Assembly (NCBI GenBank): GCA_030390025.1
Contig: CM059431.1
Location: 136,836,001 to 136,900,000 of the forward strand
Length of the DNA: 64,000 nucleotides
From: Squalus acanthias
Lineage: Eukaryota
Reading direction: 5' to 3'
The first letter of the stretch is position 1. Every line of letters begins with the position of its first letter. Under the pieces are notes generated by a model. It had not been told where the DNA came from. It did not search any database and saw only the letters and a list, made by a program, of their open reading frames with translations. The translations under genes were made by a program, and so were the position numbers. This document shows, piece after piece, positions 1 through 64,000 of the stretch.

Positions 1-463
1 CTGTCGGGCAAAGAAGGCAAGGGAAAAAGTCGACAGGGTTGTATCCCGGACTGATTAAAACTGCAGTCTCAAGGGTGGGTCCCTTGCCCTTGAGCAGCGA
101 AAGCTGCAGTATAAAAGGTACCAGGAAATAAAACTGCAGTATCAAGGGTGGGGCCCTTGAGCCGTGAAAAGATAACTGAGAATTGACTATTTGTGAATCT
201 CACGGCAGAGTATAGAGTATAAGTTATATGTTAAGGACTCAGGTTGTAATGAAGAACAATGCAAAACTGAGAATTGACTACTTGTTTAGTTTAAAGTATA
301 AGGTTAAATGTTTAATTATTTGATTTGTTTTTGCATTACGTATAATTGACTTGATTGTTTTTAGTTCTTGTTATCGTCTTGTAATAGAATTGGATGGTCA
401 GAAATAATCGTAAGGGGGTAAAGGGTAAAACTTGCGATTTAGAAGAGTGCCAAGTATAATTAA

Positions 464-718
464 AACTTTACTAAGAATAGAAGAATTACATGTCTAGAGG
501 ACTGTCTCGCAAATAGAGACCAACAAAGAAGAGGTAAAAAGTCAATAAATTGGTCAACCTTTTCAGGCTGGAAAAAGGAAGCAGAAAGGCGTAAGGACCA
601 TAGTATACAAGCCAGTAGATCTGACATTAAAAATAAGAGAAAAGACCTCGTGAGTAAATTGGCTAAACAAAATGAAGTTAGACAAATAGGGACCAAAAGA
701 ATAAAGTTTCCCTCTTAA
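464..718 (+). pseudogene. Possible gag (matrix-region) remnant
   Basis: Stop-to-stop open frame without Met, reading ...RITCLEDCLANRDQQRRGKKSINWSTFSGWKKEAERRK.... Its position upstream of pol fragments and the W-x5-W-x2-EA-x-RR pattern recall fish ERV Gag N-termini. Recognition only. Confidence 0.35.
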
Positions 719-1357
719 TGGAGCAAGCAGCTTCCGCAACACCGACGGAACAGAATTGAAATCTGAAACACAAAGCAAAAAAAAAGAAGGGTTTTGGAAA
801 GCCAGGAAAAGCTGCTGAGAAAAGTTTTACCGGCATGGAAGTTATTAATGTCTGTGCCGAGATAAAAGCTAATATACAAGATTTGTTGAGTGAAAGGAAT
901 CTTAAAAGGAATACTGGGATCTCAGTTGTGTGAAAGTGTGTGTGAAAAGTGTAAAAGATTCCTGATTGTGTGAATGTTTAAGTTTGTTAAGTTACAGTAT
1001 TATTTTGTCCCTGAGAAAAAAAATCTGCCTAAAAAAAAAGGTGTCTGTCATTTTGTTTATGTTTTAGCTCCACCCACTCTTTTGTACAGAGAGCTAAAAG
1101 CTGTTTTGAACTCTTTGAAGACTTGTCTTGAATGATACTCAAGTGTGTTGTTTTAAGTTTGTTAATTGTTTTACAAAAGAGGTATAAACTTCAGTCTTGA
1201 AGTCACAGTTGCCAATGTGCCTGGAAAGAAAATTAATTTGAATGTTTACAAGGTAATTGTTTCTTTGTTAAATGTGACTATGGTTTCTTTTCCAACTGAA
1301 ACTGGTTAGTTTAAAAAAATTGATCTGGATTGAATTGGAATTATTGAGGTTAATTAA

Positions 1358-1583
1358 CCTATTAAAAACCAGACTTTCATTGTGCACGGTGAAATTCTGG
1401 TTGGTGTAAATTTGTGTAGACCGCATTGAATAAGATATTTAATGGTCTGAAACCAAATTTTGAAATATTTACATTCTTGGATACAGAACGGGTTCTGGTC
1501 CATACCATTGGCAGAGGAATCACAAGGGAAATTCGCCTTTACTGTCAGGGATAGACAGGAATTTTATATCAGACTTTGCAGGG
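1358..1583 (+). pseudogene. pol: Eroded reverse transcriptase fragment (motif A region)
   Basis: Manual translation with frameshifts gives PIK(K)PD (1358-1374), ALNK (1423-1434), FTFLD/IQNGFWSIPLAEESQGKFAFTVRDRQ (1468-1558) and RL-x-QG (~1571-1583). These follow the canonical order of retroviral RT motifs. Absent from the ORF track. Confidence 0.75.
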
Positions 1584-3456
1584 AAAGTGCCCCAAGAATT
1601 AGATAAAAAGCTAATTTGAATTACAATTTATGTTAAGCTGGTGTGTAAAAACTGAGAAGAACAACAGAAGAAAAAAGTTTGTTTAACAAAAATGAAGTTT
1701 CAGTCTGAGATTTAACCTTGGAGTCGCGGTTGCTATGGTGAAATCTTCCAAAGCAATTTGATTTGATTTGCTTAAATGTGAAAAACTAATTTATAGTTCT
1801 AGTATTTTGGAAAGACATCTGAAGAAAGGACAATAAGAAATATTATGTAATTTACTAGTTCTGCAAGCATGTGCTATTTTGTTTTGTTTTATCTGTTCTG
1901 TTCGTGCTTAGTTTAAAGTGTGAAAACACAACTGCTTTTTTGGATCGGGAAAGTTTTTTTTAAATTTACGTAAAGTGACGCAATTGCGTGCGCCTGATAA
2001 TGTTTCGCTCCACCTTCTTAAAAAACCTGCAAAGGAGTTAACCCTTTCCACTGACAGCTGATTAAGTTAATCGAGCAACAACTTTAGTATGAAATTTAAA
2101 GATAGTGGACATTATTAAATATAAGTTTCTTAATTTTAAGTTAATATGTCCCCACAGTGACAGAAGGAAAATTATGATTTGATAAATTAACCCCTTGGGC
2201 TCTAAGTAGAGTCACAATGGATTCTCTTCTTTCTTTTGTTATATGGAAGTTACTTTGTAAACTAATTGCAGCACTTCTGTCTCTAATGTTAAAACACTGT
2301 ATAAGCCACCTAGCCTAGAAATCATTTGTTTCTGAAATTGGAAATTGAAGATAAATTGATCGAAATGAAATTGAACATTGACAAAACCTATCAGTTCAAC
2401 AGTACTGCTGTTTGGATTTTGGGATAATGTTGTAATAACAAAATGAACTCAGGCACTATTTATATATTGGGTTACTTTTGGGAAAATAAAAGATCCTCTA
2501 AAATAATGGTAAATAAAAAGAGTTAGTAACTTGGACCTAGTGAGAATGTTTGATCTATGTTTTCAATCTTAAATATTGTACTGGACAGTAAAGTTACTCC
2601 AGGGCTCATGAGTGAGATAGGAATAGTAATTAAAGAGGAAGTGATTGAAGGTGTAAGATAGAAACAGGAGAAATTACACTGCTGAATAGGAATTTAAAAA
2701 AAAAACTTGTTAGTGAAAGTCAGGAAAGTGTAACTATGAATAGTAAATTGATAGCTTTCTCTTGGAGACATTTGTGTCCCTGCCTATAATGAACTTTTTA
2801 AGAAAACTGAATATGAAAGCCTGACCACTATCCAAGACATCGGGACCGTGCAGAGGAAGATGAACAAATACAATCTTTTGATAAGATGCCTGGGAGCCCG
2901 AGAGGGGCACATGTGGCATGATATTGAGATACCTGTATGAGTGTGCAAATGTGATTTGTTACGTATGAAGCGATTACCATCTGGAAATGTATGTTGAATT
3001 TGCACTGAAGAACGGGTCTCAGACATGCTCAGTTACTTGACAACAGCAAGACATGAAATGGTTAATGTGGCTCTGGATAGCGAGACAACCTTTAAAGCAT
3101 TGACACATACTCCATCGAGAAACTATCTAATTAATGAAACAATCAGAATAGAGTTAAACACACTGGTACTGCTTAGAAGGATTGAAATTGAAGTTGAAGT
3201 GGAGAGTTACATGGAATCTGGATTGGGACAATTGAGGGCTAAGGAGAAATCATGTTTAACAAGAATTATCCACAAGATGGATACGAGTAAAAGAGAGATC
3301 TGGAGAATCTTTTAAGTCCATGATTTGTTGATTAGATGTTAAACTGTAATGTTGCTTGAAATTGAAAGACTGAATTTAACTATGACTGTAATAATTGTGT
3401 TTTGTAGGTAACAGAGCGTGGGAAAAACCAGTGCGAATCCAGTATGAGGTGGTTTT

Positions 3457-3922
3457 GGTAGTGCCTCCTGTGTAACTACTACCGCAACTACCATTCTTTA
3501 CGGGTCTAACAGGACCTGTCCCGTTAACCAACACATTTTACATAATATCGAAACCTATGCTCAAGTGAAACTGACAGGATATGAGTTACTTAAGTATGAG
3601 CTGCACAATTATGTGGCATAATTCGGATACGACATTCCCCTGTTGTCTAAAGTTATCAGTGAGCTCATGATGCGACTGAACTCCTCCCTAAAGCATTTTT
3701 ATGTTCTGAAGGAAGACAACTCGAGAATAGATATTGAAATTGACAGCATAGGGGATAACTCACACTGGTGGGATAATTGGGCTTAATATATCAGCACACA
3801 CTTAGATTTGTATTATTTCACACGCTCTGGTAGTTCTCCAACTGGTAATGATAGTGTATTTGATATATGTAACCTATGTAGTAAGATACACAAGTCAATT
3901 GGGTACTCATGCCCATGACTAA
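3457..3922 (+). pseudogene. Second, non-gamma-type envelope glycoprotein C-terminal remnant (heptad region, HWWD, transmembrane segment)
   Basis: Frame reads GSASCVTTTATTILYGSNRTCPV...YVA*FGYDIPLLSKVISELMMRLNSSLKHFYVLKEDNSRIDIEIDSIGDNSHWWD. After a frameshift it continues GLNISAHT*ICIISHALVVLQLVMIVYLIYVTYVV (hydrophobic), then a short tail ending at TAA 3920-3922. Confidence 0.5.
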
Positions 3923-4451
3923 CCAGCACTAACAAATTGAGCACACCGAAAGAGAAGATCCGAAGCAATGTAGAGGAGACCCCAGGCGGGGTAACATCAG
4001 GAAAGATAGAAGAAACAGAGGATATTTAAAAACTAACCAGGCGGGGCAGAATTGGAACACCGGAATGGACTATTAGAAGGGAGAAATCTTCAAGACTCCC
4101 TACTAACTAATGCCCAAGTTGAGAGAGAGCAATAAGAACTAGCTAGATTAGTCAAGAGCCGATTGTGAGAAGTCAATAAGGGTTATTTCCTTCTCAAAGA
4201 AGGAAATTGTAAGAAATAGCTGTTAGATTCAAAGATGGGTCTTAATTCTTAGAACAGAAACTGACAACATGCAGCCAGGAATAGATAGCAGAAATGCCAG
4301 CAAGGTCGAATATCAAGCATCAAAAGACAAATAGAAGTGATAAGGGAATCGTAAAATGCAAAACAACACAGGGTGGGGGGGGGGGGGGGGGTAATAGTCA
4401 GTGAAAGAAAGGGAGTAAAAAAACAAATTTAAATTTTGAAGGACTTACACA

Positions 4452-5192
4452 ATGGTAATCATAGATATGTTTTCAAGATGGGTTGAAGCTTTTCCATGTA
4501 AAAAGAATGATGCTGTAACAGTTGCAAAGTGTTTGTTAAAAGAAATCATACCAAGGTTTGGAATACCTATGCAACTTTCATGTGACAACGGATCACATTT
4601 TACTGGAATGATCAGAAAGGAACTATGTAAGGCTTTGCAGATTAATCAGCATTTCCACTGCAGTTATCATCCGCAATCTGCGGGACTAGTAGAAAGATAT
4701 AACGGAATGCTGAAGAATAAACTTTCTAAACTTTGCAATGAAACTGGACTAAAATGGGTTGAACTGTTACCCTTAGCATTGATGGTAATGCGAGAAGCAA
4801 CTAACAGGACAACTGGACTGTTGCCACATGAAATTTTAATGGGACGACCCCAAAGGCTGCCATTCTGAGCACCCTTTACGGTTAAACATATGGACATTCA
4901 TAAAACGGATGAAAATATGCTACACTATTGCATTGCATTAACTAGATGTATTTCCAGCTTTCACTAACAGGTAAAGGAAGCTCAAACGGAACCAGCCGAT
5001 GGAAAGTGCCATAACTTGGAACCAGGAGATGACGTCTATGTAAAGGTCTATAAGAGGAAGAACGGTCTGCAGCCACGCTTTGAAGGGCCATATCAAGTAC
5101 TCTTGACAACAAATACAGCTGTAAAGGTCAAGGAAAGACGTACTTGGATCCACGCATCCCATTGCAAGAAAGTATCAGATAAGGACTGTTGA
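4452..5192 (+). pseudogene. pol: Retroviral integrase core and C-terminal domain (class I type), 5'-truncated, two in-frame stops
   Basis: VIIDMFSRWVEAFP, SCDNGSHF and HPQSAGLVERYNGMLK match the rve core. Reading through TGA 4866 and a later TAA gives [10 protein letters not shown]...[32 protein letters not shown], ending at TGA 5190-5192. Confidence 0.92.
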
Positions 5193-5217
5193 ATTTGAAT
5201 TTGAAAAGACTTAAACA

Positions 5218-6683
5218 ATGAAGCTGTTATTTACGTTTTACCTACTAATCAGACTGATATGTATAGCCTGCCAAGGGAGAGGAAAAGAACCCCGAAAGAA
5301 ACGAGAATTACATATGAACACCTTTTTGTATATGTCATATAAGTATGCCAAAAAAAGTGGGATAAACGCCTGTTGGATATGTAGCCATATTCCTACCCAT
5401 GTGAAAAGAGGAATACCTCTGCGACCGATACCCTTCAACCTCACAGATATGGCAGAATGGATAATTAATAAAAATCATCGAAACAGAAAGATACCACCCT
5501 ATCCACCTTCGGGAAAGAATGGGAACAAAAGTGGTCTAGCCTAAGAAACGAGTTTAAGGGGGGAGGATATTCGTTAGAAAATTTTAAGGGATGGTACAAG
5601 CCGACGTATGATTATACGAAAGAACCTCCTTTTCTAGCCCTTACCAATACATCGGGAAAGGGCCGACCAATCGGGGATATATGCTGGGAACGCGTACTAG
5701 GACAGACTAAAGGGAACAGAGTTAATATGGGGAAAAGTCGTTGCATACAAAAGTTTATTACGTACAAGGCAGGAAGTTCCATGGAAAGCTGGTGGTTCAA
5801 TACTACCAGTTTGATGAATTTGACTAATAACAGACCATGGAAAGGGACTAAACGATTGAATACTGACAATCAGATGGGTTTTACCGTTTTCCGCACCAAC
5901 GTGAACCCTGATCAACCGGGACAGATAGTGACAGCCTATAACGGGACGTACTTCATATGCGGTCACAGCGCATACCCTTGGCTACCAGAGAATTGGGCAG
6001 GATCATGCTATTTGGGTTATGTAGTACCATACATACACCACATAAAGGAATTGAAAGACCACCATAAGCATAGCTGTAAGAAAAGAGAACTCCCCACATG
6101 GAAGATATTAGTTGGAGCTATGTTTCCCCCTGCTGGAATAGCGTTTACTTCCCAAGAAATACTGTTACTATCAGCATTAATTGAGGGAGTAGCTAATGAC
6201 ACGGTTAAATCTCTGAGGGAGGTAAGCACCGAAATGGTAGCCCTGAGAACCGTCGCCCTACAAAATTGAATGGCACTAGATTACCTACTAGCTCCACAGG
6301 GAGGTATATGTGCCATGATCGGAGCAGAATGCTGCACATATATCCCAGATAGCTCTGAAAATATAACCAACTTAGCGGACCATATTCAGAAACAGGTTGC
6401 CCTGCTCCATCAATCCAGGACCAAAGGCGGCTGGGCTGATTGGATATTAGGGGGATGGTTAGGATCAATGGGACAAGTATTATTGCATGGATTAGTAGTA
6501 ATAATAGCCGCAATTGTATGTATTATTTTGGTTGTCACAATGATTAAGTGTTGTTGTAATAGGTTAGGCAAGGTAGTCATACCTGAAGTAAGTGTAATGA
6601 TACAGAAAGAAATAAATGACGAAGAAGAAAAGTATGGCCCCTTCGGGGAGGAACTGAGGCGATTGAATAAAATACAATTTTGA
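5218..6683 (+). pseudogene. env: Retroviral env (gamma-type SU/TM), disrupted
   Basis: Signal peptide MKLLFTFYLLIRLICIACQG, CWIC (CXXC), cleavage site CKKR/EL, hydrophobic fusion peptide, ISD ALQN*MALDYLLA (TGA 6267-6269 in place of Arg), CAMIGAECC (CX6CC), and TM LVVIIAAIVCIILVVTMI. Also a stop/frameshift near 5544. Confidence 0.93.
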
Positions 6684-6889
6684 GGATTAGACAACCTAGA
6701 CAAAATATACATATAGATATTTATACATTTTTGCATGCTCCCCACTTTCGGTAAACATATTCTTCCACCCACATGGGATCTGCAGGCTAGGGAAAGAGAG
6801 AGGACTCCTTTCAACTGCCGGTGACGTCGACCTTGTATACCACTTGGTCCGCACTCTGGAGGCTCACGTAGAAGCACTTGTGCTTAGGA

Positions 6890-7052
6890 GAACCCCACAG
6901 GTCAGGCATAAACTGTGTGGGTCATGAATCAGCTGTAGTTCCTTTGGAGAACCCCACAGGTTAGGTATAAACTGTGTGGGTCATGAATCAGTCCTCCTCT
7001 ATAAGCTGCAGTTCGAACCCCACAGGTTAGGCATAAACTGTGTGGGCCATGA
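6890..7052 (+). repeat. Three ~38-bp direct repeats with an internal hairpin in the ERV 3' UTR
   Basis: GAACCCCACAGGT(C/T)AGG(C/T)ATAAACTGTGTGGG(T/C)CATGA at 6890, 6949 and 7015. CACAG...CTGTG can pair within each copy. Confidence 0.9.
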
Positions 7053-7412
7053 CTTAGAACTCCTCTGTGAGCTGCTGTACCCTATCTCCTTAGAGGGTGT
7101 ATAGCGACACCTGAGCTGCAGGCTAGTAAAAGCTGCAGGAAAAGTTAGAGAACAGCAGACTAATGAACCACAAAAGTACGCCAGAGTCACCAAAACACAA
7201 CTAAAACCCCTGCAAGAACATACGCCCAAACACCGAGAATAGACAGAGAAGAAGGACGATCTTAAATAAGGTCAGCCATAAATACAGGTATAATCCCGAG
7301 GATGGTTAAAACAGAAAAGAAGTTGGCATCCCTGGCCAAAATCCAAATATGGTACAGGAACCGACAAGAAAGACCGAAAGAGTTAAATTGAGCTATTTTG
7401 TCCTAGAAGGAC

Positions 7413-7426
7413 AAAAAAGGGGGGAA
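7413..7426 (+). other. Polypurine tract (plus-strand primer)
   Basis: AAAAAAGGGGGGAA immediately before the LTR-initial TG. Confidence 0.85.
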
Positions 7427-7982
7427 TGTGGAAGTGCAGTTTTTGTCTCGGGCAAAATGGCTTACTTGAATTTAAACTAATATAAAATGGCCGACTCTGT
7501 CTTGTGTGGAAAAGGGAAAAATCCATTGTTATGTTCTTTTATCAAAATAACTTTAAAGTTCTAGACTATGCTTTTAGCAAAGTCTGCCTGCACAAAAGAA
7601 AACAGGCTTAAATCGAGATAACCAAGGGCTAGTAAAGTAAACAAACAGGGCCTTGGCCTTGGGAAGAAAAAGTACAGACAGATAGATTCCATTTTATAGG
7701 GATTAGTTAGTCTCACTGTAAGGCATTTCTTACGTGTTTTTTCTAATTGTTAATTTAGCTTACCTTAAACAACATGTCATGTGATATTATAATGTGTAAG
7801 AATACGCCATTTTCTGTGATTCGGCAGTCTGTCATCATAGCTAATTGGGCTATGGTTGCAGTCTCCTTGCAAGTAAAATATAATAAAAAGCCTTCTTTGA
7901 AGATATTGTCTACAAGAGTCTTTAATCGGAAGTCGAAACTTCGACACACCCAACCAGTCAATGTCTTTCTTTATCCTCCACA
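7427..7982 (+). repeat. 3' LTR (~556 bp)
   Basis: Begins TGTGGAAG right after the PPT and ends CCTCCACA (imperfect terminal inverted repeat, TG...CA). TATA-like TATTATAA at ~7785 and AATAAA at 7882-7887. Confidence 0.8.
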
Positions 7983-8024
7983 CGAGCAAATAGTTCCAAT
8001 CATATTGACCCACCCTGTTGAAAC

Positions 8025-8175
8025 ACTTTTGCGGATTTCAAGGTAATTGTCAGAAGAACCAAAGGCGACATCAGGAAACAACTTTTGCACAGCGAGTTGT
8101 TGCTATCGGGAATGCAATACTTGAAAGGGTGGTGGGGGCAGATTTAACAGTAAATTGCAAAAGGAAATTGGTAAA
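8025..8175 (+). mobile_element. Old CR1-type LINE 3' ORF2 fragment
   Basis: Degenerate match to the CR1 ORF2 C-terminus seen at 16800-16960 (AGAACCAAAGG..ACATCAGGAAA..CACAGCGAGT..GGAATGC). Confidence 0.5.
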
Positions 8176-8479
8176 CGGCGCTGACTGATGCTGTAAAATC
8201 CGTCCCACGGGATGTTAGGAAACAAGGAGAGTTTATTCTGTCCCGTTACAAGTTTTAAATGTTCCTGCACTCCTAATTTGTAGGAGAGGGCAGTCTCTCG
8301 CTTTATTTCCCAATAAACTGGTTTTACAACTATTTCAGGTATAATTTGCGCGACAGTTTTTGCGGAGATTACAGAAGTTCCCTCCCGAACAGTGCCTGAC
8401 ACATTGAGGGAGGATTATCGCAAATTCCAGGCTTCATTGCCCGCATTTACCCGTAAGCTGATGCCACGATAAGGGATAG

Positions 8480-8870
8480 CTGGATGCGGCTGCAGAGGAA
8501 TTTGGAAAGGGAGGTTACTCGTGTTTCATGTCGGGACCAGTGACAAAGGGTAAAAAAGTGACAAGTTCTTGCTGAAGGAGTATGTGGAGTGAGGAGCTAA
8601 ATTAAAAACCAGATCTTCAAGGGTGCTAATCTCAGAATGATTACCCTAACCACGTGTTAATTGCCATAGAGTCAAGCAGACCAGAAAGGTGAACACGTGG
8701 CTGGATGAATGGTGTGGGACGGAGGGGTTTCATTTCAGGGGTCACTGCTACCAGTACTGGGCAAAGAATTAACTCTACCATTGGAACAGGCTGTACCTGA
8801 AACGGGCTGAAACCAAGCTCCCAGTGGAAAGGATAAATAGACTGGCAAAAATGGACATTAAACAATTAAA
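8480..8870 (+). mobile_element. Old CR1-type LINE ORF1 (SGNH esterase-like) fragment
   Basis: Similar to ORF1 at 12870-13260 (GCGGCTGCAG...GGAAAGGG, GGAGCTAAATTAAAAA, AATCTCAGAATGATTACC, TACCTGAAAC). Confidence 0.55.
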
Positions 8871-9149
8871 TGGGCTAGGGACAGAGCTCAGTCATAAACA
8901 ACAGTAAAAATGTTACTTGAACGATAAAAAAAGGATAAGCGCAGAGTTCGGGTCAACACAGGAATACTCCAGATGAACTGAATACTAAAATAATTAAAGT
9001 AGTTACAGCGGAAGTGACAAATTAGGAACCTGTTTAATTAAACGGTGTAAGAAAGACAGCATCGGGTCTAAAGGTCAGCTTAGGTTCTCTTTCCCAAATA
9101 AGAGTTTTATATACTAACGTAGGGGTATAAGAAAAAAATGGAGTGAATT

Positions 9150-10100
9150 GGAAGCTGAAAAGTGTCAAATGGATCCGAAATTTCTGGTGATACAAAGTGA
9201 GGTGGGAAAGTACGTTGTGAGGCAGATGCAAAGATGATGCAAAGGGATATAGACAGGTTATGTGAGTGGGAAAGAACATGGCAGATAGAATCTAACGTGA
9301 AGAAACGTGAATTATCCACTTTGGTAGGAAACATAGATACAGAGATTATTATTTAAATGGTGAGAGATCGGTTAATGTTGGGACTCAGAGTGAGCGCTGG
9401 GTGTCCTTGTACATGCGTCACTGAAGTTAGCATGCAGGTGCAGCAAGCAATTAGGAAAACAAATAGTACGTTAGCCTTTATTAAAAAAGGATTTGAGTAT
9501 CAGAGTAAATAAGTGTTATTGCAATTATATAAGACCTTAGTGAGACCACTCCTGGAGTATTGTGTACAGTTTTGGTCTCCTTACCTGAGGAAAGATATAT
9601 TTGCCTAAGAGGGAGTGCAATGAATGTCTAGCAGACGGATTCCTTGGATAGGGGATAGTCGTATGCGGAGAGATTGAGGAGTCTAGGCCTATAATCCATA
9701 GCATTTAGAAGAATGAGATGTGGTCTGATTGAAAATTATAAAATAACGACAGGGCTTGAGAGGGTAGATGTTGGGAGGATGATTCCCCTGGCTGCGGAGT
9801 CTAGAACCTGGGATCACAGTCTCAGAATAACGTGTCGGCCATTTCGGACTCAGATGAGGAGAAATTTCTTTACTCAGATGTTTGTGAATCTTTGGGATTC
9901 TCTACACCAGATGGCTGTGGATGCTCAGTCGTTGATTATATTCAAGACAGAGCTCAATAGATTTCTGGATATTAACAGAATCAATGGTTATGGGGATAAT
10001 GCAGGAAATTGGAGTTGAGGTCAAAATCAATCATGAACTTATTGAATGGTGGAGCAGGCTCGAGGGGCCGAATGACTCCTGCTCCCATTTCTTATGTTCT
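9150..10100 (+). mobile_element. Degenerate CR1-type LINE 3' end (RT C-terminus, 3' UTR, tail)
   Basis: Decayed xDDTK motif at ~9185, GTGAGACCACTCCTGGAGTATTGTGTACAGTTTTGGTCTCC ([14 protein letters not shown]), ORF 9713-10018 MRRNFFTQ, and 3' UTR GGAGCAGGCTCGAGGGGCCGAATG followed by a TTCTTATGTTCTT tail. Confidence 0.85.
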
Positions 10101-10109
10101 TAAATACAG

Positions 10110-11843
10110 CTTACATGGTATTACTTGGACATTCTGTAAGCGGGTCACGATCGGGAGTTAAATATTCCAGATTATAAATTCTGTAGAAAGGATGGGGAAA
10201 CTGTCACAGGAGGAGGGGTAGCCTTAATGGTTAAAGGTATATTACAGCATTAGTGAGAGAGGATAAAGGGAAAGTCATAACCTAAGTTTTTGTGTTTAGA
10301 ATTGATAGTATGCGAGTACTTAAATCTTTAATGGGAGTTGCCTACAATCTTCCGGCTAGCTACAAAGAATTGACAGAATTGATTCATTCCGAGATTAGAG
10401 AGGATTGTAGCAAAATCAGGGTTGTTTTAAATGGAGACTTTAATTGCCATATGGAATGGTAAGAGCAGACTAGCTCCAGTCGGAAAGGTGGTGCTTTCAA
10501 GGTAGTTTCTGGAGCAGTATCTTCTGGAACCAACAAGGAGAATAATAGAGTTAGGAATGAGTAATGGCCCAGTCTTCGTTAATTAAGTAATAGTAAGGCA
10601 ACTGCTATTTAACTGTGATCATAGTATGATAGAATGAAATGTAAGTTTTGAAAAGTAGAAACACAACACATTTACTAAGGTTCTAGATTTTGGCAAGGCT
10701 AACTTTAACGGGAAGAGACAGAGACTGACGACAGCAAGCTGGTCAAAATCGTTATCGGATAAGACTGCAGCTGAACAGTGGGAGGGGCTGAAAACTAGTT
10801 TGGCTTCATACAGGATCAGTATATACCGATAAAGGGCAAAATCTGTCATTACCAATTCAAACAGCCATGGTTGACATAGATTTGAGAGGTGGCATAAAAC
10901 TACAGGAAATAGCAGACAAAAGTGCAAAGAATATTTTAGATCCAGTGGACTGGAATAAACAGAAAGAACAACAATGGAAGCCAGAAAATGATAGTAAAAG
11001 CTGCAAAAAGGAACACGAAAAGAAACTTGCTAGGGTTATCAACATAAAAAAAATCATTTTTACAATTACATGAGCAGAAAAAAATATAGTCAAGGGTAAT
11101 GAGCTCAATTTAGAAACAGATGTGGCTAATATTGAAAATGCAAATAAGAAAATGTCAGACTTGTTGAATAATTAATGTGTGTCAGTCTTCACAGTAGGGG
11201 AAGGGGATAATATGCCTTAACATCCCAGGGAAACTAGTAATGAATCAAGGACCGGAACGCACTAAAGTTAACGTAAACAAGTAAACATTAACAGTAAAAA
11301 TAATGGCAGAAAAGACTGAGAAATCCTTAGGAGCTGATGGTTTCCACCCCACAGCTTTAAAGAAAGTAGATGAGTAAATTGCAGTTGCTTTAGCTAGAAT
11401 CTTCCAAAGCAATTTCGATTCAGGAATTATCCCTTTAGATTGGAAAGTTACAAATGTAACTCTACCATTTAAGAGAGGTGTGTGAGAGAAACCAGGAAAT
11501 TATAGACCCTTTAGTCTAATATCTATTGTAGGGAAGTTATTGGAATCTATAATTAAGGACAGAGTGACTTAGCACTTAGACAATATTGAGCTGGTTAGAG
11601 AGAGCCAACGTGGTTTTGTAAATGGTAGGTCACGTCTAATGAAGCTATTTGATTTTGCTGAAGTGGTAACTAAAGTGTTAGAGAGGGGAATGTACATGGA
11701 TTTATCTTACGTGGAACTCCAGAAGACATTCGATAAGTTTCCACATAAGTGATTGTTCACTCAAATTAAAGTTCAGGGAATTGAAGGCAAATTATTGACA
11801 TGGTTACGATACTGCTTAGGCAGCAGAAGAGCGTAGAGATAAA
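10110..11843 (+). mobile_element. Old, heavily mutated CR1-type LINE ORF2 (endonuclease to RT N-terminal part)
   Basis: Residual GDFN (ATGGAGACTTTAAT at 10432), DWKVTNVT, KPGNYRPFSLISIVGKLLESII (11490-11553) and QRGFVNGRS motifs. Cut off at 11843 by the Harbinger left end. Confidence 0.8.
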
Positions 11844-12177
11844 GGTGGAGAAATTCGGTACTGCCCCGTTTGAGCGCTAATTTTTGAGTTCGTGAAATAT
11901 TAGCGCCAGGCGCTGATGTGTCTAAGCTTCCCCTAAGTTTGCTGCTAGTGCTCCTGGAAAGAACTGGAGCGCTAAATCAAGCGCTAATGACCTACGTAGG
12001 GCGCTACAGGGAAGCTACCAGCAAAGCGATAAAGAATTTCAGCTGCTATGCAATCGGGAATGATCCTTCACATTGGCCCCATCCATCTCTTAAGAGCAGG
12101 TTGCTTCATTGTGCAGATCCTCATTAGCAGCATTGCTGGCTGTGAAGGCGAAATGCAAACAACCGAATCCCCTGATC

Positions 12178-12423
12178 ATGATGGGTGACCCCACTCCCAG
12201 GGAGAGAGCTCCTCTTTTTTCAAACGAGGCACTGGAGGCATTGGTCGCGGGTGTGGAGCTGAGGAGGGCAGTGCTGTTCCCGGACACTGGAAGGAGGCCA
12301 TTGCCCCAGGACTTCAGGGCAATGTGCAGGGAAGTGGCCCAGGAGGTCTCGGCCAGTTGTGTGGTCCAACGCAGCCTGACACAGTGCCGAAAGTAATTCA
12401 ACGACTTCACTCGGGTGGTTAAT
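12178..12423 (+). pseudogene. Harbinger Myb/SANT-like DNA-binding protein, exon 1
   Basis: MMGDPTPRERAPLFSNEALEALVAGVELRRAVLFP...EVAQEVSASCVVQRSLTQCRK*FNDFTRVVN, followed by a GTGAGT donor at 12424. Trihelix Myb/SANT (NAIF1/MSANTD-like) pattern with one premature stop. Confidence 0.8.
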
Positions 12424-12459
12424 GTGAGTACTTGCTTCAACAGGTCCTACGTAACAGCA

Positions 12460-15400
12460 TGCGAATGGAGCTGCGAATGGATACATACTGGAGCATTCGC
12501 GATGCTGAGCACATCGTGTATAAAACGTTCAGGAAGTTGGTCACACTGCAGGTAAAGGCTGCACAAGCAGGAAGGGAATGGGTGACCACCAGGCAGAAAA
12601 GTAGGTCAAGGCAGGTAGTGCAGGGTTCCCCTGTGGCCATCTCCTTTTCAAACACATATACCATTTTGGATATTGTTGAGGGGGCTGGCAGCAGTAGCCA
12701 ACTTCCTGGCACCATGGGTGGTCCTTCTGCACAGGACGGGCGGAAGCAAAGCGGGAGAGCTATAGTGAAAGTGGATTCCATTCTAAGTGGAATAGATAGG
12801 CGTTTCTGCGGCCGCAAACGAGACTCCGGGATGGAATGTTGCCTCCCTGGTGCAAGGGTCAAGGATGACTCGGAGCGGCTGCAGGGCATTCTATAGGGGG
12901 AAGGTGAACAGCCAGTTGTCGTGGTGCATATAGGTATCAACGATATAGCTAAAATACGGGATGAGGTCCTAAAAGCTGAATCTAGGGAGTTAGGAGGTAA
13001 ATAAAAAAAATAGGACATCAAAGGTAGTAATGTCAGGATTGCTACCAGTGCCACGTGCACCAGAGGAGAAATAGAAGGATATTTCAGATGAATAAGTGGC
13101 TAGAGAAATGGTGAAAGGGGGAGGAATTCAAATACCTGCGACATTGGAACTGGTTCTGGGGGTGGTGGGACAAGTACAAACTAGACGGTTTTCACCTGGG
13201 CGGGACCGGAACCGATGTCCTAGGGAGAGTGTTTTCTAGTGCTGTTGGTGAGGGTTTAAACTAAAATGGAAGGGGTTGGAAACCTGTGCAGGGAGACAGA
13301 GGAAAGGGAAGCAAGAATAGAAAAAAAAGACAGGAAGGAGAAAAGCAAAAGTCGAAGGTAGAGTAATCAACGGTGGAAATCAAACAGGGCCACAGTAAAT
13401 AAAAGATCTCAAAAAGGACTAGGAGTATTAAAAAATCAAGCCTGAAGGCTTTGTGTCTTAATGCAAGGAACATTCTTAATAAGGTGGATGAATTAGCTGC
13501 GGAAATAGATGTAAACGGATATGATATAATTGGGATTACGGAGACATGGCTCCAGGATGATCAAGTCTGGGTATTCAACATCCAGGGGTATTCAATATTC
13601 AGGAAAGACAGGAAAAAAGGAAAAGAAGGTGAGGTAACATTGCTGGTTAAAGAGCAGATTAACAAAATTGTAAGGAAGGATATTAGCTCTGATTATGTGG
13701 AATCTGTATGGGCAGACCTGAGAAATACGAAGGGGCAGAAAACGTTAGTGGGACTTGTATACAGACCACCAAACAGTACAGCTGATGTTGGGGATGGCAT
13801 TAAACGGGAAATTAGAGACGTGTGCATTAAGGGCACAGCAGTTATCATGGGTGACTTTAATCTACATATAGATTGGGCTAAACAAATTAGTAACACGATT
13901 GTGGTGGAGGAATTCCTAGAGTGTATACGGGATTGTTTCCTGGACCTATATGTCGAGGAACCAACTAGAGATCAGGCCATCTTAGACTGGGTATTATGTA
14001 ATGAGAAAGGATTAATTAGCAATCTTGTTGTGCGAGGCACCTTGGGGAGGAGCAATCATAATATGATAGAATTCTTCATTAAAATGGAGAGTGAAGTAGT
14101 TGACTCAGAAACTGGGGTCCTGAATTTAAATAACGGAAACTACGATGGTATGAGGCACGCGTTGGCTATGATGGATTGGGAAACGTTACTTAAAGGGTTG
14201 ACGGTGGATAGGCAATGGCAAACATTTAAAGATCGCTTGGATGAACTACAGAATCTGTTCAGCCCTGTTTGGCATAAAAATAAAACAAAAAAGGTGACTC
14301 AACCATGGCTAACAAGGGAAATTAGGGATAGCATATGATCCAAGGCGAGTACATATAATCTGGCCAGAAAAAGCAGTGAACCTGAGGATTGGGAGCAGTT
14401 TAGGATTCAGCAAAGGAGGACAAAGGGATTAATTAAGAGGGGGAAAATAGATTTTGAGAGTAAGCTTCCAGGGAACATAAAAACTGACTGTAAAAGCTTC
14501 TAAAAGCTTCTAGATATGTGAAGAGAAAATGATTGGTGATGTCAAGCGTAGGTCCCTTGCAGTCAGAATAAGGGGATTTTATAATGGAAAAAAAAATGGC
14601 AGAACAATTAAATACATACTTTGGTTCTGTCTTCACAAATGAGAACACATATAACCTTCCCAGCGATGTCGGAGAACATAGGATCTAATGAGAGGGAGGA
14701 ATTGAATGAAATCTGTATTTGTAGGGAAATGGAGTTAGGGAAATTGACGGGATTGATGGCCGATAAATCCCCAGCGCCTGCTAATCTACATTCTAGGGTA
14801 TTTAAGGAAGTGGCCCTAGAAATAGTAGATGCATTGCTGGTCATCTTCCAAAATTCTATAGACTCTGGCACAGTTCCCATGGATTGGAGGATAGCTAATG
14901 TAACCGCACGATTTAAAAAAGGTGGTAGAGAGAAAACGGGGAATTATACACCGGTAAGTCTGACATCGGTAGTGCGGAAAATGTTAGAGTCAATTATAAA
15001 AGATGTAATAGCTGAGCACTTGGAAAACAGTGACAGGATCGGACAAAGTCGACATGGATTTACAAAAGGTAAATCATGATTGACTAATTTACTGGAATTT
15101 TTTGAGGATGTAACTGTTAGAATAGATAAGGGAGAACTAGTGGATGTGGTGTATTTGGACATTCAGAAGGCTTTCGATTAGGTCCCGCAGAAGAGATAAG
15201 CGTGCAAAGATAAAGCACTCGGGATTGGGGTTAAGTTACTGTCTTGGATAGAGAACCGTTTGGCAGACAGGAAGCAAAGAGTTGGAATAAGCGGGTCTTT
15301 TTCCGAGTGGCAGGAAGTGACTAGTGGGGTACTACAGGGATCGGTGCTCGGACCCCAGCTATTCATAATATATATAAATGTTCTAGACGAGGGAACTAGT

Positions 15401-17117
15401 TTGGCCCAAAAATTCGGCCCTTCCCGGGTGAGTACGCACTCTGTACTCACCCGTATTCAAACCCGAAGTGCCGGTTTCCTGCATGCACTGCGCAAGCGCG
15501 GGAAACAGGCACTTCCGGTATGGCCGAGGGGGCGGTTCCTAGGTGAACCGCGTGCGCACAACAGGCTGTGCGCAAGCAGCACACTTAGGTTTTTGTTCAG
15601 GTTTCAACGCGAGGGTAAGTATGGAAGATTATACACATGTAAAAAGGAGGTCTAAGTCCCATTTTGAACAAGGTAAATAGTTAATTAAGTATAATTTTTA
15701 ATTTTTTCAAAAGGTTTTTCTTTTTTAGAGATTTAAAGAAAGGTAAGTTTATATTTATAACTTTTTAAAAATATTTTAATTTTTTCAAAAATTAAAATTT
15801 TTGTTTAAAGTTGTTAATTTATTTAACTATAGTTATTTTATTAATGTGATGTTTTTTTAAAATTTATTTCAGGTTTAACTGTTCTTTTGGGGTCTCTTTC
15901 AATTCACAGATTTGACAATTCTCCTGTCAAATCTATGAATGAAAGATAGTCCTTTGCCATTGGCTCTCCATAGCCCACGTGATCCCAGAGGTCGCATCGC
16001 ACTAACTGCGCCCCTGGGACATGCACACACTGCGCGCTGGCACTAGGGAGAGGCCCAGGTCCCGAAGTTCCTGTGGGCCCAAAACACAACGGCCGGCGCG
16101 GAGTGTGATATCGCGCACGATCCTTACCCCCGCGGCAAGCCTCCGAGTCAAATTTCTGGGCCAACATCTCCAAGTTTGCAGACGACACAAAGCTGGGTGG
16201 GCGTGTGTGCTGTGAGGAGGATGCAGAGAAACTCCAGTATGATTTGGACAGGTTGGGTTATTGTGCAGATGCATGGCAAATGAAGTATAATGTGGATAAA
16301 TGCGAGGATTGTCACTTCGGTGGCAAAAACAGGGCGACAGATTATTATCTGAACGGCAAAAGATTGGGAAAAGGGGAAGTGCAACTAGAACTGGGTGTGC
16401 TTGTGCACCAGTCGCTGAAGGAAAGCATGCATTTGCAGCAGGCGGTTAAGAAGGGAAATGGTATGTTGACCTTCATAGCGAGAGGATTCGAGTACAGGAG
16501 CAAGGATGACTTGCTGCAGTTGTACAGGGCCTTGGTGAGACCACACCTTGAGGATTGTGAGCAGTTTTGGTCACCTTATCTGAGGAAGGATGTTCTTTCC
16601 ATGGAGAGAGTGCAGCGAAGATTCACCAAACTGATACATGGGATTGCAGGAATGTAGTATGAGGAGAGATTGGGTCGATTAGGCTTATATTCGCTAGAGT
16701 TTAGAAGAGTGAGAGGGGATCTCATTGAAACTTATAAAATTCTAACAGGACTAGACAGACTAGATGCAGGAAGGATGTTCCCGATGGCAGGGCAGTCCAG
16801 AACCAAGGGTCACAGTCTAATGATAAAGGGTAAGCCATTTAGGACTGAGATGAGGAGGAATTTCTTCACCCAGAGAGTGGTGAACCTGTGGAGTTCTCTA
16901 ACACACAATGCAGTTGAGGCCAATTCATTAAATATATTCAAGAAGGAGTTAGATATATTTCTTAAGTCTCAAGGGATCAAGGGATATGGGTAGAAAGCAG
17001 GGACAGGGTACTGAATTTGGATGATCAGCTATGATCTCATTAAATTGCAGAACAGGCTCGAGGGGCCGAATGGCCTACTCCTGCTCCTACCTTATATGTC
17101 TATGTCTATATCTATGT
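12460..17117 (+). mobile_element. CR1/HER1-type LINE, 5'-truncated in ORF1; ORF2 with APE endonuclease and RT, multiple stops, split by a MITE
   Basis: ORF1 (CCLPGARVKD esterase region), EN (IIGITETWL, YRPP, MGDFN, SNHN), RT (NYTPVSLTSVV, QGSVLGPQLF, KFADDTK at 16172), C-terminal MRRNFFTQRVVNLW, 3' UTR and TATGTC-type tail ending at ~17117. Confidence 0.95.
15403..16162. mobile_element. ~760-bp MITE / non-autonomous DNA transposon inserted in the CR1 RT
   Basis: Terminal inverted repeats GGCCCAAAAATT / AATTTCTGGGCC, GC-rich ends and an AT-rich core (15660-15880). The flanks rejoin as CR1 ...LDEGT | NISKFADDTK. Confidence 0.85.
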
Positions 17118-17304
17118 CAACCTCAGACTGCACACACTGCACAAACCATCACACCCCACCACTCACCCACCAAGCATCTGCACCTACTCAATCTCAAATC
17201 CACATTTCACACCATGCCTGCATTCACAGCTATTCAACTTCGGCAGGCATAGCTCTCAAACACATAGCCGGACTCTGACTCACACACATTCGCTTTTCTT
17301 GCAG

Positions 17305-17466
17305 GTCAAGATGGCTCACAATAGGAGAGAGCAGCAGAAAACAGGCGGGGGTGATGCACATCTCCAGCAGCTTTCAGACCAGTAGGCTCGAGTGCTGCGA
17401 CTCATTCGGCAGCAGGTGGTGGTCAGCGTGGCCGTCGGTAAATTCGACCCCTTTGGGTCAACAACG
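17305..17466 (+). pseudogene. Harbinger Myb/SANT-like protein, exon 2
   Basis: Acceptor TTTTCTTGCAG, then VKMAHNRREQQKTGGGDAHLQQLSDQ*ARVLRLI in phase 0 with exon 1, then a GTATGT donor at 17467. The KTGGG motif is typical of Harbinger Myb proteins. Confidence 0.8.
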
Positions 17467-18329
17467 GTATGTTCATCCTCTCGCCTTCTCTTATCCCACT
17501 TGCCTCTCACATTACAAGCGTTTCCCAATTTCCAGCTCCTGATACTGTCTGCATTCCTCGCTCCCTTCCTGCACTCCTGCCCTCACCTTAACGTGAGTCA
17601 TGTGCCTTTATGTTGTAATACAGACAATGGTTTGTGGCATCTCATGCAGTCTCATCTTGATGCCACGGCAGCTCTGACTGCTGCCATCGTCGCTGGGTCC
17701 ACCACAGTATACCGGGGATCTCACCTGTGTCGCAGCAGGCCATCAATCTTTGCTCCAGCAGATTGGTAGGGATGCTGAGGTCCTGCCCAGCGGGAGTGGG
17801 AGTGGGTCAGTTGAGCAGCAACCTGCTGTCCTCTCTCAGGATGACAGGATTCCTGGTCCCAACACTGCCATTCCGCTATTACACTTGGCGCTGCCTGTCA
17901 GCCAGCTAAGCCAGACTGCCGCCGTCCATCCTTAGTTGGCGCAGTGTAAAGCCGGGCCTTCCAGGACCAGACCAGGTCGAGGGCATCCTGCAAGGACATC
18001 TGCAGTCCCTGGCACCGACACTCAGCAACCTTCCACCAGCCCTGCTGCAGCCACTGGAGAGACACTACGCAGGAGCAGTAGATTGGGGAAACGCACTGTA
18101 AAGAGGGGAATTAAGGGATTACACAAGGTTGATTAGTTAATATTGTTCTTGTATATGTGTGTTTAGAAAATTTGGATAAATTTATTATTGGAATGTAGCA
18201 GATTTGTGGCTGTTTCTCATTTCCGCTTTGGGTTGTGGTTTGAATGAGAAATTGCTGGAATAATGGGGACTGGCTGAGCAACCGGGTAGTGGCCTCGAAT
18301 TCATGAGAACCGAAGTCTGAAGAGGCGGT

Positions 18330-18574
18330 CTGTTACATATGTCTCCTGTTGCACACTGGAAGGATCCACTGGCGCAGAAATTAAGGGCGACAGTGACCTT
18401 GACAGCCACTGCGAGAGCTGTGGTGGTCCTGATCTCAGGCTCGTGGTCTGGCTGCAGGAGGTGGCAGAGCACTGTGACCATGTCCTTGGTGAAGCGGAGC
18501 TTTCTAAGACACTATTCCTCAGTGAAACTGATGTAGGAGAAATACTGCCAGAATACCCTGCGAGGGTAAGGCCT
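18330..18574 (-). pseudogene. HARBI1-type Harbinger transposase N-terminal fragment (DDE core deleted)
   Basis: Minus strand reads RPYPRRVFWQYFSYISFTEE*CLRKLRFTKDMVTVLCHLLQPD...ALAVAVKVTVALNFCASGSFQCATGDIC. Confidence 0.8.
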
Positions 18575-19561
18575 GCTGCTGAAAGCCCTGTTGGCACACT
18601 TCAATCTGGCTACATTTTGCAATCTTTCTCTCTGTTTCTGCTACCTCCGACGTTGACGCTGGAGAGAAAGGTCCAGTGCCAGTACAGCCTGCACTAAATT
18701 ATGGAAATGTTGCACTTCAAAATCACACCTGAATGAAAGTGAAATTTTTTTTTTCTGAGGCAGATGATTCCTTCAAGTGAAAAATGCTTGAATGCTCCAA
18801 ACGCCTGATTGCCTATTTCAAACTGGCAAGGCAGCACTGGCGCTAGTGAGAACGTTTTAAAAGTTTATTAAAATATAAAACATATTTAATTTACCAAGAC
18901 GTTGACTAGTGTACACCAACATAACTATTGAATGTTTCAGTGTCGTTTTCAAAGTCCATTTCAGTGATTTTAAAACATCTTACTCAGAGGTGGAGGACGG
19001 GACAACTAAATAAAATACGTATTTTAACTCATTTCAGCTGTCGGAATATCAATGCACCAGTTTTCCACTGTTAAATACATCAAGCACTATTTTTTATTTG
19101 AAAGAAAAGTAAAGAAACGTTAAAGCTCTATACACTGCCGGATTGCTGTCAGGATTATGTTGACCACTTGATCTGGAGGCGTTGGGGAAATAGTAGTGTG
19201 TCCTGGGCAGGGTGAGGACTATTATTGAAAGGGGATCTGCCTTCACCCATCATGCAGGAATAGGATCAGCGTCAGTACTGGAAATTCGACTTTCCATTTG
19301 TAAATAATGTTTGAATTGTGAGTGTTTTTAAATTTTCCACTAACTATTTTAACTATTTCTCTAAATTCGATGTATCAGACAATAGAACAGCTTGCCTGAG
19401 TCTATTTGTTAAATGACTGTAACTAATGCTAATTATGATTTAACCTGATTGACTCCCTGGAGTATTGATGTGTGGATAAATATAGGTTCCCTTCCATTGC
19501 CTCAGCCGTACGCCAGTCAGAGTTTTTCAGCTGCTACAGAATTCATCCATTCTCACTGAAA

Positions 19562-20996
19562 ATGGGGCGACCAACTATTCTGCTGGTAAAAGAGATTTAC
19601 TACCCAGTTCTCGCAGCCGTCGGTGTCCCCGGTGAGCCATTGTAAACTGTTTGCTATTAATCGGTGTTCAATATTTCCTTGTTCTTATTTCCAGTTGGAT
19701 AAGATAACGATGTTCCTCGATGCCATCATTACATCGTTGGTAGTTACCGGAAAACTCGTTAAATGCGAGTCTGCACTTTCAAAGTTCCCCTTAATCTGGT
19801 AACCTCACTGATGTTACAATGTTCTTTGGAGCTCCAACGCTAGGATTTTAGCAGATTTCCGGACCATCTTGTCACCCCGTGCAGACTGAGCGCTGCAGCA
19901 GCTCATGAAAATGTGCGGGTGGGTTTCCCAGGTAATGGCTCCAATACTAATCCTGCTCTCACACTGCTCCCGGTCGACAATCGCACTGAGTGTAGTAAAA
20001 TGCTCTCAACAGGAATCTCCATATATATTTCAATCAGACAATTGAACATTATTTCTCTCCTCTCTCTTTCTTACAGCGAACTTGGCGACAATGGTGATAC
20101 TCTCCCGAGGAAACTGCGGCCTTTTCAAGTGTATCTCTGTCTACATGGTGGCCATGGCAACAGCAGATCTACTGGTCATGTTCTTTAATGTAATGGTGTA
20201 TTATATATTCAGTTATCACTATCCACTTTCCTTCCTGTCCCACAATCCCGTGTGTAAGTTCATTCTATATATCACTGCTGTCACCCTCGATTTGTCTGTT
20301 TGTTTCACCGTCTCCTTCACATTTGATCGATGTGTTGTTATCTGCTGCCACAAGTTTGAAACAAAATATTGCACCGAAAGAACTGCGGTCGCAGTTATAA
20401 CAACGTTATCTGTTGTGATCTTCTTAAAGGACATACCGTTAATATTTGCATTTGAACCTCAGCAAATAATTAACACGGTGCAGTGGGGCTGCCGGTCAAG
20501 TGTAGCCTTCTTTACCTCACCTCCAGGTGCAGCGTACTTCTGGTTTCACACAGTCTGGCTAGTTTGGCTTCCTTTTACTTTAATCGCTTTGTGTAATTCT
20601 TTGACAATCAGACGTATTTTAGTGGCCAGCAGAGCCCGCAGGGGGCTTCGGGGCCATAGCAGTGAGAATCAGAGCGATCCAGAGATGGAGAATAGAAGGA
20701 AATCCATCATTTTACTCTTCACTATATCGGGCAGTTTTATACTCCTGTGGCTGACAAATGTCGTGAGTTTTGTAACTACTGGACTGACAAACCCCAATTA
20801 TTACCGAGGTGACCGCACAGACCCTGGATATATCGCCAGTGAAACCGGAGCTATGCTGAAGTTTTTGAGTTCCTGTCCGAACACCTGTATTTATGCAGCG
20901 ACCCAGAGGAAATTCAGAGAAGAGCTGAAGAAGGTGCTGAATTCTCCCTGGACACTGATTCTAAGATTGGTTAAACATAAAAGAAATACGAACTAG
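19562..20996 (+). CDS. Two-exon class A GPCR, GPR139/GPR142-like (join 19562..19631, 20077..20996; 329 aa)
   Basis: Exon 1 MGRPTILLVKEIYYPVLAAVGVP with G|GTGAG donor; polypyrimidine-TTACAG acceptor; phase-1 junction giving ANLATMVILSRGNCGL. Seven hydrophobic segments with ATADLLV (TM2), FDRC (DRY-like) and NTCIY (NPxxY-like). 990 nt with no internal stop. Confidence 0.9.
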
Positions 20997-23210
20997 AGCT
21001 CGCTTTGGAACATTAGAATACACTGTAAGCTTCTATTCTAGCTTAGACTAGGGTTCTCAATCCTTACAGCTTCACCAAGATGGTTCTTATAAAACGCACC
21101 GGTACGTGACTATATGTGTGCCCCTGTGTCATTTCACTCGACATTGACCGTAGGTTTCCACAGTTCGGTGGCTGATGTTTCCTGACAAAAAGGGACATGC
21201 CCCCTTAAGTTTGAAACGTGTCAGTGATGAATGAAGTGTAATAATTGAATAGAATATTTGATCCGCGGGTTTAATATCTGACAGAGCGAGGACTGTAACT
21301 TAATTCTACCGTGGAATTGAAAAAAATATCCGCCAGATTTGGGATAAGATTCGATGGTTTAGAACTCCCGGTGACCTTACTTTTTCTCGCAGGTTTGCTG
21401 AAACTGTTGCTTGGACTGATTGCAGCGGCACCGACCGCCTCATGCCGTCTCCTGGGAATAAGGAGCGGCGCCGCTGTCTCCTTCACAGTGTCGCGATGTT
21501 TCACCACTTTATGAATGTTAACTGGCGTTGCTTCGTTTTTCCTGCTTTTTTCTGACGTCTCTATTACTGAAAAATAGTCGAAGGCAGCCCAGCAACTTTA
21601 AAATAAAGTTGTTATTTATTTTTACTGAATTTGTCACAGGGAACCTGACTGCAGTTATTCTGAATTAGTGACCTGGATCAAGCTGTGTAAGAATTCATAA
21701 TAACCTAAATAATAGGGGGAGTTAATTCAACGATCTGCACAATGTCATAGCCAGGTATTGAGATGGAACAATCCTCTGCCTGTGTTTGCACACAGACAAT
21801 AATATATAATACCCCCTGCCTTTTACCAACTGGTGTTGACCGGGTATCCCCAGTGTAAGGCGGTGTATTGGGAGCTCCGACCGGCCCCACTGCGGACCTG
21901 GGTTTGAGAGCGTTGCTCGGTGCAAAGACATCAGATGAAAACTTGAGCTAATTAACTGACAGTTGTCCGCCCTCCTGTTGTGCCTCAGCTGATGTTTTTT
22001 AATTTTAAGCTTCGGTGTTTGAGTTAGTGATTGGAAGATGTGGAGGAGAGGCTGTCCATGGGATAGATCAAATCCAGCGTTCACACTGCAGGATGTGTAA
22101 GATCAGCAGATGAGATGTCTCGGACTGCTTCCGATCTTCTCTTCTCCAATATACCCGTTTACACATAGAATACAACCAGCGCAGTGTCCGCCCGATCTTT
22201 ACACGCCTTCTGTGATTGATGGGCACCGCATATATTGGTTAATCTGTTGTTTGAAATTTCCATTAAAATTCATTGGCTTGAATATGATTTATTTTTCACA
22301 GCCGTTGTTTTGCGCCCAGTGCGGGAATTTTCCCACCAGAACACAAGGGGAGGGGCGGTGGTTAGAGGTTAGAGAGCTCTTACGTTGCCTATCTATAATG
22401 GGCTAGGCTCCACAAGTAAAACAGTAATTTTGCTTGGGGTTTGCTAAAGTGTTCCTAATTGATACACGAGTCGGTCTTGCATGGCATATCTAATCTTACG
22501 GTGTCCTGGTCAGTATTTATTCCTGAGCAAACAGAATTTCAACAGAACATTGAAGGTACAATTGGACACGGAAAGTGTCGCAAACCAGACGAATCACATT
22601 TGCCGACCATTATACGACAGGCCCGATATTCATTTCTAGTGATGTCAATGTAAGTCAATATCGGGCCCAGCCTATAACTGGCGATCGATGCGATACCAGT
22701 CGTTTCGTGTCCCCCGCCCATGCCCAATTTTGTCCCATCTGGTCATTTATCGTATTGCTGTTTGTGGGCCCATGCTGTGCACAAATTCACCTCCGCATTT
22801 CCTGACATTACTGCAATGACTACACTTTAAAATTACTTTGTTACCTGTCAGGCGTGACAGGACGTCCGAAAGCCTTGAAAGGCTCGATAGATTTGCAAGG
22901 GGTAGAAACTCGTCTTGAGCAGTAAGGCAGAATCACTTCGCTTCCTGTTAAAGGCATCGCCCAATATTCAGTTATACAGCAGCGTATAACGGACGAGCGA
23001 TGCGACGCTGCCGGTTTGGCTTCTCCTCTCATGTCTAATTTCACGCTAAGCTGTTTATTTCCAGCCAAACCTTCAGGACTAGTTGTAAGGAACATTTCAG
23101 CGATCCCAATTTAAGCTGATTTAAACACAAGTTGTAAAGTTAGTTGGCGATCCATTTCGGTTTAGTGGAATCTGAATATTCTGAAAATAAGATCATCTTG
23201 AATTACAGCC

Positions 23211-23358
23211 TGGGTGGAAATCTGTCTGGAGCGGACTGTCCGCCAGTCATACACCCGGCCGAATTTCCCTTCCATTGACTCTAATGAAAAAGACAATTGG
23301 GCGGGTGTAAAATATCCTACCGGCAGTTTACACCCCATCGAAGTTGGAAAGTTCACCT
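23211..23358. mobile_element. Short palindromic MITE-like remnant
   Basis: TACACCCGGCCGAATT...AATTGGGCGGGTGTA inverted arms (23250-23308) around a CCATTGACTCTAATG centre, with outer GGTGGAAAT...AAAGTTCACC ends. Confidence 0.55.
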
Positions 23359-24739
23359 GAACTTGTGGCTTATTCGGCAGAATTAACTAAAGCGGAGGGA
23401 ATTTCAGTAGATATGGAGTTATTATCTGGTTCCATATTTTCCGAATACTAATTGATAAAGTGCCGACACTGGTGAAGTAGCTATCAATTTGTTTCAAGAT
23501 TCTGCTATCAGAGTCAGTTGGGCAATGGCAGCATTTGGATTGTGGGTCAGATTTCAGTTCCTGTAGATGAAACCGACTCTCAAAAACTCTTAGACGCAGC
23601 AACAGATTTAAATGTTTGCTGTAAATCTATTGCATAATGAGGTAGAAAGAAAGACTGGAATAGTTGGGGTGTAACTCACGCGAAATTCTCCATTGTGTAT
23701 CTACAAGTCATAACACGATGACAGCGTTGGATGTGTTTGCATAACAGTGAAGAGAGTTCTGTTGTTGTAGACTGTTAGTGGAGGATTACAGAACTCCATC
23801 CTGAGTCTGACGGCCGCCCGTTACATCGGAATCTGTCATTTGTTCCACTCAATGCTAGATGAATCTAACGGGATCTATACCTTGGCCAGAATTAAATACA
23901 ATTTGCTTAAGATTAACGGTACAAATCAATGCCCAGAGCTGATGTCCACAAGTCTAATCATCCGTAAAAAACAGGAAGCATCAATATTAGCAATGTATTT
24001 GTTATGCTTGAACTACAAAAATAAAACAAAACTGCTGAATAAGCAAACTGCAAGTAGTAAAAGATGCAGGAGGACCTGAATATAATTGGTGACACGTAAC
24101 AGAATCGGCTGAGCGTTGCACCCATTGGCTGTTAGTGTCAGAAGTGTGACGAACCAAATTCACCTCTGAAAGCCCCCCTTACGTCATCATACGCCCCTAC
24201 TCCAGACCATGGCGCTCTTCACGATGGGCCACAGGAAGTGAGGTCACAGTCTGATTGTCTTAGAACAGGAAATGCTGCCGCCGATCAGTGTCTGTGTAAG
24301 AATGCTTCGGCTTTCTCAGTGATCAGATGTCATTTTCCCCAGTCCCGGAATTCCGCCGGGGAAAGAAGCTAGGGGAGTTAAACCCAACACCAATCCGTCA
24401 GCCCCTGGATATCAGTTCCCTCCACAACTCTACAAGCAAAGTGCACGAGAAATGGTACAAATATCACTGGCCAAGGCAATTCGGACAGTAATTCTGTTCC
24501 TAGCAACAACCATGTACAGTAATGCCTAAAGTGCCATATAACACACGAGATTTAATTTAAATTAATGTATTTAATTTTATTGAATTGTATTTATTTTAAT
24601 TTAATTTTCTTTAATGTACTTTCGTTTAATTTAATTTAATGTTATTTTATTGTCAAACTCTCTTTAAGCTTCCATCGTGATTTCTGTCGCTATGGAATTT
24701 AGATGCTTCAATTTACATTGATAACAACAGTGGATATTC

Positions 24740-26005
24740 CTGTCACATGTTGGAACTCCAGGGCGCTTCACCTGTCCATGGTAATCACGAGTCCATGAAG
24801 TGCCTCCATCTGCTCGAATTTTAGGTCAGAGTTTCTGAGCTTGAGGAGCGGCTGGAGTCACTGTAGGGCTGAGAATTTGCTCGACCACATATTCCAGGAG
24901 GTGGTCACCCCGCAGCCACAATGAGTTCAGGAGGATAGTAAGTTGGTCGCCATCGGCAGGTTGCGAAGAGGCAGGAGGTGCTGGGATCCTACGGGAGCGT
25001 GGCACTCTCAATGATAGGGCCGATTATAGACCAAACAGGAGATTTTCTTGTGCAGGCAGGGGGTATGGCTGAGATACTGAATGAATATTTTGCATGTGTC
25101 TTCACTAAAGAAGAAGATGCGGTCAATTTCACAGTAGAGGAGGTGATAGTAGAGAAATTGGATAGGAAAAATATAAATAAAGAGGAGGTACTTAAAGGAT
25201 TGGAAGCACGAAAAGTAGAAAAGTCACCCGGTCCAAATGGGCTGTGTCCGCGATAGCTGAGGGTAGTGATGGTTGAAATTGCAGAGGCTCTGGGTTCAAA
25301 AAATCTTCCAATCCTCCTTAGATATGGGAGAGCAGCCAGAGTAGTGGTGGATTGCAAACATTACACCCCATTCAAAAAAGGGGAGAGGGATAAACCTGGC
25401 AACTTCAGGCCAGTCAAACTAACGTCGTGCAGAAATATTTAGAGACAATAATCCGACAGAAACTTAATTAGCACTTAGAAAATGTGTGTCAATCAATGAA
25501 AGCCAACGCGGATTTTTTGGCGGGGAATCATGTTTTACTAACTTGATCGAGTACTTTTATGAAGTAACTGAGAGGGTTGATGAGGATAGTGCAGTTGATG
25601 TTGTGTATATGGACTTTAAAAAGACGTTGGACAAAGTACTACATGTAAGACCTGTTAGCAAAATTCAAGCCAAAATTGAATTCATCATTGATAACAGAAA
25701 AAAGGAAGCTTAAGATAAATGTTATGTAAATAATTCAAGGGAGCACCAAACTGAATACAAATTAGGAATGGTTTTGATAAAGGAAAATCGACGAAATTGT
25801 TTACAGGGGCAGACTGCTCAGTAAACAGCGGACACAGGTTTAAGGTCATTGGCACCAGAACCAGCGGGGCCATGAGGTAAAAGAATTGAAAAAATAAGTA
25901 GCCGATGAATGAGACTAATTGGTTCTCTCTTTCAAAGAGCTGGCACAGGCACAACGGGACAAATGGCCTACTTCTGTACTGTATAATTCTAGGATTCAAT
26001 GTTTC
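24740..26005 (+). mobile_element. Fragmented old CR1-type LINE (ORF1 zinc-finger/zipper, ORF2 and 3' end pieces)
   Basis: CHMLELQG...VRVSELEERLESL (ORF1); MAEILNEYFACVFTKE, KSPGPNG, SQRGF and VDVVYMDFKK (ORF2); GGACAAATGGCCTACTTCTGTACTGTA 3' UTR-like end. Confidence 0.75.
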
Positions 26006-26561
26006 TATGATCTCCGTGCCATTGTTCTTAGTCAGTCACAGTATAGGGAGTACATTTAACAAATGCTGCACTAAGAAAGCGGAGGGACTGATTGTGGGAA
26101 GCGGATGTGGGATCCTGAAGTAACTTTGGGAGATGTGGTCTCACAGTGAAGAGCTCAGACTGCAGAGAAAGTCAAAACATTCACGTAACCCCTCCGCGAG
26201 GCCTTTATCACCAATTAGCAATAACAGTTAAGTAAGGGTCATTTCCTTTAAGATAAATTAGAATCAATCAGAAAAGTATAACAATAGTTTGATTATTGCT
26301 AGTGGTTCACCTGAAGTGCATCGCTCACTATATCCAATCATTATAATACATTAATAAAGGCATTACATTCATAAAAATTATTTAAAATTGGAATTGAAAC
26401 TAAACACTAGAAGTTTATCAGCAATTATCTGTGTGAAATGTCTTTTGTAGTTTCACCACAATCCTGCACCTCTTTCAGGAGCCGGTTTTTATATTTTGCT
26501 AAAATTGCTAAAATGTCTCCCATAATGCACCAGTACAGTTTGAGACTCTGTCACGGGTGGT

Positions 26562-26579
26562 CTACAACTCCCAGAATCC
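26562..26579 (+). promoter_or_regulatory. ZNF143/Staf-type (ACTACA-associated) motif match
   Basis: CTACAACTCCCAGAATCC resembles the ACTACAnnTCCCAGnATGC consensus. Single site with no functional support. Confidence 0.3.
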
Positions 26580-29500
26580 AGCAGGGTATCAGTGCACGTT
26601 TGACCGTTTAATACTCAATTCTGCAATGCAGCATAAACCTGCCCCTCCTCTTCAGTCCAATTCGTTAGTAAGGGGTTAAAGGAGTGAATGAAGGATTCAT
26701 CTTCATCCTCAGCATATATCTTTCAGGATAATAAAATTCAGCTTTCCATCAATGGGATCTCCACGACGTGGGAAAATACTTGGATTCACAACACAGGAGA
26801 TTCCGTGTATTTGATGCTGTGCAGGGGCCCCTTCTACATAACACAATCGAATTCCTCTGTTTGTATTTCAATAGAGTGCTTATAACTGGGTCTCCAGATT
26901 TTCATTTGTTAAAGTAGGGACAGGCACCGCAGATTATCCCATTAACAACTGTGAGAATGATTAGTATAAATCGGCAACTTAACAACATAACGTTAAATAA
27001 TAGAGTTCCTGTTATTGCCTACTAAATTGCAGTAAATGTAGTGACAGGAGTTTTCCACTTGCAAGTGTACTTTTGGATAATCCTCCCTTCTTTCAAGATA
27101 ATTTTCTTGCTTTCTTCGTTGTATATCATGATTATTTAACTCCTCAGATCGAAATTCATCAATTTACCTTTGCCTGTGTTATGCAGCACATGGATGTTGC
27201 AGTTTGTTTGCAGACGGTTAAATTTGGCACGTGATAAACTTTCGATAATCTAGTTGTCAACTCCAGAGACAGATAAATAGGTCTGTACTGCATGACCGTT
27301 CTGGTAATTTAGTAAATAACATACAGAATACAGTTACCCAGTGAGGTGAAATGTTCCGGCTTGCGCCCCTTCTTAATCCTAATTTCACATTTTTAATTTA
27401 TAGATCTTTATGATTGAATTCCTTGCTACAGTGAAGAATTTGAGGAATTTGTGCATTCTCCTCGTTACATTAAAACTGACATTAGATCAGGCGGAGGTGT
27501 CTTCATTTCTAAAGATAGAAAGCAAGATTTTCTATAATTTCTTCAAAACTGGATTTGTGAATCCCTGGAATCTCTGGTACAGAGCTGTGTGACCTATAAA
27601 GTGCAGAAATATACTTTCCATGATTAGCTTATCAGAACTGCTCACACAGCACAAATGAGGTAAACTCAACACTTCTTGTGTCAACAACAATAGATTTGAT
27701 CGCAACTCTATTCCTCTGAAATTCGAGGGGCCATTCCAGAACAAAGGGAAAATTGGGTACTGGCAGAGTGCGGCAACACGTGGGAATGGGAACTGGCAGC
27801 GTGCGGGAACCCGTGGGACTGGGATCTGGCAGAGTGCGGGAACCCGTGGGACTGGGATCTGGCAGAGTGCGGGAACCCGTGGGACTGGGATCTGGCAGAG
27901 TGTGGGAACCCGTGGGACTGGGATCTGGCAGAGTGCGGCAACACGTGGGACTGGAAACTGGCAGAGTGCGCGAACCCGTGGGACTGGAAACTGGCAGAGT
28001 GCGGCAATCCGTGGGACTGGAAACTGGCAGAGTGCGGGAACCCGTGGGACTGGGAACAGGAAGAGTGTGGGAACCTGTGGGATTGAGATCTGGCAGAGTG
28101 CGGGAACCCGTGGGAATGGGATCCGGCAGAGTGCGGGAACCCGTGGGACTGGGATCTGGCAGAGTGCGGGAACCCGTTGGACTGGGATCTGACAGAGTGC
28201 GGGAACCCGTGAGACTGGGATCTGGCAGAGAGTGGGAACCCGTGGGACTGGGATCTGACAGAGGGCGGGAACTCGTGGGACTGGGATCTGGCACAGTGTG
28301 GGAACCCGTGAGACTGGGATCTGGCAGAGTGCGGGAATCTTTTGGACTGGGAAGTGGCAGAGTTTGGGAACCCTTGGTACTGGGATCTGGCAGAGTGCCG
28401 GAACCCGTGGGACTGGGAACTGGCAGAGTGTGGAAACACGTGAGACTGGGATCTGGCAGAGTGTGGGAACCCGTGGGACTGGGATCAGACAGATTGTGGG
28501 AACCCGTGAGACTGGGAACTGGCAGAGTGAGGGAACCCGTGGGACTGGGATCTAGCAGAGTGCGGGAACCCGTGAGACTGGGATCTGACAGAGAGCGGGA
28601 ATCTTTTGGACTGGGAATTGCCAGAGTTTGATAACCCGTGGTACTGGGATCTGGCAGAGTGCGGGAACCCGTGAGACTGGGATCTGACAGATTGTGGGAA
28701 CCCTTGAGACTGGAATCTGTCAGAATGCATGTACCAGTGGGACTGGGATCTGGCAGAGTGTGGGAACCCGTGGGACTCTGATCTGGCAGAATGCAGGAAT
28801 CCGTTGGACTGGGAAGTGCCAGAGTTTGGGAACCCGTGGGACTGGGAACTGACAGAGTGGGGGAACCCGTGGGACTGGGAACTGGCAGCGTGCATGAACC
28901 CGTGGGACTGGGATCTGGCAGCGTGCTGGAACCCGTGGGACTGGAAACTGGCAGAGTGCGGGAACCCGTGAGACTGAGAACTGGCAGAGTGCTGGAACCC
29001 GTGAGACTGAGAACTGGCAGAGTGCGGGAACCTGTAAGATTGGATTCTGGCAGAGTGCGGGAACCCCTGGGACTGGGATCTGGTAGAGTGTGGTAACCCG
29101 TGAGACTGGGATCTGACAGAGTGTGGGAGCCCGTGGGACTGAGAACTGGCAGAGTGTGGGAACCCGTGGGATTCTGATCTGGCAGAGTGCGGGAACCCCT
29201 GGGACTGGGAACTGGCAGAATGCGTGTACCAGTGGGGCTGGAAACTGACAGAGTGCGGGAACCCGTGAGACTGAGAACTGGCAGAGTGCTGGAAAACGTG
29301 AGACTGGGATCTGACAGAGTGTGGGAACCCGTGGGACTGGGAACTGGCAGAGTGCTGGAACCCGTGAGACTGGGATCTGACAGAGTGTGGGAACCCGTGG
29401 GACTGGGAACTGGCAGAGTGCGGGAACCCGTGGGACTGGGAACTGGCAGAGTGCTGGACCCGTGAGACTGGGAACTGGCAGAGTGCGGGAACCAATGGGA

Positions 29501-32500
29501 CTGGGATAGGGCAGAGTGCGGGAACCCGTGGGACTGGGAACTGGCAGAGTGTGGGAACCCGTGGGACTGGGAACTGGCAGAGTGTGGGAACCCGTGGGAA
29601 TGGGATCTGGCAGAGTGCGGGAACCCGTGAGACTGGGATCCGACAGAGTGCGGGAACCCGTGGGACTGGGAACTGGCAGAGTGTGGGAACCCGTGGGATT
29701 CAGATCTGGCAGATTGTGGGAACCCGTGGGACTGGGAACTGGCAGAGTGTGGGAACACGTCTGACAGGGATCTGGCAGAGTGTGGTAACCCGTGGAATGG
29801 GAACTGGCAGAGTGTGGAAACCCGTGAGAATGGGATCTGGCAGCGTGCGGGAACCCGTGGGATTTGGATCTGGCAGAGTGCGGGAACCCGGGGTTTGGGA
29901 TCTGGCAGAGTGTGGGGACCCGTGGGACTGTTAACTGGCAGAGTGCAGGAATCCATTAGACTGGGAAGTGCCAGAGTTTGGGTTCCCGTGGGACTGGGAT
30001 CTGGCAGAGTGGGGGAACCCGTGGGACTGGGATCTGGCAGAGTGTGGTAACCCGTGGGACTGGAATCTGACAGATTGTGGGAAACCTTGAGACTGGAATC
30101 TGTCAGAATGCATGTACCAGTGGGACTGGTAACTGGCAGAGTGTGGGAACGCGTGGGACTCTGATCTGGCAGAGTGTGCGAACCCGTGGGACTGGGAACT
30201 GGCAGAGTGTGGGTACCCGTGGGACTGGAATCTGGCAGAGTGTGGGAACCCTTGGGACTCTGATCTGGCAGAGTGTGGAAACCCGTGAGACTGGGTTCTG
30301 GCAGAGTGCGGGAACCCGTGGGACTGGGAACTGGCAGAGTGCGGGAACCCGTGGGACTGGGATCTGGCAGAGTGAGTGAACCCGTGGGACTGTGAACTGG
30401 CAGAGTGCAGGAATCCGTTGGACTGGGAAGTGCCAGAGTTGGGGAACCCACGGGACAGGGAACTGGCAGAGTGGGGGAACCCGTAGGACTGGGAACTGGT
30501 AGAGTGCAGGAATCCGTGGGACTGGGATCTGGCAGAGTGTGGTAACCCGTGGGACTGGAATCTGACAGATTGTGGGAAACCTTGAGACTGGAATCTGTCA
30601 GAATGCGTGTACCAGTGGGACTGGTAACTGGCAGAGTGTGGGAACCCGTGGGACTCTGATCTGGCAGAGTGTGCGAACCCGTGGGACTGGGAACTGGCAG
30701 AGTGTGGGTACCCGTGGGACTGGAATCTGGCAGAGTGTGGGAACCCTTGGGACTGTGATCTGGCAGAGTGTGGAAACCCGTAAGACTGGGATCTGGCAGA
30801 GTGCGGGAACCCGTGGGACTGGGAACTGGCAGATTGCGGGAACCCGTGGGACTGGGATCTGGCAGAGTGAGGGAACCCGTGGGACTGTGAACTGGCAGAG
30901 TGCAGGAATCCGTTGGACTGGGAAGTGCCAGAGTTTGGGAACCCACGGGACAGGGAACTGGCAGAGTGGGTGAACCCGTAGGACTGGGAACTGGTAGAGT
31001 GCAGGAATCCGTGGGACTGGGAAATGGCAGAGTGTGGGAATCCGTGGGACTGGAAACTGGCAGAGTGCTGGAACCCGTGGGACTGGGAACTGGCAGAGAG
31101 TGGGAACCCGTGGGACTGGGATCTGGCAGAGTGCGGAAACCCTTGAGACAGGGATCTGGCAGAGTGTGGGAACCCGTGGGACTGTGAACTGGCAGAGTGC
31201 AGGAAACCGTTGGACTGGGAAGAGCCAGAGTTTGGGAACCCGCGGGAATGGGTACGGGCAGAGTGGGGGAACCCGTGGGACTGCGAACTGGCAGAGTGCA
31301 GGAACCCGTGGGAATGGGATCCGGCAGAGAGTGGGAACCCGTGGGACTGGAAACTGGCAGAGTGCTGGAACCCGTGGGACTGGGATCTGGCAGAATGCGG
31401 GAAACCGTGGGACTGGGAACTGGCAGAGTGTGGGAACCCGTGGGACTGGGATCTGGCAGAAAGTGGGAATCCGTGGGACTGGGAACTGGCAGAGTGTTGG
31501 GAATCCGTGGGACTGGAAACTGGCAGAGTGCTGGAAACCGTGGGACTGGGAAGAGCCAGAGTTTGGGAACCCGCGGGACTGGGTACGGGCAGAGTGGGGG
31601 AACCCGTGGGCCTGCGAACTGGCAGAGTGCAAGAACCCGTGGGAATGGGATCCGGCAGAGAGTGGGAATGCGTGGGACTGGAAACTGGCAGAGTGCTGGA
31701 ACCCGTGGGACTGGGATCTGGCAGAATGCGGGAAACCGTGGGACTGGGAACTGGCAGAGTGTGGGAACCCGTGGGACTGGGATCTGGCAGAAAGTGGGAA
31801 TCCGTGGGACTGGGAACTGGCAGAGTGTTGGGAATCCGTGGGACTGGAAACTGGCAGAGTGCTGGAAACCGTGGGACTGGGCTCTGGCAGAGAGTGGGAA
31901 CCTGTGAGACTGGGATCAGGCAGAGTGCGGGAACCCGTGGGACTGGGAACTGGCAGAGTGTGGAAACCCGTGGGACTGGGATCTGGCAGATTGCGGGAAC
32001 CCGTGGGACTGGGATCAGACTGATTGTGGGAACCCGTGAGACTGGGAACTGGCAGAGTGCAGCTACCCGTGAGTCTGGGATCTGACAGAGTTCGGGAACC
32101 CGTGGGACTGGGAACTGGCAGAGTGCGGGAACCCGTGGGACTGGGATCTGTCAGAATGCATGTACCTGTTGGACTGGGAACTGGCAGAGTGTGGGAACCC
32201 GTGGGACTGGGAACTGGCAGAGTGTGGGAACCCGTGGGACTGGGAGCTGGCAGAGTGTGGGAATCCTTTGGACTGGGAAATGGCAGAGTGTGGAAAACCG
32301 TGGGACTGGGATCTGGCAGAGTGTGGAAACCCGTGGGACTGGGAACTGGTTGAGTGTGGGAAACCGTGGGACAGGGATCTGCCAGAGTGTGGAAAACCGT
32401 AGGACTGGGATCGGGCAGAGTGCGGAATCTCGTGAGGCTGGAATCTGGCGGAGTGTGAGAACCCGTCAGACTGGGATCTGGCAGAGTGCGGTAAAGCGTA

Positions 32501-33614
32501 GGACTGGGATCTGGCAGAGTGTGGGAACCCGTGGGACTGGAAACTGGCAGAGTGCGGGAACCCGTGAGACTGGGATCTGGCAGAGTGCGGGAACCCTTGG
32601 GACAGGGATCTGGCAGAGTGCGGGAAACCGAGAGACTGGAATCTGGCAGAGTGCGGCAACCTGTGAGAATGGGAATTGTCAGTGTGTGGGAACCCGTGGG
32701 ACTGGGATCTGGCAGACTGTGGAAAAACTGTGGGACTGGGATCTGGCAGAGTGTGGGAACCCTTGAGACTGGGATCTGGCAGAGTGTGGAAACCCGTGGG
32801 ATTGGGAATTAGCAGAGTGCGGAAACCCGTGGGACTGGGAACTGGCAGAGTGCAGGAATCCGTTGGACTGGGAAGTGCCATAGTTTGGGAATCCGTGGGA
32901 CAGGGAAGTGCCAGAGATTGGGAACACGTGGGACTGGGAACTGAAAGAGTGGGGGAACCGGTGGGACTGGGAACGGGCAGAGTACAGGTACACGCGCGAC
33001 TGGAAAATGGCAGAGTGTGGGATCCCGTGGGACTGGGAACTGGCAGAGTGCTGGAACCCGTGGGACTGGGATCTGGCAGAGTGTGGGAACACGTGGGACT
33101 GGGATCTGGCAGTGTGTGGTAACCCGTGGGACTGGGAGCTGGCAGAGTGGGGGAACCCGTGAGACTAGGATCTGACAGATTGTGGGAACACGTGGGACTG
33201 GAAACTGGCAGAGTGTCGGGAACCCGTGAGACTGGGAACTGGCAGAGTGTGGGAACCCGTGGGACTGGGATCTGGCAGAGTGTGGGATACCGTGGGACTG
33301 GGATCTGGCAGTGTGTGGTAACCCGTGGGACTGGGAATTTGGCAGAGTGCGGAAACCCGTGAGACTCTGATCTGGCAGAGTGTGGGAACCCGTGGGACTG
33401 GGATCTGGCAGAGTTTGGGTACCCGTGGGACTGGGAACTGGCAGAGTGGGGGAATCCGTGGGACTGGGAACTGGCAGAGTGCTGGATCCCGTGAGACTGG
33501 GATCTGACAGAGTGCGGGAACCCGTGGGACTGGAAAGTGGCAGAGTGCGGGAACCCGTGGGACTGGAATCTGTCAGAGAGTGGGAACCCGTGAGACTGAG
33601 ATCTGGCAGAGAGT

Positions 33615-34056
33615 GGGCAACACGGTGGCATAGTGGTTAGCACTGGTGCCTCACAGCGCCAGAGACCCGGGTTCGAATCTGACCTCGGGTGACTGTCTGT
33701 GTGGAGTTTGCACATTCTCCCCGTGTCTGCGTGGGTTTCCTCCGGGTGCTCCGGTTTCCTCCCACAGTCCAAAAATGTGTGGGTTAGGTTGATTTGGCTA
33801 TGATAAATTGACCCTTAGTGTTAGGGGGGATTAAATATGTGGGGTTATGGGGATAGGATGGGATATGTTAGGGGGAATTAAATACGTGGGGTTATGGGGG
33901 TAGGGTGGGATATGTGTACTGTGGGGATTAAAGCAGGGACAGGGTACTGGATTTGGATGATCAGCCATGATCGTATTGAATGGCGGAGCAGGCTCGACGG
34001 GCCGAATGGCCTACTCCTGCTCCTAGATTCTATGTTTCTATGTTTCTATGTTTCTA
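33615..34056 (+). mobile_element. tRNA-derived V-SINE (HE1-type) with CR1-derived tail
   Basis: Box A TGGCATAGTGG and box B GGTTCGAATC; V-domain TGTGTGGAGTTTGCACATTCTCCCCGTGTCTGCGTGGGTTTCCTCCGGGTGCTCCGG; tail matching the CR1 3' UTR at ~16995-17090; (TTCTATGT)n end. Confidence 0.95.
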
Positions 34057-37000
34057 ACCCGTGAGACTGGGATCTGGCAGAGTGCGGGAACCCGTGGGAC
34101 TGGAAACTGGCAGAGAGTGGGAACCCGTGAGGCTGGGATCTGGCAGAGTGCGGGAACCCGTGGGACTGGGATCAGACAGATTGTGGGAACCCATGAGACA
34201 GGGATTTGACAGAGTGCGGGAAGCCGTGGGACTGGGATCTGATAGAGTGTGGGTACACGTGGGACTGGGAACTGGCAGGGTGCGGGAATCCGTGGACCAG
34301 GATCTGACAGAGTGTGGGTACACGTGGGACTGGGATCTGGCAGAGTGCGGGAACCCGTGGGACTGGAATCTGACAGAGTGTGGGAAACCTTGAGACTGGA
34401 ATCTGTCAGAATGCGTGTACCAGTGGGACTGGGAACTGGCAGAGTGTGGGAACCCGTGGGACTCTGATCTGGCAGCGTTTGGGAAACCATGGGATTCTGA
34501 TCTGGCAGAGTGTGGGAACCCGTGTGACTGGGAACTGGCAGAGTGTGGGAACCCGTGGGACTGGGATCTGGCAGAGTGTGGTAACCCGTTGGACTGGGAA
34601 CTGGCTGACTGCGGAAACCCGTGAGACTGGAATCTGGCAGAGTGTGGGAACCCGTGGGATTGGGATTTGGTAGAGTGCGGGGTCCCGTGGGACTGTGAAC
34701 TGGCAGAGTGCAGGAATCCGTTGGACTGGGAAGTGCCAGAGTTTGGTAACCCGTGGGACAGGGAACTGGCAGAGTTGGGGAATCCGTGGGACTGGGTACT
34801 GGCAGAGTGCGGAAACCCGTGAGACTGGGATCTGGCAGACTGCGGGTACACGTGGGACTGGAAAATGGCAGAGTGTGGGAACCCGTGGGACTGGGTACTG
34901 GCAGAGTGCGGTAACCCTTTGGACTGGACACTGGCAGAGTGCTGGAACCCGTGGGACTGGGATCAGTCAGATTGTGGGAACCCGTGAGACTGGGAACTGG
35001 CAGAGTGCAAGTACCCGTGACTCTGGGATCTGACAGAGTTCGGGATCCCGTGGGACTGGGAACTGGCAGAGTGTGGGAACCCGTGGGACTGGGATCTGTC
35101 AGAATGCGTGTACCTGTTGGACTGGGAACTGGCAGAGTGTGGGAACCCGTGGGACTGGGAACTGGCAGAGTGTGGGAACCCGTGGACAGGGATCTGGCAG
35201 ATTGTGGGAACCCTCAGGACTGGGAACTGGTAGAGTGTGGGAACCCGTGGGACTGGGAGTTGACAGAGTGTTGGAATCCGTTGGACTGGGATCTGACTGA
35301 GCGTGGGTACACGTGTGACTGGGAACTGGCAGAGTTTGGTAACCCGTGGGTCTGGGAACTGGCAGAGTGTGGAAACCCGTGGGACTGGGAAATGGCACAG
35401 TGTGGAAACCCGTAGGACTGGGATCTGGCAGAGTGTGGAAACCCGTGGGACTGGGAACTGGTTGAGTCTGGGAAACCGTGGGACAGGTATCTGCCAGAGT
35501 GTGGAAAACCGTAGGACTGGGATCGGGCAGAGTGCGGAAACTCTTGAGACTGGAATCTGGCGGAGTGTGGGAACCCGTGAGAAAGGGATCTGGCAGAGTG
35601 CGGGAACGCGTAGGACTGGGATCTGGCAGAGTGTGGGAACCCGTGGGACTGGAAACTGGCAGAGTGCGGTAACCCGTGAGACTGGGATCTGGCAGAGTGC
35701 GGGAACCCATGGGACTGGGATCTGGCAGAGTGCGGGAAACCGAGAGACTGGAATCTGGCAGAGTGCGGCAACCTGTGAGACTGGGAATTGTCAGTGTGTG
35801 GGAACCCGTGGGACTGGGATCTGGCAGATTGTGGGAAACTGTGGGACTGGGATCTGGCAGAGTGTGGAAACCCGTGGCATTGGGAATTAGCAGAGTGCGG
35901 AAACCCGTGGGACTGGGAACTGGCAGAGTGCAGGAATCCGTTGGACTGGGAAGTGCCAGAGTTTGGGAACCCGTGGGACAGGGAAGTGCCAGAGTTTGGG
36001 AACCCGTGGGACTGGGAACTGGCAGAGTGGGGGAAACCGTGGGACTGGGAACTGGCAGAGTGCAGGTACACGCGGGACTGGAAAATGGCAGAGTGTGGGA
36101 ACCCGTGGGACTGGGATCTGGCACTGTGTGGTAACCCGTGGGACTGGGAACTGGCAGAGTGGGGGAACCCGTGAGACTGGGATCTGACAGATTGTGGGAA
36201 CACGTGGGACTGGAAACTGGCAGAGTGCCGGGAACCCGTGAGACTGGGAACTGACAGAGTGTGGGAAGCCGTGGGACTGGTATCTGGCAGAGTGTGGGAT
36301 CCCGTGGGACTGGGATCTGGCAGTGTGTGGTAACCCGTGGGACTGGGAACTGGCAGAGTGCGGAAACCCGTGAGACTCTGATCTGGCAGAGTGTGGGACC
36401 CCGTGGGACTGGGATCTGGCAGAGTTTGGGTACCCGTGGGACTGGGAACTGGCAGAGTGTGGGAACCCGTGGGACTGGGAACTGGCAGAGTGAGGGAATC
36501 CGTGGGACTGGGAACTGGCAGAGTGCTGGAACCCGTGAGACTGGGATCTGGCAGAGTGTGGGAACCCGTGGGACTGGAAACTGGCAGAGTGCGGGAACCC
36601 GTGAGACTGGGATCTGGCAGAGTGCGGGAAACCGAGAGACTGGGATCTGGCAGAGTGCGGCAACCTGTGAGACTGGGAATTGTCAGTGTGTGGGAACCCG
36701 TGGGACTGGGATCTGGCAGATTGTGGGAAACTGTGGGACTGGGATCTGGCAGAGTGTGGAAACCCTTGAGACTGGGATCTGGCAGAGTGTGGAAACCCGT
36801 GGGATTGGGAATTAACAGAGTGTGGAAATCCGTGGGACTGGGAACTGGCAGAGTGCAGGAATCCATTGGACTGGGAAGTGCCAGAGTTTGGGAACCCGTG
36901 GGACAGGGAAGTGCCAGAGTTTGGGAACCCGTGGGACTGGGAACTGGCAGAGTGGGGGAACCCGTGGGACTGGGAACTGGCAGAGTGCTGGTACACGCGG

Positions 37001-40000
37001 GACTGGAAAATGGCAGAGTGTGGGAACCCGTGGGACTGGGATCTGGCAGTGTGTGGTAACCCGTGGGACTGGGAACTGGCAGAGTGGGGGAACCCGTGAG
37101 ACTGGGATCTGACAGATTGTGGGAACACGTGGGACTGGAAACTGGCAGAGTGCGGGAACCCGTGGGACTGGAATCTGACAGATTGTGGGAAAACTTGAGA
37201 CTGGAATCTGTCAGAATGCGTGTACCAGTGGGACTGGGAACTGGCAGAGTGTGGGAACCCTTGGGACTCTGATCTGGCTGCGTGTGGGAACCCGTGAGAC
37301 TGGGAACTAACAGATTGTGGGAACCCGTGGGACTGGAAACTGGCAGAGTGCAGCTACCCTTGAGACTGGGATCTGACAGAGTGCAGGAACCCATGAGACT
37401 ACGAACTGGCAAGGTGCGGGAACCCGTGAGGATGGGATCTGGCAGAGTGCGAGAATACGTGTGACTGGGAACTGGCAGAGTGTGGGTACACGTGGGACAG
37501 GGAACTGGCAGGGCGCGGGAATCCGTGGACTGGGATCTGACAGAGTGTGGGTACACGTGAGACTGGAAACTGGCAGGGTGCGGGAATCCGTGGACATGGA
37601 TCTGACAGAGTGTTGGTACACGTGTGACTGGGATCTGTCAGAGTGTGGGAACCCTTGAGACTGGAAACTGTCAGAATGCGTGTACCTGTTGGACTGGGAA
37701 CTGGAAGAGTGTGGGAACCCGTGGGACTGGTATCTGGCAGAGTGTGGGAACCCGTGGGACTGGGATCTGGCAGAGTGTGGAAACCCGTGGTTCTGGGATC
37801 TGGCAGAGTGTGGGAACCCGTGGGACTGGGAACTGGCAGAGTGTGGAAACCAGTGGGACTGGGAACTGGTTGAGAGTGGGAAACCGTGGGACAGGGATCT
37901 GCCAGAGTGTGTAAAACCGTAGCACTGGAATCGGGCAGAGTGCGGAAACTCGTGAGACTGGAAACTGGCTGAGTGCGGGAACGCGTAGGACTGGGATCTG
38001 GCAGAGAGCGGAAACCCGTGAGACTGGGATCTGGCAGAGTGCGGCAATGCGTAGGACTGGGATCTGGCAGAGTGCGGGAACCTGTGAGACTGGGAACTGG
38101 CAGAGAGCGGGAACCCGTGGGACTGGGATCTAGCAGATTGTGGGAAACTGTGGGACTGGGATCTGGCAGAGTGTGGGAACCCATGGGACTGGGATCTGGC
38201 AGATTGTGGGAAACTGTGGGACTGGGATCTGGCAGAGAGTGGGAAACCGTGAGACTGGGATCTGGCAGAGTGCGGCAACCTGTGAGACTGGGAACTGGCA
38301 GAGAGCGGGAACCCGTGGGACTGGGATCTGGCAGATTGTGGGAAACTGTGGGACTGGGATCTGGCAGAGTGTGGGAACCCTTGAGACTGGGATCTGGCAG
38401 AGTGCGGAAACCCGTGCGACTGGGAACTGGCAGAGTGCAGGAATCCGTTGGACTGGGAAGTGCCAGAGCTTGGGAAACCGTGGGACAGGTAACTGTCAGC
38501 GTGGGGGAACCCGTTAGACTGTGAACTGGCTGACTGCGGAAACCCGTGAGACTGGGATCTGGCAGAGTGTGGGAACCCGTGGGATTGGGATCTGGTAGAG
38601 TGCGGGGACCGGTGGGACTGTGAACTGGCAGAGTGCAGGAATCCGTTGGACTGGGAAGTGCCAGATTTTGGGAACCCGTGGGACAGGGAACTGGCAGAGT
38701 TGGGGAACCCGTGGGACTGGGAACTGGCAGAGTGCGGAAACCCGTGAGACTGGGATCTGGCAGAGTGCGGGTACACGTGAGACTGGAAAATGGCAGAGTG
38801 TGGGAATCCGTGGGACTGGGAACTGGCAGAGTGCGGAAACCCGTGAGACTGGGATCTGGCAGAGTGCGGAAACCCTTTGGACTGGACACTGGCAGAGTGC
38901 TGGAACCCGTGGGACTGGGATCTGGCAGAGAGTGGGAACCCGTGAGACTGGGATCTGGCAGAGTGCGGGAACCCGTGGGACTGGGATCAGTCAGATTGTG
39001 GGAAAACTTGAGACTGGAATCTGTCAGAATGCGTGTACCAGTGGGACTGGGACCTGGCAGACTGTGGGCACCCTTGGGACTCTGATCTGGCTGCGTGTGG
39101 GAACCCTTGAGACTGGGAACTGACAGATTGTGGGAACCCGTGGGACTGGAAACTGGCAGAGTGCAAGTACCCGTGACTCTGGGATCTGACAGAGTTCGGG
39201 ATCCCGTGGGACTGGGAACTGGCAGAGTGTGGGAACCCGTGGGACTGGGATCTGTCAGAATGCGTGTACCTGTTGGACTGGGAACTGGCAGAGTGTGGGA
39301 ACCCGTGGGACTGGGAACTGGCAGAGTGTGGGAACCCGTGGACAGGGATCTGGCAGATTGTGGGAACCCTCAGGACTGGGAACTGGTAGAGTGTGGGAAC
39401 CCGTGGGACTGGGAGCTGACAGAGTGTTGGAATCCGTTGGACTGGGATCTGACTGAGCGTGGGTACACGTGTGACTGGGAACTGGCAGAGTTTGGTAACC
39501 CGTGGGTCTGGGAACTGGCAGAGTGTGGAAACCCGTGGGACTGGGAAATGGCACAGTGTGGAAACCCGTAGGACTGGGATCTGGCAGAGTGTGGAAACCC
39601 GTGGGACTGGGAACTGGTTGAGTGTGGGAAACCGTGGGACAGGTATCTGCCAGAGTGTGGAAAACCGTAGGACTGGGATCGGGCAGAGTGCGGAAACTCT
39701 TGAGACTGGAATCTGGCGGAGTGTGGGAACCCGTGAGAAAGGGATCTGGCAGAGTGCGGGAACGCGTAGGACTGGGATCTGGCAGAGTGTGGGAACCCGT
39801 GGGACTGGAAACTGGCAGAGTGCGGTAACCCGTGAGACTGGGATCTGGCAGAGTGCGGGAACCCATGGGACTGGGATCTGGCAGAGTGCGGGAAACCGAG
39901 AGACTGGAATCTGGCAGAGTGCGGCAACCTGTGAGACTGGGAATTGTCAGTGTGTGGGAACCCGTGGGACTGGGATCTGGCAGATTGTGGGAAACTGTGG

Positions 40001-43000
40001 GACTGGGATCTGGCAGAGTGTGGAAACCCGTGGCATTGGTAATTAGCAGAGTGCGGAAACCCGTGGGACTGGGAACTGGCAGAGTGCAGGAATCCGTTGG
40101 ACTGGGAAGTGCCAGAGTTTGGGAACCCGTGGGACAGGGAAGTGCCAGAGTTTGGGAACCCGTGGGACTGGGAACTGGCAGAGTGGGGGAACCCGTGGGA
40201 CTGGGAACTGGCAGAGTGCAGGTACACGCGGGACTGGAAAATGGCAGAGTGTGGGAACCCGTGGGACTGGGATCTGGCACTGTGTGGTAACCCGTGGGAC
40301 TGGGAACTGGCAGAGTGGGGGAACCCGTGAGACTGGGATCTGACAGATTGTGGGAACCCATGAGACAGGGATTTGACAGAGTGCGGGAAGCCGTGGGACT
40401 GGGATCTGATAGAGTGTGGGTACACGTGGGACTGGGAACTGGCAGGGTGCGGGAATCCGTGGACCAGGATCTGACAGAGTGTGGGTACACGTGGGACTGG
40501 GATCTGGCAGAGTGCGGGAACCCGTGGGACTGGAATCTGACAGATTGTGGGAAACCTTGAGACTGGAATCTGTCAGAATGCGTGTACCAGTGGGACTGGG
40601 AACTGGCAGAGTGTGGGAACCCGTGGGACTCTGATCTGGCAGCGTTTGGGAAACCATGGGATTCTGATCTGGCAGAGTGTGGGAACCCGTGTGACTGGGA
40701 ACTGGCAGAGTGTGGGAACCCGTGGGACTGGGATCTGGCAGAGTGTGGTAACCCGTTGGACTGGGAACTGGCTGACTGCGGAAACCCGTGAGACTGGAAT
40801 CTGGCAGAGTGTGGGAACCCGTGGGATTGGGATTTGGTAGAGTGCGGGGTCCCGTGGGACTGTGAACTGGCAGAGTGCAGGAATCCGTTGGACTGGGAAG
40901 TGCCAGAGTTTGGTAACCCGTGGGACAGGGAACTGGCAGAGTTGGGGAATCCGTGGGACTGGGTACTGGCAGAGTGCGGAAACCCGTGAGACTGGGATCT
41001 GGCAGACTGCGGGTACACGTGGGACTGGAAAATGGCAGAGTGTGGGAACCCGTGGGACTGGGTACTGGCAGAGTGCGGTAACCCTTTGGACTGGACACTG
41101 GCAGAGTGCTGGAACCCGTGGGACTGGGATCAGTCAGATTGTGGGAACCCGTGAGACTGGGAACTGGCAGAGTGCAAGTACCCGTGACTCTGGGATCTGA
41201 CAGAGTTCGGGATCCCGTGGGACTGGGAACTGGCAGAGTGTGGGAACCCGTGGGACTGGGATCTGTCAGAATGCGTGTACCTGTTGGACTGGGAACTGGC
41301 AGAGTGTGGGAACCCGTGGGACTGGGAACTGGCAGAGTGTGGGAACCCGTGGACAGGGATCTGGCAGATTGTGGGAACCCTCAGGACTGGGAACTGGTAG
41401 AGTGTGGGAACCCGTGGGACTGGGAGCTGACAGAGTGTTGGAATCCGTTGGACTGGGATCTGACTGAGCGTGGGTACACGTGTGACTGGGAACTGGCAGA
41501 GTGTGGAAACCCGTGGGACTGGGAAATGGCACAGTGTGGAAACCCGTAGGACTGGGATCTGGCAGAGTGTGGAAACCCGTGGGACTGGGAACTGGTTGAG
41601 TGTGGGAAACCGTGGGACAGTATCTGCCAGAGTGTGGAAAACCGTAGGACTGGGATCGGGCAGAGTGCGGAAACTCTGAGACTGGAATCTGGCGGAGTGT
41701 GGGAACCCGTGAGAAAGGATCTGGCAGAGTGCGGGAACGCGTAGGACTGGGGATCTGGCAGAGTGTGTGGGAACCCGTGGGACTGGAAACTGGCAGAGTG
41801 CGGTAACCCGTGAGACTGGGATCCTGGCAGAGTGCGGGAACCCATGGGACTGGGATCTGGCAGAGTGCGGGAAACCGAGAGACTGGAATCTGGCAGAGTG
41901 CGGCAACCTGTGAGACTGGGAATTGTCAGTGTGTGGGAACCCGTGGGACTGGGATCTGGCAGATTGTGGGAAACTGTGGGACTGGGATCTGGCAGAGTGT
42001 GTGGAAACCCGTGGCATTGGGAATTAGCAGAGTGCGGAAACCCGTGGACTGGGAACTGGCAGAGTGCAGGAATCCGTTGGACTGGGAAGTGCCAGAGTTG
42101 GAACCCGTGGGACAGGGAAGTGCCAGAGTTTGGGAACCCGTGGGACTGGGAACTGGCAGAGTGGGGGAACCCGTGGGACTGGGAACTGGCAGAGTGCAGG
42201 TACACGCGGGACTGGAAAATGGCAGAGTGTGGGAACCCGTGGGACTGGGATCTGGCACTGTGTGGTAACCCGTGGGACTGGGAACTGGCAGAGTGGGGGA
42301 ACCCGTGAGACTGGGATCTGACAGATTGTGGGAACCCATGAGACAGGGATTTGACAGAGTGCGGGAAGCCGTGGGACTGGGATCTGATAGAGTGTGGGTA
42401 CACGTGGGACTGGGAACTGGCAGGGTGCGGGAATCCGTGGACCGGGATCTGACAGAGTGTGGGTACACGTGGGACTGGGATCTGGCAGAGTGCGGGAACC
42501 CGTGGGACTGGAATCTGACAGATTGTGGGAAACCTTGAGACTGGAATCTGTCAGAATGCGTGTACCAGTGGGACTGGGAACTGGCAGAGTGTGGGAACCC
42601 GTGGGACTCTGATCTGGCAGCGTTTGGGAAACCATGGGATTCTGATCTGGCAGAGTGTGGGAACCCGTGTGACTGGGAACTGGCAGAGTGTGGGAACCCG
42701 TGGGACTGGGATCTGGCAGAGTGTGGTAACCCGTTGGACTGGGAACTGGCTGACTGCGGAAACCCGTGAGACTGGATCTGGCAGAGTGTGGGAACCCGTG
42801 GGATTGGGATTTGGTAGAGTGCGGGGACCCGTGGGACTGTGAACTGGCAGAGTGCAGGAATCCGTTGGACTGGGAAGTGCCAGAGTTTGGGAACCCGTGG
42901 GACAGGGAACTGGCAGAGTTGGGGAATCCGTGGACTGGGTACTGGCAGAGTGCGGAAACCCGTGAGACTGGGATCTGGCAGACTGCGGGTACACGTGGGA

Positions 43001-46000
43001 CTGGAAAATGGCAGAGTGTGGGAACCCGTGGGACTGGGTACTGGCAGAGTGCGGTAACCCTTTGGACTGGACACTGGCAGAGTGCTGGAACCCGTGGGAC
43101 TGGGATCAGTCAGATTGTGGGAACCCGTGAGACTGGGAACTGGCAGAGTGCAAGTACCCGTGACTCTGGGATCTGACAGAGTTCGGGATCCCGTGGGACT
43201 GGGAACTGGCAGAGTGTGGGAACCCGTGGGACTGGGATCTGTCAGAATGCGTGTACCTGTTGGACTGGGAACTGGCAGAGTGTGGGAACCCGTGGGACTG
43301 GGAACTGGCAGAGTGTGGGAACCCGTGGACAGGGATCTGGCAGATTGTGGGAACCCTCAGGACTGGGAACTGGTAGAGTGTGGGAACCCGTGGGACTGGG
43401 AGCTGACAGAGTGTTGGAATCCGTTGGACTGGGATCTGACTGAGCGTGGGTACACGTGTGACTGGGAACTGGCAGAGTTTGGTAACCCGTGGGTCTGGGA
43501 ACTGGCAGAGTGTGGAAACCCGTGGGACTGGGAAATGGCACAGTGTGGAAACCCGTAGGACTGGGATCTGGCAGAGTGTGGAAACCCGTGGGACTGGGAA
43601 CTGGTTGAGTGTGGGAAACCGTGGGACAGGTATCTGCCAGAGTGTGGAAAACCGTAGGACTGGGATCGGGCAGAGTGCGGAAACTCTTGAGACTGGAATC
43701 TGGCGGAGTGTGGGAACCCGTGAGAAAGGGATCTGGCAGAGTGCGGGAACGCGTAGGACTGGGATCTGGCAGAGTGTGGGAACCCGTGGGACTGGAAACT
43801 GGCAGAGTGCGGTAACCCGTGAGACTGGGATCTGGCAGAGTGCGGGAACCCATGGGACTGGGATCTGGCAGAGTGCGGGAAACCGAGAGACTGGAATCTG
43901 GCAGAGTGCGGCAACCTGTGAGACTGGGAATTGTCAGTGTGTGGGAACCCGTGGGACTGGGATCTGGCAGATTGTGGGAAACTGTGGGACTGGGATCTGG
44001 CAGAGTGTGGAAACCCGTGGCATTGGGAATTAGCAGAGTGCGGAAACCCGTGGGACTGGGAACTGGCAGAGTGCAGGAATCCGTTGGACTGGGAAGTGCC
44101 AGAGTTTGGGAACCCGTGGGACAGGGAAGTGCCAGAGTTTGGGAACCCGTGGGACTGGGAACTGGCAGAGTGGGGGAAACCGTGGACTGGGAACTGGCAG
44201 AGTGCAGGTACACGCGGGACTGGAAAATGGCAGAGTGTGGGAACCCGGGGACTGGGATCTGGCACTGTGTGGTAACCCGTGGGACTGGGAACTGGCAGAG
44301 TGGGGAACCCGTGAGACTGGATCTGACAGATTGTGGGAACACGTGGACTGGAAACTGGCAGAGTGCCGGGAACCCGTGAGACTGGGAACTGACAGAGTGT
44401 GGGAAGCCGTGGGACTGGTATCTGGCAGAGTGTGGGATCCCGTGGGACTGGGATCTGGCAGTGTGTGGTAACCCGTGGGACTGGGAACTGGCAGAGTGCG
44501 GAAACCCGTGAGACTCTGATCTGGCAGAGTGTGGGACCCGTGGGACTGGGATCTGGCAGAGTTTGGGTACCCGTGGGACTGGGAAACTGGCAGAGTGGGG
44601 GAACCCGTGGGACTGGGAACTGGCAGAGTGAGGGAATCCGTGGGACTGGGAACTGGCAGAGTGCTGGAACCCGTGAGACTGGGATCTGGCAGAGTGTGGG
44701 AACCCGTGGGACTGGAAACTGGTAGAGTGCGGGAACCCGTGAGACTGGGATCTGGCAGAGTGCGGGAAACCGAGAGACTGGGATCTGGCAGAGTGCGGCA
44801 ACCTGTGAGACTGGGAATTGTCAGTGTGTGGGAACCCGTGGGACTGGGATCTGGCAGATTGTGGGAAACTGTGGGACTGGGATCTGGCAGAGTGTGGAAA
44901 CCCTTGAGACTGGGATCTGGCAGAGTGTGGAAACCCGTGGGATTGGGAATTAACAGAGTGTGGAAATCCGTGGGACTGGAACTGGCAGAGTGCAGGAATC
45001 CATTGGACTGGGAAGTGCCAGAGTTTGGGAACCCGTGGGACAGGGAAGTGCCAGAGTTTGGGAACCCGTGGGACTGGGAACTGGCAGAGTGGGGGAACCC
45101 GTGGGACTGGGAACTGGCAGAGTGCTGGTACACGCGGGACTGGAAAATGGCAGAGTGTGGGAACCCGTGGGACTGGGATCTGGCAGTGTGTGGTAACCCG
45201 TGGGACTGGGAACTGGCAGAGTGGGGGAACCCGTGAGACTGGGATCTGACAGATTGTGGGAACACGTGGGACTGGAAACTGGCAGAGTGCGGGAACCCGT
45301 GGGACTGGAATCTGACAGATTGTGGGAAAACTTGAGACTGGAATCTGTCAGAATGCGTGTACCAGTGGGACTGGGAACTGGCAGAGTGTGGGAACCCTTG
45401 GGACTCTGATCTGGCTGCGTGTGGGAACCCGTGAGACTGGGAACTAACAGATTGTGGGAACCCGTGGGACTGGAAACTGGCAGAGTGCAGCTACCCTTGA
45501 GACTGGGATCTGACAGAGTGCAGGAACCCATGAGACTACGAACTGGCAAGGTGCGGGAACCCGTGAGGATGGGATCTGGCAGGGTGCGAGAATACGTGTG
45601 ACTGGGAACTGGCAGAGTGTGGGTACACGTGGGACAGGGAACTGGCAGGGCGCGGGAATCCGTGGACTGGGATCTGACAGAGTGTGGGTACACGTGTGAC
45701 TGGGATCTGTCAGAGTGTGGGAACCCTTGAGACTGGAAACTGTCAGAATGCGTGTACCTGTTGGACTGGGAACTGGAAGAGTGTGGGAACCCGTGGGACT
45801 GGTATCTGGCAGAGTGTGGGAACCCGTGGGACTGGGATCTGGCAGAGTGTGGAAACCCGTGGTTCTGGGATCTGGCAGAGTGTGGGAACCCGTGGGACTG
45901 GGAACTGGCAGAGTGTGGAAACCAGTGGGACTGGAACTGGTGAGAGTGGGAAACCGTGGGACAGGGATCTGCCAGAGTGTGTAAACCGTAGCACTGGAAT

Positions 46001-49000
46001 CGGGCAGAGTGCGGAAACTCGTGAGACTGGAAACTGGCTGAGTGCGGGAACGCGTAGGACTGGGATCTGGCAGAGTGCGGAAACCCGTGAGACTGGGATC
46101 TGGCAGAGTGCGGCAATGCGTAGGACTGGGATCTGGCAGAGTGCGGGAACCTGTGAGACTGGGAACTGGCAGAGAGCGGGAACCCGTGGGACTGGGATCT
46201 AGCAGATTGTGGGAAACTGTGGGACTGGGATCTGGCAGAGTGTGGGAACCCATGGGACTGGGATCTGGCAGATTGTGGGAAACTGTGGGACTGGGATCTG
46301 GCAGAGAGTGGGAAACCGTGAGACTGGGATCTGGCAGAGTGCGGCAACCTGTGAGACTGGGAACTGGCAGAGAGCGGGAACCCGTGGGACTGGGATCTGG
46401 CAGATTGTGGGAAACTGTGGGACTGGGATCTGGCAGAGTGTGGGAACCCTTGAGACTGGGATCTGGCAGAGTGCGGAAACCCGTGCGACTGGGAACTGGC
46501 AGAGTGCAGGAATCCGTTGGACTGGGAAGTGCCAGAGCTTGGGAAACCGTGGGACAGGTAACTGTCAGCGTGGGGGAACCCGTTAGACTGTGAACTGGCT
46601 GACTGCGGAAACCCGTGAGACTGGGATCTGGCAGAGTGCGGGGACCGTGGGACTGTGAACTGGCAGAGTGCAGGAATCCGTTGGACTGGGAAGTGCCAGA
46701 GTTTGGGAACCCGTGGGACAGGGAACTGGCAGAGTTGGGGAATCCGTGGGACTGGGAACTGGCAGAGTGCGGAAACCCGTGAGACTGGGATCTGGCAGAG
46801 TGCGGGTACACGTGAGACTGGAAAATGGCAGAGTGTGGGAACCCGTGGGACTGGGAACTGGCAGAGTGCGGAAACCCGTGAGACTGGGATCTGGCAGAGT
46901 GCGGAAACCCTTTGGACTGGACACTGGCAGAGTGCTGGAACCCGTGGGACTGGGATCTGGCAGAGAGTGGGAACCCGTGAGACTGGGATCTGGCAGAGTG
47001 CGGGAACCCGTGGGACTGGGATCAGTCAGATTGTGGGAAACCTTGAGACTGGAATCTGTCAGAATGCGTGTACCAGTGGGACTGGGACCTGGCAGACTGT
47101 GGGCACCCTTGGGACTCTGATCTGGCTGCGTGTGGGAACCCTTGAGACTGGGAACTGACAGATTGTGGGAACCCGTGGGACTGGAAACTGGCAGAGTGCA
47201 AGTACCCGTGACTCTGGGATCTGACAGAGTTCGGGATCCCGTGGGACTGGGAACTGGCAGAGTGTGGGAACCCGTGGGACTGGGATCTGTCAGAATGCGT
47301 GTACCTGTTGGACTGGGAACTGGCAGAGTGTGGGAACCCGTGGGACTGGGAACTGGCAGAGTGTGGGAACCGTGGACAGGGATCTGGCAGATTGTGGGAA
47401 CCCTCAGGACTGGGAACTGGTAGAGTGTGGGAACCCGTGGGACTGGGAGCTGACAGAGTGTTGGAATCCGTTGGACTGGGATCTGACTGAGCGTGGGTAC
47501 ACGTGTGACTGGGAACTGGCAGAGTTTGGTAACCCGTGGGTCTGGGAACTGGCAGAGTGTGGAAACCCGTGGGACTGGGAAATGGCACAGTGTGGAAACC
47601 CGTAGGACTGGGATCTGGCAGAGTGTGGAAACCCGTGGGACTGGGAACTGGTTGAGTGTGGGAAACCGTGGGACAGGTATCTGCCAGAGTGTGGAAAACC
47701 GTAGGACTGGGATCGGGCAGAGTGCGGAAACTCTTGAGACTGGAATCTGGCGGAGTGTGGGAACCCGTGAGAAAGGGATCTGGCAGAGTGCGGGAACGCG
47801 TAGGACTGGGATCTGGCAGAGTGTGGGAACCCGTGGGACTGGAAACTGGCAGAGTGCGGTAACCCGTGAGACTGGGATCTGGCAGAGTGCGGGAACCCAT
47901 GGGACTGGGATCTGGCAGTGTGCGGGAAACCGAGAGACTGGAATCTGGCAGAGTGCGGCAACCTGTGAGACTGGGAATTGTCAGTGTGTGGGAACCCGTG
48001 GGACTGGGATCTGGCAGATTGTGGGAAACTGTGGGACTGGGATCTGGCAGAGTGTGGAAACCCGTGGCATTGGGAATTAGCAGAGTGCGGAAACCCGTGG
48101 GACTGGGAACTGGCAGAGTGCAGGAATCCGTTGGACTGGGAAGTGCCAGAGTTTGGGAACCCGTGGGACAGGGAAGTGCCAGAGTTTGGGAACCCGTGGG
48201 ACTGGGAACTGGCAGAGTGGGGGAACCCGTGGGACTGGGAACTGGCAGAGTGCAGGTACACGCGGGACTGGAAAATGGCAGAGTGTGGGAACCCGTGGGA
48301 CTGGGATCTGGCACTGTGTGGTAACCCGTGGGACTGGGAACTGGCAGAGTGGGGGAACCCGTGAGACTGGGATCTGACAGATTGTGGGAACACGTGGGAC
48401 TGGAAACTGGCAGAGTGCCGGGAACCCGTGAGACTGGGAACTGACAGAGTGTGGGAAGCCGTGGGACTGGTATCTGGCAGAGTGTGGGATCCCGTGGGAC
48501 TGGGATCTGGCAGTGTGTGGTAACCCGTGGGACTGGGAACTGGCAGAGTGCGGAAACCCGTGAGACTCTGATCTGGCAGAGTGTGGGACCCCGTGGGACT
48601 GGGATCTGGCAGAGTTTGGGTACCCGTGGGACTGGGAACTGGCAGAGTGTGGGAACCCGTGGGACTGGGAACTGGCAGAGTGAGGGAATCCGTGGGACTG
48701 GGAACTGGCAGAGTGCTGGAACCCGTGAGACTGGGATCTGGCAGAGTGTGGGAACCCGTGGGACTGGAAACTGGCAGAGTGCGGGAACCCGTGAGACTGG
48801 GATCTGGCAGAGTGCGGGAAACCGAGAGACTGGGATCTGGCAGAGTGCGGCAACCTGTGAGACTGGGAATTGTCAGTGTGTGGGAACCCGTGGGACTGGG
48901 ATCTGGCAGATTGTGGGAAACTGTGGGACTGGGATCTGGCAGAGTGTGGAAACCCTTGAGACTGGGATCTGGCAGAGTGTGGAAACCCGTGGGATTGGGA

Positions 49001-51374
49001 ATTAACAGAGTGTGGAAATCCGTGGGACTGGGAACTGGCAGAGTGCAGGAATCCATTGGACTGGGAAGTGCCAGAGTTTGGGAACCCGTGGGACAGGGAA
49101 GTGCCAGAGTTTGGGAACCCGTGGGACTGGGAACTGGCAGAGTGGGGGAACCCGTGGGACTGGGAACTGGCAGAGTGCTGGTACACGCGGGACTGGAAAA
49201 TGGCAGAGTGTGGGAACCCGTGGGACTGGGATCTGGCAGTGTGTGGTAACCCGTGGGACTGGGAACTGGCAGAGTGGGGGAACCCGTGAGACTGGGATCT
49301 GACAGATTGTGGGAACACGTGGGACTGGAAACTGGCAGAGTGCGGGAACCCGTGGGACTGGAATCTGACAGATTGTGGGAAAACTTGAGACTGGAATCTG
49401 TCAGAATGCGTGTACCAGTGGGACTGGGAACTGGCAGAGTGTGGGAACCCTTGGGACTCTGATCTGGCTGCGTGTGGGAACCCGTGAGACTGGGAACTAA
49501 CAGATTGTGGGAACCCGTGGGACTGGAAACTGGCAGAGTGCAGCTACCCTTGAGACTGGGATCTGACAGAGTGCAGGAACCCATGAGACTACGAACTGGC
49601 AAGGTGCGGGAACCCGTGAGGATGGGATCTGGCAGAGTGCGAGAATACGTGTCACTGGGAACTGGCAGAGTGTGGGTACACGTGGGACAGGGAACTGGCA
49701 GGGCGCGGGAATCCGTGGACTGGGATCTGACAGAGTGTGGGTACACGTGAGACTGGGAACTGGCAGGGTGCGGGAATCCGTGGACATGGATCTGACAGAG
49801 TGTTGGTACACGTGTGACTGGGATCTGTCAGAGTGTGGGAACCCTTGAGACTGGAAACTGTCAGAATGCGTGTACCTGTTGGACTGGGAACTGGAAGAGT
49901 GTGGGAACCCGTGGGACTGGTATCTGGCAGAGTGTGGGAACCCGTGGGACTGGGATCTGGCAGAGTGTGGAAACCCGTGGTTCTGGGATCTGGCAGAGTG
50001 TGGGAACCCGTGGGACTGGGAACTGGCAGAGTGTGGAAACCAGTGGGACTGGGAACTGGTTGAGAGTGGGAAACCGTGGGACAGGGATCTGCCAGAGTGT
50101 GTAAAACCGTAGCACTGGAATCGGGCAGAGTGCGGAAACTCGTGAGACTGGAAACTGGCTGAGTGCGGGAACGCGTAGGACTGGGATCTGGCAGAGTGCG
50201 GAAACCCGTGAGACTGGGATCTGGCAGAGTGCGGCAATGCGTAGGACTGGGATCTGGCAGAGTGCGGGAACCTGTGAGACTGGGAACTGGCAGAGAGCGG
50301 GAACCCGTGGGACTGGGATCTAGCAGATTGTGGGAAACTGTGGGACTGGGATCTGGCAGAGTGTGGGAACCCGTGGGACTGGGATCTGGCAGATTGTGGG
50401 AAACTGTGGGACTGGGATCTGGCAGAGAGTGGGAAACCGTGAGACTGGGATCTGGCAGAGTGCGGCAACCTGTGAGACTGGGAACTGGCAGAGAGCGGGA
50501 ACCCGTGGGACTGGGATCTGGCAGATTGTGGGAAACTGTGGGACTGGGATCTGGCAGAGTGTGGGAACCCTTGAGACTGGGATCTGGCAGAGTGCGGAAA
50601 CCCGTGCGACTGGGAACTGGCAGAGTGCAGGAATCCGTTGGACTGGGAAGTGCCAGAGCTTGGGAAACCGTGGGACAGGTAACTGTCAGCGTGGGGGAAC
50701 CCGTTAGACTGTGAACTGGCTGACTGCGGAAACCCGTGAGACTGGGATCTGGCAGAGTGTGGGAACCCGTGGGATTGGGATCTGGTAGAGTGCGGGGACC
50801 GGTGGGACTGTGAACTGGCAGAGTGCAGGAATCCGTTGGACTGGGAAGTGCCAGATTTTGGGAACCCGTGGGACAGGGAACTGGCAGAGTTGGGGAACCC
50901 GTGGGACTGGGAACTGGCAGAGTGCGGAAACCCGTGAGACTGGGATCTGGCAGAGTGCGGGTACACGTGAGACTGGAAAATGGCAGAGTGTGGGAATCCG
51001 TGGGACTGGGAACTGGCAGAGTGCGGAAACCCGTGAGACTGGGATCTGGCAGAGTGCGGAAACCCTTTGGACTGGACACTGGCAGAGTGCTGGAACCCGT
51101 GGGACTGGGATCTGGCAGAGAGTGGGAACCCGTGAGACTGGGATCTGGCAGAGTGCGGGAACCCGTGGGACTGGGATCAGTCAGATTGTGGGAAAACTTG
51201 AGACTGGAATCTGTCAGAATGCGTGTACCAGTGGGACTGGGACCTGGCAGACTGTGGGCACCCTTGGGACTCTGATCTGGCTGCGTGTGGGAACCCTTGA
51301 GACTGGGAACTGACAGATTGTGGGAACCCGTGGGACTGGAAACTGGCAGAGTGCAGCTACCCGTGAGACTGGGA

Positions 51375-51808
51375 TAGAAACATAGAAACATAGAATCTAG
51401 AGCAGGAGTAGGCCATTCGACCCGTCGAGCCTGCTCCACCATTCAATACGATCATGGCTGATCATCCAAATCCAGTACCCTGTCCCTGCTTTAATCCCCA
51501 CAGTACACATATCCCACCCTACCCCCGTAACCCCACGTATTTAATTCCCCCTAACATATCCCATCCTATCCCCATAACCCCACATATTTAATCCCCCCCT
51601 AATACTAAGGGTCAATTTATCATAGCCAAATCAACCTAGCCCGCACATTTTTGGACTGTGGGAGGAAACCGGAGCACCCGGAGGAAACCTACGCAGACAC
51701 GGGGAGAATGTGCAAACTCCACACAGACAGTCACCCGAGGTCAGATTCGAACCTGGGTCCCTGGCGCTGTGAGACACCAGTGCTGACCACTATGCCACCG
51801 TGTTGCCC
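51375..51808 (-). mobile_element. tRNA-derived V-SINE (HE1-type), second copy, inverted
   Basis: Reverse complement of 33615-34056 with about a dozen differences by manual count, sharing the same internal duplicated G-rich segment. Confidence 0.95.
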
Positions 51809-54800
51809 TGGCAGAGTGTGGGAACCCGTGGGACTGGGAACTGCCAGAGTGTGGAAACCCGTGGGACTGGGAACTGGTTGAGAGTGGGAAACCGTGGGAC
51901 AGGGATCTGCCAGAGTGTGTAAAACCGTAGCACTGGGATCGGGCAGAGTGCGGAAACTCGTGAGACTGGAAACTGGCTGAGTGCGGGAACGCGTAGGACT
52001 GGGATCTGGCAGAGTGCGGAAACCCGTGAGACTGGGATCTGGCAGAGTGCGGCAACGCGTAGGACTGGGATCTGGCAGAGTGCGACAACCTGTGAGACTG
52101 GGAACTGTCAGAGAGCGGGAACCTGTGGGACTGGGATCTGGCAGATTGTGGGAAACTGTGGGACTGGGATCTGGCAGAGTGTGGGAATCCTTGAGACTGG
52201 GATCTGGCAGAGTGCGGAAACCCGTGGGACTGGGAACTGGCAGAGTGCAGGAATCCGTTGGACTGGGAAGTTCCAGAGTTTGGGAAATCGTGGGACAGGG
52301 AACTGGCAGAGTGGGGGAACCCGTGGGACTGGGAACTGGCAGATGCGGGTACACGCGGGACTGGAAAATGGCAGAGTGTGGGAACCTGTGGGACTGGGAA
52401 CTGGCAGAGTGTGGAAACCCGTGGTTCTGGGATCTGGCAGAGTGTGGGAACCCGTGGGACTGGGAACTGGCAGAGTGTGGAAACCCGTGGGACTGGGAAC
52501 TGGTTGAGTGTGGGAAACCGTGGGACAGGGATCTGCCAGAGTGTGGAAAACCGTAGGACTGGGATCGGGCAGAGTGCGGAAACTCGTGAGACTGGAAACT
52601 GGCTGAGTGCGGCAACCTGTGAGACTGGGAACTGTCAGTGTGTGGGAACCCGTGGGACTGGAAACTGGCAGAGTGCGGGAACCCGTGAGACTGGGAACTG
52701 TCAGTGTGTGGGAACCCGTGGGAGTGGGAACTGGCAGAGTGTGGGAACCCGTGGGACTGGGAACTGGCAGAGTGGGGGAATCCGTGGGACTGGGAACTGG
52801 CAGAATGCTGGAACCCGTGACACTGGGATCTGACAGAGTGCGGGAACCCGTGGGACTGGAAACTGGCAGAGTGCGGGAACCCGTGGGAATGGAATCTGTC
52901 AGAGAGTGGGAACCCGTGAGACTCGGATCTGGCAGAGAGTGGGAACCCGTGAGACTGGGAACTGGTTGAGAGTGGGAAACCGTGGGACAGGGATCTGCTA
53001 GAGTGTGTAAAACCGTAGGACTGGGATCGGGCAGAGTGCGGAAACTCGTGAGACTGGAAACTGGCTGAGTGCGGGAACGTGTTGGACTGGGATCTGGCAG
53101 AGTGCGGAAACCCGTGAGACTGGGATCTGGCAGAGTGCGGCAACGCGTAGGACTGGGATCTGGCAGAGTGCGACAACTTGTGAGACTGGGAACTGTCAGA
53201 GAGCGGGAACCTGTGGGACTGGGATCTGGCAGATTGTGGGAAACTGTGGGACTGGGATCTGGCAGAGTGTGGGAACCCTTGAGACTGGGATCTGGCAGAG
53301 TGCGGAAACCCGTGGGACTGTGAACTGGCAGAGTGCAGGAATCCGTTGGACTGGGAAGTTCCAGAGTTTGGGAAACCGTGGGACAGGGAACTGGCAGAGT
53401 GGGGGAACCCGTGGGACTGGGAACTGGCAGATGCGGGTACACTCGGGACTGGAAAATGGCAGAGTGTGCGAACCTGTGGGACTGGGAACTGGCAGAGTGT
53501 GGAAACCCGTGGTTCTGGGATCTGGCAGAGTGTGGGAACCCGTGGGACTGGGAACTGGCAGAGTGTGGAAACCCGTGGGACTGGGTACTGGTTGAGTGTG
53601 GGAAACCGTGGGACAGGGATCTGCCAGAGTGTGGAAAACCATAGGACTGGGATCGGGCAGAGTGAGGAAACTCGTGAGACTGGAATCTGGCTGAGTGTGT
53701 GAACCTGTGAGACTGGGATCTGGCAGAGTGCGGGAAAGCGAAGGACTGGGATCTGGCAGAGTGCGGAAACTCGTGAGACTGGAGTCTGGCTGAGTGCGGC
53801 AACCTGTGAGACTGGGAACTGTCAGTGTGTGGGAACCCGTGGGACTGGAAACTGGCAGAGTGCGGGAACCCGTGAGACTGGGAACTGTCAGTGTGTGGGA
53901 ACCCGTGGGACTGGGAACTGGCAGAGTGTGGGAACCCGTGGGACTGGGAACTGGCAGAGTGGGGGAATCCGTGGGACTGGGAACTGGCAGAATGCTGGAA
54001 CCCGTGACATTGGGATCTGACAGAGTGCGGGAACCCGTGGGACTGGAAACAGGCAGAGTGCGGGAACCTGTGGGACTGGAAACTGGCAGAGAGTGGGAAC
54101 CCGTGAGACTGGGATCTGGCAGAGAGTGGGAACCCGTGAGACTGGGATCTGGCAGAGTGCGGGAACCCGTGGGACTGGAAACTGGCAGAGAGTGGGAACC
54201 CGTGAGACTGGGATCTGGCAGAGTGCGGGAACCCGTGGGACTGGGATCAGACAGATTGTGGGAACCCATGAGACAGGGATTTGACAGAGTGCGGGAACCC
54301 ATGGGACTGGGATCTGACAGAGTGTGGGTACACGTGGTACTGGGAACTGGCAGGGTGCGGGAATCCGTGGACCGGGATCTGACAGAGAGTGGGTAAACGT
54401 GGGACTGGGATCTGTCAGAGAGTGGGAACCCGTGAGACTCGGATCTGGCAGAGAGTGGGAACCCGTGAGACTGGGAACTGGTTGAGAGTGGGAAACCGTG
54501 GGACAGGGATCTGCCAGAGTGTGTAAAACCGTAGGACTGGGATCGGGCAGAGTGCGGAAACTCGTGAGACTGGAAACTGGCTGAGTGCGGGAACGTGTAG
54601 GACTGGGATCTGGCAGAGTGCGGAAACCCGTGAGACTGGGATCTGGCAGAGTGCGGCAACGCGTAGGACTGGGATCTGGCAGAGTGCGACAACCTGTGAG
54701 ACTGGGAACTGTCAGAGAGCGGGAACCTGTGGGACTGGGATCTGGCAGATTGTGGGAAACTGTGGGACTGGGATCTGGCAGAATGTGGGAACCCTTGAGA

Positions 54801-57800
54801 CTGGGATCTGGCAGAGTGCGGAAACCCGTGGGACTGGGAACTGGCAGAGTGCAGGAATCCGTTGGACTGGGAAGTTCCAGAGTTTGGGAAACCGTGGGAC
54901 AGGGAACTGGCAGAGTGCGGGAACCCGTGGGACTGGAATCTGACAGATTGTGGGAAACCTTGAGACTGGAATCTGTCAGAATGCGTGTACCAGTGGGACT
55001 GGGAACTGGCAGAGTGTGGGAACCCGTGGGACTCTGATCTGGCAGAGTTTCGGAAACCGTTGGATTCTGATCTGGCAGAGTGTGGGAACCCGTGGGAGTG
55101 GGAACTGGCAGAGTGTGGGAACCCGTGGGACTGGGATCTGGCAGAGTGTGGGTACACGTGGTACTGGGAACTGGCAGGGTGCGGAAATCCGTGGACCGGG
55201 ATCTGACAGAGTGTGGGTACACGTGGGACTGGGATCTGGCAGAGTGCGGGAACCCGTTGGACTGGAATCTGACAGATTGTGGGAAACCTTGAGACTGGAA
55301 TCTGTCAGAATGCGTGTACCAGTGGGACTGGGAACTGGCAGAGTGTGGGAACCCGTGGGACTCTGATCTGGCAGAGTTTCGGAAACTGTTGGATTCTGAT
55401 CTGGCAGAGTGTGGGAACCCGTGGGAGTGGGAACTGGCAGAGTGTGGGAACCCGTGGGATTGGGATCTGGCAGAGTGTGGGTACACGTGGTACTGGGAAC
55501 TGGCAGGGTGCGGAAATCCGTGGACCGGGATCTGGCAGAGTGTGGGAACCCTTGAGACTGGGATCTGGCAGAGTGCGGAAACCCGTGGGACTGGGAACTG
55601 GCAGAGTGCAGGAATCCGTTGGACTGGGAAGTTCCAGAGTTTGGGAAACCGTGGGACAGGGAACTGGCAGAGTGGGGGAACCCGTGGGACTGGGAACTGG
55701 CAGATGCGGGTACACTCGGGACTGGAAAATGGCAGAGTGTGGGAACCTGCGGGACTGGGAACTGGCAGAGTGTGGAAACCCGTGGTTCTGGGATCTGGCA
55801 GAGTGTGGGAACCCGTGGGACTGGGAACTGGCAGAGTGTGGAAACCCGTGGGACTGGGAACTGGTTGAGTGTGGGAAACCGTGGGACAGGGATCGGGCAG
55901 AGTGCGGAAACTCGTGAGACTGGAATCTGGCTGAGTGTGTGAACCCGTGAGACTGGGATCTGGCAGAGTGCGGGAACGCGAAGGACTGGGATCTGGCAGA
56001 GTGCGGAAACTCGTGAGACTGGAATCTGGCTGAGTGCGGTAAACTGTAAGACTGGGAACTGTCAGTGTGTGGGAACCCGTGGGACTGGAAACTGGCAGAG
56101 TGCGGGAACCCGTGAGACTGGGAACTGTCAGTGTGTGGGAACCCGTGGGATTGGGAACTGGCAGAGTGTGGGAACCCGTGGGACTGGTAACTGGCAGAGT
56201 GGGGGAATCCGTGGGACTGGGAACTGGCAGAATGCTGGAACCCGTGACATTGGGATCTGGCAGAGAGTGGGAACCCGTGAGACTGGGATCTGGCAGAGTG
56301 CGGGAACCCGTAGGACTGGAAACTGGCAGAGAGTGGGAACCCGTGAGACTGGGATCTGGCAGAGTGCGGGAAACCGTGGGACTGGGATCAGACAGATTGT
56401 GGGAACCCATGAGACAGGGATTTGACAGAGTGCGGGAACCCGTGGGACTGGGATCTGACAGAGTGTGGGTACACGTGGTACTGGGAACTGGCAGGGTGCG
56501 GGAATCCGTGGACCGGGATCTGACAGAGTGTGGGTACACGTGGCACTGGGATCTGGCAGAGTGCGGGAACCTGTGGGACTGGAATCTGACAGATTGTGGG
56601 AAACCTTGAGACTGGAATCTGTCAGAATGCGTGTACCAGTGGGACTGGGAACTGGCAGAGTGTGGGAACCCGTGGGACTCTGATCTGGCAGAGTTTGGGA
56701 AACCGTGGGATTCTGATCTGGCAGAGTGTGGGAACCCGTGGGAGTGGAACTGGCAGAGTGTGGGAACCCGTGGGACTGGGACCTGGCAGAGTGTGGTAAC
56801 CCGTTGGACTGGGAACTGGCTGACTGCGGAAACCCGTGAGACTGGAATCTGGCAGAGTGTGGGAACCCGTGGGATTGGGATCTGGTTGAGTGCGGGGACC
56901 CGTGGGACTGTGAACTGGCAGAGTGCAGGGAATCCGTTGGACTGGGAAGTGCCAGAGTTTGGGAACCCGTGGGACAGGGAACTGGCAGAGTTGGGGAACC
57001 CGTGGACTGGGAACTGGCAGAGTGCGGAAACCCGTGAGACTGGGATCTGGCAGAGTGCGGGTACACGTGGGACTGGAAAATGGCAGAGTGTGGGAACCCG
57101 TGGGACTGGGAACTGGCAGAGTGTGGAAACCCGTGGGACTGGGTACTGGTTGAGTGTGGGAAACCGTGGGACAGGGATCTGCCAGAGTGTGGAAAACAAT
57201 AGGACTGGGATCGGGCAGAGTGAGGAAACTCGTGAGACTGGAATCTGGCTGAGTGTGTGAACCTGTGAGACTGGGATCTGGCAGAGTGCGGGAAACCGTG
57301 GGATTCTGATCTGGCAGAGTGTGGGAACCCGTGGGAGTGGAAACTGGCAGAGTGTGGGAACCCGTGGGACTGGGCTCTGGCAGAGTGTGGTAACCCGTTG
57401 GACTGGGAACTGGCTGACTGCGGAAACCCGTGAGACTGGAATCTGGCAGAGTGTGGGAACCCGTGGGATTGGGAACTGTCAGTGTGTGGGAACCCGTGGG
57501 ACTGGGAACTGGCAGAGTGTGGGAACCCGTGGGACTGGGAACTGGCAGAGTGGGGGAATCCGTGGGACTGGGAACTGGCAGAATGCTGGAACCCGTGACA
57601 TTGGGATCTGACAGAGTGCGGGAACCCGTGGGACTGGAAACAGGCAGAGTGCGGGAACCTGTGGGACAGGAATCTGTCAGAGAGTGGGAACCCGTGAGAC
57701 TCGGATCTGGCAGAGAGTGGGAACCCGTGAGACTGGGATCTGGCAGAGTGCGGGAACCCGTGGGACTGGAAACTGGCAGAGAGTGGGAACCCGTGAGACT

Positions 57801-60800
57801 GGGATCTGGCAGAGTGCGGGAACCCGTGGGACTGGGATGAGACAGATTGTGGGAACCCATGAGACAGGGATTTGACAGAGTGCGGGAACCCATGGGACTG
57901 GGATCTGACAGAGTGTGGGTACACGTGGTACTGGGAACTGGCAGGGTGCGGGAATCCGTGGACCGGGATCTGACAGAGAGTGGGTAAACGTGGGACTGGG
58001 ATCTGTCAGAGAGTGGGAACCCGTGAGACTCGGATCTGGCAGAGAGTGGGAACCCGTGAGACTGGGAACTGGTTGAGAGTGGGAAACCGTGGGACAGGGA
58101 TCTGCCAGAGTGTGTAAAACCGTAGGACTGGGATCGGGCAGAGTGCGGAAACTCGTGAGACTGGAAACTGGCTGAGTGCGGGAACGTGTAGGACTGGGAT
58201 CTGGCAGAGTGCGGAAACCCGTGAGACTGGGATCTGGCAGAGTGCGGCAACGCGTAGGACTGGGATCTGGCAGAGTGCGACAACCTGTGAGACTGGGAAC
58301 TGTCAGAGAGCGGGAACCTGTGGGACTGGAATCTGGCAGATTGTGGGAAACTGTGGGACTGGGATCTGGCAGAATGTGGGAACCCTTGAGACTGGGATCT
58401 GGCAGAGTGCGGAAACCCGTGGGACTGGGAACTGGCAGAGTGCAGGAATCCGTTGGACTGGGAAGTTCCAGAGTTTGGGAAACCGTGGGACAGGGAACTG
58501 GCAGAGTGCGGGAACCCGTGGGACTGGAATCTGACAGATTGTGGGAAACCTTGAGACTGGAATCTGTCAGAATGCGTGTACCAGTGGGACTGGGAACTGG
58601 CAGAGTGTGGGAACCCGTGGGACTCTGATCTGGCAGAGTGTGGGAACCCGTGGGATTGGGATCTGGTTGAGTGCGGGGACCCGTGGGACTGTGAACTGGC
58701 AGAATGCAGGGATCCGTTGGACTGGGAAGTGCCAGAGTTTGGGAACCCGTGGGACAGGGAACTGGCAGAGTTGGGGAACCCGTGGGACTGGGAACTGGCA
58801 GAGTGCGGAAACCCGTGAGACTGGGATCTGGCAGAGTGCGGGTACACGTGGGACTGGAAAATGGCAGAGTGTGGGAACCCGTGGGACTGGGAACTGGCAG
58901 AGTGTGGAAAACCGTGGGACTGGGTACTGGTTGAGTGTGGGAAACTGTGGGACAGGGATCAGCCAGAGTGTGGAAAACAATAGGACTGGGATCGGGCAGA
59001 GTGAGGAAACTCGTGAGACTGGAATCTGGCTGAGTGTGTGAACCTGTGAGACTCTGATCTGGCAGAGTTTGGGAAACCGTGGGATTCTGATCTGGCAGAG
59101 TGTGGGAACCCGTGGGAGTGGGAACTGGCAGAGTGTGGGAACCCGTGGGACTGGGATCTGGCAGAGTGTGGTAACCCGTTGGACTGGGAACTGGCTGACT
59201 GCGGAAACCCGTGAGACTGGGATCTGGCAGAGTGTGGGAACCCGTGGGATTGGGATCTGGTAGAGTGCGGGGACCCGTGGGACTGTGAACTGGCAGAGTG
59301 CAGGAATCCGTTGGACTGGGAAGTGCCAGAGTTTGGGAACCCGTGGGACAGGGAACTGGCAGAGTTGGGGAACCCGTGGAACTGGGAACTGGCAGAGTGC
59401 GGAAACCCGTGAGACTGGGATCTGGCAGAGTGCGGGTACACGTGGGACTGGAAAATGGCAGAGTGTGGGAACCCGTGGGACTGGGAACTGGCAGAGTGCG
59501 GAAACCCGTGAGACTGGGATCTGGCAGAGTGCTGGAAACCCGTGGGACTGGGATCTGCAGAGTGTGGAAAACCATAGGACTGGGATCGGGCAGAGTGAGG
59601 AAACTCGTGAGACTGGAATCTGGCTGAGTGTGTGAACCTTTGAGACTGGGATCTGGCAGAGTGCGGGTACACGTGGGACTGGAAAATGGCAGAGTGTGGG
59701 AACCCGTGGGACTGGGAACTGGCAGAGTGTGGAAACCCGTGGGACTGGGTACTGGTTGAGTGTGGGAAACCGTGGGACGGGGATCTGCCAGAGTGTGGAA
59801 AACCATAGGACTGGGATCGGGCAGAGTGAGGAAACTCGTGAGACTGGAATCTGGCTGAGTGTGTGAACCCGTGGGACTGGGAACTGGCAGAGTGCGGAAA
59901 CCCGTGAGACTGGGATCTGGCAGAGTGCGGGTACACGTGGGACTGGAAAATGGCAGAGTGTGGGAACCCGTGGGACTGGAACTGGCAGAGTGTGGAAACC
60001 CGTGGGACTGGGTACTGGTTGAGTGTGGGAAACCGTGGGACAGGGATCTGCCAGAGTGTGGAAAACCATAGGACTGGGATCGGGCAGAGTGAGGAAACTC
60101 GTGAGACTGGAATCTGGCTGAGTGTGTGAACCTTGAGACTGGGATCTGGCAGAGTGCGGGAAACCGTGGGATTCTGATCTGGCAGAGTGTGGGAACCCGT
60201 GGGAGTGAAACTGGCAGAGTGTGGGAACCCGTGGGACTGGGATCTGGCAGAGTGTGGGTAACCCGTTGGACTGGGACTGGCTGACTGCGGAAACCCGTGA
60301 GACTGGAATCTGGCAGAGTGTGGGAACCCGTGGGATTGGGAACTGTCAGTGTGTGGGAACCCGTGGGACTGGGAACTGGCAGAGTGTGGAAACACGTGGG
60401 ACTGGGTACTGGTTGAGTGTGGGAAACCGTGGGACAGGGATCTGCCAGAGTGTGGAAAACCATAGGACTGGGATCGGGCAGAGTGAGGAAACTCGTGAGA
60501 CTGGAATCTGGCTGAGTGTGTGAACCTTTGAGACTGGGATCTGGCAGAGTGCGGGTACACGTGGGACTGGAAAATGGCAGAGTGTGGGAACCCGTGGGAC
60601 TGGGAACTGGCAGAGTGTGGAAACCCGTGGGACTGGGTACTGGTTGAGTGTGGGAAACCGTGGGACGGGGATCTGCCAGAGTGTGGAAAACCATAGGACT
60701 GGGATCGGGCAGAGTGAGGAAACTCGTGAGACTGGAATCTGGCTGAGTGTGTGAACCCGTGGGACTGGGAACTGGCAGAGTGCGGAAACCCGTGAGACTG

Positions 60801-63800
60801 GGATCTGGCAGAGTGCGGGTACACGTGGGACTGGAAAATGGCAGAGTGTGGGAACCCGTGGGACTGGGAACTGGCAGAGTGTGGAAACCCGTGGGACTGG
60901 GTACTGGTTGAGTGTGGGAAACCGTGGGACAGGGATCTGCCAGAGTGTGGAAAACCATAGGACTGGGATCGGGCAGAGTGAGGAAACTCGTGAGACTGGA
61001 ATCTGGCTGAGTGTGTGAACCTGTGAGACTGGGATCTGGCAGAGTGCGGGAAACCGTGGGATTCTGATCTGGCAGAGTGTGGGAACCCGTGGGAGTGGAA
61101 ACTGGCAGAGTGTGGGAACCCGTGGGACTGGGATCTGGCAGAGTGTGGTAACCCGTTGGACTGGGAACTGGCTGACTGCGGAAACCCGTGAGACTGGAAT
61201 CTGGCAGAGTGTGGGAACCCGTGGGATTGGGATCTGGTTGAGTGCGGGGACCCGTGGGACTGTGAACTGGCAGAATGCAGGGATCCGTTGGACTGGGAAG
61301 TGCCAGAGTTTGGGAACCCGTGGGACAGGGAACTGGCAGAGTTGGGGAACCCGTGGGACTGGGAACTGGCAGAGTGCGGAAACCCGTGAGACTGGGATCT
61401 GGCAGAGTGCGGGTACACGTGGGACTGGAAAATGGCAGAGTGTGGGAACCCGTGGGACTGGGAACTGGCAGAGTGTGGAAACCCGTGGGACTGGGTACTG
61501 GTTGAGTGCGGGAAACCGTGGGACAGGGATCTGCCAGAGTGTGGAAAACCATAGGACTGGGATCGGGCAGAGTGAGGAAACTCGTGAGACTGGAATCTGG
61601 CTGAGTGTGTGAACCTGCGAGACTGGGATCTGGCAGAGTGCGGGAAAGCGAAGGACTGGGATCTGGCAGAGTGCGGAAACTCGTGAGACTGGAGTCTGGT
61701 TGAGTGCGGCAACCTGTGAGACTGGGAACTGTCAGTGTGTGGGAACCCGTGGGACTGGAAACTGGCAGAGTGCGGGAACCCGTGAGACTGGGAACTGTCA
61801 GTGTGTGGGAACCCGTGGGACTGGGAACTGGCAGAGTGTGGGAACCCGTGGGACTGGGAACTGGCTGACTGCGGAAACCCGTGAGACTGGAATCTGGCAG
61901 AGTGTGGGAACCCGTGGGATTGGGATCTGGTTGAGTGCGGGGACCCGTGGGACTGTGAACTGGCAGAATGCAGGGATCCGTTGGACTGGGAAGTGCCAGA
62001 GTTTGGGAACCCGTGGGACAGGGAACTGGCAGAGTTGGGGAACCCGTGGAACTGGGAACTGGCAGAGTGCGGAAACCCGTGAGACTGGGATCTGGCAGAG
62101 TGCGGGTACACGTGGGACTGGAAAATGGCAGAGTGTGGGAACCCGTGGGACTGGGAACTGGCAGAGTGCGGAAACCCGTGAGACTGGGATCTGGCAGAGT
62201 GCGGAAACCCTTTGGACTGGACACTGGCAGAGTGCTGGAACCCGTGGGACTGGGATCTGGCAGAGAGTGGGAACCCGTGAGACTGGGATCTGGCAGAGTG
62301 CGGGAACCCGTGGGACTGGGATCAGTCAGATTGTGGGAACCCCTGAGACTGGGATCTGGCAGAGTGTGGGAACCCGTGAGACTGGGATCTGGCTGAGAGT
62401 GGGAACCCGTGGGACTGCGATCTGACAGAGTGTGGGTACACGTGGGACTGGGATCTGACAGAGTGTGGGAACCCGTGGGACTGGAAACTGGCAGAGTGCG
62501 GGAACCCGTGGGACTGGAATCTGTCAGAGAGTGGGAACCCGTGAGACTCGGATCTGGCAGAGAGTGGGAACCCGTGAGACTGGGATCTGGCAGAGTGCGG
62601 GAGCCCGTGGGAATGGGATCAGACAGATTGTGGGAACCCATGAGACAGAGATTTGACAGAGTGCAGAAACCGTGGGACTGGGATCTGACAGAGTGTGGGT
62701 ACACGTGGGACTGGGAACTGGCAGGGTTCGGGAAACCGTGGACCGGGATCTGACAGAGTGTGGGTACACGTGGGACTGGGATCTGGCAGAGTTCGGAAAC
62801 CCGTGGGACTGGAATCTGACAGATTGTGGGAAACATTGAGACTGGAATCTGTCAGAATGCGTGTACCAGTGGGACTGGGAACTGGCAGAGTGTGGGAACC
62901 CGTGGGACTCTGATCTGGCAGAGTTTGGGAAACCGTGGGATTCTGATCTGGCAGAGTGTGGGAACCCGTGGGAGTGGGAACTGGCAGAGTGTGGGAACCC
63001 GTGGGACTGGGATCTGGCAGAGTGTGGTAACCCGTTGGACTGGGAACTGGCTGACTGCGGAAACCCGTGAGACTGGGATCTGGCAGAGTGTGGGAACCCA
63101 TGGGATTGGGATCTGTTAGAGTGCGGGGACCCGTGGGACTGTGAACTGGCAGAGTGCAGGAATCCGTTGGACTGGGAAGTGCCAGAGTTTGGGAACCCGT
63201 GGGACAGGGAACTGGCAGAGTTGGGGAACCCGTGGAACTGGGAACTGGCAGAGTGCGGAAACCCGTGAGATTGGGATCAGTCAGATTGTGGGAACCCCTG
63301 ACACTGGGATCTTGCAGAGTGTGGGAACCCGTGAGACTGGGAACTGGCAGAGTGTGAGAACCCGTGGGACTCTGATCTGGCAGAGTTTGGGAAACCGTGG
63401 GATTCTGATCTGGCAGAGTGTGGGAACCCGTGGGAGTGGGAATTGGCAGAGTGTGGGAACCCGTGCGACTGGGATCTGGCAGAGTGTGGTAACCCGTTGG
63501 ACTGGGAACTGGCTGACTGCGGAAACCCGTGAGACTGGGATCTGGCAGAGTGTGGGAACCCGTGGGAGTGGGAACTGGCAGAGTGCGGAAACCCGTGAGA
63601 CTGGGATCTGGCAGAGTGCGGAAACCCTTTGGACTGGACACTGGCAGAGTGCTGGAACCCGTGGGACTGGGATCTGGCAGAGAGTGGGAACCCGTGAGAC
63701 TGGGATCTGGCAGAGTGCGGGAACCCGTGGGACTGGGATCAGTCAGATTGTGGGAACCCCTGAGACTGGGATCTGGCAGAGTGTGGGAACCCGTGAGACT

Positions 63801-64000
63801 GGGATCTGGCTGAGAGTGGGAACCCGTGGGACTGCGATCTGACAGAGTGTGGGTACACGTGGGACTGGGATCTGACAGAGTGTGGGAACCCGTGGGACTT
63901 GAAACTGGCAGAGTGCAGGAACCCGTGGGACTGGAATCTGTCAGAGAGTGGGAACCCGTGAGTCTCGGATTTGGCAGAGAGTGGGAACCCGTGAGACTGG

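Follow-up and report, generated by a model that had tools for sequence, protein, structure and literature searches.

Results

A chimeric provirus between one pair of LTRs

The window analyzed here, a stretch of 64,000 nt of Squalus acanthias contig CM059431.1, carries one copy of a many-copy chimeric endogenous retrovirus (ERV) family made from two retroviral lineages, with the remains of two unrelated env genes. The element is 8.7 kb long and runs from 788 nt before the first base of the window to position 7946 (coordinates are those of the window, and features lie on the plus strand unless stated otherwise). Its 5′ long terminal repeat (LTR) lies outside the window, 269–788 nt upstream of base 1 (L013:9212–9731), and is identical to the 520-bp 3′ LTR (7427–7946) at 502 of 520 positions (96.5%), both having TG...CA ends. 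The primer binding site (PBS), TGGAGGTCCCACCGAGAT, lies 5 nt downstream of the 5′ LTR and has the same sequence in K_C22, a member of the family that we call K; the leader continuing from them (1–481) belongs to the same K-type backbone and is 72%–75% identical to K_C22 and K_C9. Toward the other end, the 3′ untranslated region contains three tandem repeats of ∼60 nt (6890–7078), and a polypurine tract (PPT), AAAAAAGGGGGGAA (7405–7426), with a homologous tract in K_C9, stands directly before the 3′ LTR. The target-site duplication CACC (7947–7950, no strand) repeats the four bases that precede the 5′ LTR. The locus thus has the matching LTRs, 4-bp duplication, PBS after the 5′ LTR and PPT before the 3′ LTR of an LTR retroelement. 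Because the LTRs match, the target site is duplicated and many independent copies have the same joints, the K-type ends and the foreign middle are one integrated unit, not two neighbors. A first-pass annotation, made from the sequence alone, had described a mosaic at 1358–6683 ahead of one PPT and LTR; all four of its components are real, as is the single 3′ end, and its span was too short.

Parts derived from family K

The LTRs, the PBS, two gag scraps, an integrase remnant, a gamma-type env and the PPT derive from K, an autonomous class I (gamma/epsilon-like) family. K_C9 carries gag, a 1190-aa pol and env, about 29 of the 150 scored K matches in the genome have open 1190-aa pol frames, and K_C22 has the same LTR end as the chimera. 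From 4453 to 7442 the element is 94.3% identical to K_C9 over 3000 nt. What remains of gag (482–754) is an N-terminal scrap (482–687, 92% identical to K_C9 1083–1287) and a C-terminal one (680–754, 87% identical to K_C9 2178–2252), the middle being gone. At the downstream joint, a filler made of a G run and then A-rich sequence (4373–4452) is followed by K homology from 4453. The 5′-truncated integrase (4440–5192) begins near residue 945 of the 1190-aa Pol of K and retains part of the core (Pfam rve, E 2.5e-14, 4440–4868) and the MLV-type C-terminal domain (MLVIN_C, E 1.6e-16, 4968–5192), both matched in agreement with its earlier assignment to class I; it has in-frame stops between 4866 and 4967 and 92.7% amino acid identity to K_C9. 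The env gene (5215–6683; Pfam TLV_coat, E 8.4e-7) encodes a signal peptide, the SU CXXC (CWIC), a basic cleavage site (KKR), an immunosuppressive-domain-like motif (LQN-x-ALDYLL), CX6CC (CAMIGAECC) and a membrane anchor. It is gamma-type, as annotated, but near full length only, and broken by one frameshift (5472–5541) and one stop (6267–6269).

Most copies of the family lack 646 bp of env: among 18 copies not picked for env, the segment 5913–6559 is gone in 17, and a longer one (5561–6618) in the remaining copy. Searches by tblastn with the gag, pol and env proteins of nine families found in the element only the RT scrap, env tail, integrase and env and, besides these, a single gag-like match of 23 residues; with these proteins, no gag, protease, RNase H or integrase N terminus was otherwise detected.

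A middle from a second lineage

Between the gag scrap and the integrase core lies sequence of a second ERV lineage, which we call A. This foreign middle comprises 3.6 kb (760–4372) and holds a scrap of NGFW-type reverse transcriptase (RT), the tail of an env of another kind (F4-type) and an LTR scrap. Its 5′ part (760–1792) has no match to K and is collinear with E41_C15 6902–8226 (75%–87% nucleotide identity) and with E40_C10 6056–6813. Its 3′ part (1807–4066) matches E41 at 1807–2285 (12283–12752, 87%) and at 3406–4066 (14416–15046, 86%), and over 2089–4066 its order is also that of an older relative, F1 9115–12942, with which it is collinear. Between 1807 and 3447 there is no recognizable coding similarity, and no env-profile or Pfam match occurs upstream of 3448. 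The LTR scrap (4181–4372) corresponds approximately to positions 45–310 of an 890-bp A-lineage LTR and is 81%–83% identical to both LTRs of E41_C15. Neither a donor A element at 95% identity or more nor an intermediate form was found.

The RT scrap (1420–1600) covers fingers and palm with NGFW at motif A, as first noted; relative to intact Pols it misses 14 residues after TALNK. Its first frame (1420–1482) reads TALNKIFNGLKPNFEIFTFLD, and past a frameshift at ∼1481 the second (1484–1600) begins QNGFWSIPLAEESQGKFAFTV. Alone it gives weak matches (Pfam RVT_1, E 0.03; best in PDB, E 0.06), and within the same genome it can be aligned with intact Pol ORFs (tblastn E 1.7e-10 for that of family Y). 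Identity is highest to Y (38/60), P72 (36/60) and P59 (35/60), lower to F4 (25/60) and lowest to K (20/60), whose own RT reads VIDLCSAFFSIPI (DLCSAFF). Quick maximum likelihood trees without outgroup, which establish the NGFW group only as separate from the K/MLV/REV group, joined the scrap to Y, P72 and P59 (SH-aLRT 97 and 92) and placed K with MLV and REV in the second major group. In an AU test the placement of the scrap with K had a log-likelihood difference of 17.9 (p 0.082), so that with a scrap of 60 residues it is not formally rejected. That the RT scrap and the integrase belong to different lineages is supported by these sequence comparisons.

The second env is represented by a C-terminal tail (3448–3918) with the last Cys pair, the region of the membrane-proximal helix, WWD and a decayed anchor. 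It occupies one frame, interrupted by TAA stops at 3619–3621 and 3784–3786 and by a shift near 3777–3785. Other loci of the genome have intact env ORFs of 815 aa, and the tail aligns with their C-terminal ∼150 residues; in these relatives a W-W-D/N motif stands before the membrane anchor. A profile of four intact F4-type envs, none from the chimera family, matched the window at 3514–3777 (profile positions 669–754 of 818, iE 2.8e-8) and at 3785–3874 (positions 757–786, iE 0.002). The first-pass annotation had seen here, at 3457–3922, a decayed glycoprotein C terminus with HWWD before a transmembrane segment, and hence two env types on one strand: homology to the intact tails bears out the glycoprotein and the two types, and WWD is present, although the anchor is decayed in the window.

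The same mosaic at many loci

At least 33 other loci match all 2581 nt of 1350–3930 at 94%–97%. A 91-nt probe across the K-to-A joint matched at 40 of 40 scored loci, at 95%–100% (302 first-look candidates), and the same chimera was present in 12/12 further loci drawn with a probe internal to A. All 32 other copies examined have the same mosaic, with different flanks and duplications, and the order from LTR to LTR is the same in the six copies fetched with flanks; as counts of copies these figures are lower bounds. Perfect 4-bp duplications, no two of them alike, flank five of seven complete copies, and the LTR pairs of six other copies are 98.1%–99.8% identical. The mosaic thus recurs between LTRs at many loci of the genome, and its joints are not unique to this locus.

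Discussion

A chimeric ERV family probably mobilized by its parent

The element is very probably a member of a chimeric, non-autonomous ERV family for whose copying the intact relative K likely supplied the proteins in trans. Of the two options in the first-pass annotation, that of a recombinant non-autonomous provirus agrees with the matching LTRs, the 4-bp duplication and the recurring joints, and its two retroviral lineages on one strand are found as K ends and an A middle. The chimera would have arisen once, either by two template switches between co-packaged RNAs or by a nested insertion followed by two deletions. Since the cis signals of K (LTR, PBS, leader and PPT) appear to be retained, the Gag-Pol of K could package, reverse-transcribe and integrate the chimera; mobilization in trans is suggested by these shared signals, by the copy number and by the many independent insertions. 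The U3 of the K_C9 LTR is unlike that of the chimera family, and therefore the exact autonomous partner may be a K subfamily other than those sampled. The env-deleted form would then have spread within the germ line.

A broader and more tentative reading is that the chimera family and E41 are reciprocal recombinants of two retroviral clades with RTs only ∼38% identical, fossils of a swap of envelope class in which the F4-type env is perhaps F-like; we regard this as possible, though not the likelier case. The family described here would be a K backbone with a piece of the NGFW lineage, and E41 an NGFW-type backbone with a K-like integrase and gamma-env block upstream of two leftover F4-type env tails, the older env. 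The F4-type env could represent, in cartilaginous fishes, a branch of the F-like env that lokiretroviruses are known to have. In this genome the closely related polymerases of P72 and P59 are paired with different env classes, a P72-type provirus having NGFW Pol and F4-type env in one element.

The first-pass annotation had instead taken NGFW as the mark of a spuma- or lokiretrovirus-like lineage, with the upstream RT and env as relics of such viruses and the element as a recombinant of class I with a deep lineage. We consider this improbable. The only PDB matches of the scrap at E < 1 are indeed foamy PR-RT chains, reached through the NGFW stretch (E 0.06–0.8), and the scores of the F4-family Pol against foamy PR-RT and MLV-type RT differ little (219 versus 240 bits). 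The scrap, however, groups with Y, P72 and P59 rather than with F4, and the complete NGFW-type Pol of P59 reaches 363 bits with MLV/XMRV-type RT-RNase H, compared with 213 for foamy PR-RT chains (the RT-RNase H of K scores 513 against the MLV/XMRV-type chains). Among the 120 public relatives of the P59 Pol listed there is no foamy virus; the closest of those with names are reticuloendotheliosis virus and MLV. NGFW itself is not diagnostic and is usual in ERV polymerases of sharks, fishes and amphibians: in this genome, complete proviruses that carry a gamma-type env (P59) have it, as do 16 of the 120 closest public Pol relatives listed, at least four of which also have MLVIN_C. Membership in Spumaretrovirinae was rejected, indirectly, on the grouping of the scrap, in a tree built without foamy sequences, and on the MLV-like scores of P59; Foamy_virus_ENV and Gag_spuma match neither any ORF of the element nor any F4-type env (E up to 10 for Foamy_virus_ENV against the envs).

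On the lokiretroviral side, the F4 Pol groups in the tree with proteins from coelacanth and frog, both of them among the host groups reported for lokiretroviruses in the available part of Wang and Han 2020 (PMC7947760). The F4-type env, like theirs, is unrelated to gamma-type env, with a furin-like site; motif scans and a low-confidence fold model (pLDDT 33.5) suggest that its fusion subunit is long, lacks CX6CC and has two helical regions separated by ∼250 residues. But whereas the lokiretroviral Env matches PF00523, the paramyxovirus/pneumovirus fusion glycoprotein (E 2.2e-7; PMC7947760, available part), none of ten F4-type env sequences does so at E up to 10, nor does the F4-type profile match any PDB sequence. 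At the level of sequence, lokiretrovirus membership by env was rejected on these results; in fold the F4-type env may still be paramyxovirus-F-like. Public homologs of the F4-type env come from cartilaginous fishes only, a host group absent from the available part of the lokiretrovirus paper (PMC7947760).

It is very unlikely that the full-env subfamily, including the window copy, owes its persistence to a use of its gamma-type env by the host or other ERVs (such as a supply of env or the blocking of a receptor) and is more than a mere passenger. One copy does have an open env of 455 residues with an integrase frame of 250, and another an env of 406 residues, their LTR pairs being 99.4% and 99.8% identical; open frames may, however, reflect youth only, the env of the window copy is broken twice, and the env middle is lost in 18/18 unselected copies. 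That two unrelated decayed proviruses adjoin by chance or through an assembly misjoin (the other option of the first-pass annotation being two adjacent decayed elements) has a negligible probability and is ruled out by outer LTRs and a duplication that enclose both halves and by the recurrence of the joints at 40/40 scored loci and in 32/32 copies with differing flanks, even though an LTR scrap of the other family between the halves (4181–4372) is what a nested or tandem pair would leave.

Comparison with known systems

The element is most likely no foamy-virus or lokiretrovirus relic but an ordinary kind of retroviral parasite. Recombinant defective proviruses riding on an intact relative are already known, and the single finding is ordinary and needs no new mechanism. 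A false lead is nevertheless removed, since NGFW is no marker of foamy or lokiretroviral origin in fish-type genomes. The element also suggests that in this genome large blocks passed more than once between lineages as distant as K and the NGFW group, which bears on how retroviruses change envelope class. Finally, the family is a well-bounded example in which the env-deleted form became the common one; the same pattern was reportedly described for env-less "superspreaders" by Magiorkinis and colleagues in 2012.

Among class I (gamma/epsilon-like) fish ERVs, the clades "Jin" and "Mu", as named in the available part of Xu et al. 2018 (PMC6001957), are comparable to K, which shares MLV-type RT-RNase H, MLVIN_C, gamma-type env with CX6CC and 4-bp duplications and may belong to either of the two; the ERVs related to snakehead retrovirus form clade "Huo" in the same part of that work (PMC6001957).

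The chimera family has its cis-acting ends in common with an autonomous family in the same genome, and in this it resembles ETn. In the mouse, ETn is a non-autonomous ERV mobilized by its autonomous relative MusD. Unlike in ETn, the replacement in the chimera is recognizably a second retrovirus (RT scrap, other env tail and LTR scrap), a minority of copies still has a nearly whole env, and mobilization in trans is here something we only infer. In both systems, the LTRs, PBS, leader and 3′ end are shared with the autonomous family, the coding middle has been replaced by foreign sequence, and there are many target-duplicated copies.

Structure of the chimeric element

The window belongs to a 160-Mb contig in a genome of 3.7 Gb; among public sequences, its retroviral proteins are closest to those of sharks, skates and sawsharks. 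Stop-to-stop frames and Pfam searches bore out the four retroviral parts recognized by the first-pass annotation: an RT fragment split over two frames (1420-1482 and 1484-1600; RVT_1, E 0.03), an env-like frame broken by two TAA stops (3448-3918), an integrase remnant (rve, 2.5e-14; MLVIN_C, 1.6e-16), and a gamma-type env (TLV_coat, 8.4e-7), whose translation displays CWIC, a basic cleavage site, an immunosuppressive-domain-like LQN-x-ALDYLL, CX6CC and a membrane anchor. The window itself contains no second LTR. In the 10 kb of upstream DNA that we examined, a 520-bp 5' LTR was found 269-788 nt upstream of window base 1; it is identical to the 3' LTR (7427-7946) at 502 of 520 positions, and both have TG...CA ends. 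CACC on both sides of the resulting 8.7-kb unit forms a 4-bp target duplication, the primer-binding site lies 5 nt past the 5' LTR, and the 3' LTR is directly preceded by a polypurine tract. We interpret the unit as a recombinant non-autonomous provirus, built from two lineages and carrying two env types.

The ends and the 3' half of the element match K, an autonomous class I ERV family of the same genome, which was reached by a search with the integrase N-terminus, a part missing from the chimera family. An open 1190-aa pol frame is present in ~29 of 150 scored K rows. K_C9, a K provirus with gag, pol and env, matches window 4453-7442 at 94.3% over 3,000 nt, the gag start (482-687) at 92% and the gag end (680-754) at 87%; its LTR is like that of the element at start and end and different in the middle. 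In K_C22, a second K provirus, the 18-nt primer-binding site and the LTR end are identical to those of the element. The chimera retains from K its LTRs, primer-binding site, leader with gag start, and polypurine tract. Between env and the polypurine tract, a ~60-nt unit is repeated three times in tandem (6890-7078; 73-86% alike), and this array is present in the K relative too.

Window 760-4372, by contrast with these parts, gave no match to K. At 75-87% nucleotide identity, it is collinear with a different LTR element, E41_C15 (hereafter E41), over three separate parts of the latter: window 760-1792 corresponds to its 5' internal region, 1807-2285 and 3406-4066 to its 3' region, and 4181-4372 to positions ~45-310 of its 890-bp LTR. 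An older relative at another locus also covers 2089-4066. A run of ~17 G (4374-4390) lies where the captured LTR piece meets the integrase. The stretch 1807-3447 showed no similarity to the env profile, Pfam or the panel proteins, and this includes the 105-residue frame at 2998-3315, to which the first-pass annotation had drawn attention. No similarity was found for the frames at 464-718 and 760-933, or between locus F3 and the element.

E41 lies at G000:C15:54877410-54896051 on the minus strand (L049+L041+L048) and has LTRs 99.2% identical. Its NGFW-type 5' part and RT start are fused to a K-like integrase (83% amino acid identity to that of the element), followed by an open 484-aa gamma env, two tails of the second, non-gamma env type (F4-type, see below), one of them in an open 168-aa frame, and its own LTR. 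We therefore read E41 as the reciprocal, or mirror, chimera of the window element, which implies that block exchange between the two lineages would have happened at least twice.

Recurrence of the chimera across the genome

At least 33 other loci match 1350-3930 over its full length at 94-97%. In six copies taken with their flanks, the parts follow one another in the same order between the LTRs and the flanks are unrelated; counting the window copy, a perfect 4-bp duplication flanks five of seven complete copies, and no two of these duplications are the same. The chimera was inserted many times, with fresh duplications. A 91-nt probe over the first joint (754/760) matched all 40 scored loci, out of 302 first-look candidates, at 95-100%. 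Another 91-nt probe, taken from within the env tail, returned 1,115 candidates, and all 12 loci drawn from its hits were the same chimera, two with other 5' deletions. Logan contigs matching 600-5000 were short repeat fragments, none of which spans a joint with 31 letters on each side, and they speak neither for nor against the joints. Altogether, the mosaic was carried by 32 of 32 other copies inspected. The first-pass annotation had left a choice between a recombinant provirus and two adjacent decayed elements, proposing recurrence between LTRs as the check; since the mosaic does recur between LTRs, we reject the adjacent elements.

Among 18 copies unselected for env, 5913-6559 is missing from 17 and 5561-6618 from one; the whole env is kept by the window copy and two others, one of which is open for 455 env residues. 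LTR pairs are 96.5% identical in the window copy and 98.1-99.8% in six other copies, and therefore the family was active over a span of time, with the window copy among the older ones. Stretches of the captured block also occur at 95-99% identity in contigs of runs X5 and X8, labelled as other organisms (B and C), so that related species may have the family or its donor in common.

Origin and spread

A tblastn search with the panel ERV proteins found that the element encodes none of the proteins that its copying requires. K Gag-Pol would then have packaged and copied a chimera that probably formed only once. It could have arisen by two template switches between co-packaged RNAs of K and of the donor of the middle block, or by a nested insertion subsequently trimmed by two deletions. 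The captured piece ends in the 5' (front) part of the donor LTR, ~45-310 of 890, a segment that is presumably U3. Retroviral genomic RNA carries U3 at its 3' end, and both routes would be possible for this reason.

A second env type

The first-pass annotation had described a decayed glycoprotein C-terminus upstream of the integrase. Indeed, 3448-3918 aligns to the last ~150 residues of the intact env frames of three other loci (F4, 815 aa; F7, 649 aa; F6, 489 aa), sharing with them the blocks CVTT...CP, FGY-x-IP-x-L, KHFY-x-LE, WW(D/N) and RI-x-SH, after which the anchor follows in the intact relatives. A profile of four intact envs, none from the chimera family, matches it as well (iE 2.8e-8). 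Because of this alignment and profile match, we consider 3448-3918 a real glycoprotein tail, as had been supposed.

This F4-type env, with neither CX6CC nor a TLV_coat match, is unrelated to the gamma-type env. Pfam returned nothing for it at E up to 10, PF00523 included; a genome-wide PF00523 search, which used a stricter first look and does not show absence, gave no match, and a profile of the F4-type env found one chance match only among PDB sequences. The ESM Atlas yielded a single unnamed chordate cluster (0.84). Two database searches recovered 3 and 10 relatives, and all those with a named source are from cartilaginous fishes. A low-confidence AlphaFold model (pLDDT 33.5, from a 10-row alignment) and motif scans give a layout of signal peptide, RQRR (359-362), long helices that reach ~465, a stretch rich in Cys, a second helix (713-747) and an anchor (762-791), which might speak for an F-type fusion subunit.

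The first-pass annotation assigned the RT fragment and the env tail to one source lineage. This can be so, because a P72-type provirus (G000:C26:36740529-36750500, minus strand; L067) joins an NGFW Pol, named for its RT motif A, to an F4-type env. Its PR-RT is 72% identical to that of family Y, another NGFW family, and its relatives at 58-59% (L068, L070) have gamma-type env; closely similar polymerases are paired with different env classes.

Other ERV loci of the genome

Family Y is very young, with dozens of loci whose PR-RT part is 100% identical in protein and an open 1187-aa pol. One copy (G000:C1:187229098-187243097; L065+L066) has gag and pol without env, and in a member at C8 (L043+L055), which has gag and protease, a truncated RT runs straight into an open 472-aa gamma-type env. 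A provirus at G000:C7:125447240-125463239, minus strand (L034+L035), has 1,145-bp LTRs 100% identical and open gag (620 aa), pol (1481 aa) and env (815 aa); named public relatives of its env type are in cartilaginous fishes only. A head-to-tail array with a period of 6,145 bp occupies G000:C16:25679435-25690007 (L045+L050); its unit is a truncated K-like integrase-env segment that carries a LINE-like RT insert. Neighboring units are 99.8% identical, and more env matches lie at C16:25603074, 25687080 and 25693225. This array represents an ERV fragment amplified in tandem and not by retrotransposition. At G000:C3817:549414-555000 (L051), a satellite-like array of several kb, one frame of which reads as GEMSGEWGG-type repeats, stands immediately upstream of another ERV.

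Affinity of the RT fragment and comparison with known retroviruses

In alignment with the genome's intact Pols, the RT fragment shows TALNK, a 14-residue gap, and then IFNGLKPNFEIFTFLD-x-QNGFWSIPLAEESQGKFAFTV. It is identical at 38 of 60 aligned positions to Y, 36 to P72, 35 to P59, 25 to F4 (all NGFW Pols) and 20 to K. Quick maximum likelihood trees of a 250-residue RT window, with no outgroup, unite it with Y, P72 and P59 in a clade that also includes two public proteins (SH-aLRT 97 with 116 rows, 92 with 37 rows), and place K beside MLV and reticuloendotheliosis virus in the other major group. The fragment occupies less than one-quarter of the tree columns; rows were dropped if the motif pattern failed or that 250-residue stretch was incomplete or stop-bearing, which removed P64, E41 and E19. 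Forcing the fragment and K into one clade cost 17.9 log-likelihood units (p-AU 0.082), which is thus disfavored, not rejected. Given the trees, the homology of the flanking DNA to E41 and the lack of a K match, we take the fragment to be foreign to K. Gamma-env proviruses with NGFW do exist in this genome, and the fragment might accordingly have shared a lineage with the integrase; we dropped this reading because K, the true parent, carries a DLCSAFF-type RT.

The proposed spuma/lokiretroviral origin rested on NGFW as a mark of foamy viruses, and the only PDB hits of the fragment below E 1 are foamy PR-RT chains (E 0.06-0.8). This premise fails, as non-foamy Pols, including those of gamma-env proviruses, have NGFW. 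LDI(A/Q/S)NGFW occurs in every non-K Pol sampled from the genome, and P59 and P59b are complete LTR-gag-pol-env proviruses with NGFW RT and gamma-type env (TLV_coat 9.9e-16 for P59). In the 120 closest public relatives of P59 RT, motif A reads NGFW in 16, DAFF in 62 and SAFF in 12; an MLV-type integrase C-terminal domain is present in at least four of the 16, and none of the 120 is a foamy virus. Of the named viruses, reticuloendotheliosis virus (40%) and MLV (38%) come closest. We therefore do not regard the window element as spuma- or loki-derived: of the original interpretation, the recombinant of two lineages that bears two env types stands, and the derivation does not.

Xu et al. (2018; PMC6001957) describe a snakehead-retrovirus-related clade as widespread. 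In the Squalus genome, K, whose motif A is VIDLCSAFFSIPI, scores 513 bits against MLV/XMRV-type RT-RNase H chains versus 179 against foamy PR-RT chains; the virus labels were supplied by us, the PDB table giving molecule names only. P59 Pol scores 363 bits against the MLV type versus 213 against foamy, and the F4 branch is nearly equidistant (240 versus 219 bits). Since the NGFW group lies further from MLV than K, and its F4 branch is almost equidistant from the MLV and foamy types, it appears to be a deep lineage of its own.
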